Below, in pieces: positions 1 through 55,360 of a DNA stretch of 55,360 nt. The stretch's first letter is position 1, and every line of letters starts with the position of its first letter. A program made the position numbers and the translations under genes. This DNA comes from Intoshia linei (taxonomy: Eukaryota; Animalia; Orthonectida), in contig LWCA01000101.1 in assembly GCA_001642005.1 (NCBI GenBank), positions 1-55,360 on the forward strand. Direction: 5' to 3'. The notes beneath the pieces are model-generated. The model saw only the letters and a program-made list of their open reading frames with translations. It had not been told where the DNA came from and did not search any database.

Positions 1-66
1 GTAAAAAGATTATGCTATGCATATGGTGGGATATGGAGGGTGTGGTATATCATGCATTTCTAAAAA
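1..66 (+). pseudogene. Mariner transposase fragment (catalytic-domain segment), cut by the window edge
   Basis: Translates to KKIMLCIWWDMEGVVYHAFLK, matching the mariner K(K/V)MLxVWWDxxGxxxxEFL motif. Confidence 0.8.
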
Positions 67-341
67 ACAAATTCTTGACAATGAGAACTAGACTTCAATA
101 CCAAAATCGACAACCACTGTAATGTGAATTTACTGTACTACAATAAATCGTTGAAAATTTAAATTAACATAAAATAAAATTTGATTAATATTAAATTAAA
201 TTACTGTCCAATTCTTTGTTTAAACTGTAAGATAACAGTTTCAGTTCAGCTTTGTATCTGATAAAATCCATTTCAATAAAAATTTTAATTTAAAAATAAT
301 TTTATTTTAACCAAATTGAATGTTTCATGAAATATTTATGA

Positions 342-625
342 CTAGCTTGACTGTATGTACGTCATACAAACAGCATCCTAGCTCTGCTGAGGGCGGACAT
401 TTTTATTCTATCAGAAAAATAAATTCAACAAAAAAAAACTAAAAATGCTGCTATTCACTATTATCAATCATTTAAAGGAGTGATTCTAAACTTGATATAC
501 GTGGGCCCGTCATATCACAAAGTGAATTATTCCACGTTAAATTGATTTTGTTAACATTTGTGTAGATAATTTTAAAAAAAATTGTTATCCCATTTTATAA
601 TTTATTAAACAAAATGTGTATTACA
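342..625 (-). mobile_element. 3' fragment of non-autonomous Helitron
   Basis: CTAG terminus at 342-345; the sequence is colinear with the 3' part of the copy at 16038-16822. Confidence 0.7.
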
Positions 626-669
626 TTCTTTAAATTTTAAAATATGTGTAGTGCAGTGTAGTACTAAAA

Positions 670-880
670 AGTGTCACATTTTTTCGAAAATTTTAGAATT
701 TGATGGGAAATTAGCACTAAAAGTGTGTATTTTTAAAATAGAAAAACTAATTAGCAATCAAAAACATTTAACGCTATCTATTCGAATTGCGTTTGACATT
801 TTAAATATCACTCAAAATATTATGGAGAAATTAAAACTGAACTTTATTTTAACATAAATTGGCGTTTGAGCTTTTAAACG
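670..880 (+). repeat. End fragment of TAGGGTGTCACA-type hAT MITE family
   Basis: Near-identical reverse complement at about 41690-41902; related pieces at about 5745-5870, 8356-8490 and 39560-39654. Confidence 0.75.
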
Positions 881-1024
881 TGGTACCCACTTTATAATAT
901 TGTTCTTAATGTTTAGTTATACAGTTTATTTTTTAAAATTTGTCGTTGACAATTAAAACTAAATTACTAGGCAACGTTAAAAAGATAAAAATTTTTCAGA
1001 CCATAATTTGGGAAACGTTTACTT

Positions 1025-1340
1025 AGTATAGGTAAAATTGTATATTTCAAAAAAATGTCGAAAAGAGGATTTTCACCTTAAGGGTTGGTAAATTTTGATT
1101 TTTTCTTTTGGGATTAGATAAAGTGGTTTTTTCTTTAGGTTTGGCAAAATTGTATTTTTTAAAAAAATTCTTGGGAAAAATGGATTTTTCCCTCAAGATT
1201 GGTAAAATTAGATTTTTTTATTTAGGATGAAATTAACTATTTATTCTCGTACGATTTGGATTTTTTATTAAATATTATTAAATTTTATTAATGGAATGGA
1301 TAAAAGTGGGATTTTTGAAATAATAATGTACCGCCCGTCT
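1025..1340. repeat. Remnant of foldback-type element with ~30-bp subrepeats (ggtaaaattggatttt-like)
   Basis: Repeated ggtaaaatt..gatttttt units; reverse-complement relatives at 52650-52928, 53310-53400, 53740-53800 and 54205-54345. Confidence 0.55.
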
Positions 1341-1520
1341 AGGCTTTGGGATAAAATCCTAATATCTGATATCTCTGCATCAATTTAAATTTAGTTGTCG
1401 TCGCTGACCTAGACTACAATGAATCGATTTTTATGAATCTAACATTATAAATGTTAAAAAAATATTTTTTGAAGTTGATTGATATTGGCAGCGTTACAGA
1501 AGTTTATTATTCAAAGTGAA

Positions 1521-4500
1521 ATGTCATTAAGTAACGGTATGATAACAATTACCAGAAAATACAAATTTTCTTCCGCACATTCTCTAAAAAAGTTTATCAT
1601 TACTATCATAATTCAATATAATGTAGGAATGGTTGGACCAACTATGAAAATGAAAATACCTTTGGAAAGTGTTTTTCTAAACACGGACATAATTACCAAT
1701 GTAAATATATTAATGAATTAACTATCTTTAAATCTGAGGGTATATGACAGGGATTATGAACATTTTTTGAGTATGGTTTTTTTTGCAAATATATTGTATT
1801 TAATCACTTATTAATTACTAATGAAGCACCTATTTTTTGTATTGTATTTAAAAAAAAATTTTATTTTAATCCAAACACATGATGCAGCCATAAATATTCA
1901 ATTAAAAACATTTAAAATTTAATTTAAAACCAATTACAAATATCATAATTTCTGTCCAAAAACTACTTAAAATATGTACGATATAAGTACTTGTTAAAAA
2001 TTCAGTCAACCCTCAGTTAGTGATGTCAGCGAAGCCTAAATATATATACACCTATAAATATATAACTATAAATGTAAACCTAAGCCAACCGTATATTAGA
2101 AAATGCATAAATTGAGAACAGATATATAAAAATATGATATTACTCGAAACCACACTGATTAAGGGTTGTTTGTATACAATATTATTTTAAATTATTTATT
2201 TTTTTAGTAAAAGTTTATTTACGCGGCTATGTAATATATTCATCAATATATATTCATTTATCAACAGTCGATTCTGTACTATATGAACATTGTTCAATAT
2301 GAATTAATGTGGTATAATTATATTAGTGGAACAAGCAATTTTTATTTTTTCAAATGGTACAGATTTATATGAATAATAATTTTTTAATGTGAACATTGAT
2401 AATGAACATAATTTTTTATTTAAATACAGTATTCTCTCTTTAACTCGCCATATTTGGGATTGACCAGAAGATAGGGAATTTGGTGAGATATAGAATTTAA
2501 AACCATAGAAACAGCAGATAAAATCTTAAAATTAACGGTTAAATTACAATAAAATGTAAATTGTAATACAAATTGTAAAATTTAATACAAATTAACTTAA
2601 CTTATTTTGAAAAATGGTTTTAAAACTAGTAGTTTATATTTTAAATTAACGGCGAGTTATAGAGTTGGCGGGTGGTGGAGATAATAGTAAATAGAAAGGA
2701 TGACTTATTCAGATTGAAATTTTTTGTGTGTGTTAACAAGATACAACTGTACCACCGGTAATTTTTTTTAAATACTAGGGCTGATTTCATTTTAAAAAAA
2801 AATGATCATTTGTGGTTTTGACCCTGAAGATATATTTTTTTTAAATTTAAATTTATGATTTTAAAATCTGTATCAGAGTGTATATTTTTTTAAATTTTAG
2901 AACTCGTTTGATTTTCAAAAAAAAGGATAATTGGGGTTTTGACTGATAAGATGTGAGTTTCTGAGATTGAAATTTATCTTACTTTTACACCGGAAAAAAC
3001 TGTAATATGGAAATGTGAAATTTTTAAAATTTTAAGACTCTTAGTTACAGAAATATACATACACAAAGACATAAAAAGAATGAGTTTTATATAAGTAAGG
3101 ATGTTAATAAAATTTAATATTATATAGTATCTGTAATGTGATTGCTTTGAAGAAATTTTTGTAGGTAAAGGAATCCGGATTATTAGTAAACTTTAAAGAC
3201 ATTGACAATATTATTGAAGTAATGATTTAATTTTGATTACGATAATGCAATGATTTATAATAAATATGTATAATATTTATTACTTTTGACACTTTTTGTT
3301 GAATTAAAAAAAGTATATTTTACTGAGTGTCCAAATGTTATATACAACATAATTAACGATAAAAATTCAGAAGGAATGAATTATATAGATTTTCACCCAT
3401 ATTTCTTTATTGGAAATGTGTAGAGTTTCAATGCACATTTTTTTGGAAATTTTAGGATGAATATAAATATTCATTTATTTACATTTTCAATTTTTATTTT
3501 AATCGAAACATTTGAAAAATATTGGTTAATAATATATTAAAAATTATTTCTCACCGGGAATGCGTAGATTTGTGGAGTTAAAATTTTTTATTTATATCAA
3601 ATGGAATAAGTTCTATCAGAATAATCTTTTTCTCAATTTTCGGACCGTTAATTATTTAACATTTTTTGTTTTAATAAAATATTTCGGAAAAAAAATATAT
3701 GAATACTAAAATACTTTTTTGACCGTGAAGTCGTCACTTATTCGGATTGAAATTTTCTGTATGTGTTAACAGGATACAACTGTACCACCTGTAAATTCTT
3801 TTAAATTCTAGGACTATTTTCATTAAAAAAAGAAGGGTAAAGAAGTGGTGTTGGCCCTGAAGATATAATTTTTTTAAATTTAAATTTATGATAATATTTA
3901 TGATTTTAAAATCCGTATCAGAGTATATATTTTTTTAAATTTTCCAACTCATTTCATTTTCAAAAAAAAGGACAATTGGGCTTTTTGACCCGTAAGATGT
4001 AAGTTTGAGAGGTTGAAATTTAGCTTACTTATATCTGGGAAAAATTGCAATAGAAATGTGGACTTTAGAAAATTCTAAGACTGGTAGTTATTGAAATAAA
4101 CGATAACACACACACACAAACAAGGCATAATATATAAGTAAGGATAACTGAAAAATTTTATAATTATAAATTTTTTTTATTATAATTTATAATAAAATTA
4201 AAATTGTATATTATTATTATTTAGAATAATATATTAAATATATTTGATCATAAAGACTTGGACGAAATACAATTCTTCAAACTTAAACCGAGGTACAGGA
4301 AGTTTATCATGCATACCTTTTTAATATAACACTTGTCTGAATTTAGAACACTGTTTCAATTTAACGTATAGAAAACTCACATAAATTAATAATTTAGGAG
4401 TAGAACTTGATTATAGCGATTAATCGATGAGATTTTGATTAAGATTTTGCTAAGAATTTTTAAGATTTAACTTGTGATTATAACCATTTTTATTCTTATA

Positions 4501-4817
4501 TTAAAAATCTTAATGTGATTTTTCCATTAGGATAACAACTCTGCTATTTTTAAATTAAATTTCTTGGTTAAACTATAAAATTGTTGAGTACATTTTTAGT
4601 AATAATTTAGTTTTGTAAGTATTTTAATTTATTGACTAATCTAGATTAAAACATGAAGTTCTATTTAAGTATTTTTATCTAAATAATTAATTAATGTAGT
4701 TCAGTCGAAAATATAGCAATTACGTGTTGGGAATTGATACAACGAGATTTCAACGAATTACTTTATTGCATTAAAGTTGACGAAACAAACCGAAACAGTG
4801 CAATATACTACGGATAA
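1521..4817 (+). CDS. PTS: 6-pyruvoyl-tetrahydropterin synthase, 135 aa, 6 exons (1521-1591, 1627-1700, 2208-2230, 3165-3218, 4225-4292, 4700-4817)
   Basis: Phase-consistent GT-AG splicing (408 nt) gives MSLSNGMITITRKYKFSSAHSL..ENENTFGKCFSKHGHNYQLKVYLRGYVKESGLLVNFKDI..FDHKDLDEIQFF..SSVENIAITCWE..LLYCIKVDETNRNSAIYYG*. The PTPS Zn-binding His residues, catalytic Cys and the DHK and ET motifs are present. Confidence 0.92.
2427..2687. mobile_element. Degenerate Tc1/mariner-type MITE in PTS intron 3
   Basis: TA-flanked imperfect TIRs cagtattctctc...gagataatag, plus internal inverted taactcgcc/ggcgagtta. Confidence 0.5.
2701..3101 (-). mobile_element. Non-autonomous Helitron, 5' part
   Basis: 5' end a^TCCTTACTTATA on the - strand at 3101; shares the family core (aactgtaccacc, ccctgaagatata). 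Confidence 0.75.
3365..4144 (-). mobile_element. Non-autonomous Helitron, 3'-truncated, in PTS intron 4
   Basis: 5' a^TC at 4144, (TG)n near the 5' end, highly similar to the copies at 7669, 10052, 23445 and 38356. Confidence 0.85.
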
Positions 4818-5073
4818 AAACGGATTGTGAAATTTTTATAAATAAATGTATCAATGATTATTTGCAAATTTTGTTAAAATTACGTAGATATATTTTATTG
4901 TAGTGCTCTATTTAATCATAATTAATATTCATTACGTACATTACGTATTTAAAACTACATTTTATAATTAAATATTTTATCACATATTGGAGGAATCGTA
5001 TTATGTAAATAAACTATAAATAAATATTTACAAAGATCTTTGCTACAAAACGATAACTTGGATAGAGTAAAAA

Positions 5074-8000
5074 ATGTTGAAGACTATTTTGAAAAATATG
5101 TATGTGGACCCGGAACTCCTGAATGATTTGGATGAGGAGCAAATGCAAATTTTATTTTACCAAATTAGACAAGTAAATCAATTCAAATTTTCACTGTTAT
5201 TTCAAATTTAATTAATATTAACAAACTAGGAACAACTTCGTAGATATAATCTTAGAGAAAATGAAAAAAAAGCATCTGCTATTATGAAATCTAGCTGTAA
5301 ACCATTAAAAATAGTTATCATAATTTTAGCTGAAAAAAAGATTAATTTTAAAGAAGGTGAAGATTCAAATATTTGTATAGAAGTGGCTGAGAATGAATGG
5401 ACCACTGATTTAAAAAAAATTCATAAAAAGTAAATTATAAATTATAATTACTATAATAACATTATAGTTGTTCATGCTATCAGAAACACAACCGTAAACT
5501 GTCAAACTGTTTGAATTATAAAAAATATTATAAAAGACAAATAAAGGACCACTATTCTGTAATTATTTAATCATTACGTATATGTGCAATGCATTTATAT
5601 TTTCATATTAATATTATATATACATTTTAATAATTAATAAATAGTTTGAGAACCTTAACAATACTTTTTCAGTTCTATCAGGCACTCAAAAATATAAAAG
5701 ATAAAATCTTTTTCAAATAATTCAATAACCATGGATATGTCATTATATTTAATTTTCCTTTCGAATGAAGTTCAGTTTTAATATTTACTTACATATTAAT
5801 ATTTAATATTATATATATGTTAATATTTTTATATGATAAATTTAAAATGACAAACGCAACTCGAATATATACCTGTAAGATTTTATATTTATAACTATTC
5901 TCAATATAAATTAAATCAAAACTTAAATTAAATTAAAACAAATTAAAACATTAGTTAACTAATGTTCTTGATTATTAGATACGTTTGACATCCTAATTTA
6001 TAAGTATTATTATAAGGGTACCATTTAATTTTACTCAATATTTCTATGATTGACACATTATTAATAAAGTTTTGCACCATCGTTAACTTTAACATTACAT
6101 GTATGCAGAGCCGTTTTAAGGCATGGGCAATATGAGCTTTAGCCCAGGGCCCCTCATTAAAAAAGGCCCCAAATTAATAAAAGTACTTTACATTTATATC
6201 TTAAGTATCAGTTTATAAGTTTTGAAGTGTGGGAATTCAAATAGCTAGAAACAACATATAAAAGAATCAAAGTTCTGGTAATTATTCAATTTAAAATATA
6301 TTCTACAATGTTTATTATATTATTTTTTGTGACTGCATGGTGCATATTTTCAAATGAAAAAGTAAACTTTGTTCATTAAATAATGTAAGTAGGTTTTTGT
6401 AAAATAAATAAAAGTTACTAAAAACCTACATACTATGTTTTAATGCTTTTATTAATACTCAATGAAATAAGACTCTAAGTCTCCAACCTACAGTATGCCC
6501 GGTCTTCTAAACAGGGGACCTATTATTTTTTTTTATTGCGTCGCTCGAAATTTTAAAAGGCCCGGCCCTTTGCTTAGCCCAGGGCCCCGAAGTGACTTAA
6601 GACGACTCTGCATGTATGTGTACTAAAATTGTAAATATTTCCATAATTTTATTAATATTATATTAGTATAATAGTAGATTATAATTATAATAATTATTTA
6701 ACAGGAAAAGAATCACGATTCTTTATATCCGATGTATTTAAATATGTATGATAAATCTGATTTATTTGAATCGACGGATTCGGAAAAAACACGGGTAAAA
6801 TTTTTGTAATATTTTAGAACTACTCGCTTCGGTATGTTAAATGTGAAATATTATACATGTCAAAATTATGTTATATGTATTTTATTTTAATTGTAAAAAA
6901 ATTTTAATTAGCAATATTGAATTCTAATCTATTATTTTTTAAAATAGACTTAGGTGAATAATGTATATGTTTTAGAGTGAATCTGAAGAGGTATAATTAA
7001 TCATTTATACATATGTATGTAGAAGATAATATAATCATATAAACGTAGAGTGTAGAAGAAGAATCTAATGAAGAACTATATATTGTGCCACAAGTAGTCG
7101 ATACCAAGATTGAAAGTAATTTCAAATTTACTTAAAATTAAAGACATAATTTTACTTTCAAATATGTTCATGTAAAAATTATTAATTTAAATTTAATATT
7201 TTGTTTACATAATATTTTGTTTATCTAAGTTACATTCTCGATTGTGCAGAGGTTCTCATGACATGGGATTTAGCGTTTTCAGAAAATGTGGGGCGCTGCA
7301 ACCAATATTATTAAATGTCAAATATTTCATTTTTGATATTGTTGATAAAAATTTTTTACCCTGATTTATTTTGTATTATGGGGATGTGAGCCTTAAAAAT
7401 GTCTTTATCCACTGACCTATTCTTAAAGTTCAAGGATATTATTGTGTTTTACAATATTTGACATGATTGAAAGTGAATTCAGTTCTGTAAACAAAATATT
7501 GAACAAAGATAGAAACAATATTAATATATTATATAATATGTCAAAGAGGATATATTGTTATCAAATTAACCAGCATAAAACCAAGAATTAACAAGTTGAC
7601 ACTTAATCACCAGGCGCAAAGATCACATGGAAAAAAATTAAAAATTATTTATTTGTTTTCCATTGTTATCCTTACTTATACATATCCTAACTTGTATAAT
7701 ATTATACGTGAATTTTTGTTTGTGTGTCTGTGTGTGTTACGCTTTATTGAAATGACTAGCAGTCTTAGAGTTTTTTAAAGACCACATTGCAATTATAGTT
7801 TTTTTCGGGACGTATAATAAGATAAATTTCAACCTCTCAATTTCACATCTTACGTGTCAAAAACCCCAGTTGTCCCTCTTTTTGAAAATCAAACGAGTTG
7901 GAGAATTTAAAAAGATATATAAACTGATGCGGATTTTAAAATCGTAAACATTATTATAAATGTAAATTAAAAAAAATTATATGTTCAGGGCCAAAATGTC

Positions 8001-11000
8001 AAATTACCATTCTTTTTTTTGAAAACACCCCTAGAATTTCAAAACATTTACAGGTGTTAGAGTTGTATCCTGTTAATACGCATGAAAAATTTTAATCCGA
8101 ATAGGTGATGACTTCACGATCAAAAAAGCATTTTAACATTTACATATTTTTTTTCGAAATATTTTATTAAAACAAAAAATGTTAAATAATTAACGGTCCG
8201 AAAATTAAGAAAAAGATTATTCTGATAGAACTTATTCCAGTTGATATAAATACAAAATTTTAACTCCAAAAATCTACGCATTCCTGGTGAAAAATAATTT
8301 TTTATATATTTTCAACCATTATTTTTTTACAAATATTTCGATTAAAATAAAAATTGTCACATTTTTTGAAAACTTTGAGCATTGATTGGCAAATTAGTAC
8401 TAAATGTGTGTATTTTTAAATTATAAAATTATAATTCGTAATCAAAAACATTTAGCACTCTCTATTCGAATTGCGTTTGTCATTTGATAAAAAAATATGA
8501 CATTTATGACTTTTTAAAAATAGATATACCTTATTAAATATGTTTATTAGAGTTGCCTCATACATTTCTAACAATTTTTTATTATTAAAAAAAAAATTAT
8601 TTTTATAACATAATTCCCCTAATAATGACACATTTATGGTTATGGAGTTTACGTTGAAGTCGTGTTATTTTAATTTAATGTATTATGTTAATTATGTTAA
8701 TTTAATGTATTAGGTTAATTATGTTAATATAGTACATGTATGTATTATGTATGTTAATTTGTTTGTGTTTAATTTTGTTTAAGTTTTAGAGATGGTTAAA
8801 ATCCTCTAACAATCTAATAAGTACATATTTTAGTTCGTAATCAACCGTGGTTAAAAACTAAAAAATGAACTATAGTCAAATTTTAAATATATAATAAAAC
8901 AGGGAATTCAACATAATAACCACATAACTATGGATATATTATAATATCTGCTTTTCCACTTGAAATTCAAGTTTTAATTTTTATTTACTGTATTTTGAAT
9001 GTTAATATTTTTATATTAATTGGTTTTTCACTAAAATACACCATATACAGTGTATATTATACACGCTAACCGTCATTGATTCTTTGATGGATGTGACACC
9101 CTTGTATACATATTAAATATAAATAAATTATATAATTAATATCTATTTACATTGTTGTAATAAGTATAAATGTAGATATTATTTATAAAAGTTGATATTA
9201 ACAATAATTCAATATTTTTAGGTATAAATGAGAATAAAGAAACTAAAAATCTTGATGATAATAAAAATATGTATATAAAAGTAATATTTTTGGTTTTGTA
9301 ATGTAATGTGTGTTTATTTGAACTATCTAGTTTTATAATTTTGACATGATTACAAAAATTATTATAACGGAAAGTACTATGTATATCAATTTTTAATTTA
9401 CTATTACATTTATTTTATTTTGTTTGTTTATATAATATTATAAATTTAGAGCCCTGAAATAGCTAACAAAAAACCAAATGACGTGATAGGTTAATATATA
9501 ATAAATGAGTGATTCTTTACTGGAGGTGCATGTTACTTATAGAAGCATAAATTATTTTTGTTAGAAAGAAATTATTAAATTTTTATTAAATGTTTATTAA
9601 ATATTTAGCAAATTATTGCAAATATTTAATCCTAAAGATGAGTTTCTGAAAAGTTTAAAAAAATGAGAATAAAGCATGATTTACTAAACAGTACTACAAT
9701 ATACATAATTAGTTAGGGCATGCACAAACTCTAAATTAAGAACCACTGCATTACAAAAAATTCACTATAAATCTATTACTTATAACTAAAAAAATTACAT
9801 TAGAAAGTATACGTTACAAAATATTATAGTGTTACTAAAATTTAAAATTAATTAATTAATACTTAAAATAATTAAACTAAATTTTAGTCAACAAATTTAC
9901 GACTTCATTGAAGAAAAATTCATCCATGTAATTCATGATTACTTATAAAATATGTAGTAACCCAAAGTTTCCCAATCTGAGCATATGAAATTTTTTGGTG
10001 AATTCTATACATTCAACCATTTTCCATTTATTATTTTAAATTAATAATATACTGGGTTGACTGTGATGTACTACGTACAAACAGTACCTAGCTCTGCCGA
10101 GGGCACATTTTGGGTGAATATTTACATTTTAAATTTTCATTTTAATAAAAATATTTGCAAAATAATGGTTGAAAATATAATAAAAATTATTTTTCACCGG
10201 GAATACGTAGATTTCTAGGGTTGAAACTTTGTATTTATATCAACTGAAATCAGCTCTATCAGAATAATCTTTTTTTAATTTTCAGACAGTTAATTATTTC
10301 ACATTTTATGTTTTAATAAAATATTTCGGAAAAAAATATATGAATGCTAAAATGCTTTTTTGACCGTGAAGGCGTAACTTATTCAAATTGAAATTTTTTG
10401 TGTGTGTTAACAGGATACAACTGTACCACCTGTAATTTTTTAAATTCTAGCAGTGTTTTCATTAAAAAAAGAAGGGTAATTTGAGGTTTTGGCCCTGAAG
10501 ATATAATTGTTTTAAATTTAAATTTATGATAATATTTATGATTTTAAAATCCGTATCAGAGTATATATTTTTTTAAATTTTCTTTTACGTTTGAGTTTCA
10601 AAAAAAAAACAATTGGGTTTTTTAACCCGTACGATATGAGTTTTGGAGGTTGAAATATTTTTTGTTAACACCCTCGGAAAAAACTGTAATTGAAATGTGG
10701 ACTTTATATAATTCTAAGACTGGTAGTTATTGAAATAAACGGTAACACACAGACACAAACAAATATTGCGTAGCATATTATATAAGTAAAGATGGACGTA
10801 ATATTCATAACATGATAATCGTAGTAATTTTCTGATTAATCTGTGAACTTTTGACTTTTTGGACTTATATTTTCCTTTAAACTATAGTTTTAATTGGTTT
10901 GTAATTTGTAAAATTTATTTTTTGGCCCTCACTTGCCATGTGTTTCGACTACCAATTAAAATTAATCAATGTATGTACAATACAATGAAATTTGTGACTA

Positions 11001-14000
11001 GATCAGAAAAACAAGAGATGTTAATGCTAAATTCAAAATATAAAAAACTTAATATCAATGGTAAATACAAATTTATATTAATTAGTTATTAATTTAATAT
11101 GACAATAGAAAATAAAGGATATGATAAAGCTAAAAAGGAAATTGGTTCAGTCAAATCAATGTAACAAATTTTATCAATATTATGATAATAATCTAGAGTT
11201 CAAAGACAACATTCGTTAATTCGAAAAACGAAAAAAACTTTTACCAATCAATTTAATGACTCTGAAGCACAAAATGTATATTTAATATATGAAATAAATA
11301 TATATAATAAAAATTTAACTTGAAACCTGCAACGACATTTACCGTGGTCAAGTTAAAAATAAAAATATTTTAAAGTTGATTGATTGGGTTGAGTATTAAC
11401 TGATTGGTTATATAAAATTGAATACGTTAATATAACTAAAATTTAAGTTAATGACCATTTGTTTATATTCAAGACTTGTCCAAGTTACTTTTTACGGGAG
11501 GATTACAATTTTTTTTAATATTTTCCCGTGCAGGCGTTAATATTAATATATGAATTATATCATTGACAATTTAGAAACTTAAAGAAATCAATCATAATTG
11601 GAAAAATAAATGTAACACGTTTATATGAAATTTTTAATTTAGTACTTTTAGTAAACGTGACAAAGGAAAAGTAATAAATTTAATATACCCTTGGTAACGA
11701 AATTAATATAATTAATTTTTAGTCAAGATTTAAATGAATCTCAAAAAAAAGCGAATAAAGATAAAGTAATTATATTAAATGTTAATGTAATATATATTCA
11801 TAATGAAATAATGTATAAATTAAATTTTTAACAATTATAAAAAAGATTTTATAGTTTTTTCAAAATAAATATGAAGAAGATTGGAAAGAGAGAGGTTTTA
11901 TTTAAATATGACGGTAACCCTCTATTAATCCAGTCAAACTAATCCATTGTGAATATGGCACTAACCCAATTGATAAAATATAATAAAACATTTGAGGGTT
12001 ACCTGAATTATTCATATAGATTTGAAAGTTTTCATAAAAAATAATAGAACAAAAGGCTCGTGAAGCTGAAAAACAAAAATCAGATTTGACAAAATATTTA
12101 AGTAAAGATCGTAGAAAGCTTAGCAGAAAAATTTTGACTGAAAGTTGTGTTATCGTATCTCATGAAGATAGAAATCTTTGGTAATGCATTAATATTATAA
12201 TGTCATGTAATTATTACATTATTATCATTAATATTTAAAAAAATATACTCCAAATTTCCTAACTAATATAACTTCCAGTAAAACACTGCAATTTATCTTT
12301 TAATTATTATAATGATGAAATATTTTCAGACTATGATATAATATTTAAATCTAAAATGATAAAATGTATTACACTGCAGTCTGCAGTGTATCAAAGTAGA
12401 TAAACATTGTATTAAGTTATTATTACATCGCTTGTCGTTATTATTATACTGTATGTGAAATGACATATAATCTAAATTACTCTAAAAATGATTATTGTAT
12501 ATAAACAGTTCGGCCTAATGTTGTTATTTCATATTTGATATCTTCAAGACATTTATATTTATAATCAGAAATTCTTTAGGAAATATAATTCAATTTTATA
12601 TAGTGAAAATGGATGAAACCTAGATATTTTAATTAATAAACAAAAAAATTTGGTTTTATTTGATAAATTGTATTATTATTTCCATGATTTATATTTTTTA
12701 ATTAAAACTAATCTTGTTTTATCAATGAATATTTTTCTTAATTTATTTATAATTTATAAAAATTCTAAAATAAGCTCATAATAATATGTGACCAAATTTC
12801 ATCAATACATTCAATGTTTAGTGCAGTGGCCACCAAACTACGGCCCGCGAATTACAAATCTATTACAAAATACCCCCGTGATATCTTACATTTATCATTG
12901 ACTTACATTTTAAATGTATATATTATCGACTTGTCATTTCTAGATCATGAGAAACTTATTAATTCATTAACTTAAATTTTAAATCGTAATTTAAAATTAC
13001 GTCATGTATATTTTCCATCTACCTTACCGATTTTTTTTTAGTTATTCCGGCACCATGTCAAAAAGGTTTGGTGGTCACTGTTTTACTGTACAGGTTACCT
13101 CACCTTTTTCACTGCGAACCGTTATTTTTCAATAAAATTGTCTCTCATAAAAAAAATAATTGAAAATCCCGGCTATAAGATGGTTTAAATTTTTTAATAT
13201 AAAACCAAAAAAACGATATGCCTTTTTTGAAAAGTGGAAAAAAATTTTTATATAATTTTTTTAATTGCTTCTTTTTTCTCTAATATCGTTTGATTTAATT
13301 CATCTCTATGCATGTCACTGTATTGTCTGGAACGATTGGAATTTGGAGTGAAAAATAGATTTTATCGTATTTTTAATATATTATTTGATATAATAGTAAA
13401 AACGACATTTCTATTCCCAACAATTTTCAAGACATTTTAAATTGGTTTAAAAGGGAAGAAAAAGAAAATTGCTTCGAGGCAAACTCAAATAGACCTTTTC
13501 CTTGGTTTTATGGTAATGTATTGTAATTTTAGTTACTTTAAAATAAAATTTTCTTGATAGTTAATTTTACCTATTAGAGAAGTATTTCGCAAAAGTGTTT
13601 AAATATTGTTGCGCATTAGCTAGTTATAAATTTTAACTATCATTGTTTATAAATATTATGCACATGGTGCATAAAAGTTGAGTATGATTACTGAATAAGT
13701 GTTCACAACGAAATTGTTGATTTTTAAGTAATTTTGGACAATTTTTGAAAAATTTAAATATTTATTGGTATTGATGATTAACTTTAAAAATATTTTAGAA
13801 AATAATTTTGGCATTTCATTTTACAGTAAAATTTTGAAACCAGATCAAACCTTGTATATAGAATATTTTATTCTTAAAAAAATGTTCTAAAAACTTAATA
13901 CAAACTTTTTAGAATTCAAAGATTTTTAGTGGTTTTTTCAAAATTAAGAGTTTTTTTGATAAATAGTTTTTAACCGTGAAATTTTATCCATATCAAAAAA

Positions 14001-17000
14001 ATATTTTATTTTTTCACATCTAAAATTACTTGCATCCAGATGACTAACTCACTATTAATTAGTTCTCTATGTCTTAATTTTATTACTCATTAACTTGTAA
14101 TGGTAACATGTTAATAATAATGGTTAACATTAATATATTTGTGTATAATCACGATACGTAGATTATGGTGATACAAAAAGGGGTACATTTGGGAAAATAC
14201 AAAGATTTATCAATATAAAATATGAATAGCTCTTTAAATATAACACTGTAATAAAAATATTTGTTGATCGCAAAAAACCATCCGACCAGGCGTTTAATAT
14301 ATGTATTAATTTAATCTATTATTACAGTCATGTAATTTAATTAGTAACAAGTTTAATGTATTAGAGTTTAATCTTTGTATTTTGGATATTGAAACACGAA
14401 TATAAGCATTTAACTTGCCAAAGAAAGGCAATAAAGGTATACCCAATGGTGAAACCCTTTTTTATTGATATAACGCAATTAATTTAATTTAATGATTCAA
14501 TAACTCAACCTTGCTGCTTTGGTAAATTTATTATTATATATTGACCAACTTTTAATATAATAGCATAAGCAAACAATGATATTTAATTGTGGTAAATAAT
14601 TATGTAGAGTGCTACCTTTCTTCACGAATTCTTATATCTTTGATTAACTAAAAATTTATAATCATTCCCGCCTGTGTGTAGTGTTAGGTAAATCTATAAA
14701 AAAGATTTCTCCTGTAAATGAAGTAAAACAACATAATTTTGGTTAAAACTCCATAGTTTTCAATCAAAAATGTCTTAAAAGATTATTAATTATTCGGACA
14801 ATTTGTTTTTTCTAAAATATAGAATCTACAGTTTAATTTATTTCAGAATTGACTTTTATGAATTTTTTAACTGATTCGTGTTTACTCCCGATTATAGTAG
14901 CTTCTGTTTCCAAACAAACTATTTATTTTAATATTAATAGTTAATAATTAACTATTAATCTTTCTATTATTATAATCAAATTCATTAAATTTATTATTTT
15001 TTGGGGAATTATAAACTTGCAATCCCATATTTGATGCATAAATAAAAGCCACGAGAAATATGTTATCAGTTTTACATTTAAGCGTTTATAAGCAATGCAT
15101 ACATAATTTATGTATATATAATGTATATTAATGAATATTATGTAAACTAAAATACACTTATAATGATTATTGCCATATAGAATTTTTATCGCAATAAATA
15201 GTTGATTCTGATATCAGAATATTTACCACCAAGAAAACTTGTTATTAATTTCATTATTCACTGAAATTAATAAATTATATTAATATTGACGTGATATTTT
15301 TCTAACTAGTTTTAGAATTTCATCAACCATTACAAATAAGCCATTTATGTAAGTCATTTTTTCTGCATACAATGTAGTCCATACATACATATTTAGTTTA
15401 TTCTTAGTAAATATACATTATTACAAAATTGATTTTTGACTGCTGTCCTACATAAAATTAGAATATTAATGGATTTGATTTTTATATGTCCGCTATATAT
15501 CAAATCAATTTTTGTTAAATTTGCAGTAATAATAAATATATTATTCGATAATCCTAGACCAGGGTTGGGAACATGCGGCCTTATTGACGATTTGGTGCGG
15601 GCTTAACATAAAAATATGTCATATTCATTATTTTTGAATTAATTTACATTTTAAATTGTCAAATTTTAACTATCAATTTAGTAAATAGAAATTTTAAATT
15701 TTATTACACTTTATTATAATGTTTATAAAGTCGAATCTACGATCTCAAATCTCTAACGTGCATTTAGAAAATCAATTAAAATTAATTACTTTTAGTATAG
15801 TACCAAATATAAAAGCTCTTTATTTGAGAAAAACATGTCAAAAAACATTAAAATATATTTAATTTCTTAATAATTTTTAACAACATTTTTATCGACCATT
15901 AAAACTAACCGTATAATCTTTAGTTTCGATGAATTGAATTGATTTTCGTCTCTATCTATATTATTTAACAGCTTAAAAAATTTTGTATTTATGATCAATT
16001 TTTAAAAATTGCAAATAACCTATATATTATATATCTACTAGGTTGACTGTTGTGTACTACGTACAAACAGGACCTAGCTCTACTGAGGGCACATTTTTTT
16101 TATACATAAAAAATAAATTTACGTTGAAAATATATTACTTAAAAATCCTATTATTCACTATTATCAATCCTTTAAAGGAGTGGTTCCCAAATTTGTTTCA
16201 GGTGGAACAATCATATCACATTACTTTTTATTTTAAAGTGAATTATTCCATCTTAATTTTTTGTTTGTTAACATTTGTGTAAAAGAATTTTAAAAACAAA
16301 ATTGTTATGCCATTTTTTTAATATATTAGACAGAATGTGTGTATAATAATTAAAAATAAAGTTAAAACAGTCCAATCCTAAAAATTGTCATAAGTCAATT
16401 ACGACATAAGTCGTCACTTATTCGGATTGAATTTTTTTGTGTTTTAATGGGATACAACTGTAGCACCTGTAAATTTTTTTTAAATTCTAGAGCTGTTTTC
16501 ATTAAAAAAAGAAGGGTAATTTGGGTTTTGGCCCTGAAGATATAATTTTTTTAAATTTAAGTTTATGATGATAAAATCAGTATTAGCGTATACATTTTTT
16601 AAAATTCTCCAACTCGTTTGATTTTCAAAAAAAAGGACAATTGGGGTTTTTGACCCGTAAGATCTGAGTTTGGGAGATTGAAATTTATTTTGCCAACACC
16701 TCCGAGAAAAACTGTAATTGAAATGTGGACTTTATAAAATTATGAGACTGGTAGTTATTTAAATAAACTGGAACACACACACATATAAACAAAAATCGTG
16801 TAGCTTATTATATAAGTAAGCATATGACTATATTTTTTATCTCACGGTGCGGCCTCATCAATGTCAAATTATTGGAATGTGGTCTTATGTATGAAATGGA
16901 ATCCCTGTCCTAGACATGATGATTGAAAATTTTAGAACAATTTTTATCGATAACAATTAAACAATTAAACGAACAATTAAAAAGGTTATTTATCGTTTAC

Positions 17001-20000
17001 CAACTCTGTTAAACTCATATTAAACAAATATATAAGGGTTAAAAAAATAAATTAAAAAATTTTAGATAGTCACTTTTAATTACAACTGCTTCCATAAACA
17101 CGTTTTATAGTAATTTAAATAAATATATTTATAGGAATTTTAACACGTGAAGAAAGCAATAATATATTGTTAAATTCTAAAGATGGAACATATTTGATCA
17201 AATTGTCTTTCAAAATATACGGATACACTTTAGGAATAAAAATGAAAAATGGCATAATAAACTATCTTATAGAAAAGAATTCACAACAATTTTATGTGTT
17301 TTTTGGAAAGCCAAAACCGGAGTTTTCCACATTAAACGAATTGATACAATTCTATAATGTATGATTTTTTATATTTTATTTATTCACAAGTCGACATTAA
17401 TTAATTTATTATTAGCATACAATGTATACTATAAATATATTCATTAATATACTGGGTTGATATAGATCAGGGGTGCGAGACTCAATTTTCTTGGCGGGCC
17501 AAATTTGAATAAAAATTATTACGCGGACACACAAAAAAAATTTTTACTCAATATTTTATGTTAAAACTAATAGTTTTAATTTATTCATTAAATGAAATAA
17601 TAAACAATCATAATAAAATAAGTGTACAAATAATATTAAAATTAAGTAATAAATCATGAATAAATAAATTATGAAAAATATATAAAAAAACTAAAAAAAG
17701 AAATACAGTAAACTCTGTCTATAAGAACACTGTCTGTAAGAACAGTTATGAATATTTTTATAGTTTAGTAAATTTTCTGCATTATTATTAATGTACTAAC
17801 GTTTTCATTATTGACTAAATTAATGTTCGACTCTTTCTATAAGAACAGCTTCTGAATTGTAGGGAGTTTACTTTTTGTGTAAAAAAATGTTATAAAAATA
17901 AAAATTGATATTATAGCGCACATTTCACAATTGGGCCCCACAATATAGACTCTATATCAAGGGTGTACAACCTGTGGATTTTATATTTATGTGAGAGCGT
18001 TTATGTGCGGCCGTGGGCATTAGATCATAATGCAATATATCAATGTACTTCAAATTGAAATGTTTAAATCAGATTTTATTCAAGGGAAATTTAAAATATT
18101 TTAATCAAAAAGTTACATTTTCGACTTTCCCCCAGTTCCTCAAATTGGATTTAAACTTTCAAACTTTCGATGTATTTGGGCCGATTCATGTTTTTCATAC
18201 TATACCAAGATTACATTATTATTTATGTTTATAATTAAAGCATGTTAAAATGTAGGCATCTTATTACAAAATGGCCTGATTTAAATTTTGCTGTTGATTT
18301 ATTGTGCAATGAAATACACCATTTTACATCAAATTAAAAAAGTTTAAATGAGATTTTATTCAAGAGAAATTTAAAATTTTTTTATCAAAAAGTTACATTT
18401 TTGACTTTGATGACTTTCTCAATTTCAAAGTAAACTTTGTGCACCCCTGATCTATATTATAGACCAAATAAAATAAATTCTTAACTACAGGTTAAATGTA
18501 TATTTATCTTGATTTATACAATTATAATACTTTGTGGTGTCTCCTTTAGTAATGATTAGGACTGTAATTCTTTAAAGTATTGTATTTTTAAGAATTTTTG
18601 GTTTTTCGACAATTGTTTAATTTTGAATGAATTCCTCAGTCAAAATTTATTGCATCAATCAATTCAGATTTTAATCTAATTCTAATTTTAATTTGGTGGA
18701 CCTCATCTTTCAATTTCAAAAATACTATTTTCTAAGGCTTTCATATTTGACAAATAATATTTTGACCAGAAATACCCTTATCTGCAAAATAGCATTGGAT
18801 GGATTTATATTTGTGCAAGGAGTTAAATCTTGCTAGAATATATATTTTTCATTTATATTTCATTTAGATATTTCAATTAAAAACAATTCTAAAACAATTC
18901 TTGCAAACTTTTTGGTTCATTCTATTTTCCACAATCTGTATTTTACTAATATTCATAACGGATATAACTACAAACCATAACGTTCCAAGGAAATATGACT
19001 GTTTTTTTGGTACAATCTGATCTAAATGCTTCATTTGACCTTCTTATATTTCCATCATACTTATATATTCGTCAGAAAATATGACAAATAAATCAATTAA
19101 CTGGAATTCTATTAATTAAAATAAAATTAAAAATTAGTGACTATTTGTTTTTTTAATAAAGATTAATTACCTTTCTACAGTCACTTTTAGTTCAATTTTC
19201 GTACTTTTTTGACAATTCAAATATATATTTGTTCATATTTATAGATAAAAGGGGTTTTTTCATTTTTTTGTTAATTTATATCCGGCTTTAAACAATCAAC
19301 GGTTAACAGTAATTCTTGATATATGTATATTTTGTGATTTAAGTTTTATAACTTCTAACTTTTGATTTCAGAAAAACTTGAATTTATGTTTTCTATGCTT
19401 TTTTTACAACTGTTCTAACAGTTTTTTCGGTTGTGGACTTTTTCATACCAAACATTTTTTTGTTCGAATCAAAATATTGCATGATTTGTAATTTTTCTTT
19501 TTATTAACTAAACAATTTATTGAGACACACTAAATAAATCAGCAATTTTTTTTGATTCCAATTTGAATTTTATAAAAAGTTTAGTAAAATTTTTTTATCG
19601 GAAGGAACATCTTGTCTTTTAACCATACTAAATTTAGCAATTTTTAAATTTACATTACATATTATTAATGCTCTGTAAGAATATTTTAAGTCACTTGACT
19701 AATGATGCCTAACCTCGGCGGTAGCGCTTACCTATGCGATTTACTCTTTTTCTACTTTCTTGATAAGTACACTAAAAACTTTATAATTAATTTATTAACA
19801 TTATAAATAAAATTATTCATATTTTGAGTAGAAAAAAATAATGTTTTATGTTATTCTATTTCTACGATCATTCACATGCTTGTTTTTTTCTATGAAAATC
19901 TATAAAAAATATCTTTTCAAATTTAACTGCTAAAAAATAAATTTGTAAAAATTATTTATTAAACACCTTTTCGCATAACCGAACCTACCATATCCATAGA

Positions 20001-20386
20001 CCCTTTTTCGATGTCTATTACATATATGTATTTCATTTAAATAATATTGACAACTGACTAAAATGTGTTTTAAACAAATTTTCTCGTATTCTACATTGTT
20101 GACAATAAACATGCTTTAATATTAAGTTATATCTTTTAACAGGCAGAATATAAATTTAAAAAATAAATTTATTAAGGGTGAGATGTAATTTTTTTTATGA
20201 CGCGATAGACAAAAAAGGTAGGAATCATATCATTTCACCCTAAAAATTTTTCAATCGATTCACATACATGCGAAATATATGTTAATGTTTATTTAGAGAT
20301 CACCTATAACATGGAATGGTATGGAAGTTTTGCAACATGTCCCTATGTGTCAAGAAAAACAAAATATTACCGAACTTGTAACTTGA
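5074..20386 (+). CDS. SH2D4: SH2 domain-containing protein 4 (SH2D4A/B-like), multi-exon
   Basis: The N-terminus MLKTILKNMYVDPELLNDLDEEQMQILFYQIRQ|EQLRRY matches the SH2D4 signature, with an RVxF-like KKINF. Mid exons give EEDWKEREQKAREAEKQK. Exon 13397-13512 gives ILNWFKREE..PWFYG. The SH2 exon is 17135-17358 and the last exon 20297-20386 reads RSPITWNGMEVLQHVPMCQ..ELVT*. Exons between about 5430 and 11500 are only partly resolved. Confidence 0.9.
6106..6610. mobile_element. hAT-type MITE
   Basis: TIRs cagagccgttttaag / cttaagacgactctg; perfect 8-bp TSD catgtatg at 6098-6105 and 6611-6618. Confidence 0.9.
7669..8356 (+). mobile_element. Non-autonomous Helitron, 3'-truncated, duplicated 5' terminus
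   Basis: a^TCCTTACTTATAC at 7669, then a^TCCTAACTTGTATA at 7685; family core follows. Confidence 0.85.
8356..9102. mobile_element. Decayed TAGGGTGTCACA-type hAT MITE
   Basis: Left part matches 670-800. Right end attctttgatggatgtgacaccct is the reverse complement of the 39288 terminus. Confidence 0.55.
10052..10792 (-). mobile_element. Near-complete non-autonomous Helitron
   Basis: On the - strand it reads A^TC...hairpin tgtac-gta-gtaca...CCAG^T, with no TSD. Confidence 0.88.
10795..10867 (-). repeat. Fragment of the left subterminal region of the hAT element at 46846
   Basis: Reverse complement of about 46858-46928 (agtccaaaaagtcaaaa..cacagattaat..gaaaatt). Confidence 0.7.
12824..13080. 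mobile_element. hAT (Buster/Charlie-like) MITE
   Basis: TIRs cagtggccaccaaac / gtttggtggtcactg; degenerate TSD gtttagtg/ttttactg. Confidence 0.75.
15560..16907. mobile_element. hAT MITE carrying a nested Helitron
   Basis: caggg...ccctg ends; perfect TSD tcctagac at 15552-15559 and 16908-16915. Confidence 0.85.
16038..16822 (-). mobile_element. Complete non-autonomous Helitron nested in the hAT MITE
   Basis: 3' CTAG^T with subterminal hairpin; 5' a^TGCTTACTTATA, a TC-to-TG variant of the terminus. Confidence 0.88.
17958..18449. mobile_element. hAT MITE with an internal ~100-bp direct duplication
   Basis: Ends caagggtgtaca / tgtgcacccctg; TSD ctctatat/atctatat; about 18031-18130 is repeated at about 18306-18410. 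Confidence 0.75.
18524..19626 (-). pseudogene. Decayed Tc1-family transposase in the last SH2D4 intron
   Basis: The - strand reads MVKRQDVP..NQKKIADLFSVSQ (HTH), SRITVNR*LFKAG, VIFSDE, RRSNEAFRSDCTKKTV..VMV, YIF*QD and KGDTTKY, with many stops and frameshifts. Confidence 0.85.
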
Positions 20387-21983
20387 GCTTAAATTAAACT
20401 AAATTTATCATATTAATATTATTTCTGTTTTATATATTACATGTAATTGTATTGTTTCCTTTTATTTTATCATGAATTTTATGAAATAAAATTATATCTT
20501 GCAACGTTCTTTAATCCAGGAATATGAAATCGTGTTACGTGGGACAGTAGTGGATCTAGTTGGGGTGCAAGGGGGCAGCCGCCCCCTGGAGTGACAAATA
20601 GGCACTTAAAATATTATAATTTGCATAACATGGGGTAAAATTAAAAAAATTCTATGACATACTAAATTAAATTAAATTACTTTTAATGAATAATTCTTGT
20701 TATCATTGTTTACGTTTTATGTAGATAAATTTGTTATCGGAGTTTAACAGCAGTTTAAGTTAAATTATCCAACAATTGAAAAATAAAAAGATATTTTTCA
20801 ATTAATTGATTTTTTTTCTATAACTGAAAAAATATAAATTGAATTCATTTATTAACGAATGGTTGGATAAAAAATTAATTAAAATTTTTTTATGTAGTTC
20901 AAAAATTAAATTTAATCATTATACACTGTAATTTAAAATAATACAATATTAAGGTGTCAAGTTGACACTGGCAACACTCGTTGTAGCGTATCGCAGTCCC
21001 ACCATGCTTTATTTATTTCCAGAAACAATTTTATCTCCAAATTCGAAGGAAGAAATAAATATTATGAAAATATTTTCTAAATACTAACAACTTTTTATTA
21101 TTCTATGCAATTTTAGGAAAATAGAAACGCGTTTGTCATCAGAAAGATGATTTATTTAACCTACTAGCATTACTGTTATGTACTTCGGACAAACAGCATC
21201 CTAATATATTTATTATTATCACATGACCAGTTTTTTAAAAATTATTATGATATTGTTATCAATATTTAATTAATTGAAATTTTTTTATATTTTAAAAACT
21301 AATTTATTGCAATTATTTCATATAAATCAATTAATTACAATCCCTGATTCTACTTATGGATCTTATTTATTAATAAAAATTTAATAATATTTAATATTTA
21401 GACATAAATATAATACCCACTTTATTTTAATATTTGAAAAAATTTGCATTTTCTCTATTTACATGTTAATTTAAATATTATTTGAATTTAACGTGTAAAA
21501 TTTTACTGTAAATGACTATACTTGATATCATTCTTATATTGATGATTTTATTATTGACATACAAATATTTAAACTGTATTTGAATCGCCAAGTCAAAATC
21601 GAAAAAATCCACATAAAATCACAAATTTCCAATAAGACAAGATAAGAATTTATCAACACCGACAATGATAATACATGTATTGCTTCAATAATTATAATTT
21701 ATTAATAAATATTTAATGTATCTTTAAATATTGACATTAAATACAGAGAAACGCACCCTAAAATGTTGAAGCTAATAATAAATATCATTCATAGTAATAA
21801 TATTAATAACTAATTCTAAGGCATATTGATATTTGTCGTAGACATGTCATGTTATTTTTATTCTGATTTTACAGTTCCAATCCTAGTTCATTAACCCAAA
21901 CCTTCTGAATTTGGAAAAAAATATTATAAATAGCAAACAAAAAGTAGTTAAAATTAAATTCTGAAATTTTATTTTATGTAATA

Positions 21984-24900
21984 ATGCATGTAATTAGTTT
22001 GATAAAATGTGTACATTTAATAAGTATTATCTTGATCGCATCAGCAGAATACAATTCAAATGATGTATGCATAGTTGGTGCCGGATTAGCGGCCTTACAA
22101 ATTGCCCATGGATTTCAACAAAGGGATGTGAATTATATTATATTTGAAAAATCGAATCGTGTGGGAAAATTTTTTGAACATTTCCCTAGGCATAGAAAGT
22201 TAATTTCTCTAAACAAAATATACACTGGACAAAAAAATGATGAATTTAACATGAGACACGATTGGAATTCTATTTACACCACAGATGAAGAATTTAGAAT
22301 TTCAAAGTTTTCTAAAGAATTTTTCCCCATGGCTGATGATTTTCTAGATTACATTAATGATTTTTATCAAAAACATAAATTTAATGTAATTTCACTGTGT
22401 AACTTAAATAATGGATATTTTAAAGGTTCGATTTAATACCCACATTAATAAAGTAAAAAGCAATGGAGATCGTTTCACATTGGTCAAAAAAAATGGACTG
22501 ATTCATGACTGCGGGTAAATATTTACTTATTATTAATTTATATTATAGATCTGTAATCATTGCAACCGGTGTTTCAGAATCAAATAAATTAGACATTGTC
22601 GGCAAAGAAAATATTATCGATTATGCGGATCTTTCCACAGACCCTAAAGATTATATTAACAAAAATGTTTTGATATTGGGTCTAGGAAATTCAGCATTTG
22701 AGGTTTAATTTTCAAGTATAAATAATAATATTTAGACGGCTGATTCCATTTATAGTCACACGGCCAGTGTTAGGTTTCTAACTTTAATTTCTGATAATAT
22801 CTTATTTATAGAATGGTTGGAAATACCAGAATACGTTTGTCTTGGGAAACCCATTATGTTGGTGATTTAAGGTACTTTTTAAATATTTTTTTATCATTAT
22901 TCTGTATTTTGTTTAAAAATTTTGCATATAAGGTGATTATCAATTAAATCATACATGTATATGGATCCTGGTTGTCTATTGTAGGACTATATATTGGTCG
23001 TCGACCAGTGATGTATATTCAGAACCTATAAAATATGTTTTTATTTTAAAGTCATGGTATATAGGGCAATATCTGTTCATTAAGATTAAGAAATTAGACA
23101 TATTTTTCCCATCTGCATCTAGATCCAACCGTATAGGAAAATACCATAAGTTTACCGGTGCCAGTACTAGTTATATTTGGCAAAAATTGTTATATATCTT
23201 AGTTTTAACATTACGGATCCTAAAGTTTTTCAAAAAAAACACTTTATTTTTTTAATATTTTTTTTATTTGTACATTTTACATTTGTTTTTTTACATTATC
23301 CTTCATTTAACGAAATATTTTTTCATGAGCGTTTCTATGAATTTATTGCGTTTGGTTAATTTAACATAAAATATAAAATATATAATATATATTATTATTA
23401 TTATTATATATTAAATATTAAAATATATTTTAGAATTAAAATAATCCTAACTTATATAATATGATACGCGATTTTTATGTGTGTGTGTTACGCTTTATTG
23501 AAATAACTACCAGTCTTAGAATTTTTTAAAGACCATATTTCAATTACAGTTTTTTCCGAGACGTATAATAACATAATTTTCAACCTCCCAAATTCACATC
23601 TTACGGGTCCAAAACCTCAATGGTCCTGTTTTTTTAAAATCAAACGAGTTGGATAATTTAAAAAAATATATACGCTGATGACGCGGATTTTAAAATTATA
23701 AACATTATCATAAATTATATCATCAAGGCCAAAATTACAAATTACAGATAAATTTTTTAATGAAAACATTCCTAGAATTTAAAAAAATGTACAGGTTGTA
23801 CAGTTGTATCATGTTAACACACACAGAAAATTTCAATCCGAATAAGTGACGACTTCACGGTCAAACAAGCATTTTAGTATGCATATTTTTTTTACATTTA
23901 TTAGCTTTATTATACGCTTATTATATAAATCATTTTTAGTATGCATGTTATATAAACAAATAATGTGAAATAATTAACTCTCCAAAAAAATTAAAAAAAT
24001 ACATTATTCTGATAGAGCTTATTCCAATTGATATAAATACAAAAGTTCAACCAGAGAAATCTACACATTCCCAATAAAAAATAATTTTTAATATATTATT
24101 AACCAATATTTTTCAAATATTTCAATTAAAATAGAAATTGAAAATGTAAATATTGATCCAACAATTTCAAAAAAAATGTGCATTGAACGTCTACACATTT
24201 CCAATAAAAAAATATGGGTGAAAATCTATATAATTCATTCCTTTGGAATTTGAAAATGGTGTCCGCAACACAAATAGACATTATTTTAAAAATAAATACA
24301 CTAATTATATTGATATTTCATCAATACACTAAACCTGCACTAGACGGCAGATAAATTCCATTTTTTCCAAAAAATATTACACCCTAATGCAGGGATCGGC
24401 AACGAGTGGCCACAGAATAGTTTTGGTGACTCTTTGAGATTTTTAGATAATCATTTTAAAACTGAATTTTCAGATAGTCCTTGAATTTATTTATTTGAAT
24501 ATACTAGAACCGTTTATATTAAGTAAAAATTGAAAATTAGAATGTGTAAATTTTCAAAAACAGGGCCGGTATAATTTTTTGGTATAAAAAAGTGGCCCAC
24601 GAGATTCAAAAGTTTGTCTACCCCTGCCCTAATTTATATCATATATAAATACTCTTAATAATTAATTAATACATTAATGTATTAATTAATCTTAAATAAT
24701 TTGTAAAAATTAATTATAAATAATTAGAGGCATAAATAATTCCCCATTGGATACTTATATGCTGAAGAGTTTGGATACTGTTAACGAGCTACCATTAAAA
24801 AATATGTCAATAGTAAAAAGATCAGATGGTCGACTAGATGTTGATGTTTGGATGCCAGTAATTGACGAAAATCGCAATTCATATCATGCAGAGAAACAGG

Positions 24901-26938
24901 ATTCATTTTTCTTCAGAGAACCGTTCGACTTTGTTTTGAATTGCATTGGCTTTCATTTTGATGAATCCATTTTGGAAGAGTTATTGATATGTGTCTAAAT
25001 AATATTTAAATTTAGAAAATTACAGCCAACTCGATCTGGATGTCATGGAAAATACCCCAGTATGAAAGAAAATTATGAATCCAATATTGTTCCAAATCTA
25101 TTTTATGCAGGAACGATAGGACATGCTCTTGATCACAGAAAAGCGGCGGGTGCTTTCATTCATGGATTTAGATATACAGGTATTTATAATGATGTGTGAT
25201 TGTTTACTTACGAAATTAAGATGAACATTAATCTATGTTATTTATTCACATACATGTTATTATTATCTTAACACATATTCAATATATAAAATGGAAATGA
25301 TACCTAATCGTGTTCCGCGAAATAATAGACGTACAATGTAATTATAATGGTTTCTATGAATACCTTAAATAGGTTTAATAGGTCGCGAGATAAAAACGTT
25401 GAAGAGCACTTTTGTATGTTATGTGTGTAAGATTTTTAAAGAAATAACGTTTATATATTAGAATATTATGTAAACTCAAAAAAAATACATTTATTAAAAC
25501 ATTAAGATATTTATTATATATGTAATTATATATATAATAATAATTAATTTTATATTTATTAGCCAAGGCTTTGTCGCACATAGTTGAAAAGCGAATATAT
25601 AATCGCAAATGGCCATCTCGCATATATCCAATTTCAGAATTATTAAACACGGTGATAAAAAGAGTAAGTGAGTCATCAGCTCTATATCAAATGTATGGAA
25701 TTTACGGAGATATATATGCAATTAGAGAGTAAACTTTAAAATATTAATTTTATAATTATTACGTTATATTGATTGAATCAATGTGGTACTATCGCGAAAT
25801 ATTTAGGTCGCAGATACATATTTTCCGATGAGTTATATAATACAACTTATATGCATATGCATGACTCCAACTCGGGTTACGGGTTTTTCAAAATTAAAAA
25901 ATGAACCGATTAAGTTGAATTTCTTCTAAAATGTGGTATCAAAAACATTTTGTACGATAAAGTACAAAATTCGTAAAAAAATAGTGAATTCTTAATCGAT
26001 CTGAACAATTTGGACTATTCTAAAAGTTAAGATTTACTGCTTAGCAGTTATTTCTAACGGACCCTTTTTAAAATGATTTATAGGTCATGTTTAGCAAACT
26101 TTAATTGTGTTTTAGCGTTAATTTTTTAAAAGAATAATTTTAATAGAAAATCGCGAATCGATATTTTAATAAATAATGAATAATGCTAGGATATTATTGC
26201 AATTAATTGTTTATTACATTACTATTTTTTTAATATTAATATTAATGTCAATTTCTGTCTTTCATATTTATATTCTATTGTTTTGCTTCAATAATGATTA
26301 TTATATTAATTTTTACAATTAATATAAAAAGGAAATTATCATACAGTTTATGAATTTATAATTATTATGTAGAGTTTATGAATTCTTTAATTATAATATA
26401 ATAGTAATGGAGAAACCTTTGAACATGTAAAAGAATTTCCATTATGCAATTTGGCAAATTTTGAAGAATCAACTGGAATACATTTAGATAAATTCTATGC
26501 TACTTTCATGCAACTAGGAAAGAATTTCTCTGGTATCGGTTTAGATACATTTTACTATAAAAGAATCATTGATGATTTACAAGATTCTCATCGTGTTAAT
26601 TTTATACATCCAGCCATTTACTATTATGAAAAAGTTCCAACGGGTATTTTAATTTAAAATGCACAATCAAAATTATTTATCAGGTGAAATGAAAAATAAA
26701 TACCATTCTAGCTATTGTTTGTGCAAACCAAAAATGGCTCATTTCATTACTGGTGATGCTATTACAATTTGGGACGCTCCGATAGCACACCATTTACTTA
26801 CCCGCAAATTTTTCCAAGAAACATTAAAAATGGATTTAAGGCATTATACCGATGAAAATTGCTACAAACTATTACTAAAACATGGATCATTACCTATTAC
26901 ATGTCGTCAACACTATTTGTCTAATAAAGGGATAGGAG
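21984..26938 (+). CDS. FOXRED2: FAD-dependent oxidoreductase domain-containing protein 2 (ERFAD), 10 exons, 606 codons; probably continues into the downstream TXNDC16-like exons
   Basis: Signal peptide, GAGLAALQ Rossmann motif, FPRHRKLISLNK, FNMRHDWNS, GLGNSAFE, LSWETHYVGDLRGINN..LDTYMLKSLD, FIHGFRYT and CRQHYL. Exons 21984-22385, 22426-22514, 22549-22702, 22736-22773, 22812-22871, 24728-24979, 25016-25179, 25563-25728, 26405-26643 and 26684-26938 are all phase-consistent. Confidence 0.95.
23445..24251 (+). mobile_element. Non-autonomous Helitron, 3'-truncated, in a FOXRED2 intron
   Basis: a^TCCTAACTTATATAATATG 5' end, (TG)n and family core; reverse-complement match to 3365-4144. Confidence 0.85.
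24390..24626. mobile_element. hAT MITE
   Basis: caggg...cccctg ends; TSD ccctaatg/ccctaatt. Confidence 0.75.
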
Positions 26939-27004
26939 GTTTTAAATTTTACATATACATAATGTATAATCAGTGTTACTCAACTAAATATATTATATAT
27001 ATAT

Positions 27005-27098
27005 CAGTGGTTCTTAAACTTTAAATATGACGGAACCCCTATTTTAATTGTTGTCGTTCATAAGGGGATCGCAAGGTATAAAAGGTTGAGAACCATTG
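27005..27098. mobile_element. 94-bp hAT MITE in the FOXRED2/TXNDC16 junction intron
   Basis: TIRs cagtggttcttaa / ttgagaaccattg. Confidence 0.7.
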
Positions 27099-27418
27099 AG
27101 TTATATGATCCACAAAAATTACTCGTAATTTACGAGTCGTAAACAATAAGAAATTTCTTGTTTAAACATTTTTAAAAAATTATAAAGTGTTTATAAGTTT
27201 TCATAAATTTTAACTTATATAAAAGGCTACGCGATTTTTGTTTGTGTGTCTGTGTGTGTGACTTTATTGAAATAAAATTTTAAAATTTTAAATTACGTGA
27301 AAAATAGGTTTTTCTAATAAAAAAAGTGGACACTTTAGTGTAGAATGTACATTAATTATATATATATATATATTAATTACATGTACATGTCTTTGATAAT
27401 GGAGTATAACTAATTTAG

Positions 27419-29638
27419 ATGCATTTAAAATGAATCCGAAAATGTATTTTAAAGAATCAGGTAATTAATTAATATTAAATCATTTGATGAAACAATTTAT
27501 ATTTAACTCTGCAATTGAAATTTCAGTCATTCTGGTAAATTTTTCGAAAATGATATGAAAATTATCTTTTACACCAATAATAAATTTCTATATTCAATTT
27601 CAAACGAAAAATAAAATTGGAATTTTTTTGAAATTTGGTTAACAGTTTATTCCTTTGTAGTTTTTTGTAAGTGTTGTTTATAAATTATAATATATACAAT
27701 GTATATTATATATATTATACATATTATATAAATAATTATTTATTACAATATTATAATAGTATGGTATTAACATCAATTTAATTTGTTTTAATCATATATA
27801 TAGATAGAATTGAAGAACGACAGGATGATCCAGTGGAACGTTTAGCTTATTCTTTAGATGTTGACGTCAAAAAATTTGCGATATGTAATAAAGCCTTAGG
27901 AAAAATGTTGATGCATCACAAAAATGTCATTGTTTTGTTCACATTATATTGTAAGTATTTGAAATGAAATATTATACTGTTATTTACAATGTTAATAAAA
28001 ATGTAATAATTAAAATGTACTAATAATTGTATAAAGATAAAAATAATTTAATAATGAGTTATATTTTGTAGGGGAACCTAGATCCAAAATTGCTGTTTAT
28101 CATTATAATCAAATGAAGAATCATTATAAAGGTAATAATTTTAAACTTTAAGTAATATATAAATAATATCATGTATAATAATAAAATATATTAATATTTT
28201 AAAATTAGACAGATTTGTTGTTGTTGATTGTTTTGATTGGATCAGAGTTTGTGAAAAATACAACATCTACACTTATCCAAGTGTTGTTATTATTGACAAA
28301 AGCAAAGTCATAGATATTATGCAAAATTCTATCAATGTGGATTCATTAGAAGAATATAGCAAAATGTAACTTTTAAAAATATATATTTATAATATAAATA
28401 GGATTCAAATGGATGCACATCCACAAGTCAAAAATAAGGATGCATGTAAAGAGGTAATTCAAAAAAAATTATTATCACCGCTTCAAATCAAGTATCTTAA
28501 TCTTAATTATAATACCTGTGCAATATTGGTAAAATTCACTTGAAATTGAAATAGATTTTTAAATTAGATTTTCAACGTGAATTTATTTATTTTTTTGGTA
28601 GAATAAAAATGTGCCATCGGCAGATCTATGTGCTGTTTGTACGTACTACATAACAGTCAACCTAGTTTATTTATACACTTCATTTGTTATACATTATATA
28701 TATGTATTATGAAAATATAAAAAAATACGTGTTTGAAATCTAAAGTTTAAGTTAAACTTATTTGTTAAATTAATTATCTGTTAATATTTGAATATAAATA
28801 TAATAAACAGTAATATTATAATATATTGTATTAATGTTAGATAAATTGTTCACACAGTTTACGAAATTGTCATAATCAGGCACAAGGGCAATTCACCATC
28901 TCTAGCAAAATGGATGACATCTCATCAATAATATCTTTAACCGAATCTTCTATAATGTAATTATTTTTTTAATTCATCTAAATTTTGAAATTTTATTTCC
29001 GTTAATCATTTCTACGTCAAGATTGTTACGTTTCATTAAAATAACAATATATTGTTATAAATTTATTATATATTTTACATATTTTATTTCGTGTCTTCAC
29101 TTTAGAAAACAAAATATTGAAAAGCCAATAAGCTTTGTTAAAACTGCTCAGGACGTACTATATTATAATAATTATATATATAAAAATAAGTTTTATTTTT
29201 ATATATTTAAATAGATAACAATATGTCAATATGACAGTTCAAAGTATGGATCAATTCAAAATTGGCTTCACGAATGCGCAAGCGGTATAAATTTTTTAAT
29301 TAAAATGATTCATTTCAATTTCATATTATGTTTAAATTATGAGTCATAATATAAATTTTGTCTAAATTAAATGTATAAATATAGGAAACATAATGACGGA
29401 GTATCCTATTCCAAAATTTACAGGATACGATTATATACAATTTTATGAAAGTGATTACGAAAGTGAAAAATTCTACACAAAAGACGATTATGATTACTTT
29501 AACAAATTTGGTTTTCCACCTTCATTTGATTATATCGATTCTTACAAAGAAGCTGCTAAAAAGTATAAAAAACAAATGAATTCAGATTCGGACGATCACA
29601 ACAAAAACATGAAAAATAAAATTAAAATGGAACTTTGA
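27419..29638 (+). CDS. TXNDC16: TXNDC16/ERp90-like non-catalytic thioredoxin-fold region, 9 exons, ~315 aa, ending KMEL
   Basis: Exons 27419-27460, 27804-27950, 28072-28131, 28209-28365, 28402-28453, 28841-28956, 29106-29154, 29215-29284 and 29385-29638 are phase-consistent. QDDPV, VLFTLYWEPRS, VDCFDWIRVCEKYNIYTYPSV and NWLHECASG..PIPKFTGYDYI resemble recalled TXNDC16 segments (QDDEV, VLFYAGW, INCADWSDVC..FP, WLKKLEAG..PPLPAYDFL). There is no CxxC active site. Confidence 0.78.
28550..28665 (+). mobile_element. Helitron 3' fragment
   Basis: gctgtttgtacgtactacataacagtcaacCTAG^T; colinear with about 50290-50409. Confidence 0.85.
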
Positions 29639-29984
29639 ATTAATTTGAATTTAAATATTTTTATATTCATTTCACATTAATCTAATAAAAATATTTCTAT
29701 TATAAATTAGTAAATTTCTATTTACATTTAACATTTTACAATAAATTGATAAATATTGCTTAAATTATCAACAATGTTTTTTAAAATAATTTTGATTATG
29801 ATATACTCTATATATGGGGCCATAAGGATAATATACAATTGTATGTTCAAATAAATATTAGAATAATAATTACATTAATATACATGTATAATATACATTG
29901 CATATGCGAGTGAAGATTTATATTTAAACATTTATTTTTACGAAATGAAATTGTCATTAATATATTATCGTAATTGAATAATAA

Positions 29985-32900
29985 CTAAAAGTGTCTTATA
30001 TTGTTGGTTTTTTGAAATAAAATGTATAATATTAAGTTAAATAAAACGGATAGTGATAAAGCACTCAACAGAATTAATAAAATGGGTATCATTTCTATAA
30101 TTTTGAAGTAATTGAAAAATTTTCGATTCAATTTTTGAGCTATGTCTTTATTTATACACCCATACTAAAATTAATTTTATAAGTAAAACGTTTTACCTCT
30201 TGAATGTAGAATAATGGAAATAGGTAATTCTGTAACATTTTCAAATCATCATTGCCACTATTATAATATAAATACAATATAACTAATATTAAATATATTT
30301 TTATATTAATTAATTTTTTAATTAATTAAAGAAAATAAGATAGTTACGTTAATAAGAATGTACATAACACAATATATATTAATCATACACATTCTCGAGT
30401 ATTTTAGTTTTTCTGATATAAAAATTTTTCTGCACATTATTGTTTCCACATAAAGGCCTACCGGTTATCTATATAATTATTATTAATTAATCATAGATAT
30501 CGGATATTGTTATTGTAATATTATAATGTCAACTTAAAATCACATCCTATTACCGGATCAATTTCTATCCAAGTTGAAGCGACAAGTGAACTGGGTTTAT
30601 TTATGCCTTTAATGTCATTTATAAATTGTTCAGATCCATACATGTGACTGCCCGTCAGAACAAATTCTGCATCTAAATAATAAAGTGAAATAAAAAAGAA
30701 AAATTTCTGGAAAACCAAAATGTCCGTTAAATGGCATAATACATTTACAAAATATTACCTTTGCAGTATAGTAAACTGAATACACCTTTACCTAAACAGC
30801 ACTTGTTAATATTTACAGTATCGGTTAAATTTCCATTTAAACAATTTTTGAAACCATATCCAGCATTTCTGGGATAAAAATTAGGCATTTGTGATTCTTG
30901 TGGGTTCACTTGCTAGAGTGTATTAATCGAGTTTATAATATTGGTATACATATCTATAGGTTGATACTCCGCACACGTTAGATGGTTTTTGATAGACAAA
31001 AGACACAGATCTACAAACTTCCGGAGCAAATAAGTACAAAGGTTTTAGCTTATCTACATATGGATTCCATAGCGTTCCATCAGTTCCATTTATCATATTA
31101 GTAGCATCATTATTCCAAACATTCATTTTTCTAGTCAAATAATATAATATATATTCCCAAAGATATTTATTAATCGTTATTTTATGAAAAAATTTCAAGT
31201 AAAATAGAAAAAAAAATAATCACCGTATCTCTTTTTTTCTCAATTCTGTTAAAAACAGATATAATGACATGACTCCCTAAATAAATGTAAAGTGTTGAAT
31301 TTTATTATAGTCTAATTTCAAGTTAAAGGAATTTTTATTTTTGAAAATTGGTGACTAGGGTTATTAGTGAATTAGGTTAAGAATCACTGGCTTAAAAAAA
31401 CCCACACAAAATTTCGCCAAAATATCAATAGTATGATTAATTAGCAAAATAAATAAGTATGTCGCTCTAAGACAGTGGTTCCCAAAATTTTTCCACCATG
31501 GACCACTTGTCACGTAAAAAAAATGTGTGTGGACCACATAATTTTTTTTAAAAATCTCCTTGATCCTGAACACGTCATTAAGGTAATATTTTGATTTTTT
31601 TATATATTCCTCCTTAAATCGAAAATTTTACATTAATTTTGACACAGTAGCTTCAATGGCGTAATTAAAAAAATTCTTAATTTCAAACATACTTATTGCG
31701 AACTACCAGTGATCCCTCGGTGGAAGGATCTCGACAAAATTTTTTTTAAAATGGAGACTTGAATTAATTGAATTGAGCATTAAAAAAATTCTTGAATATC
31801 AACTAATTTAAGTGTTAAATTTAAAATGTCAACTCCAGGGTAAATTTATTATTATTGTTAAAAAAAGGTTATCTTCATGTTATTTAATATTTTTCTTGTG
31901 GACCACCTATAATTTCCTGTGGACCACTTTGGGAACCATTGCTCTAAGATGTATCGCTCAAATTAATGTAGCTTAACTTAATTTTCGCCAAATCAATTCA
32001 CTAATAATAAGAGAATAATAATAATAACAATGACAATCATGTATGAAAACTTACCGCTAAAAAGAAATCAATAGCATATATTTTTTATTTCCTGTTAATT
32101 TAGATAATTTCGGATTATGATAATAACTAGTTTTGACGTAATAGGATACGGTTCCGTTTAGATGATGTGTAACGTTAAATTTATATTTTTTTTGCTAAAT
32201 TAGAGAAATTAACAATGCTTTACATTATTTAAATTGTCAAGTTATCCTGGTCAAACCGATCCAAAATTAATAATACGTCCCTGCCGGATTATACTAATTA
32301 TAATTGAAATCCACGCATTAATAAAGCGTTTAAGAAAGTTTCCCATGGAAAACAACCTCATGTTATTGTGCAGTAATAATTTCATAAAATAATAATTATA
32401 ATTATTCATTTCACAAGTCGTTAGAATAGATAGTATTGAAACAGTAAGAGTATTGTTACTTAGAAATATATTACAGCTTATAATATATGTTATTTCTAAT
32501 GTTTAATCTTTGAAATCCTAATTTATATAAAACTATTATTTTTCTGTCTGTCCGTTTGTCTGTTATCGTTTATTTCAATAACTAAGAGTCTTAGAGTTTT
32601 ACAAATTCCATAAATTTAAAGTTTCCATTAGTTTTTTCCGGTGATGAAATTAACATAAATTTCAGTCAAAAAACTACATCTTAATGGTGAAAAACCCGAA
32701 TTATCTTTTTTTTTAAAAATCAAATTTTAAAAAAATATAGACTCTAATACAGCTTTTAAAATTATGAAAATTGTCATAAATTTATATTTCAACAAGTTAC
32801 GTCTTTTAGGACCAAACCATAAATTACCCTTTTTTCAAAAAATGAAAGTAATGCCAGAATTTTAAAAATAAAAAATTACAGTTCATACAGTTATATCCAG

Positions 32901-33400
32901 ATATTACACACGAAAAATTTTTATATTACAAAGTGACGTCTTCGTAGTCACAAAACCACTTTTATAATCAAATCAAATCTTCTTAAGCGTGAATATAAAA
33001 TTAGATACCAAATTGATATTTTACTAACAACCACCTACAAACTTAGTATCCATGTTACTAAGAAGTAAACTACTATTATAATATTAAGTATTGATTTAGC
33101 TATTATTACAAAGTATTTGTTTTTATTTGGTTTTTTTATATGCGTAATGCAAAACATACATAAACAAAATTTAAAGAAGATTTTTTAAAGAGGGAATTTT
33201 TTGGTACCATATTTTACTTTAACTATTTAACTTTAAAGTTATTATAACATAAATAATATATTTTTGGAAAGCTTTAATTGTGATATAAATTGGACCCTAT
33301 TACTGAATTTTTTATAGCGTAATTGCAGTAAAATTCTTACTTATATACCATTGGTCCTATTTTTTGTAAAATTGAACGTAACATGAATAAATTGTAGATC
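29985..33400 (-). CDS. CD36/SCARB (scavenger receptor class B, LIMP-2-like) family protein; 5' part damaged or incomplete
   Basis: Motifs KIGPMVY, NVTHHLNGTVSY, MINGTDGTLW..LFAPEVCRS, CLGKGVF, GSHMYG..WIEIDP|ITG and LFPLFYIQE, then a C-terminal TM helix ending at TAG 29985-29987. Confidence 0.85.
31473..31941. mobile_element. hAT (Buster/Charlie-like) MITE
   Basis: TIRs cagtggttcccaaa / tttgggaaccattg; perfect TSD ctctaaga. Confidence 0.92.
32516..32965 (+). mobile_element. Diverged Helitron subfamily, 5' part
   Basis: a^TCCTAATTTATATAA start, (TGTC)n microsatellite and degenerate family core. Confidence 0.65.
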
Positions 33401-33947
33401 GCCGTTTTCATATTATACAACGATCTATTATAAATATTGATTGTTATGGACACGATATTTAAAAAATATAAATATAAACAAAGATAAATATAATGTGATT
33501 TAAATCTAATTTCTGGTTTACTTTTTACTTAAAAAAAATTTTTTTTTTGTTTTTTTTAAATTTTCAAAATTGCTATTGATATTATAATAATTTGAAAAAC
33601 ATATTTTAAATATTTAATTTATCATTTCAACTTCTTTTTATAAGTCACATGACGAAATTCTAATTTAAATAAAATATAAATTTTTTCACGATTTTTATAA
33701 TATATCTGTCATTTTATTCACTATACAAGACAATAAAAACAATCAAAAACAAGGAAAAAATACTTGCTGTAAAAGTATACGCAAATAGTTTAGACATAAA
33801 GATAAATTATGGTAAATAAGATTTAACTTAAATCCGTTTTTTTGAAATATGAATATTTATTTAACATGTGCACAAGTGCAAATATATAAAATTATTTATT
33901 TAAACGTTAAACTAATTTTTAATTTAGAACAGCGCATATAAAAAATG

Positions 33948-35224
33948 GACGATTCAAAAGTATGTGAATACTACACTAAATTTGAATTAATTAATCATTA
34001 ACTTTATAGATTTCATATTTTTCTGTTGCATGTCGAGATTTAAATCACTCTGAATTAATATTAATCACTAGAATGCACGATGAAGGAAAAACACTGCGTG
34101 AAATTGGAGAAATAATGAGTAGACACTATTCTACCATATCTAAGATCCTAAAACGAACCGCGAATCACGAGTACATGTAAAAAATCCCAAAACTGGTTGT
34201 AAACGCATTTCTTATGTCCGAGATGATAGAAACTTGATCCGAATTCACGAAATCAACAGACACATGAGTTTACCAGAATTAAAAAATAAGTGGAACGTGG
34301 TGGCAAGTACCAGTACGGTTAGAAGAAGGTTGATATAAAATGGAATTAAAAGCTATGCTGTTAGCAAAAAGCCTCGTTTATCTGTAGTTAACATTTCTAA
34401 ACACCTAGATTTCTGTACAAATCACCGCAGTTGGTCTATGGATGATTGGAAAAATGTGATATTTTCTGATTAATGCAATTTTGAAATCAAAAGGAGTCAT
34501 ATTCGTCCGAAAATATGGAAAAGAAAAACTGAGTCTTTAGAACAGTTCGCCATTCATGAAAATAACAGGTTTTCGACTTCAGTGATGATTTGGGGCGTAT
34601 TTCAAAGGAAAATGGTAGCTGTGTAAAAATTTTATAAGGAAGATTGAATGCAATAGGCTATAAAAGCATCCTGGATAACACATTAAAGCCATTTTTAGAA
34701 AATAGACATCTTAGCAATCCAATATTTCAGCAAGACAACACTCTTTTTCATAGAGCTCGGAGCACGTATGGCCACGACTGAAGGCTAGAATTAATGAAAT
34801 ATCACAAAATGTTTATAATCAAGCTGAATTGAGCAATATAATAACAAGGGAATGATCTAATGTTACAACCCATGATTTTATAAATAAATTATATATGAGC
34901 CTCCCAAATAGAATGCAATGGATTTCCATTACTAAATATTAATTTGTAGTATTTACTTAATAATAAAATTATTATAATCAGTTTTGATAGGTTTTGACAC
35001 ACTTTTGAATCGTTCTTTTAATATTTTTTGATAATTTTTCCAATTTCAATTCAATTTTTTATGAAATTGTCTAAAGAAATATGTGATTATAATGATATAT
35101 TATAATCACATAATCTCAATTTAAACTGATTAAAAAAGAATACATGTATAGGTGGATTTATTTAGAATTGATGGAATGATAACTAAATTTAAAATGAAAT
35201 ATTGACATAGTTTTGAATGTGACT
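33948..35224 (+). pseudogene. Decayed Tc1-family element (transposase about 34030-34941) with remnants of IR/DR-type ends
   Basis: Reads EGKTLREIGEIMSRHYSTISKIL, STSTVRRRL, KKPRLS, WSMDDWKNVIFSD*, VMIWG, FQQDN and SLPNRM, with stops and frameshifts. The motif gacgattcaaaagt.tgt.aa at 33948 recurs inverted at about 34994 and, more loosely, at about 35203. Confidence 0.9.
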
Positions 35225-35602
35225 ATGTTACAGGCAATTTTCAAATTTTGACAAGGAACGTGGATAATAATTCAAATTTGAAAATTGCCTGAAATTTAAA
35301 AATTTGACCTAATTTAATATTAATGAGTGTAAGCAAAATTGAAATAATACTTGTTCAAAATGTTCCAATCATTTTTTATTCTGGGTTCATTTACATTATT
35401 TTGTCAATCTTTCATACAATAATTTTTACAATTATATTTATAATATTTAGGGTATACCAAATTTAGGTTTTACTATATTTATTTATATTTACAATAATTT
35501 TATCAGTCTTTCATAATATTCCCAATATTTATCAAAGCTTAATGTTTTACATCAATGGAATATGAATACAACGTTTATAATTTGAAAATTGTCTGTAACA
35601 TA
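35224..35602. mobile_element. TA-flanked MITE
   Basis: TIRs tatgttacaggcaattttcaaatt / aatttgaaaattgtctgtaacata. Confidence 0.8.
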
Positions 35603-35604
35603 TA

Positions 35605-35923
35605 CAGTAGAATCCGCTTATAAGAGACGCATCGGGACCAAGCAATTTGTCCCTTATAACCGGACGTCTCTTATATCCGAAAAATTAAAAAAGTAAAGAC
35701 TTTAAATAAATAAAATGTTAAGTAATATATATGTCGTATAGAATGTGTAAAACTGAAATTAAACTGTAAAATTTTAAAAAAATCTTTAATATTCATTTGA
35801 ATATTCCTTTATATCTGTCTGTGATTTATATACAAAACAAGTGTTTAATTCCGATTCTAGCTTTTTGTGCCTTATATCCGGACGTCTCTTATAACCGGTG
35901 TCTGTTATACACGGATTCCACTG
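35605..35923. mobile_element. pogo/Tigger-like MITE, 319 bp, copy 1
   Basis: TA TSD; TIRs cagtagaatccg / cggattccactg; one difference seen from the copy at 40768. Confidence 0.92.
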
Positions 35924-36429
35924 TATATTATTTATTTATTAATTAAAATTTATAAATTAATGGATAATAGATATAAAACGTAAAAAAATATAGAATGATT
36001 TTACTTCATTTACTACTAACACTTTTAACTGTGNAATTAGTTTCATTCATAAACACAATATTTGCATTTTCAGATTGTAATTCAAGTAACTTTAAAGTAA
36101 AATTTCTTCTTTTCTTTTTATTTACGGCATTGTTTGCATTTTCAGGTTCATGTCGTATCGTTTTTAGAATGTATAAAAGATTGTTCAGATAGTGGGAAAC
36201 CGCAACTTTTGATACAGATAAATTAAATTTAATATTCTCGTTTAAAAGTTAACTATTCTCATTTTGAACTTTGTTATTCTCGTTTTGAAGTTTATTATTC
36301 TTATTTTGAAATTAAAAAGGTATAGTCAACACTGAAAATACTTTGTTCATGACATGAATCACGTCTTGTGTTTGTATTATAATACCTTATTATTTTACCA
36401 ACATCTTTCCACCCGTTAACATGCTAGAA

Positions 36430-36888
36430 CAGGAATTCTCAACCTGGGCGATACCGCCCATATTGAACAATTTTTTAATATTGAGGTGATTTATTTTAGG
36501 AGTAAACTTATTTTCAAATTGATATTATAATTTTCTTATTAACATTATTAACATATTAATATTAATAAATTATAAAATATTAAATTGTGTTGCTTCTGAT
36601 ATTTTAAACATAGTTTTGAGATTATAGTTTTGATTCGTTTCTATTTTATTTCTGCAAACTCAGATAAAAATACTGTTATTAGGAGAAAAAGTAAGTCAAC
36701 TTAACAAACAACCTATTTGTTAAAATTCTAATTTTAAAAATTAGGGTAAATATACTATTATATCATATATTATTATAATGCACAAAAGTATTAGTTGAAA
36801 CAGTTTTTGCTAGTTTTTAATTATTAAGGAACTAATGATAAATTTTTTTCATTTAAGGGCAATAGTTCAAAAATAGTTGAGATCCCTG
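36430..36888. mobile_element. hAT MITE
   Basis: Ends caggaattctcaac / gttgagatccctg; perfect TSD tgctagaa. Confidence 0.9.
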
Positions 36889-37057
36889 TGCTAGAATCTG
36901 TTACCTTTTTGTAAAAAATTGCCACATCAGTGTATTACAACATAATGAAAATGAGTGATACGCGTTGATGGTTTGGAAAGATTAACCAATTTGTAAATAA
37001 AACTAATAAATTTTAATCATCCTTTCAAATAGTAAAATTCTTAGAATGAGGGAATTT

Positions 37058-40000
37058 CTATTTTGCGAATACTGAAGTGGAAACAAACTCAGACAAAACC
37101 ATTGACATGAATAAATATACTTTTTTATCGGATATTTTCATTTCATTGTTCCATTCAAGTGCAGCCATTTTAGAGTGCATTAATTGTCCATGAATGTGTT
37201 CATAATTTTGAATGACATTTTTACAAGATTTAACAAGCTGTGAATTTGAAATGTATGAAAATATATATTTAAAATGTACCATCTCAAATGCTAAAATAAT
37301 TTTATCCAATTCATCGTTAGATGCGTCATTTTCTGTATCAATATACGGATACTATTAATATTAATAAGTATAATGTATAAATATTTATATTATTACATTT
37401 GAATGAATTTTAATTTTAATAAATTGATAATTTTTCTTTATGTATCGTATGCATTGCTTTAGGTTGCATGAAGGCGGTAGATAGCAGACACTTTTGAAAT
37501 ATATTAGATCATATTCCAATTGATCTCTAATGTCACAACTGTCTCGAAGTGGGTGTAATGATATCTAAATATATAAAAATGATAATCAATATAGATTTCC
37601 ATTATCATTTAAAATTATGTATTAATTATTTACAAAATGTTAATAATTTCTCTGACGATGTATAATGTCATACACACTCGACACCTCTTAATGGGTCTGG
37701 ACTTTACCGTTTAAATTTGACCCACAAAATAGTAGGTTGCAAAAATGTATTTTTTCTAAAACTCAATTTGGAAAAAAATGCCCCAATTTTCGAAATATTT
37801 CGTTGTGGATTGCGAAAAGGGTCTCGGTACGTTGGGTGGAATCTTTTACGTTTCATGTATACAAAAATGTTTACATGTTTTATGAATAATTATACAAATG
37901 GTTTCTTTAAAAAGGAGCGTTATGCAATAAAGTTTAAGAACCACTGTACTACATTATATTACTTTTCATGTACCTTGAAAGTTTCATCAATTTGTCGATG
38001 AAATTTTATAGCTTTTAGACTTGTATATTCAATTAATCTACTTTTTTTCTTACGGATCGTTTTTGCATATTTTTTTATACGTAAATTCTAAATTATAAAA
38101 TTTAAATTATGATTCAATTATAATTATTTTATTTATCGATAAATTATTATATCGTTTGCCAACTAATATTATTAATATTTACCATTAATGTTTTAGAATT
38201 CTTTATTTGAAGAAACAATCGACATCCCTTTATAATTTTGCGAGTTTTATCAAACAGAGGAACAAATCTGTATCCTAAATTTAAAATTTTAAAACATAAT
38301 TAATAATAAACATTATAATCCCTAGTAAGGATTATATAATATAATATAAATTATATCCTAACTTACATAATATGCTACGCGATTTTTGTTTGTGTGTGTG
38401 TGTTCCACTTTATTGAAATAACTACCAGTCTTAGAATTTTATAAATTCCACATTTCAATTACAGTTTTTTTCGAGACGTATAATAAAATAAATTTCAACC
38501 TCCCAAACTCACATCTTACGGGTCAAAAACCCCAATTGTCCCTTTTTTTGAAAATCCAACGAGTTGGAGAATTTAAAAAAATATATACACTGATGCGGAT
38601 TTTAAAATCATAAATTTATAAAAATTATATGTTCAGGGCCAAAACACTAAATTACCCTTCTTTTTTTAATGATAACAGCCCTAGAATTTCAAAAAATTTA
38701 CAGGTGGTAAAGTTGTATCATCTTAACACACATAAAAAATGTCAATCCGAATAAGTGACGACTTCACGGTCAAAAAAGCATTTTAGTATTCATATATTTT
38801 TTTCTGAAATATTTTAATTAAACAAAAAATGTTAAATAATTAACGGTCCGAAAATTAAATTAGATTTTCAAGGGGAATTTATATTTTTGGATGAATAAAA
38901 ATTTGTCCTCGGCAGAGCTAGGTGCTGTTTGTACGTATTACATAACAGTCAACCTAGTGTATATTATATTAATTATTAACGAATATATTAGAGTTGAATC
39001 TAGCATTTATTGTAGATTATATTGCTCACATTAGCAATAAAAGTGTAACTCGGGCTTCTAGGCTAAAAATATTATGTTGAATCAGAATCGTAGTACCTTT
39101 AATATACTTAGGACGAATTCAACTGTATCTAAAAAGTAAGGTTGCTACAAAATAATCATTCTGGAGTCACCAAAGTGGGTTCGGTAAAACATTAAAATTT
39201 TTATACAAACAGATTATGCAGATAATATATTATTCGACATTATTTGCAAAATTACAAGATTAATAAGATATCTTGCGCAATGCGCATTAGAGTGTCACAC
39301 CCATCAAAGAATCAAGAATGACAACAATTCATTTCATAATTCATTTCATAGCTATAGCATAGATAGCTAGAATGAAAATTAAAACAGTAAAATGTTTAGT
39401 TATAAACAGTGATTAACATAATACTCTGTAAACCATGACAATTCACTATAAAGCTGTTTATAAAAAAATAAATAAAGTTATATTTTAATTTTACTATAAG
39501 ATTTGTAATGTTTTATTTAAAATGTTAAACGCACAGCGAATATCTATCCTTAGGGGTTTTGGATTATGTTATAGAGTTTCTTTTTTAAAAATACACACAG
39601 TTAGTGCTAATCATCCATCAAATTCTAAAATTTTCGAATGAATGTCACACCCTAATGCGCATGGCTGTATAATCATTATACTTTTAATTATTAATGTTTT
39701 TATTTAATATATTAATGTAATATCAAATATAAATTTTAATACCTTGATTAATGCAATTAGCGTTGATTGTATATTGACACAAAAATTTATTTGTCATATT
39801 ATTTACATCATAAACAGCAAATCGAATTAAAGCAAATTCAGGGTAATGTATTTGGAATTCAAATGATTCATCAAAAATTGGATTGTACCCTAAATTTGTA
39901 TGTATTTTCATGTATGTGAAATCTTACCTCCATCTATGGATGCTTTTGTTCTGACACATATATTATCCTGTTCCAGGCTATATATTGTTATTTCAACTAT

Positions 40001-40622
40001 TGCATCAATGTTTTTTGGTTTATTCGAAGATAAGGCAGTAATTAAATTTTGACAACTTATCACCTAAACATATATAAATTACGAAAACTCACCTCAAAAA
40101 TAAAAAAATGTTGTAAAAAACAAGACTTACTTTAATTCTGTAGTATGAAGGTTCTGTTCCAGGCAGATTGCTATTCCCAGCATAATATTGTAGACTATCT
40201 CTTAAAATTTGTGGTTTCAAAACATAACCACATCCACCATTATCATTGAAACGACCTACATTTAAATCCATTGCAATACAATTTGTTTGAAAATTTAGAG
40301 CAGCTATATTTTTTTTAATGTTTTTGTTTCAATTGTCAATTACCCATTTGAATACCGTTAGCCCAGAATTTAACTAAACTGTCATCTTTAAAGTTACTTG
40401 AATCTATTCTTCTTCCAGCAGGATAAATTCGACTGATAAAGGTTTTGTTATGTTCAATAAACTCTTCACTTTCCGTATTTATCAAATCCAAAGCTTTATC
40501 TTCTGAAAAAGAACAACATTCGTACCATTGTTCTAAAGATTTATAATATAAATAAATTAATTAGAATTATTTGCCGATTTTACTAACAAAAGCAAATTCC
40601 TTACCAAAAAATTTTTCACCGG
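37058..40622 (-). CDS. PLCL: Phospholipase C-like protein (PLCL/PRIP type): Y domain, C2 domain and C-terminal region only
   Basis: Reads [38 protein letters not shown]|[60 protein letters not shown] and NLKQCI. PH, EF and X domains are not found in the window, and the 3' limit is approximate. Confidence 0.88.
38356..38957 (+). mobile_element. Complete non-autonomous Helitron (602 bp) in a PLC intron
   Basis: A^TC...CTAG^T with subterminal hairpin and no TSD. Confidence 0.92.
39288..39654. mobile_element. hAT MITE (TAG[A/G]GTGT termini)
   Basis: tagagtgt...acacccta ends; perfect TSD atgcgcat. Confidence 0.88.
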
Positions 40623-40767
40623 TCTGAAAACTTAAAAACGTGTCGGTTTATAAACTCGTTCAAACCCGATTAACATCTTGGATGCTAACATATTAATGGT
40701 TTTATATAATTAACGAAATGTTTAGAAAAGTTAAAAAATGTTCTATTATAATAATAATTAAATAATA

Positions 40768-41086
40768 CAGTGGAATCCGCTTATAAGAGACGCATCGGGA
40801 CCAAGCAATTTGTCCCTTATAACCGGACGTCTCTTATATCCGAAAAATTAAAAAAGTAAAGACTTTAAATAAATAAAATGTTAAGTAATATATATGTCGT
40901 ATAGAATGTGTAAAACTGAAATTAAACTGTAAAATTTTAAAAAAATCTTTAATATTCATTTGAATATTCCTTTATATCTGTCTGTGATTTATATACAAAA
41001 CAAGTGTTTAATTCCGATTCTAGCTTTTTGTGCCTTATATCCGGACGTCTCTTATAACCGGTGTCTGTTATACACGGATTCCACTG
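40768..41086. mobile_element. pogo/Tigger-like MITE, 319 bp, copy 2
   Basis: TA TSD; TIRs cagtggaatccg / cggattccactg. Confidence 0.92.
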
Positions 41087-42002
41087 TATATTATTTATTT
41101 ATTAATTAAAATTTATAAATTAATGGATAATAGATATAAAACGTAAAAAAATATAGAATGATTTTACTTCATTTACTACTAACACTTTTAACTGTGGCAA
41201 AGAAGAGCAATGTAAAAAAAAACAAAATAACGATACAAAGAGTCAGTTTGTAGTGATATATCGCTACCATACTAATTGAGATTCGAATATATACTTTTGA
41301 TATAACTGGCAGAGTGGTTATAGTCATATAATTGTATTCTGCGTGGCTAGGTTCGAATCGAGATTTGGACATCTTTTTATTTAAGACGAACTTATCAGAG
41401 TTCTTATCTGCCAATCGTTACACAGTGTAAGGGACCAATAAAATACCTTAATTAATTAACTCAAATAATTAATTACATTAATTAAAATTAAAAAGTTACA
41501 AAATATTATAAAATATTATTGTCAATTGCATTGAATACAATTTAAATAATGTAAATTGCCAGAATTCGAGAAATTGAATCGTTTATAAAATTTAAAAAAA
41601 TTGCGCTAGAAACAAATTTACAAAAATAAACTGTATAATTAAACATGGAGAACAATATTGTAAAGTCACTAACACGTTTCAAAGCTCGAAGTTTTAGCCT
41701 CAAACGCTAATTTCCGTTAAAATGAAGTTCAGTTTTAATTTCTCAATAATATTTTTAGTGATATTTAAAATGACAAACACAACTCAAATAGATAGCGTTA
41801 AATGTTTTTGATTGCGAATTAGTTTTTCTATTTTAAAAATACACACTTTTAGTGCTAATTGCCCATCAAATTCTAAAATTTTTGAAAAAATGTGACACCC
41901 TAATGGCCATACTCGAGTGTTAATTAACCACTGGTAAATATCTAACAATATATTAAATTAAAACTTATACCACTTTAATATACAAAATACATATTTACAA
42001 TG

Positions 42003-44973
42003 TTAATTTTTCAATTTATCCCGAATTTGTTTATGTATTTGACAAAGAAAATCAATATAAGAACTTGTTGCTAAGGGTCCTTGATCTTCAAACAAATACC
42101 TAGTAAACTGTAATTCATTTTCACCCTTTTCTTTAACGATATTGAACTAAAACTGCGATATAAACTAAAAAACGTAATAACTTACGTTGAGAGAATTTCC
42201 TCGCATTTGAGTAATTCCGTATATGAAATTTCTCAAATAAATAGAATTTTGGTTGTCTTTGACGGGTAATAATTTCTATATTGTTTAAAATGTAAAAAAT
42301 GAAAAAGTTATATACCTCATTTGAATCAATTTGACCGACAGAGTTAACAGAAAAAATGTCATACAGCCAATTTGGAGATATCTCGAGTCCAATCCATAGA
42401 ATAATATCAATACCATTATCTAAAATATAAGCTCCAGTAGATTCTATTCTATCAGATGACAACCGTATACATTGTTGAGACATTGTGTCTATACGCATGA
42501 GAGCAGGATAAAGAAACTGTTGACATTGTTTTACAGTCATTGACTTCAATTTAAACATAGCTAAGCTGCGATTGTCAATAGAAGATCCTGGTATATTAAT
42601 AAAAGCTGGTGACTTCATAATACAATTAATATATAAAGGGTAAAGTTTCATAGTTTCAGGTAAAATTAATTGCCCAGCAGCACTTGTCGTTGACACATGT
42701 TTTCTGTAAGCTGTAAGAGTGTAAACACAAGAATCTATCAGCATTTCTCTAATTTGCACGGGAGTAGAATTAAAAATTTTGTAAACAGCCTTTTTAGAAT
42801 ATAAAGCAATAATTGTATCCAAATCGCATGATTTATATACATCAATGAGTTGAAGTGTTGGTTGAAGTCTTAAATTCATCAATCTAATTCTACGATTTCC
42901 ACCTATTGAAGTGTAAAGGAATGCTACTTGGATATATATGGGTTGTTCAGCATTAATCGTGTCATCAAATTTAATTTCCGTCATAACGCCATCATTAGGA
43001 GACATGCAAGGAATTTGTACGTCATTAGAGTTGGCCATTGTAAAATTACCCCAAAAATCTACAGCTCGTATTCCAATTGATGTTCTCACACGTAGAATGG
43101 AATTGAAAGCACAAACTTGAGAAACATTTTCTTTCAAATCATTGATAAGGCGATCACCTCCATCACCGTTTAAAGTAAAATCACTATAATAGTAAAGTTT
43201 TCCACTAGTTTTTGAAACAATATCAGACAATGTTGCAATATCCACACTAGCATACATAGTGCACAAATACATATCTACAGAACAACCAACTTCAACACAT
43301 TTCAATGCCAATTTGCTGTAATAATCTGTTTGAGGGGCCAATGCCACCTTGTCCGTTGTCGAACTTTTTGTTTCTCTAAATTTTAATTGACCTGGCGCCT
43401 GCAAATTAGGGAGTGAAGTGTGCACGATAATTAATTTACCAACTCTATTTGTCGATTTAAGAGCATCTATACCCGCTTGAATCACAGGACCAAGCATTAC
43501 TTTACTATCTCGATGTTCAGAATACAATGTTTTTAAATATTCAAAAACATAGTCAATTTTTTCAATAGCTTCGTGAGGAGACACGAAAAAGTTTTCACTT
43601 GACGGTAGAAACCCATCTTCTAAGTCAGTTACAACAACTATCTGCGGTCGAGATAATTTTGGGTTCATGTTGATAAAGTGAATAGTGTCAGAATATGTGG
43701 CGAGGCCAATTTGAATTTTACTGTATTCATTATCTCCTTCTACAGGGAGCATAGCTAAAACTTCATTTTTCAACCTTTTAGAGATAATATCGATAATGTT
43801 GACTGCTCCTGTTCTAAATGAAACATCAATCATAAAAATGTAAACAGGTGGTTGAGGTAACTGGTTATTTATGCAATATTGAGATGTGGCTGTATATTCA
43901 AAAGTTCCCAAAGAAAATTGGGCTTTTTGAGAAGCATCAACGCGTCTACCTGTATAATCGAGATATGCAAAATCTTCATTAGGAACATCATTCAAAGAGT
44001 TGCAAAAAGGGCAGCTATACTTTCTTCCACCATCGACAAATTTCATAAATGGGCACATGTAACTCTTACAACGACATCTTACGGGCCCGTTTTCACCTGT
44101 ACCAACTACAGGAGGATCAAATTCCCCGCGCGACAACTCAGCCATTGGAACAATACTCAGAGCAAATGGTACTTTTGATATATTCAATAAATTACTTGTT
44201 GCAGGAACATTATACATTGTAGATCGAACGTATTTTGGCGAAGAAACGCCGTTATCAGTTGAAATAAAATGGGTTGTTATACGTGGCGGTAAAACACCCA
44301 ACAATGATGTATTAAAAGGGTCTTTGTGGTTTTTTCTGTTTTCGTCAATAACATTTATTGCACTTGGAACTGCATCTGGGTCTAATTTTCTGGCTGGACT
44401 TTGAGAAGAAGAAATTGTCGGCAAATGAGGTTGTGGAGAATACATATCGTTATTAGGTCGATACTGTTGTCCATTTTGTATGTTGGCATTAATATTTCCT
44501 TGAAAATTGGGTCTCATAAATTGTTGATTAGGAGGATGTGACTGAGAATTCGGAAATTGATTTAACCCATGAGAACTTGGACGTTGAGGTGTCCAATTTG
44601 TATTAACGGGCGGACCCGTATTTGTATTCATCTGAATATTTGGATCATATCTGTTCGGAACATTAATATTTTCAGCGACTTCATTATTTAAAGAAACATT
44701 TTGCATTTTATTTGAAATTTGATGCATTTGCGGTTGTTGAAATTGTTGAGAATTATTTGGATTTTGATAAGGTGCACGATTAGGAGACATTGGGTTTAGT
44801 GGTTGATAGGGCATTCTATGGTTTAATTGTTCATTACTCACATTGTTTATAGGCACATTGGGTCTACCAAGGTTTTCTCTAATCTGATAATTCGTGCCTA
44901 CTTGCATAGGAGGGAATAGGGGTGTTCTTATTTTTTCATTTGAATCGTATTGATTTTTATTCATATTTTGCAT
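42003..44973 (-). CDS. SEC24C/D: COPII coat subunit Sec24C/D; one ~2.66-kb exon (44973-42317) plus two short 3' exons
   Basis: Pro/Gln-rich N-terminus, LDPDAVPS, SPKYVRSTMYNVP, zinc finger, IFMIDVS trunk, AGQLILPE, gelsolin-like domain and last exon LFEDQ..SSYIDFLCQIHKQIR*. Confidence 0.97.
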
Positions 44974-45465
44974 TACTTTTTGTTTCAAGTATATAAACCA
45001 ATTTGTGAAAATAAATTTCTAAATAGACACGTAGATATAAACACGTAATCCTTGTTGCCAAATGATCGCTATTACTAAGATAACACATACTAGAATAAAT
45101 CTTATATTTATTTATATTTACGATTCGTAACTTGTAACTAGTAATGTATTAACAATTTGTTACATTAAGATTAATTTTAATTTAAAATAAATTAACATGA
45201 TAAATTTTGATAAAATAATTGTGAGTTATATACGTCATGTTTTTAAGTTTTAAAGAATCAAAATTAAAACAAATGACTCATCAAGTTAAATTTATTATAA
45301 ATTTTATAATAGGACATACTAAATAGGTAGTTAAATTTATATTAACCTTTTCAAAGCTGAATTAATTAATTAATACGACTTAAAAAAGTTTACAAATTGC
45401 TAAAAGCATTAAAACTAGTGATGTGACGATTCCTAAATTTTCAACGATGCTGATTCTATTCTTAA

Positions 45466-46748
45466 CCCTTTCACTGTCTAATACTATTTTATGATGCATT
45501 ACGTCTGGAATTTATAATTTAATTTAAACTTGTATTATTTTTAAATTATATATGTGAAAATGTATGAAAATAAAAGAATCAATTTTTTCAAAATTATTCT
45601 CTGTATATCATAGTATACACAGACGTGTGAAGTGAAATTGCTGTGTATTAGGGTGGACACAATTTTCATAGTAAATCTTTTTTTACATTTTCTAATAGGC
45701 CCTTCGATAAATTTGGTTATTTTATGAATACATACACACATGCCAAATTTTACATAAAAAAATAACATCATAGAAGTGCTCAATGACGTGCAAAGTTAAA
45801 AAATTAGACATTTTGGTCAAAAAATTGGCATGAATGGTCATATATTTGTTCACTAATATTCTCTGATGGGACATTCTCTAATTTTATTCTTCTGATTCAT
45901 ACGTATGTCTATGCAAATCTTTAAAAAGCAAGATTAATTTTAATGTGCTCAAATTGAGCTTTATTAATTTAAATTATAAAGTTATTTTTTTGGATGTACG
46001 TGTTAACAAGATCGGCGGATTATATTTGGATAATAGGCAATGTGATGGAAGATTTTTGTAAATATAACTTCCCAACATTAAGGGACGTATTGAATGTTTA
46101 TTTTTATTATAGAAAAAAGGAATATGGGGTTTCCCAAGTTTTGAATATAACTGTGATGAAAGTGTTAAATTTGTGGATTACAAGTTCAATTTCTATTAAA
46201 GATAAAAAACATAATGTAAATATGTTAAAGACATACTGTGAACGCTATAATTTATTAAAAAAGAATAAAAATAGGAGATTTAAATCCCAAATATTACGTG
46301 AGGATAATTTCATTAATACAATTGATACATTGTTCGATATATAGCACATAAATTTTTGCATTTTTGCATGCTATTATACATTTACGATATATCAAAAATA
46401 TTGGATTTTTTTTTAATTAGACACACCTACAAACCTTTGGTAATTATTTAAACACAATAGTTTTCGCCAAACTGAACGTCTCCGTAATCAATGTTATCTT
46501 AAATATAATCAAACTAAGATAAGCCCTTGGTATATTTTACTTATACATAGTTATGTAAATAAATTGTATACTAAAATTCAGTATCATTGATCACCCTCGT
46601 AGAGTTTTTAAATTTTGTTAAAATTTTGTATTTGAAGTTAACTTAACAAAACGAAACTTTCTGGCTAATGGCCCATAAGAAATTCAAAAATATTGAAATT
46701 GTGTTCACCCTACTGTGTATAGTATAGAATACACAGACAGTGAAAGGG
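45466..46748. mobile_element. piggyBac-type MITE with a nested hAT element
   Basis: TTAA TSD on both sides; TIRs ccctttcactgtct / agacagtgaaaggg. Confidence 0.9.
45649..46712 (+). mobile_element. Internally deleted hAT-type element (TAGGGTG termini) retaining a transposase N-terminal ORF (45994-46344)
   Basis: TIRs tagggtggacacaattt / aaattgtgttcacccta; perfect TSD ctgtgtat. The ORF TRS..IWIIG..FPTLRDVL..IDTLFDI resembles the N-termini of invertebrate DNA-transposon proteins. Confidence 0.85.
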
Positions 46749-46845
46749 TTAAAGAAACGATTCTGATTCAGATTCCGATGCAATTCCAAATACTATTATT
46801 GTTTTATGGAATAATTCACTTTAAAGTAAAAATTAATGTGATATG

Positions 46846-49057
46846 TAGGGCAAGTATTAGTCCAAAAAGTCAAAATTTCACAGATTAATTAGAAAATTCT
46901 TACGAGTATCATGATATTAATATTATGCCAATTAAAGTTATACTTAATATTTTATAATGTCATAAAAGTCCTAAAGATCCAAAAAATTAAAATTTTTATC
47001 GTTATGTCCAAAAAGTCAGTATTTTAAAAACAAAGTACAAAAAGTTAAATATTACAAATATTATATATAAATATTAAACGTAAATACCCCGATAAATTCA
47101 AAAACGTTGACGGTACTTTACATTGCATTATCTGTGATATTACTGTTAATCATACAAAAATGTATTATGTGAATAGCCATCGAAAATGTCGAAAACATAA
47201 TGATAACATTAATCCAGAATCTGGATTCCAAATTCACCAATTATCAGTAATTTTGGTATATCAATTGATTTTGTAAAGAATCTAACTATGTCATTTCTTT
47301 CTGCGGGCATACATTTATATAAATTAAACAATATCTATATAAAAAACTATTCAATAGCATTGGTCAACTACTGCCCTCCGAAACGCATTGTAGAAAAATT
47401 CTTACAGAAATATATAATGATGAAATTATAAAGCTAAAGAAATACATACACAATAAGCCAATATTTTTTATCATTGACGAATCGGATGTGAGTGGAAATA
47501 AAACAGTGAATATATTGATTGGTATTTTGAAAATCTCTCAGAAGAGTTACATGGCAGATTGTCGAATCATAGATTCTTGCGTAAATTCAAAAATAATTGT
47601 GAATATTATAGTCGATGTAATGGCTAAATTGGATGTATGCAGGCAAAATGTTTATTTAATGTTGAGTGACGCAGCTTCATATATGAAGTTAGCAGGTACT
47701 ATGCTTAAAGTGTTTTACTCAAATTTATTTCACATTCTATGCATTGCACATTTATTGTACAATTATGCTATGAAACTGAAGGCATATTTGAAGAATGTAG
47801 ATGAATTTATATGTAGAGTGAAATTGGCCACAGTGAAGAACCGTAAAAAAAATTCGCTATGCTCAGAAATTAGATACTCTCCCATGCCAATTGCTACACG
47901 ATGGGGAACTTGGTTAGCTGCTTCAAATTATTATGAAAAACATTTACCAACTGTAAAACGTATAGTTAACAAATTCGAAGGTGACGGTCTCATAGTTAGA
48001 CAAGCCAAATGTGCAATATCCAAAGAAACATTACCATCAGAATTAAAAATTATATCAGGCTACAAAATGATATATGAATTAATTAAAAAATATAAAGATT
48101 GCTCTTTTTCTATAATGAAAGCCTGGAAAGCTATGTAAGATATCCATTTTGAAGAAGATTCATGTAATATCAAATTATACAGTATGAAACGCCTGGAAAA
48201 CAATGACATTAGAGTTATTTGTGAATTGAAGAATGATAATATTTCTCCGTATATATATGAACTATTGGAAAATTGTCAATCAACTTNTATGAAAAACATT
48301 TACCAACTGTTAAATGTATAATTAACAAATTCGAAGGTGACGGTCTCATAGTTAGACATGCCAAATGTGCAATATCCAAAGAAACATTACCATCAGAATT
48401 AAAAATTATATCAGGCTACAAAATGATACATGAATTAATTAAAAAATGTGAAGATTGCTCTTTTTCTATAATTAAAGCCTGGAAAGCTATGATAAGCTAT
48501 TTGGCTATATACCAATAAACAGCTATTTGTAATAAGCTATGAAAGATATCCACTTTGAAGAAGATCCATGTAATATCAAATTATATATTATGAAACGCCT
48601 GGAAAACAATGACATTAGAGTTATTTGTGAATTGAAGAATGATAATATTTCTCCGTATATATATGAACTATTGGAAAATTGTCAATCAACTTCAACTACC
48701 GTAGAACAAAGCTTCTCTATGCTTAAAAAACTGATTGCAAAAGATAAAAATTTTAAAACCGATAATATTAAAAAATATATAGTTTGTCATTATAATTTAG
48801 CAATAAATTAAACTAATTAATATTATTTTTTTAGTGAATTTTAATTAATTTGTCATAAATAAGATAGTTAGTATAATTATTTTCAATTGTTGCTCTTTAA
48901 ATAAAAAATTTTTAAGTCCAAAAAGTTTTATTTATAGTAAATATAATATATTCCAATTATTTAAATAAATATATAATAAATAAATCCAATAAATTCCAAA
49001 ATATTTTTCTATTAGGTACAAAAAGTCAGATTTATAGGTCAAAAAAAACTTGCCCTA
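46846..49057 (+). mobile_element. hAT-superfamily transposon with frameshifted CGGBP-like transposase; assembly gap at 48287
   Basis: TIRs tagggcaagt / acttgcccta and subterminal gtccaaaaagt repeats. The protein shows a C2H2/BED-like CIIC..H....H, IIDESD, LSDAASYM, CIAHLL, TRWGTW and VEQSFS. Confidence 0.9.
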
Positions 49058-49360
49058 ATAATTACGTACGGCATATAATTTTTGACACCAATCGGTAACC
49101 ACTGTTTTAATGTATAAAAATGTATTCTAAAACATTCTCGTTAATGTAATGAGATTTGTTTACAAAGAAAAAATAGTATTTACATTGTCCAAATTGAAAG
49201 ATAGAAATTGAAAAACTGTATAGTCAAAATTTTTTTAGGTTGCAAAGTTAAATATAACGTATAAAGTATAAAGTTAAAAAAATTCCATTTTTAAGATACT
49301 TTTTTTATTTAATGGGTTGCAAAAAATAAACCTAGTTATTATGAATTGAAAACAACTTAC

Positions 49361-50972
49361 CATAAAACTGTCATGCTCATTTTGATACCGATAATTCTTG
49401 GTCAAATCAACTTTGTCAAATTGAACATGTTGCTTAATATCCATATCAATTTTGTAATCATATCTTTTAGTATAAAGTGGAGAATCTTCTTTATTTGAAA
49501 TCAATTTAGTAAAATAAACCAAAAAAACAATACAAGTAACCAGAGGAAGAAGATAAATTAAGCAAAATTCACACAGTATGAAAATTTTTTCAAGTATAAT
49601 GTAATTATCATCCAAAATGCATGTTCCAGGCGACCATTTTGGAGCAGCAACAGTAAATGTTTCTGCGAGTATAATCATAACTGGATCCCATATAAAAAGT
49701 TTACAAAATAATGATTTCTAAAATAAAATTATACATACATCCTTACTTATATAATATGCTATGCAATATTTGTTTGTATGTGTGTTACCGTTTATTGCAA
49801 TAATTACCAGTCTTAGAATTTTATAAAGTCCACATTTCAATTACAGTTTTTTCCAGAGTGTTAGCGAAATAAATTGTAACCTCTCAAACTCACATCTTAC
49901 GGGTCAAAAAGCCCAATTGTCCTTTTTTTTTGAAAATCAAACGAGTTCGAGAATTTAAAAAAATAAATACTCTGATTCGGATTTTAAAATCATAAATTTA
50001 AATTAAAAAAAATATATCTTCAAAGCCAAAACCACAAATTGCCCTTTTTTCTATAAAAACAGCCCTAGAATTTAAAAAAATTTATAGGTGGTACAGTTGT
50101 ATCCTGTTAACACACAATAAATTTCAATCTGAATAAGTGCGTCTTCACGGTAAAAAAATGAAATTTTATTAAATTTTAATTATAAATTTTAAATTCTCAT
50201 TTTCAAAAAATTTTGTTTCACATGTGACATGACGGTTCCACCTGAATCAAGTTTGGGAACCACTCCTTTAAAAAATTGATAATAATGAATAGTAGGATTT
50301 TTAAGTTAGATTTTCAACGTGAATTTAAATGAATTTTTTTAGTAGAATAAAAATGTGCTCTCAGCAGAGCTAGGTGCTGTTTGTACGTAGTACATAACAG
50401 TCAACCTAGTGTTGTATAAAAAAACAATAACAAACCTTAATAATACAACACGATCCTATTAAGACTGCAATCAACATGAGAAAAAATGGTTGTTGTTCAC
50501 GATATTGCATACGAAGGCAGTATCTAATTTCCATAATAGTAAATAATGTCAACATTAAAAGTGAAAATGAAACCAAATACGATGAAACCAAAATGGAAGA
50601 CTAAACAAAAAAAATTAAAAAAAAGTGTATAATACATTATTGTACCTCATAAATTTTGCATTTAGTACTGCCACTATTAATGAAATCCACATTGTACATG
50701 AAATCAACGTCATTAAAGGTATTTTGATAAATTTGAGCAAATTTAGTCGACGATATTGTAATAATTGATACCAACATGGCCATTGAAAAAAAGCGTACAA
50801 ATTTAGTTGAAATTGTAAGTTGGATAGGTCCAGAAACTGAAATAAAAACTACCAAATTAAAAATCACTCCCAAAATGCTTATCGTTGCCAAAACTGATGT
50901 CGATATCGTAATGTCTGATTGCAGTAAAAAGTTCACGTTTGTGTTGTTTGAAAAAAACAAATCAAGATTCAT
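49361..50972 (-). CDS. Divergent class A (rhodopsin-like) GPCR, TM1-TM5 in three exons; 3' exons uncertain
   Basis: N-terminal NxT site, TM1 LGVIFNLVV, Cys before TM3, EIRY at the DRY position, ECL2 Cys and TM5 YLLPLV. Exons are about 50972-50646, 50600-50436 and 49717-49361. Confidence 0.7.
49740..50409 (+). mobile_element. Complete non-autonomous Helitron (670 bp) in a GPCR intron
   Basis: A^TC (49739/49740)...ctgtt-tgtac-gta-gtaca-t-aacag hairpin...CTAG^T (50409/50410). Confidence 0.93.
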
Positions 50973-51686
50973 TTTAAGTTAAAATTGATATAAAAATAAT
51001 GAATATTATTAAAACGTTGAGAAATTATCAGAAAATTAAAGAAATCAATAATGTATTGAAAAAATAAAACAATAGCAGAATATTTATACATTGAAATACC
51101 AAACATTTTTAATAAGTTCAGTTATAAATGAGTGGATACCGGTAATGTATTCTTTTGAAAAGTCCTTTGAACTTTTTGGAATAATTTGTGTTTTCTAAGT
51201 TTTTCAATTTTAATTTATTTAAATTTATATTTTAGTAATTAAAAAATTACTAGAATTTTGTTTTCAAATGTTATCAATATAAAGTAATTGGTTTTGTTTA
51301 AATCAATAATTACCTATATGAAGTTAAATAAATAAATAAAATGTGTCAAAAATTTATTTAAATTATTAAATATTATATTTTGTAATACAATTAGTATTTA
51401 TTAGTGATATACATGATTGTATAATAAATTATAAATTAAATCTAGTTCAAATGATTTTAAAATAATAAGGAATTGAAAAATCAATAAATACTTTAATATC
51501 AATCTATTTTAAAAATTTAATCAAAATTCTTTAAATGTTAAGAAATTCTAGAGATTTAAGAAAAATATTTATCCTCAAAAACATACAAATTAAGTTACAA
51601 TTGTATTGGTTAAATTTCAACAAAGTTTTGATACATTAATCTAGAACATACATGAAAATCACCAATTTTAGTTAAAGGTTGCTTTT

Positions 51687-52500
51687 TTAAGCAGGACAAA
51701 AGGGTACCACTGAATTAAAAAAAATTACACAATATTTGATTAAATCTTTACAGGTTAGATAGTGGAATTTATATTGTTTATACAATCGGTCTGAAAGACT
51801 GTGCATAAATTCATCATAATTTGTAACGTCAATAGAATTTAACGGTATTAACTTTTTATCAATAATGGTTAAATCAACACGACTAGTAAATTCCATAATC
51901 TTTTTAAATGTTAACAAGTTCACCTAAAAATGTTGTTAAAAAGTAAGTAATACTGATAATATGGAGATGGAGGTGAACACTAAGAGAAAACAATAATTTA
52001 AAAACTTTGGTTGATAAACACCTTAATAAATGAATGGCCCTAATATTTAATCTAAACCTAACGATTTAGGGCGTTAGTAGCGAAAAAATTAAAACACATT
52101 AAATTAAAATAAAATTGTTGTTCACCAAAGTCAATTAACTAAGTTGTCCACCAAATGAGATATTGACTGCATAATAGAAAATTACATTATTTTCGTGACA
52201 TAAAAAATTATTCCACATTTCATGGTAATTGCAAGAATTTTCATACTTTTTAATTAAAACGTCAAATAAATCTCGAGCTTTTTGTTGTGCTGAATTTGCA
52301 AATACTTTTAATGCTTCCATATGGGAACAAGGCTCTTTTTCGATATTGTATTTTTTCAACCATTCAGAAAATTCGTAAGTTGTAAGATCATCTGGAATTT
52401 CAGCTTCTAAATTAACAAAATTTTAAATTTTGCAGGTCCTTCCTGGACCACAGGTTCTAAATTTGGCAATGGCCGATATATGTAATAAATTTGAATATTT
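51687..52500 (-). CDS. Unidentified multi-exon protein-coding gene (3' part)
   Basis: Open frame about 52500-52186 (..LPNLEPVVQEGPAKFKNFVNLEAEIPDDLTTYEFSEWLKKY..), short GT-AG introns and a last exon at 51923-51687; no family recognised. Confidence 0.65.
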
Positions 52501-52649
52501 TTTTTGTTAACATCATACATTGTTAATAGTTTAAAATTACTGCTTTAAAAGTATAGACCAAGGGAGTCAATTATGCCCGCGTTATAACAAATTTTTATTT
52601 TTATGACAAAATTTTTTCACATATTCACATTTTTTACAGTTAGTATATA

Positions 52650-52928
52650 TGTTACCGCCCGTTTGGAGTTTCAGTCAATATGAAGAATTTTCTTTAATTT
52701 TAAATTTTTTCAATATCCATCATTCAAAAATCCACTTTTACCAAACCTTAAAACAAAAATCCAATTTTACCAAACCCTTAAAAAAAACCCCTTTTACCAA
52801 CTCTTAAGGAATAATCCAATTTTCTCATAAGGGTTAGTAAAAGTGGATTTTTGAATAATGCATTTTGAAAAAATTTAAAATTAAAGAAAATTCTTCAGAA
52901 TGACTGAAACTCCAAACGGACGGTAACA
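52650..52928. mobile_element. Foldback-like MITE with ~100-bp TIRs and an internal ~30-bp repeat array, nested in a hAT MITE remnant (~52559-53109)
   Basis: tgttaccgcccgtttggagtttcagtca... mirrors ...tgactgaaactccaaacggacggtaaca; (TA)n flanks. Confidence 0.85.
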
Positions 52929-53493
52929 TATATATACATTTATTTATGTATACATTTCTTAATTTATTTATTCATGATTACAATTTTAGCATTAGTTATA
53001 CACTTATTTCATTATATTAATTAAAACTGTTAGTTATTAAAATTAATAATAATGGTATGAGTAAAGATTTTTGTGCGGCTCGCCAAAAAAATTGAGTCTG
53101 ACACCCCTGCATTTATATACCAGGGCCTGGTATAGAATTACGATAACAAATTAAACTACAAGTTTTACTGTAATTAATTTAAATGGTAATATTTCTAAAA
53201 CAACTACAAATTAAGAAAAAATAACGGTATAATAGCGAAATAAACACCACAGCAGTTATGGATACTTTATTCCGGCCTTTATTTGATCCATTCAACCAAA
53301 GTGAAAAACCTGCGAAAGAAAACTTTTAATCCCACCACAAAATAAAAAATCCAAATTTACCAGATTAAAAAAAAAAATCCTTTTAACGATTTTTTTTGAA
53401 CCATGCAAAAATATGACTAAATAAATAATTAATTTAATTATTTCACCAAAATTAAAAACTTAATTAAATAGTTTTTTTGACTTTACTCTAAGG

Positions 53494-54092
53494 CAGTGGT
53501 TGCCGATTGTGGTCCAAAACTATATGCATGGGGTCAGTAAGATTCAAATAAAATATAAAAACATTTTTATCCACTTTTGTTTATTTTTATAAAAGAATTT
53601 TTAATATTTATTACAGAATTGCCAGATGTAGGTAATATATCGCAAAGCTTAGATCACCGCTACATTATTATTTAAAAAATTATACTTTTATCTCACCATT
53701 AAAAAATTTAATAAAAAATACGATTTCAAACTATCAGGGAAAAATCCACTCAATCAAACCCAAAAATAAAAATCCGATTTTAGCAAATCTGATAAGGAAA
53801 AACCTTTCATTTTTTCATAAATGTTATATACATGTATTTAATTTTTCCTTTGGGGTCTAAAAAAATAAATATTATAAAATAAGGTCTATAGTACGCATTA
53901 CCGAGCTTACCGTACCCGAAACCCGTGTTAAATTTGAAATTAAAATTTAAAGAGTTCGTTATGACTATATGACACTTGCATATTTCGTGAAAATTTTTTT
54001 GATGGACCTATTTTTCATTTTCTGGCCTTAAGCTGGGTAGATTCTGCTTTGGTAGTACTGACTCCGTACACTATTTGAATCGGGAACCACTG
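53494..54092. mobile_element. hAT MITE
   Basis: cagtggttgccgatt / aatcgggaaccactg; perfect TSD ctctaagg. Confidence 0.9.
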
Positions 54093-54787
54093 CTCTAAGG
54101 TGAATTTTTAAATTGTATATTAAATCAGTCACTTTAAATTCTTGATAATTATAATATACACATGTAATTATTATTCTATTTGCAACGGTATTACCAACGT
54201 TTATGCCTTAAATTAAAATAAAATCTCTTTTCCGACATTTTTTTGAAAATTTCGATTCTACCAACTCATACGAGAAAAACTTCTAATCCTACCACAAAAT
54301 AAAAAACCAAAATTTTAGTAACTTTGAAGGAAAAATCCCTTTTTTCGAGTGATTAGTTCTAAATATTAAAAATTTGTGAGACTCACAATTGTCATTGTGA
54401 TAGTAGTTTACATTTTACAAAGTAGTCATTTATATATTTAACAAAATTTTTTGGTACCAGCCAATCGACCACCCTTGTCTATTTGTAACTTTCTCAAGCG
54501 ATAACATTTTCACTAAGATAAAATATCAAATGATATCAAACATTTGAAATTGAGTGAAAAAAACACAAATTGATGCCTTGATGCCACACTGTGCAATTAT
54601 TTATTCAGAAAACAGAGTCCCAAAAATTTCAAAAACAAAAATTATATATCAGTTTTTTCTAGCGAAGAAAGTAAGATAAATTTCAAATTAACCAAATTGG
54701 GAGATTCACGGCCAAAACAACAAATTATCCTTTTTTAAAAATAAAAAGAGTCTTAAAATTTAAAAAAACACACATAATGTGTTACTA

Positions 54788-55360
54788 TTAAGTCGTTTCA
54801 TAAGTAATGTCGTTTTTATTGTAACTTTATTATAAATCATTATATCTTTACGAATATTTACTGTAAGTGCGTTATTTTTTTATTTTTACGAAATATGGAC
54901 AAAATGTGTATTCGATGAAAAAGTAATTTTCGATGACAAACATTTTTTTAATTAGTATTTAGAGAAACAAGTTGGATGATTTTGATGGTCATATCAGACA
55001 TATTTTACTTTATAAGTTCAATATGGGGCATACCCTATCGGAAACTAATTAAAATATATGTAATGTTTATGGCAAAGATGATATCAACATACGAAAGACT
55101 CAAAGATGGTTCTTAAAGTTTAGCCAAAACAATTATAACCTAGAAAATGTCCAACGTTCCGGTAGACCTAGTCTAGTAGATGAAGACAAAATTAAAGAGG
55201 AATTGATAAAATCTCCAATTCAAACATGTACGTCATTATCAAATGTTGCTGGTTGTTCAAGAACAAGTGTACATCGAGATCTTAAAAGGATGAATAAATT
55301 GAATAAATGTGGTATTTGGATTCCTCATTTATTGACTAGTCAACACAAATTAAATCGTTT
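54788..55360 (+). pseudogene. Mariner (Hsmar1/SETMAR-like) element: left TIR and transposase N-terminus with an in-frame stop
   Basis: ta^ttaagtcgtttcataagtaatgtcgttttt TIR; reads HIRHILLYKF..N*NICNVYG..QRWF..RSGRP..GIWIPHLL (WVPHEL motif). Confidence 0.92.

What the first reader, a model, noticed from the sequence alone, without database searches (positions are those of the whole stretch)
21984..29638. Putative FOXRED2(ERFAD)-TXNDC16(ERp90) fusion gene: an ER flavoprotein joined to its known partner
Seen: FOXRED2 homology stops at CRQHYLSNKGIG, exactly at a phase-1 donor (g|GTTTTA, 26938/26939) of a type also used at other introns in this window. A phase-1 acceptor at 27418/27419 starts nine phase-consistent exons. 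Joined, 19 exons give 2766 nt, an uninterrupted ORF of about 921 aa. The FOXRED2 half has a signal peptide but no ER-retrieval motif. The thioredoxin half has no signal peptide but ends in KMEL. Without splicing, FOXRED2 would end in AT-rich sequence with its stop inside a MITE (27005-27098). Established: mammalian FOXRED2/ERFAD ends in KEEL, and ERp90/TXNDC16 is a separate gene whose product co-precipitates with ERFAD in ER-associated degradation. Inference: this is a Rosetta-stone fusion that hard-wires the pair in a reduced genome. I do not know of a description of it, but I cannot search the literature.
Basis: partly seen in the sequence, partly recalled or inferred. Interest (0 to 1): 0.9.

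Follow-up and report, generated by a model that had tools for sequence, protein, structure and literature searches.

The report
Possible FOXRED2–thioredoxin-like fusion gene, unproven
In the tiny genome of the parasite Intoshia linei, an ER flavoprotein gene (FOXRED2/ERFAD) can be spliced in frame onto a downstream PDI-type thioredoxin-like block that has an ER-retrieval-like end but no signal peptide of its own, so a fused protein is the likeliest reading, but no transcript data could be reached and the claimed TXNDC16 identity of the tail could not be tested.

Summary
Nineteen GT-AG exons (21984-29638, + strand) join into one 2766-nt frame with a single terminal stop.

- Exons E1-E10 are a complete, collinear FOXRED2/ERFAD orthologue.
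- The downstream nine exons encode a PDI-type thioredoxin-like domain. It has the CX6C structural pair, no CXXC, and the end KMEL.

For a fusion:
- D2 starts at an acceptor and has no usable start codon.
- No start exon with a signal peptide that fits D2 exists in the 865 nt upstream.
- A [KRH]xEL end occurs once in 1682 open segments of the window.
- About 290 of the 480 nt in the E10-D1 gap are transposon copies.

Against:
- No other FOXRED2 with a thioredoxin domain was seen.
- Linker exon D1 is intron-like in composition. If its donor is not used, an in-frame stop gives a canonical-length 16-residue FOXRED2 tail. D1 also holds an ATG usable by a separate gene.
- RNA data were unavailable.
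- TXNDC16 orthology was untestable, and two of its features are not met.

Fusion about 0.55; TXNDC16-derived about 0.3. Earlier notes of this scan list other unproven in-frame fusions in this genome.

The parts
21984..22385 (+). E1: start codon, signal-peptide-like N-terminus, FAD-binding GxGxxG (VGAGLAAL)
   Evidence: PF13738 E 9e-8; aligns to residues 9-137 of Lingula FOXRED2
22426..22871 (+). E2-E5 (22426-22514, 22549-22702, 22736-22773, 22812-22871), separated by 33-40 nt introns; E3 holds the second dinucleotide motif (LGLGNSAFE)
24728..25179 (+). E6 (24728-24979) and E7 (25016-25179), separated by a 36-nt intron
25563..25728 (+). E8
26405..26643 (+). E9
26684..26938 (+). E10: FOXRED2 C-terminal domain, ending ...CRQHYLSNKGIG at a phase-1 donor GTTTTA
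   Evidence: (70 hits, FOXRED2 family)
26939..27418 (+). Proposed 480-nt intron, or intergenic gap. It holds the read-through stop at 27022-24. Repeat copies lie at 27000-27209 and 27173-27289.
27419..27460 (+). D1: 42-nt linker exon (phase 1 to 1), the weakest part of the model. It also holds an ATG at 27430. If its donor GTAATT is not used, an in-frame TAA follows at 27466-68.
27804..28365 (+). D2-D4 (27804-27950, 28072-28131, 28209-28365): one thioredoxin-like domain. W-EPRS replaces WCxxC. It has a CX6C pair (C-FDWIRV-C) and a YPS cis-Pro loop.
   Evidence: PF00085 E 9e-4, below cut-off; ERdj5 4e-7, TXNDC5 5e-5
28402..29284 (+). D5, D7, D8, D9 (28402-28453, 28841-28956, 29106-29154, 29215-29284): cysteine-containing region of unknown fold, possibly a second degenerate Trx-like domain
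   Evidence: no family hit
28602..28664 (+). It has a strong acceptor and G+C 0.38, and would add C-A-V-C. The frame is kept with or without it.
   Evidence: read
29385..29638 (+). D10: acidic/aromatic tail ending KMEL, then the stop. AATAAA lies about 46 nt downstream.
   Evidence: read

Best explanation
One gene of Intoshia linei most likely encodes a secretory-pathway fusion protein. Its order is signal peptide, complete FOXRED2/ERFAD flavoprotein (FAD and NADPH motifs), a linker of about 25 residues, a redox-inactive PDI-type thioredoxin-like domain (CX6C structural pair, no CXXC), a cysteine-containing region, an acidic tail and KMEL.

Inferred working:
- The FOXRED2 signal peptide brings the whole chain into the ER.
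- The KMEL end supplies KDEL-receptor retrieval, which invertebrate FOXRED2 proteins lack on their own.
- The Trx-like module has no active-site cysteines, so it acts as a client-binding or adaptor part rather than as an electron acceptor.

Inferred origin: the donor at the end of E10, or the one two codons before the stop of a former tail exon D1, came to be spliced to the second exon of a downstream PDI-family gene, whose own signal-peptide exon was then lost.

Shown: the frame, the two homologies, and the absence of an own start or signal peptide. Inferred: that the splice is used, the localisation, and the function.
For: - Frame: 19 GT-AG exons give one 921-codon frame.
- FOXRED2 half: E1-E10 are collinear with FOXRED2 of Lingula (9-603 of 619), Capitella and Nematostella, and are family members.
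- Trx half: D4 matches ER PDI-family domains with the same CX6C pair, namely ERdj5 at 4e-7 and TXNDC5 at 5e-5. That pair is a structural disulfide of ER PDIs (PMC3040216).
- D2 is an internal exon. Its frame opens only 7 codons before its acceptor, and 34 stop-free codons precede its first Met, against a background stop frequency of 0.078 per codon.
- The only start exons that fit D2 in phase encode MNPKMYFKES or shorter, with no hydrophobic stretch.
- A [KRH]xEL end occurs once in 1682 open segments of the window, and it is this one. Among the 21 Trx loci of the genome, only this one and a PDI ending KEEL have such an end.
- GTT-type donors are used at three homology-verified junctions of the same gene.
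- About 290 of the 480 nt between E10 and D1 are transposon copies, so the original gap was about 190 nt or less.
- Nematostella FOXRED2 has a phase-1 intron 5 codons upstream of this position and a separate 21-residue tail exon.
Against: - No transcript evidence.
- No FOXRED2 with a thioredoxin domain appeared among the best 120 homologues or the 70 hits to E10.
- Invertebrate FOXRED2 proteins normally have no KDEL-like end and stop 16-18 residues after the position of the E10 end. D1 read to its own TAA gives exactly such a 16-residue tail.
- D1 has intron-level G+C (0.24).
- D1 contains an ATG (27430) that could start a separate gene.
- The phase match alone has about a 1 in 3 chance.
- First-stage readers proposed several other in-frame fusions in this compact genome, and none is proven.
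Confidence: 0.55

Rival explanations
1. Two separate adjacent genes. FOXRED2 ends by read-through of the E10 'donor', giving a 28-residue tail with its stop at 27022-24. The thioredoxin-like gene has its own promoter in the roughly 400-nt gap and starts at ATG 27430 in D1 (MNPKMYFKES...), giving a 311-residue protein without a signal peptide.
For: - An ATG in good context lies in D1, in frame with D2 through the strong donor GTAATT.
- D1 has UTR/intron-like G+C.
- No fusion of this kind is seen in other species.
- FOXRED2 tails are variable and lack KDEL in invertebrates.
- The phase match can be chance.
Against: - The product would be a PDI-type domain with the ER structural CX6C pair, 8 cysteines and a KMEL end, but no way into the ER.
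- The FOXRED2 tail would be 28 hydrophobic residues partly encoded by a transposon copy, against 16-18 residues in other invertebrates.
- After removing transposon copies, only about 190 nt or less remain for a poly(A) site plus a promoter.
Confidence: 0.25
2. FOXRED2 uses D1 as its terminal exon and stops at TAA 27466-68 (...GIGDAFKMNPKMYFKESGN). The D1 donor is used rarely or never. The downstream block is then either made only as a minor alternative fusion isoform or is a relic that has lost its first exon.
For: - The 16-residue tail matches the 16-18 residues that follow this position in Lingula, Capitella and Nematostella FOXRED2.
- Nematostella has a separate small tail exon after a phase-1 intron close to this site.
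- The stop lies two codons past the D1 donor.
- A similar 'use or ignore one donor' layout was noted in another gene of this genome.
Against: - Nine downstream exons keep 300 codons open with consistent GT-AG boundaries and exon-like G+C, in a genome where stops occur at 0.078 per codon. This argues for an expressed, selected coding sequence.
- Without the D1 or E10 donor that sequence has no start.
Confidence: 0.15

Closest known systems
[quoted passage not shown]
   Same: The upstream ten exons are a full-length orthologue. They carry a signal peptide, a GxGxxG FAD motif, a second dinucleotide motif, the GFIHGFRYT block and the C-terminal domain ending C..HYL.G.G(L/I). Identity to invertebrate FOXRED2 is 30-73% exon by exon.
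   Different: All 120 best homologues are 570-830 residues long and have no thioredoxin domain. Vertebrate proteins end K[ED]EL, while invertebrate ones end 16-18 residues after the core with no retrieval motif. Here about 315 further residues may be attached.
TXNDC16 / ERp90 (PDI-family partner of ERFAD; PMC3040216)
   Same: It is an ER PDI-family protein without any CXXC. It has a CX6C structural pair after beta3 in a Trx-like domain. Non-human orthologues end in a KDEL-like motif. It binds ERFAD directly.
   Different: ERp90 has five Trx-like domains in about 800 residues, whereas this tail has about 315 residues and room for one clear domain plus at most one degenerate one. The conserved N-glycosylation site in the alpha3-beta4 loop of Trx3 is absent (the sequence is N-I-Y). 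Sequence orthology could not be tested. The CX6C pair is equally found in ERp57, ERdj5 and TXNDC5.
ERdj5 (DNAJC10) and TXNDC5 thioredoxin domains
   Same: They are the best solved-structure matches to exon D4, with the same VDC-x6-C...YP(S/T) pattern. ERdj5 is also a reported ERFAD interactor.
   Different: Both have active CXXC sites. Intoshia has a separate ERdj5 gene with DnaJ plus four Trx domains on contig C2302, so the tail is not the ERdj5 orthologue.
Flavoenzyme-thioredoxin fusions (QSOX; NTRC; thioredoxin-glutathione reductase). Analogy from general knowledge, not tested here.
   Same: A flavin-dependent redox enzyme is joined in one chain to a thioredoxin-fold module it works with. 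QSOX does this in the secretory pathway.
   Different: In those enzymes the thioredoxin-fold module carries redox-active cysteines and shuttles electrons. Here the CXXC is missing, so a redox relay through it is unlikely.

Membership tests
FOXRED2/ERFAD | Full-length collinear homology to FOXRED2 orthologues | tested here: met
   E1-E10 map in order to residues 9-603 of 619 (Lingula), 28-608 of 625 (Capitella) and 14-613 of 631 (Nematostella). E10 alone finds the family.
FOXRED2/ERFAD | FAD and NADPH dinucleotide-binding motifs | tested here: met
   PF13738 and PF13450 hit E1. VGAGLAAL in E1 and LGLGNSAFE in E3 were read.
FOXRED2/ERFAD | N-terminal ER signal peptide | tested here: inconclusive
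   A hydrophobic stretch followed by A-S-A|E was read. No signal-peptide predictor was available.
FOXRED2/ERFAD | C-terminal KDEL-like motif | tested here: not met
   It is absent at the end of the FOXRED2 part. It is also absent from all invertebrate orthologues inspected and is present only in tetrapods, so it does not define the family.
PDI family / thioredoxin-like domain | Thioredoxin fold signature | tested here: inconclusive
   PF00085 on exon D4 alone gives E 9e-4 and 19.7 bits, below the 23.5 cut-off, and 16.9 bits in the genome scan. PDB matches to ERdj5 and TXNDC5 Trx domains are significant. The whole domain (D2+D3+D4 joined) was not searched.
PDI family / thioredoxin-like domain | CX6C structural cysteine pair after beta3 and a cis-Pro loop | tested here: met
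   VVVDC-FDWIRV-C-EKYNIYTYPS in D4 aligns with the same pattern in ERdj5 and TXNDC5.
PDI family / thioredoxin-like domain | CXXC active site (catalytic a-type domain) | tested here: not met
   The position reads LYW-EPRS across D2/D3, so the domain is redox-inactive.
TXNDC16/ERp90 | Sequence orthology (reciprocal best match to TXNDC16) | not testable with these tools
   No TXNDC16 sequence could be fetched.
TXNDC16/ERp90 | Five Trx-like domains | tested here: not met
   The tail has about 315 residues with one recognisable Trx-like domain. PF13848 gives no hit here.
TXNDC16/ERp90 | No CXXC, a CX6C in a Trx domain, and a KDEL-like end in orthologues | tested here: met
   None of these features is unique to TXNDC16.
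TXNDC16/ERp90 | Conserved N-glycosylation site in the alpha3-beta4 loop of Trx3 | tested here: not met
   The loop reads K-Y-N-I-Y-T-Y-P, with no N-x-S/T sequon at that place (feature from PMC3040216).
Expressed gene fusion | Junction-spanning transcripts | not testable with these tools
Expressed gene fusion | Same architecture in another species | tested here: not met
   None among the 120 best FOXRED2 homologues or the 70 hits to E10. Long C-terminal extensions of fragments are not Trx-like. No orthonectid relative was in the libraries.

The most novel reading that the evidence does not exclude
The fusion is expressed and its tail is a shrunken TXNDC16/ERp90. This would be a natural Rosetta-stone fusion showing that ERFAD and ERp90 act as one unit. 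It would suggest that in invertebrates, whose FOXRED2 lacks any retrieval motif, the flavoprotein is kept in the ER through its KDEL-bearing PDI partner.
Probability: 0.2. Interest if true: 0.6.

Novelty: new variant of a known kind. Interest (0 to 1): 0.4.

Why it matters
ERFAD/FOXRED2 is an ER flavoprotein whose enzymatic reaction in ER-associated degradation is still uncharacterised (PMC12833800). Its links to PDI-family proteins rest on co-precipitation in human cells (PMC3040216).

A natural covalent fusion to a PDI-type module in a streamlined animal genome would be independent, evolutionary evidence that the flavoprotein works physically coupled to a thioredoxin-fold partner. It would also point to retention by the partner's KDEL-like end as the reason invertebrate FOXRED2 proteins lack their own motif.

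As it stands this is a gene model without transcript support, and the partner's identity is open. Its present value is as a cheap, well-defined test: one RT-PCR, or mapping of existing reads.

Tried and rejected
All searches were exon by exon by reference. The whole Trx domain (D2+D3+D4), the region D5-D10 and the full fusion therefore remain unsearched and unfolded.
- Exhaustive HMMER search with E10: it found only ordinary FOXRED2 proteins and fragments. The top hit P0001 is a repeat-protein artefact. Fragments with long C-terminal extensions are junk or low complexity, not Trx-like.
- Word-index search with the Amphiura FOXRED2: the best 120 have no Trx domain. The Intoshia model itself did not rank high enough to be shown.
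- Profile attempt: I tried to build a profile from P0040 plus Intoshia exons to pull out the annotated Intoshia protein (alignment A1). The fragments misaligned and column occupancy was too low, so I abandoned it.
- ESM Atlas on D4: only generic short thioredoxin clusters.
- PDB searches with D2 and D10: nothing.
- Synteny: the downstream neighbour of FOXRED2 in Lingula and Nematostella is a second FOXRED2 copy, not a Trx gene.
- Search for a stand-alone TXNDC16 through PF00085 and PF13848: the weak multi-Trx locus on C972 is ERp44-like and C2302 is ERdj5. No candidate was identified, but divergent domains could be missed.
- Alternative terminal exons after E10: none gives a KDEL-like end.
- Signal-peptide-like start exons: MKQFIFNSAIEISVIL (27487-27534) is in phase 0 and cannot join D2. 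Two hydrophobic phase-1 candidates lie inside FOXRED2 intron 8 and would need a nested promoter and skipping of E9-E10, so I judged them chance.
Full report
**Setting.** The window is contig C3064 of a 41.6-Mb assembly. Earlier notes of this scan name the genome as the orthonectid Intoshia linei. It is very AT-rich, about 24% G+C. Most introns are 33-40 nt, and a minority are enlarged by repeats.

**Observation.**
Ten exons E1-E10 (21984-26938) and nine exons D1-D5 and D7-D10 (27419-29638) all have GT-AG borders. They add up to 2766 nt and give one frame of 921 codons with a single stop at the end.
- E10 ends ...CRQHYLSNKGIG at a phase-1 donor GTTTTA (26938/26939). D1 starts at a phase-1 acceptor (27418/27419).
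- GTT-type donors are also used after E3, E4 and E6. At those junctions the exon-by-exon alignment to FOXRED2 orthologues is contiguous.

**Upstream half.**
- E1 carries Pyr_redox_3 and NAD_binding_8 signatures.
- E10 alone retrieves the FOXRED2 family from 1.8 billion representatives.
- A full-length relative found that way (Amphiura FOXRED2, P0040) has thousands of homologues named FOXRED2.
- The ten exons map in order onto residues 9-603 of 619 in Lingula, 28-608 of 625 in Capitella and 14-613 of 631 in Nematostella. This is a complete FOXRED2/ERFAD orthologue.
- The N-terminus (MHVISLIKCVHLISIILIASA|EY) looks like a signal peptide. This was read directly, with no predictor.

**Where FOXRED2 normally ends.**
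- The conserved core of the family ends at C..HYL.GQGL, which corresponds to CRQHYLSNKGI here.
- Only tetrapod proteins continue with a long tail ending K[ED]EL. The echinoderm, hemichordate, lancelet, mollusc, annelid, brachiopod, nemertean and cnidarian proteins inspected end 16-18 residues after the core, with no retrieval motif. A sponge relative was independently noted to lack KEEL (PMC12833800).
- So 'the FOXRED2 half has no ER-retrieval motif' is the invertebrate norm, not a sign of a missing piece.
- Nematostella has a phase-1 intron in the first G codon of GQSL, followed by a separate 21-residue terminal exon. That is the same phase as the Intoshia donor and 5 codons upstream of it. 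Lingula has no intron there.

**Downstream half.**
- Exon D4 hits Pfam Thioredoxin below the cut-off (E 9e-4). It matches the Trx domains of ERdj5 (4e-7) and TXNDC5 (5e-5) in the PDB through the pattern VDC-x6-C...YP(S/T).
- According to the ERp90 paper, this CX6C pair is a structural disulfide of ERp57a, yeast Pdi1p a, all ERdj5 Trx-like domains and ERp90 Trx3.
- The active-site position reads LYW-EPRS across D2/D3, so there is no CXXC.
- The remainder (D5-D10) has six further cysteines and an acidic/aromatic tail, and ends KMEL. No family matched it.
- An end of the type [KRH]xEL occurs once among 1682 open segments of at least 20 codons in the window, and it is this one. Among the 21 thioredoxin loci of the genome, only this one and a PDI ending KEEL carry such an end.
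- I conclude that the block is an ER-luminal PDI-family module (about 85% by my estimate).

**Does the block have its own start?**
- D2 begins at an acceptor. Its frame opens only 7 codons before that acceptor, and 34 stop-free codons precede its first methionine, in a sequence where stops occur at 0.078 per codon. D2 therefore needs an upstream exon ending in phase 1.
- In the 865 nt between E10 and D2, the only start exons in that phase are MNPKMYFKES and MYFKES, both in D1, plus a trivial MYNQ. None is hydrophobic.
- The one signal-peptide-like mini-ORF (27487-27534) is in phase 0 and cannot be joined to D2.
- Two hydrophobic phase-1 candidates inside FOXRED2 intron 8 would need a nested promoter and skipping of E9-E10.
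- Hence the only way found to deliver this ER-type module to the ER is through the FOXRED2 signal peptide. This is the main argument for the fusion.

**The gap.**
- 27000-27209 is a repeat with another copy on C1265.
- 27173-27289 belongs to a very abundant repeat, with more than 1000 first-look candidates.
- Without these copies, about 190 nt or less separate E10 from D1. That is comfortable for an intron and tight for a poly(A) site plus a promoter.

**Weak points.**
1. No RNA evidence. Other agents of this scan also report no transcript data for this species.
2. No FOXRED2 with a Trx domain was found elsewhere, and no orthonectid relative was present in the libraries.
3. D1 is the weakest exon.
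   - It is 42 nt, phase 1 to 1, so it is optional for the frame.
   - Its G+C is 0.24, at intron level, while the other exons are 0.27-0.47.
   - If its donor is not used, the frame stops two codons later. FOXRED2 then gets a 16-residue tail, the same length as in other invertebrates.
   - It also offers an ATG for a separate, signal-less gene.
4. A phase match between neighbouring genes has about a 1 in 3 chance. Several other in-frame 'fusions' have been proposed in this compact genome without proof.

**TXNDC16 identity.**
- I could not bring any TXNDC16 sequence into the session, so orthology is untested.
- In favour: no CXXC, a CX6C pair, a KDEL-like end as in non-human ERp90 orthologues, and the known ERFAD-ERp90 complex.
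- Against: room for at most two Trx-like domains instead of five; no sequon at the conserved glycosylation site of Trx3; and the shared features also fit ERp57, ERdj5 or TXNDC5, with ERdj5 being a reported ERFAD interactor too.
- Intoshia has separate ERdj5 (C2302) and ERp44-like (C972) genes, so the tail is neither of those.
- TXNDC16 exists in at least one spiralian annotation, Aplysia (PMC8195618).
- I put 'TXNDC16-derived' at about 0.3.

All searches were exon by exon by reference. The whole-domain search, the fold of the tail and a fusion-versus-complex comparison were therefore not done.

**Verdict.**
- The sequence facts are right.
- A fused signal peptide-FOXRED2-Trx-like-KMEL protein is the best single explanation, at about 0.55.
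- The alternatives are two adjacent genes (0.25) and a FOXRED2 that stops after D1 with the tail made rarely or not at all (0.15).
- Literature searches found no description of such a fusion.
- If real, it is a new domain combination of two known families. Interest is moderate until one junction read or RT-PCR settles it.

Noticed in passing
window:28602-28664 (alt. 28602-28642 with acceptor at 28858): An open piece in the 387-nt D5-D7 intron has the best polypyrimidine acceptor of the gene and exon-like G+C (0.38 against 0.21 for the intron). Either variant keeps the frame and would add a C-A-V-C (CXXC) motif to the tail.
   Followed up: partly
window:27460-27468: The D1 donor G|GTAATTAA contains an in-frame TAA two codons downstream. 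Using or ignoring this one donor therefore switches between a short canonical-length FOXRED2 tail and the long Trx-like extension. A similar layout was noted by another agent for the domino gene of this genome.
   Followed up: partly
window:27173-27289 and about 23460-23510: A very abundant short repeat (more than 1000 first-look candidates in the genome), containing a GT-rich core, sits in both the E10-D1 gap and intron 5. 27000-27209 is a second repeat with inverted ends and a copy at C1265:7647-7856.
   Followed up: partly
G000:C2302:7220-10637; G000:C972:7000-12100 (L026); G000:C504:8097-8300 (L012): PDI repertoire of Intoshia: an ERdj5 orthologue (DnaJ plus four Trx domains), an ERp44-like gene, and a PDI whose last exon ends KEEL. 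The KEEL end shows that KDEL-type retrieval signals are in use in this genome.
   Followed up: partly
L024 (Lingula) 10001-28372; L025 (Nematostella) 10001-33184: FOXRED2 is tandemly duplicated, head to tail, in both Lingula anatina and Nematostella vectensis.
   Followed up: no
(protein set P0071-P0188): A KDEL-like end of FOXRED2 (KEEL/KDEL/KREL) is confined to tetrapods in this sample. The lamprey, fish-like and all invertebrate sequences inspected lack it. This raises the question of how the invertebrate enzyme is kept in the ER, or whether it is secreted.
   Followed up: partly
window:42133-44988 (-): A 951-codon open frame encodes a Sec24-type COPII subunit (zinc finger, trunk, beta-sandwich, helical and gelsolin domains), almost free of introns in an otherwise intron-rich window.
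   Followed up: partly
window:47488-48138 (+): An open frame of 216 codons has a weak DUF659 match (E 1e-4, below the cut-off). It is possibly a relic of a hAT-type transposase.
   Followed up: no
P0001: The top 'hit' of the exhaustive protein search (2736 residues, 142.9 bits, no aligned stretch) is a perfect tandem-repeat protein unrelated to FOXRED2. It is a scoring artefact worth knowing about when reading that tool's first row.
   Followed up: yes
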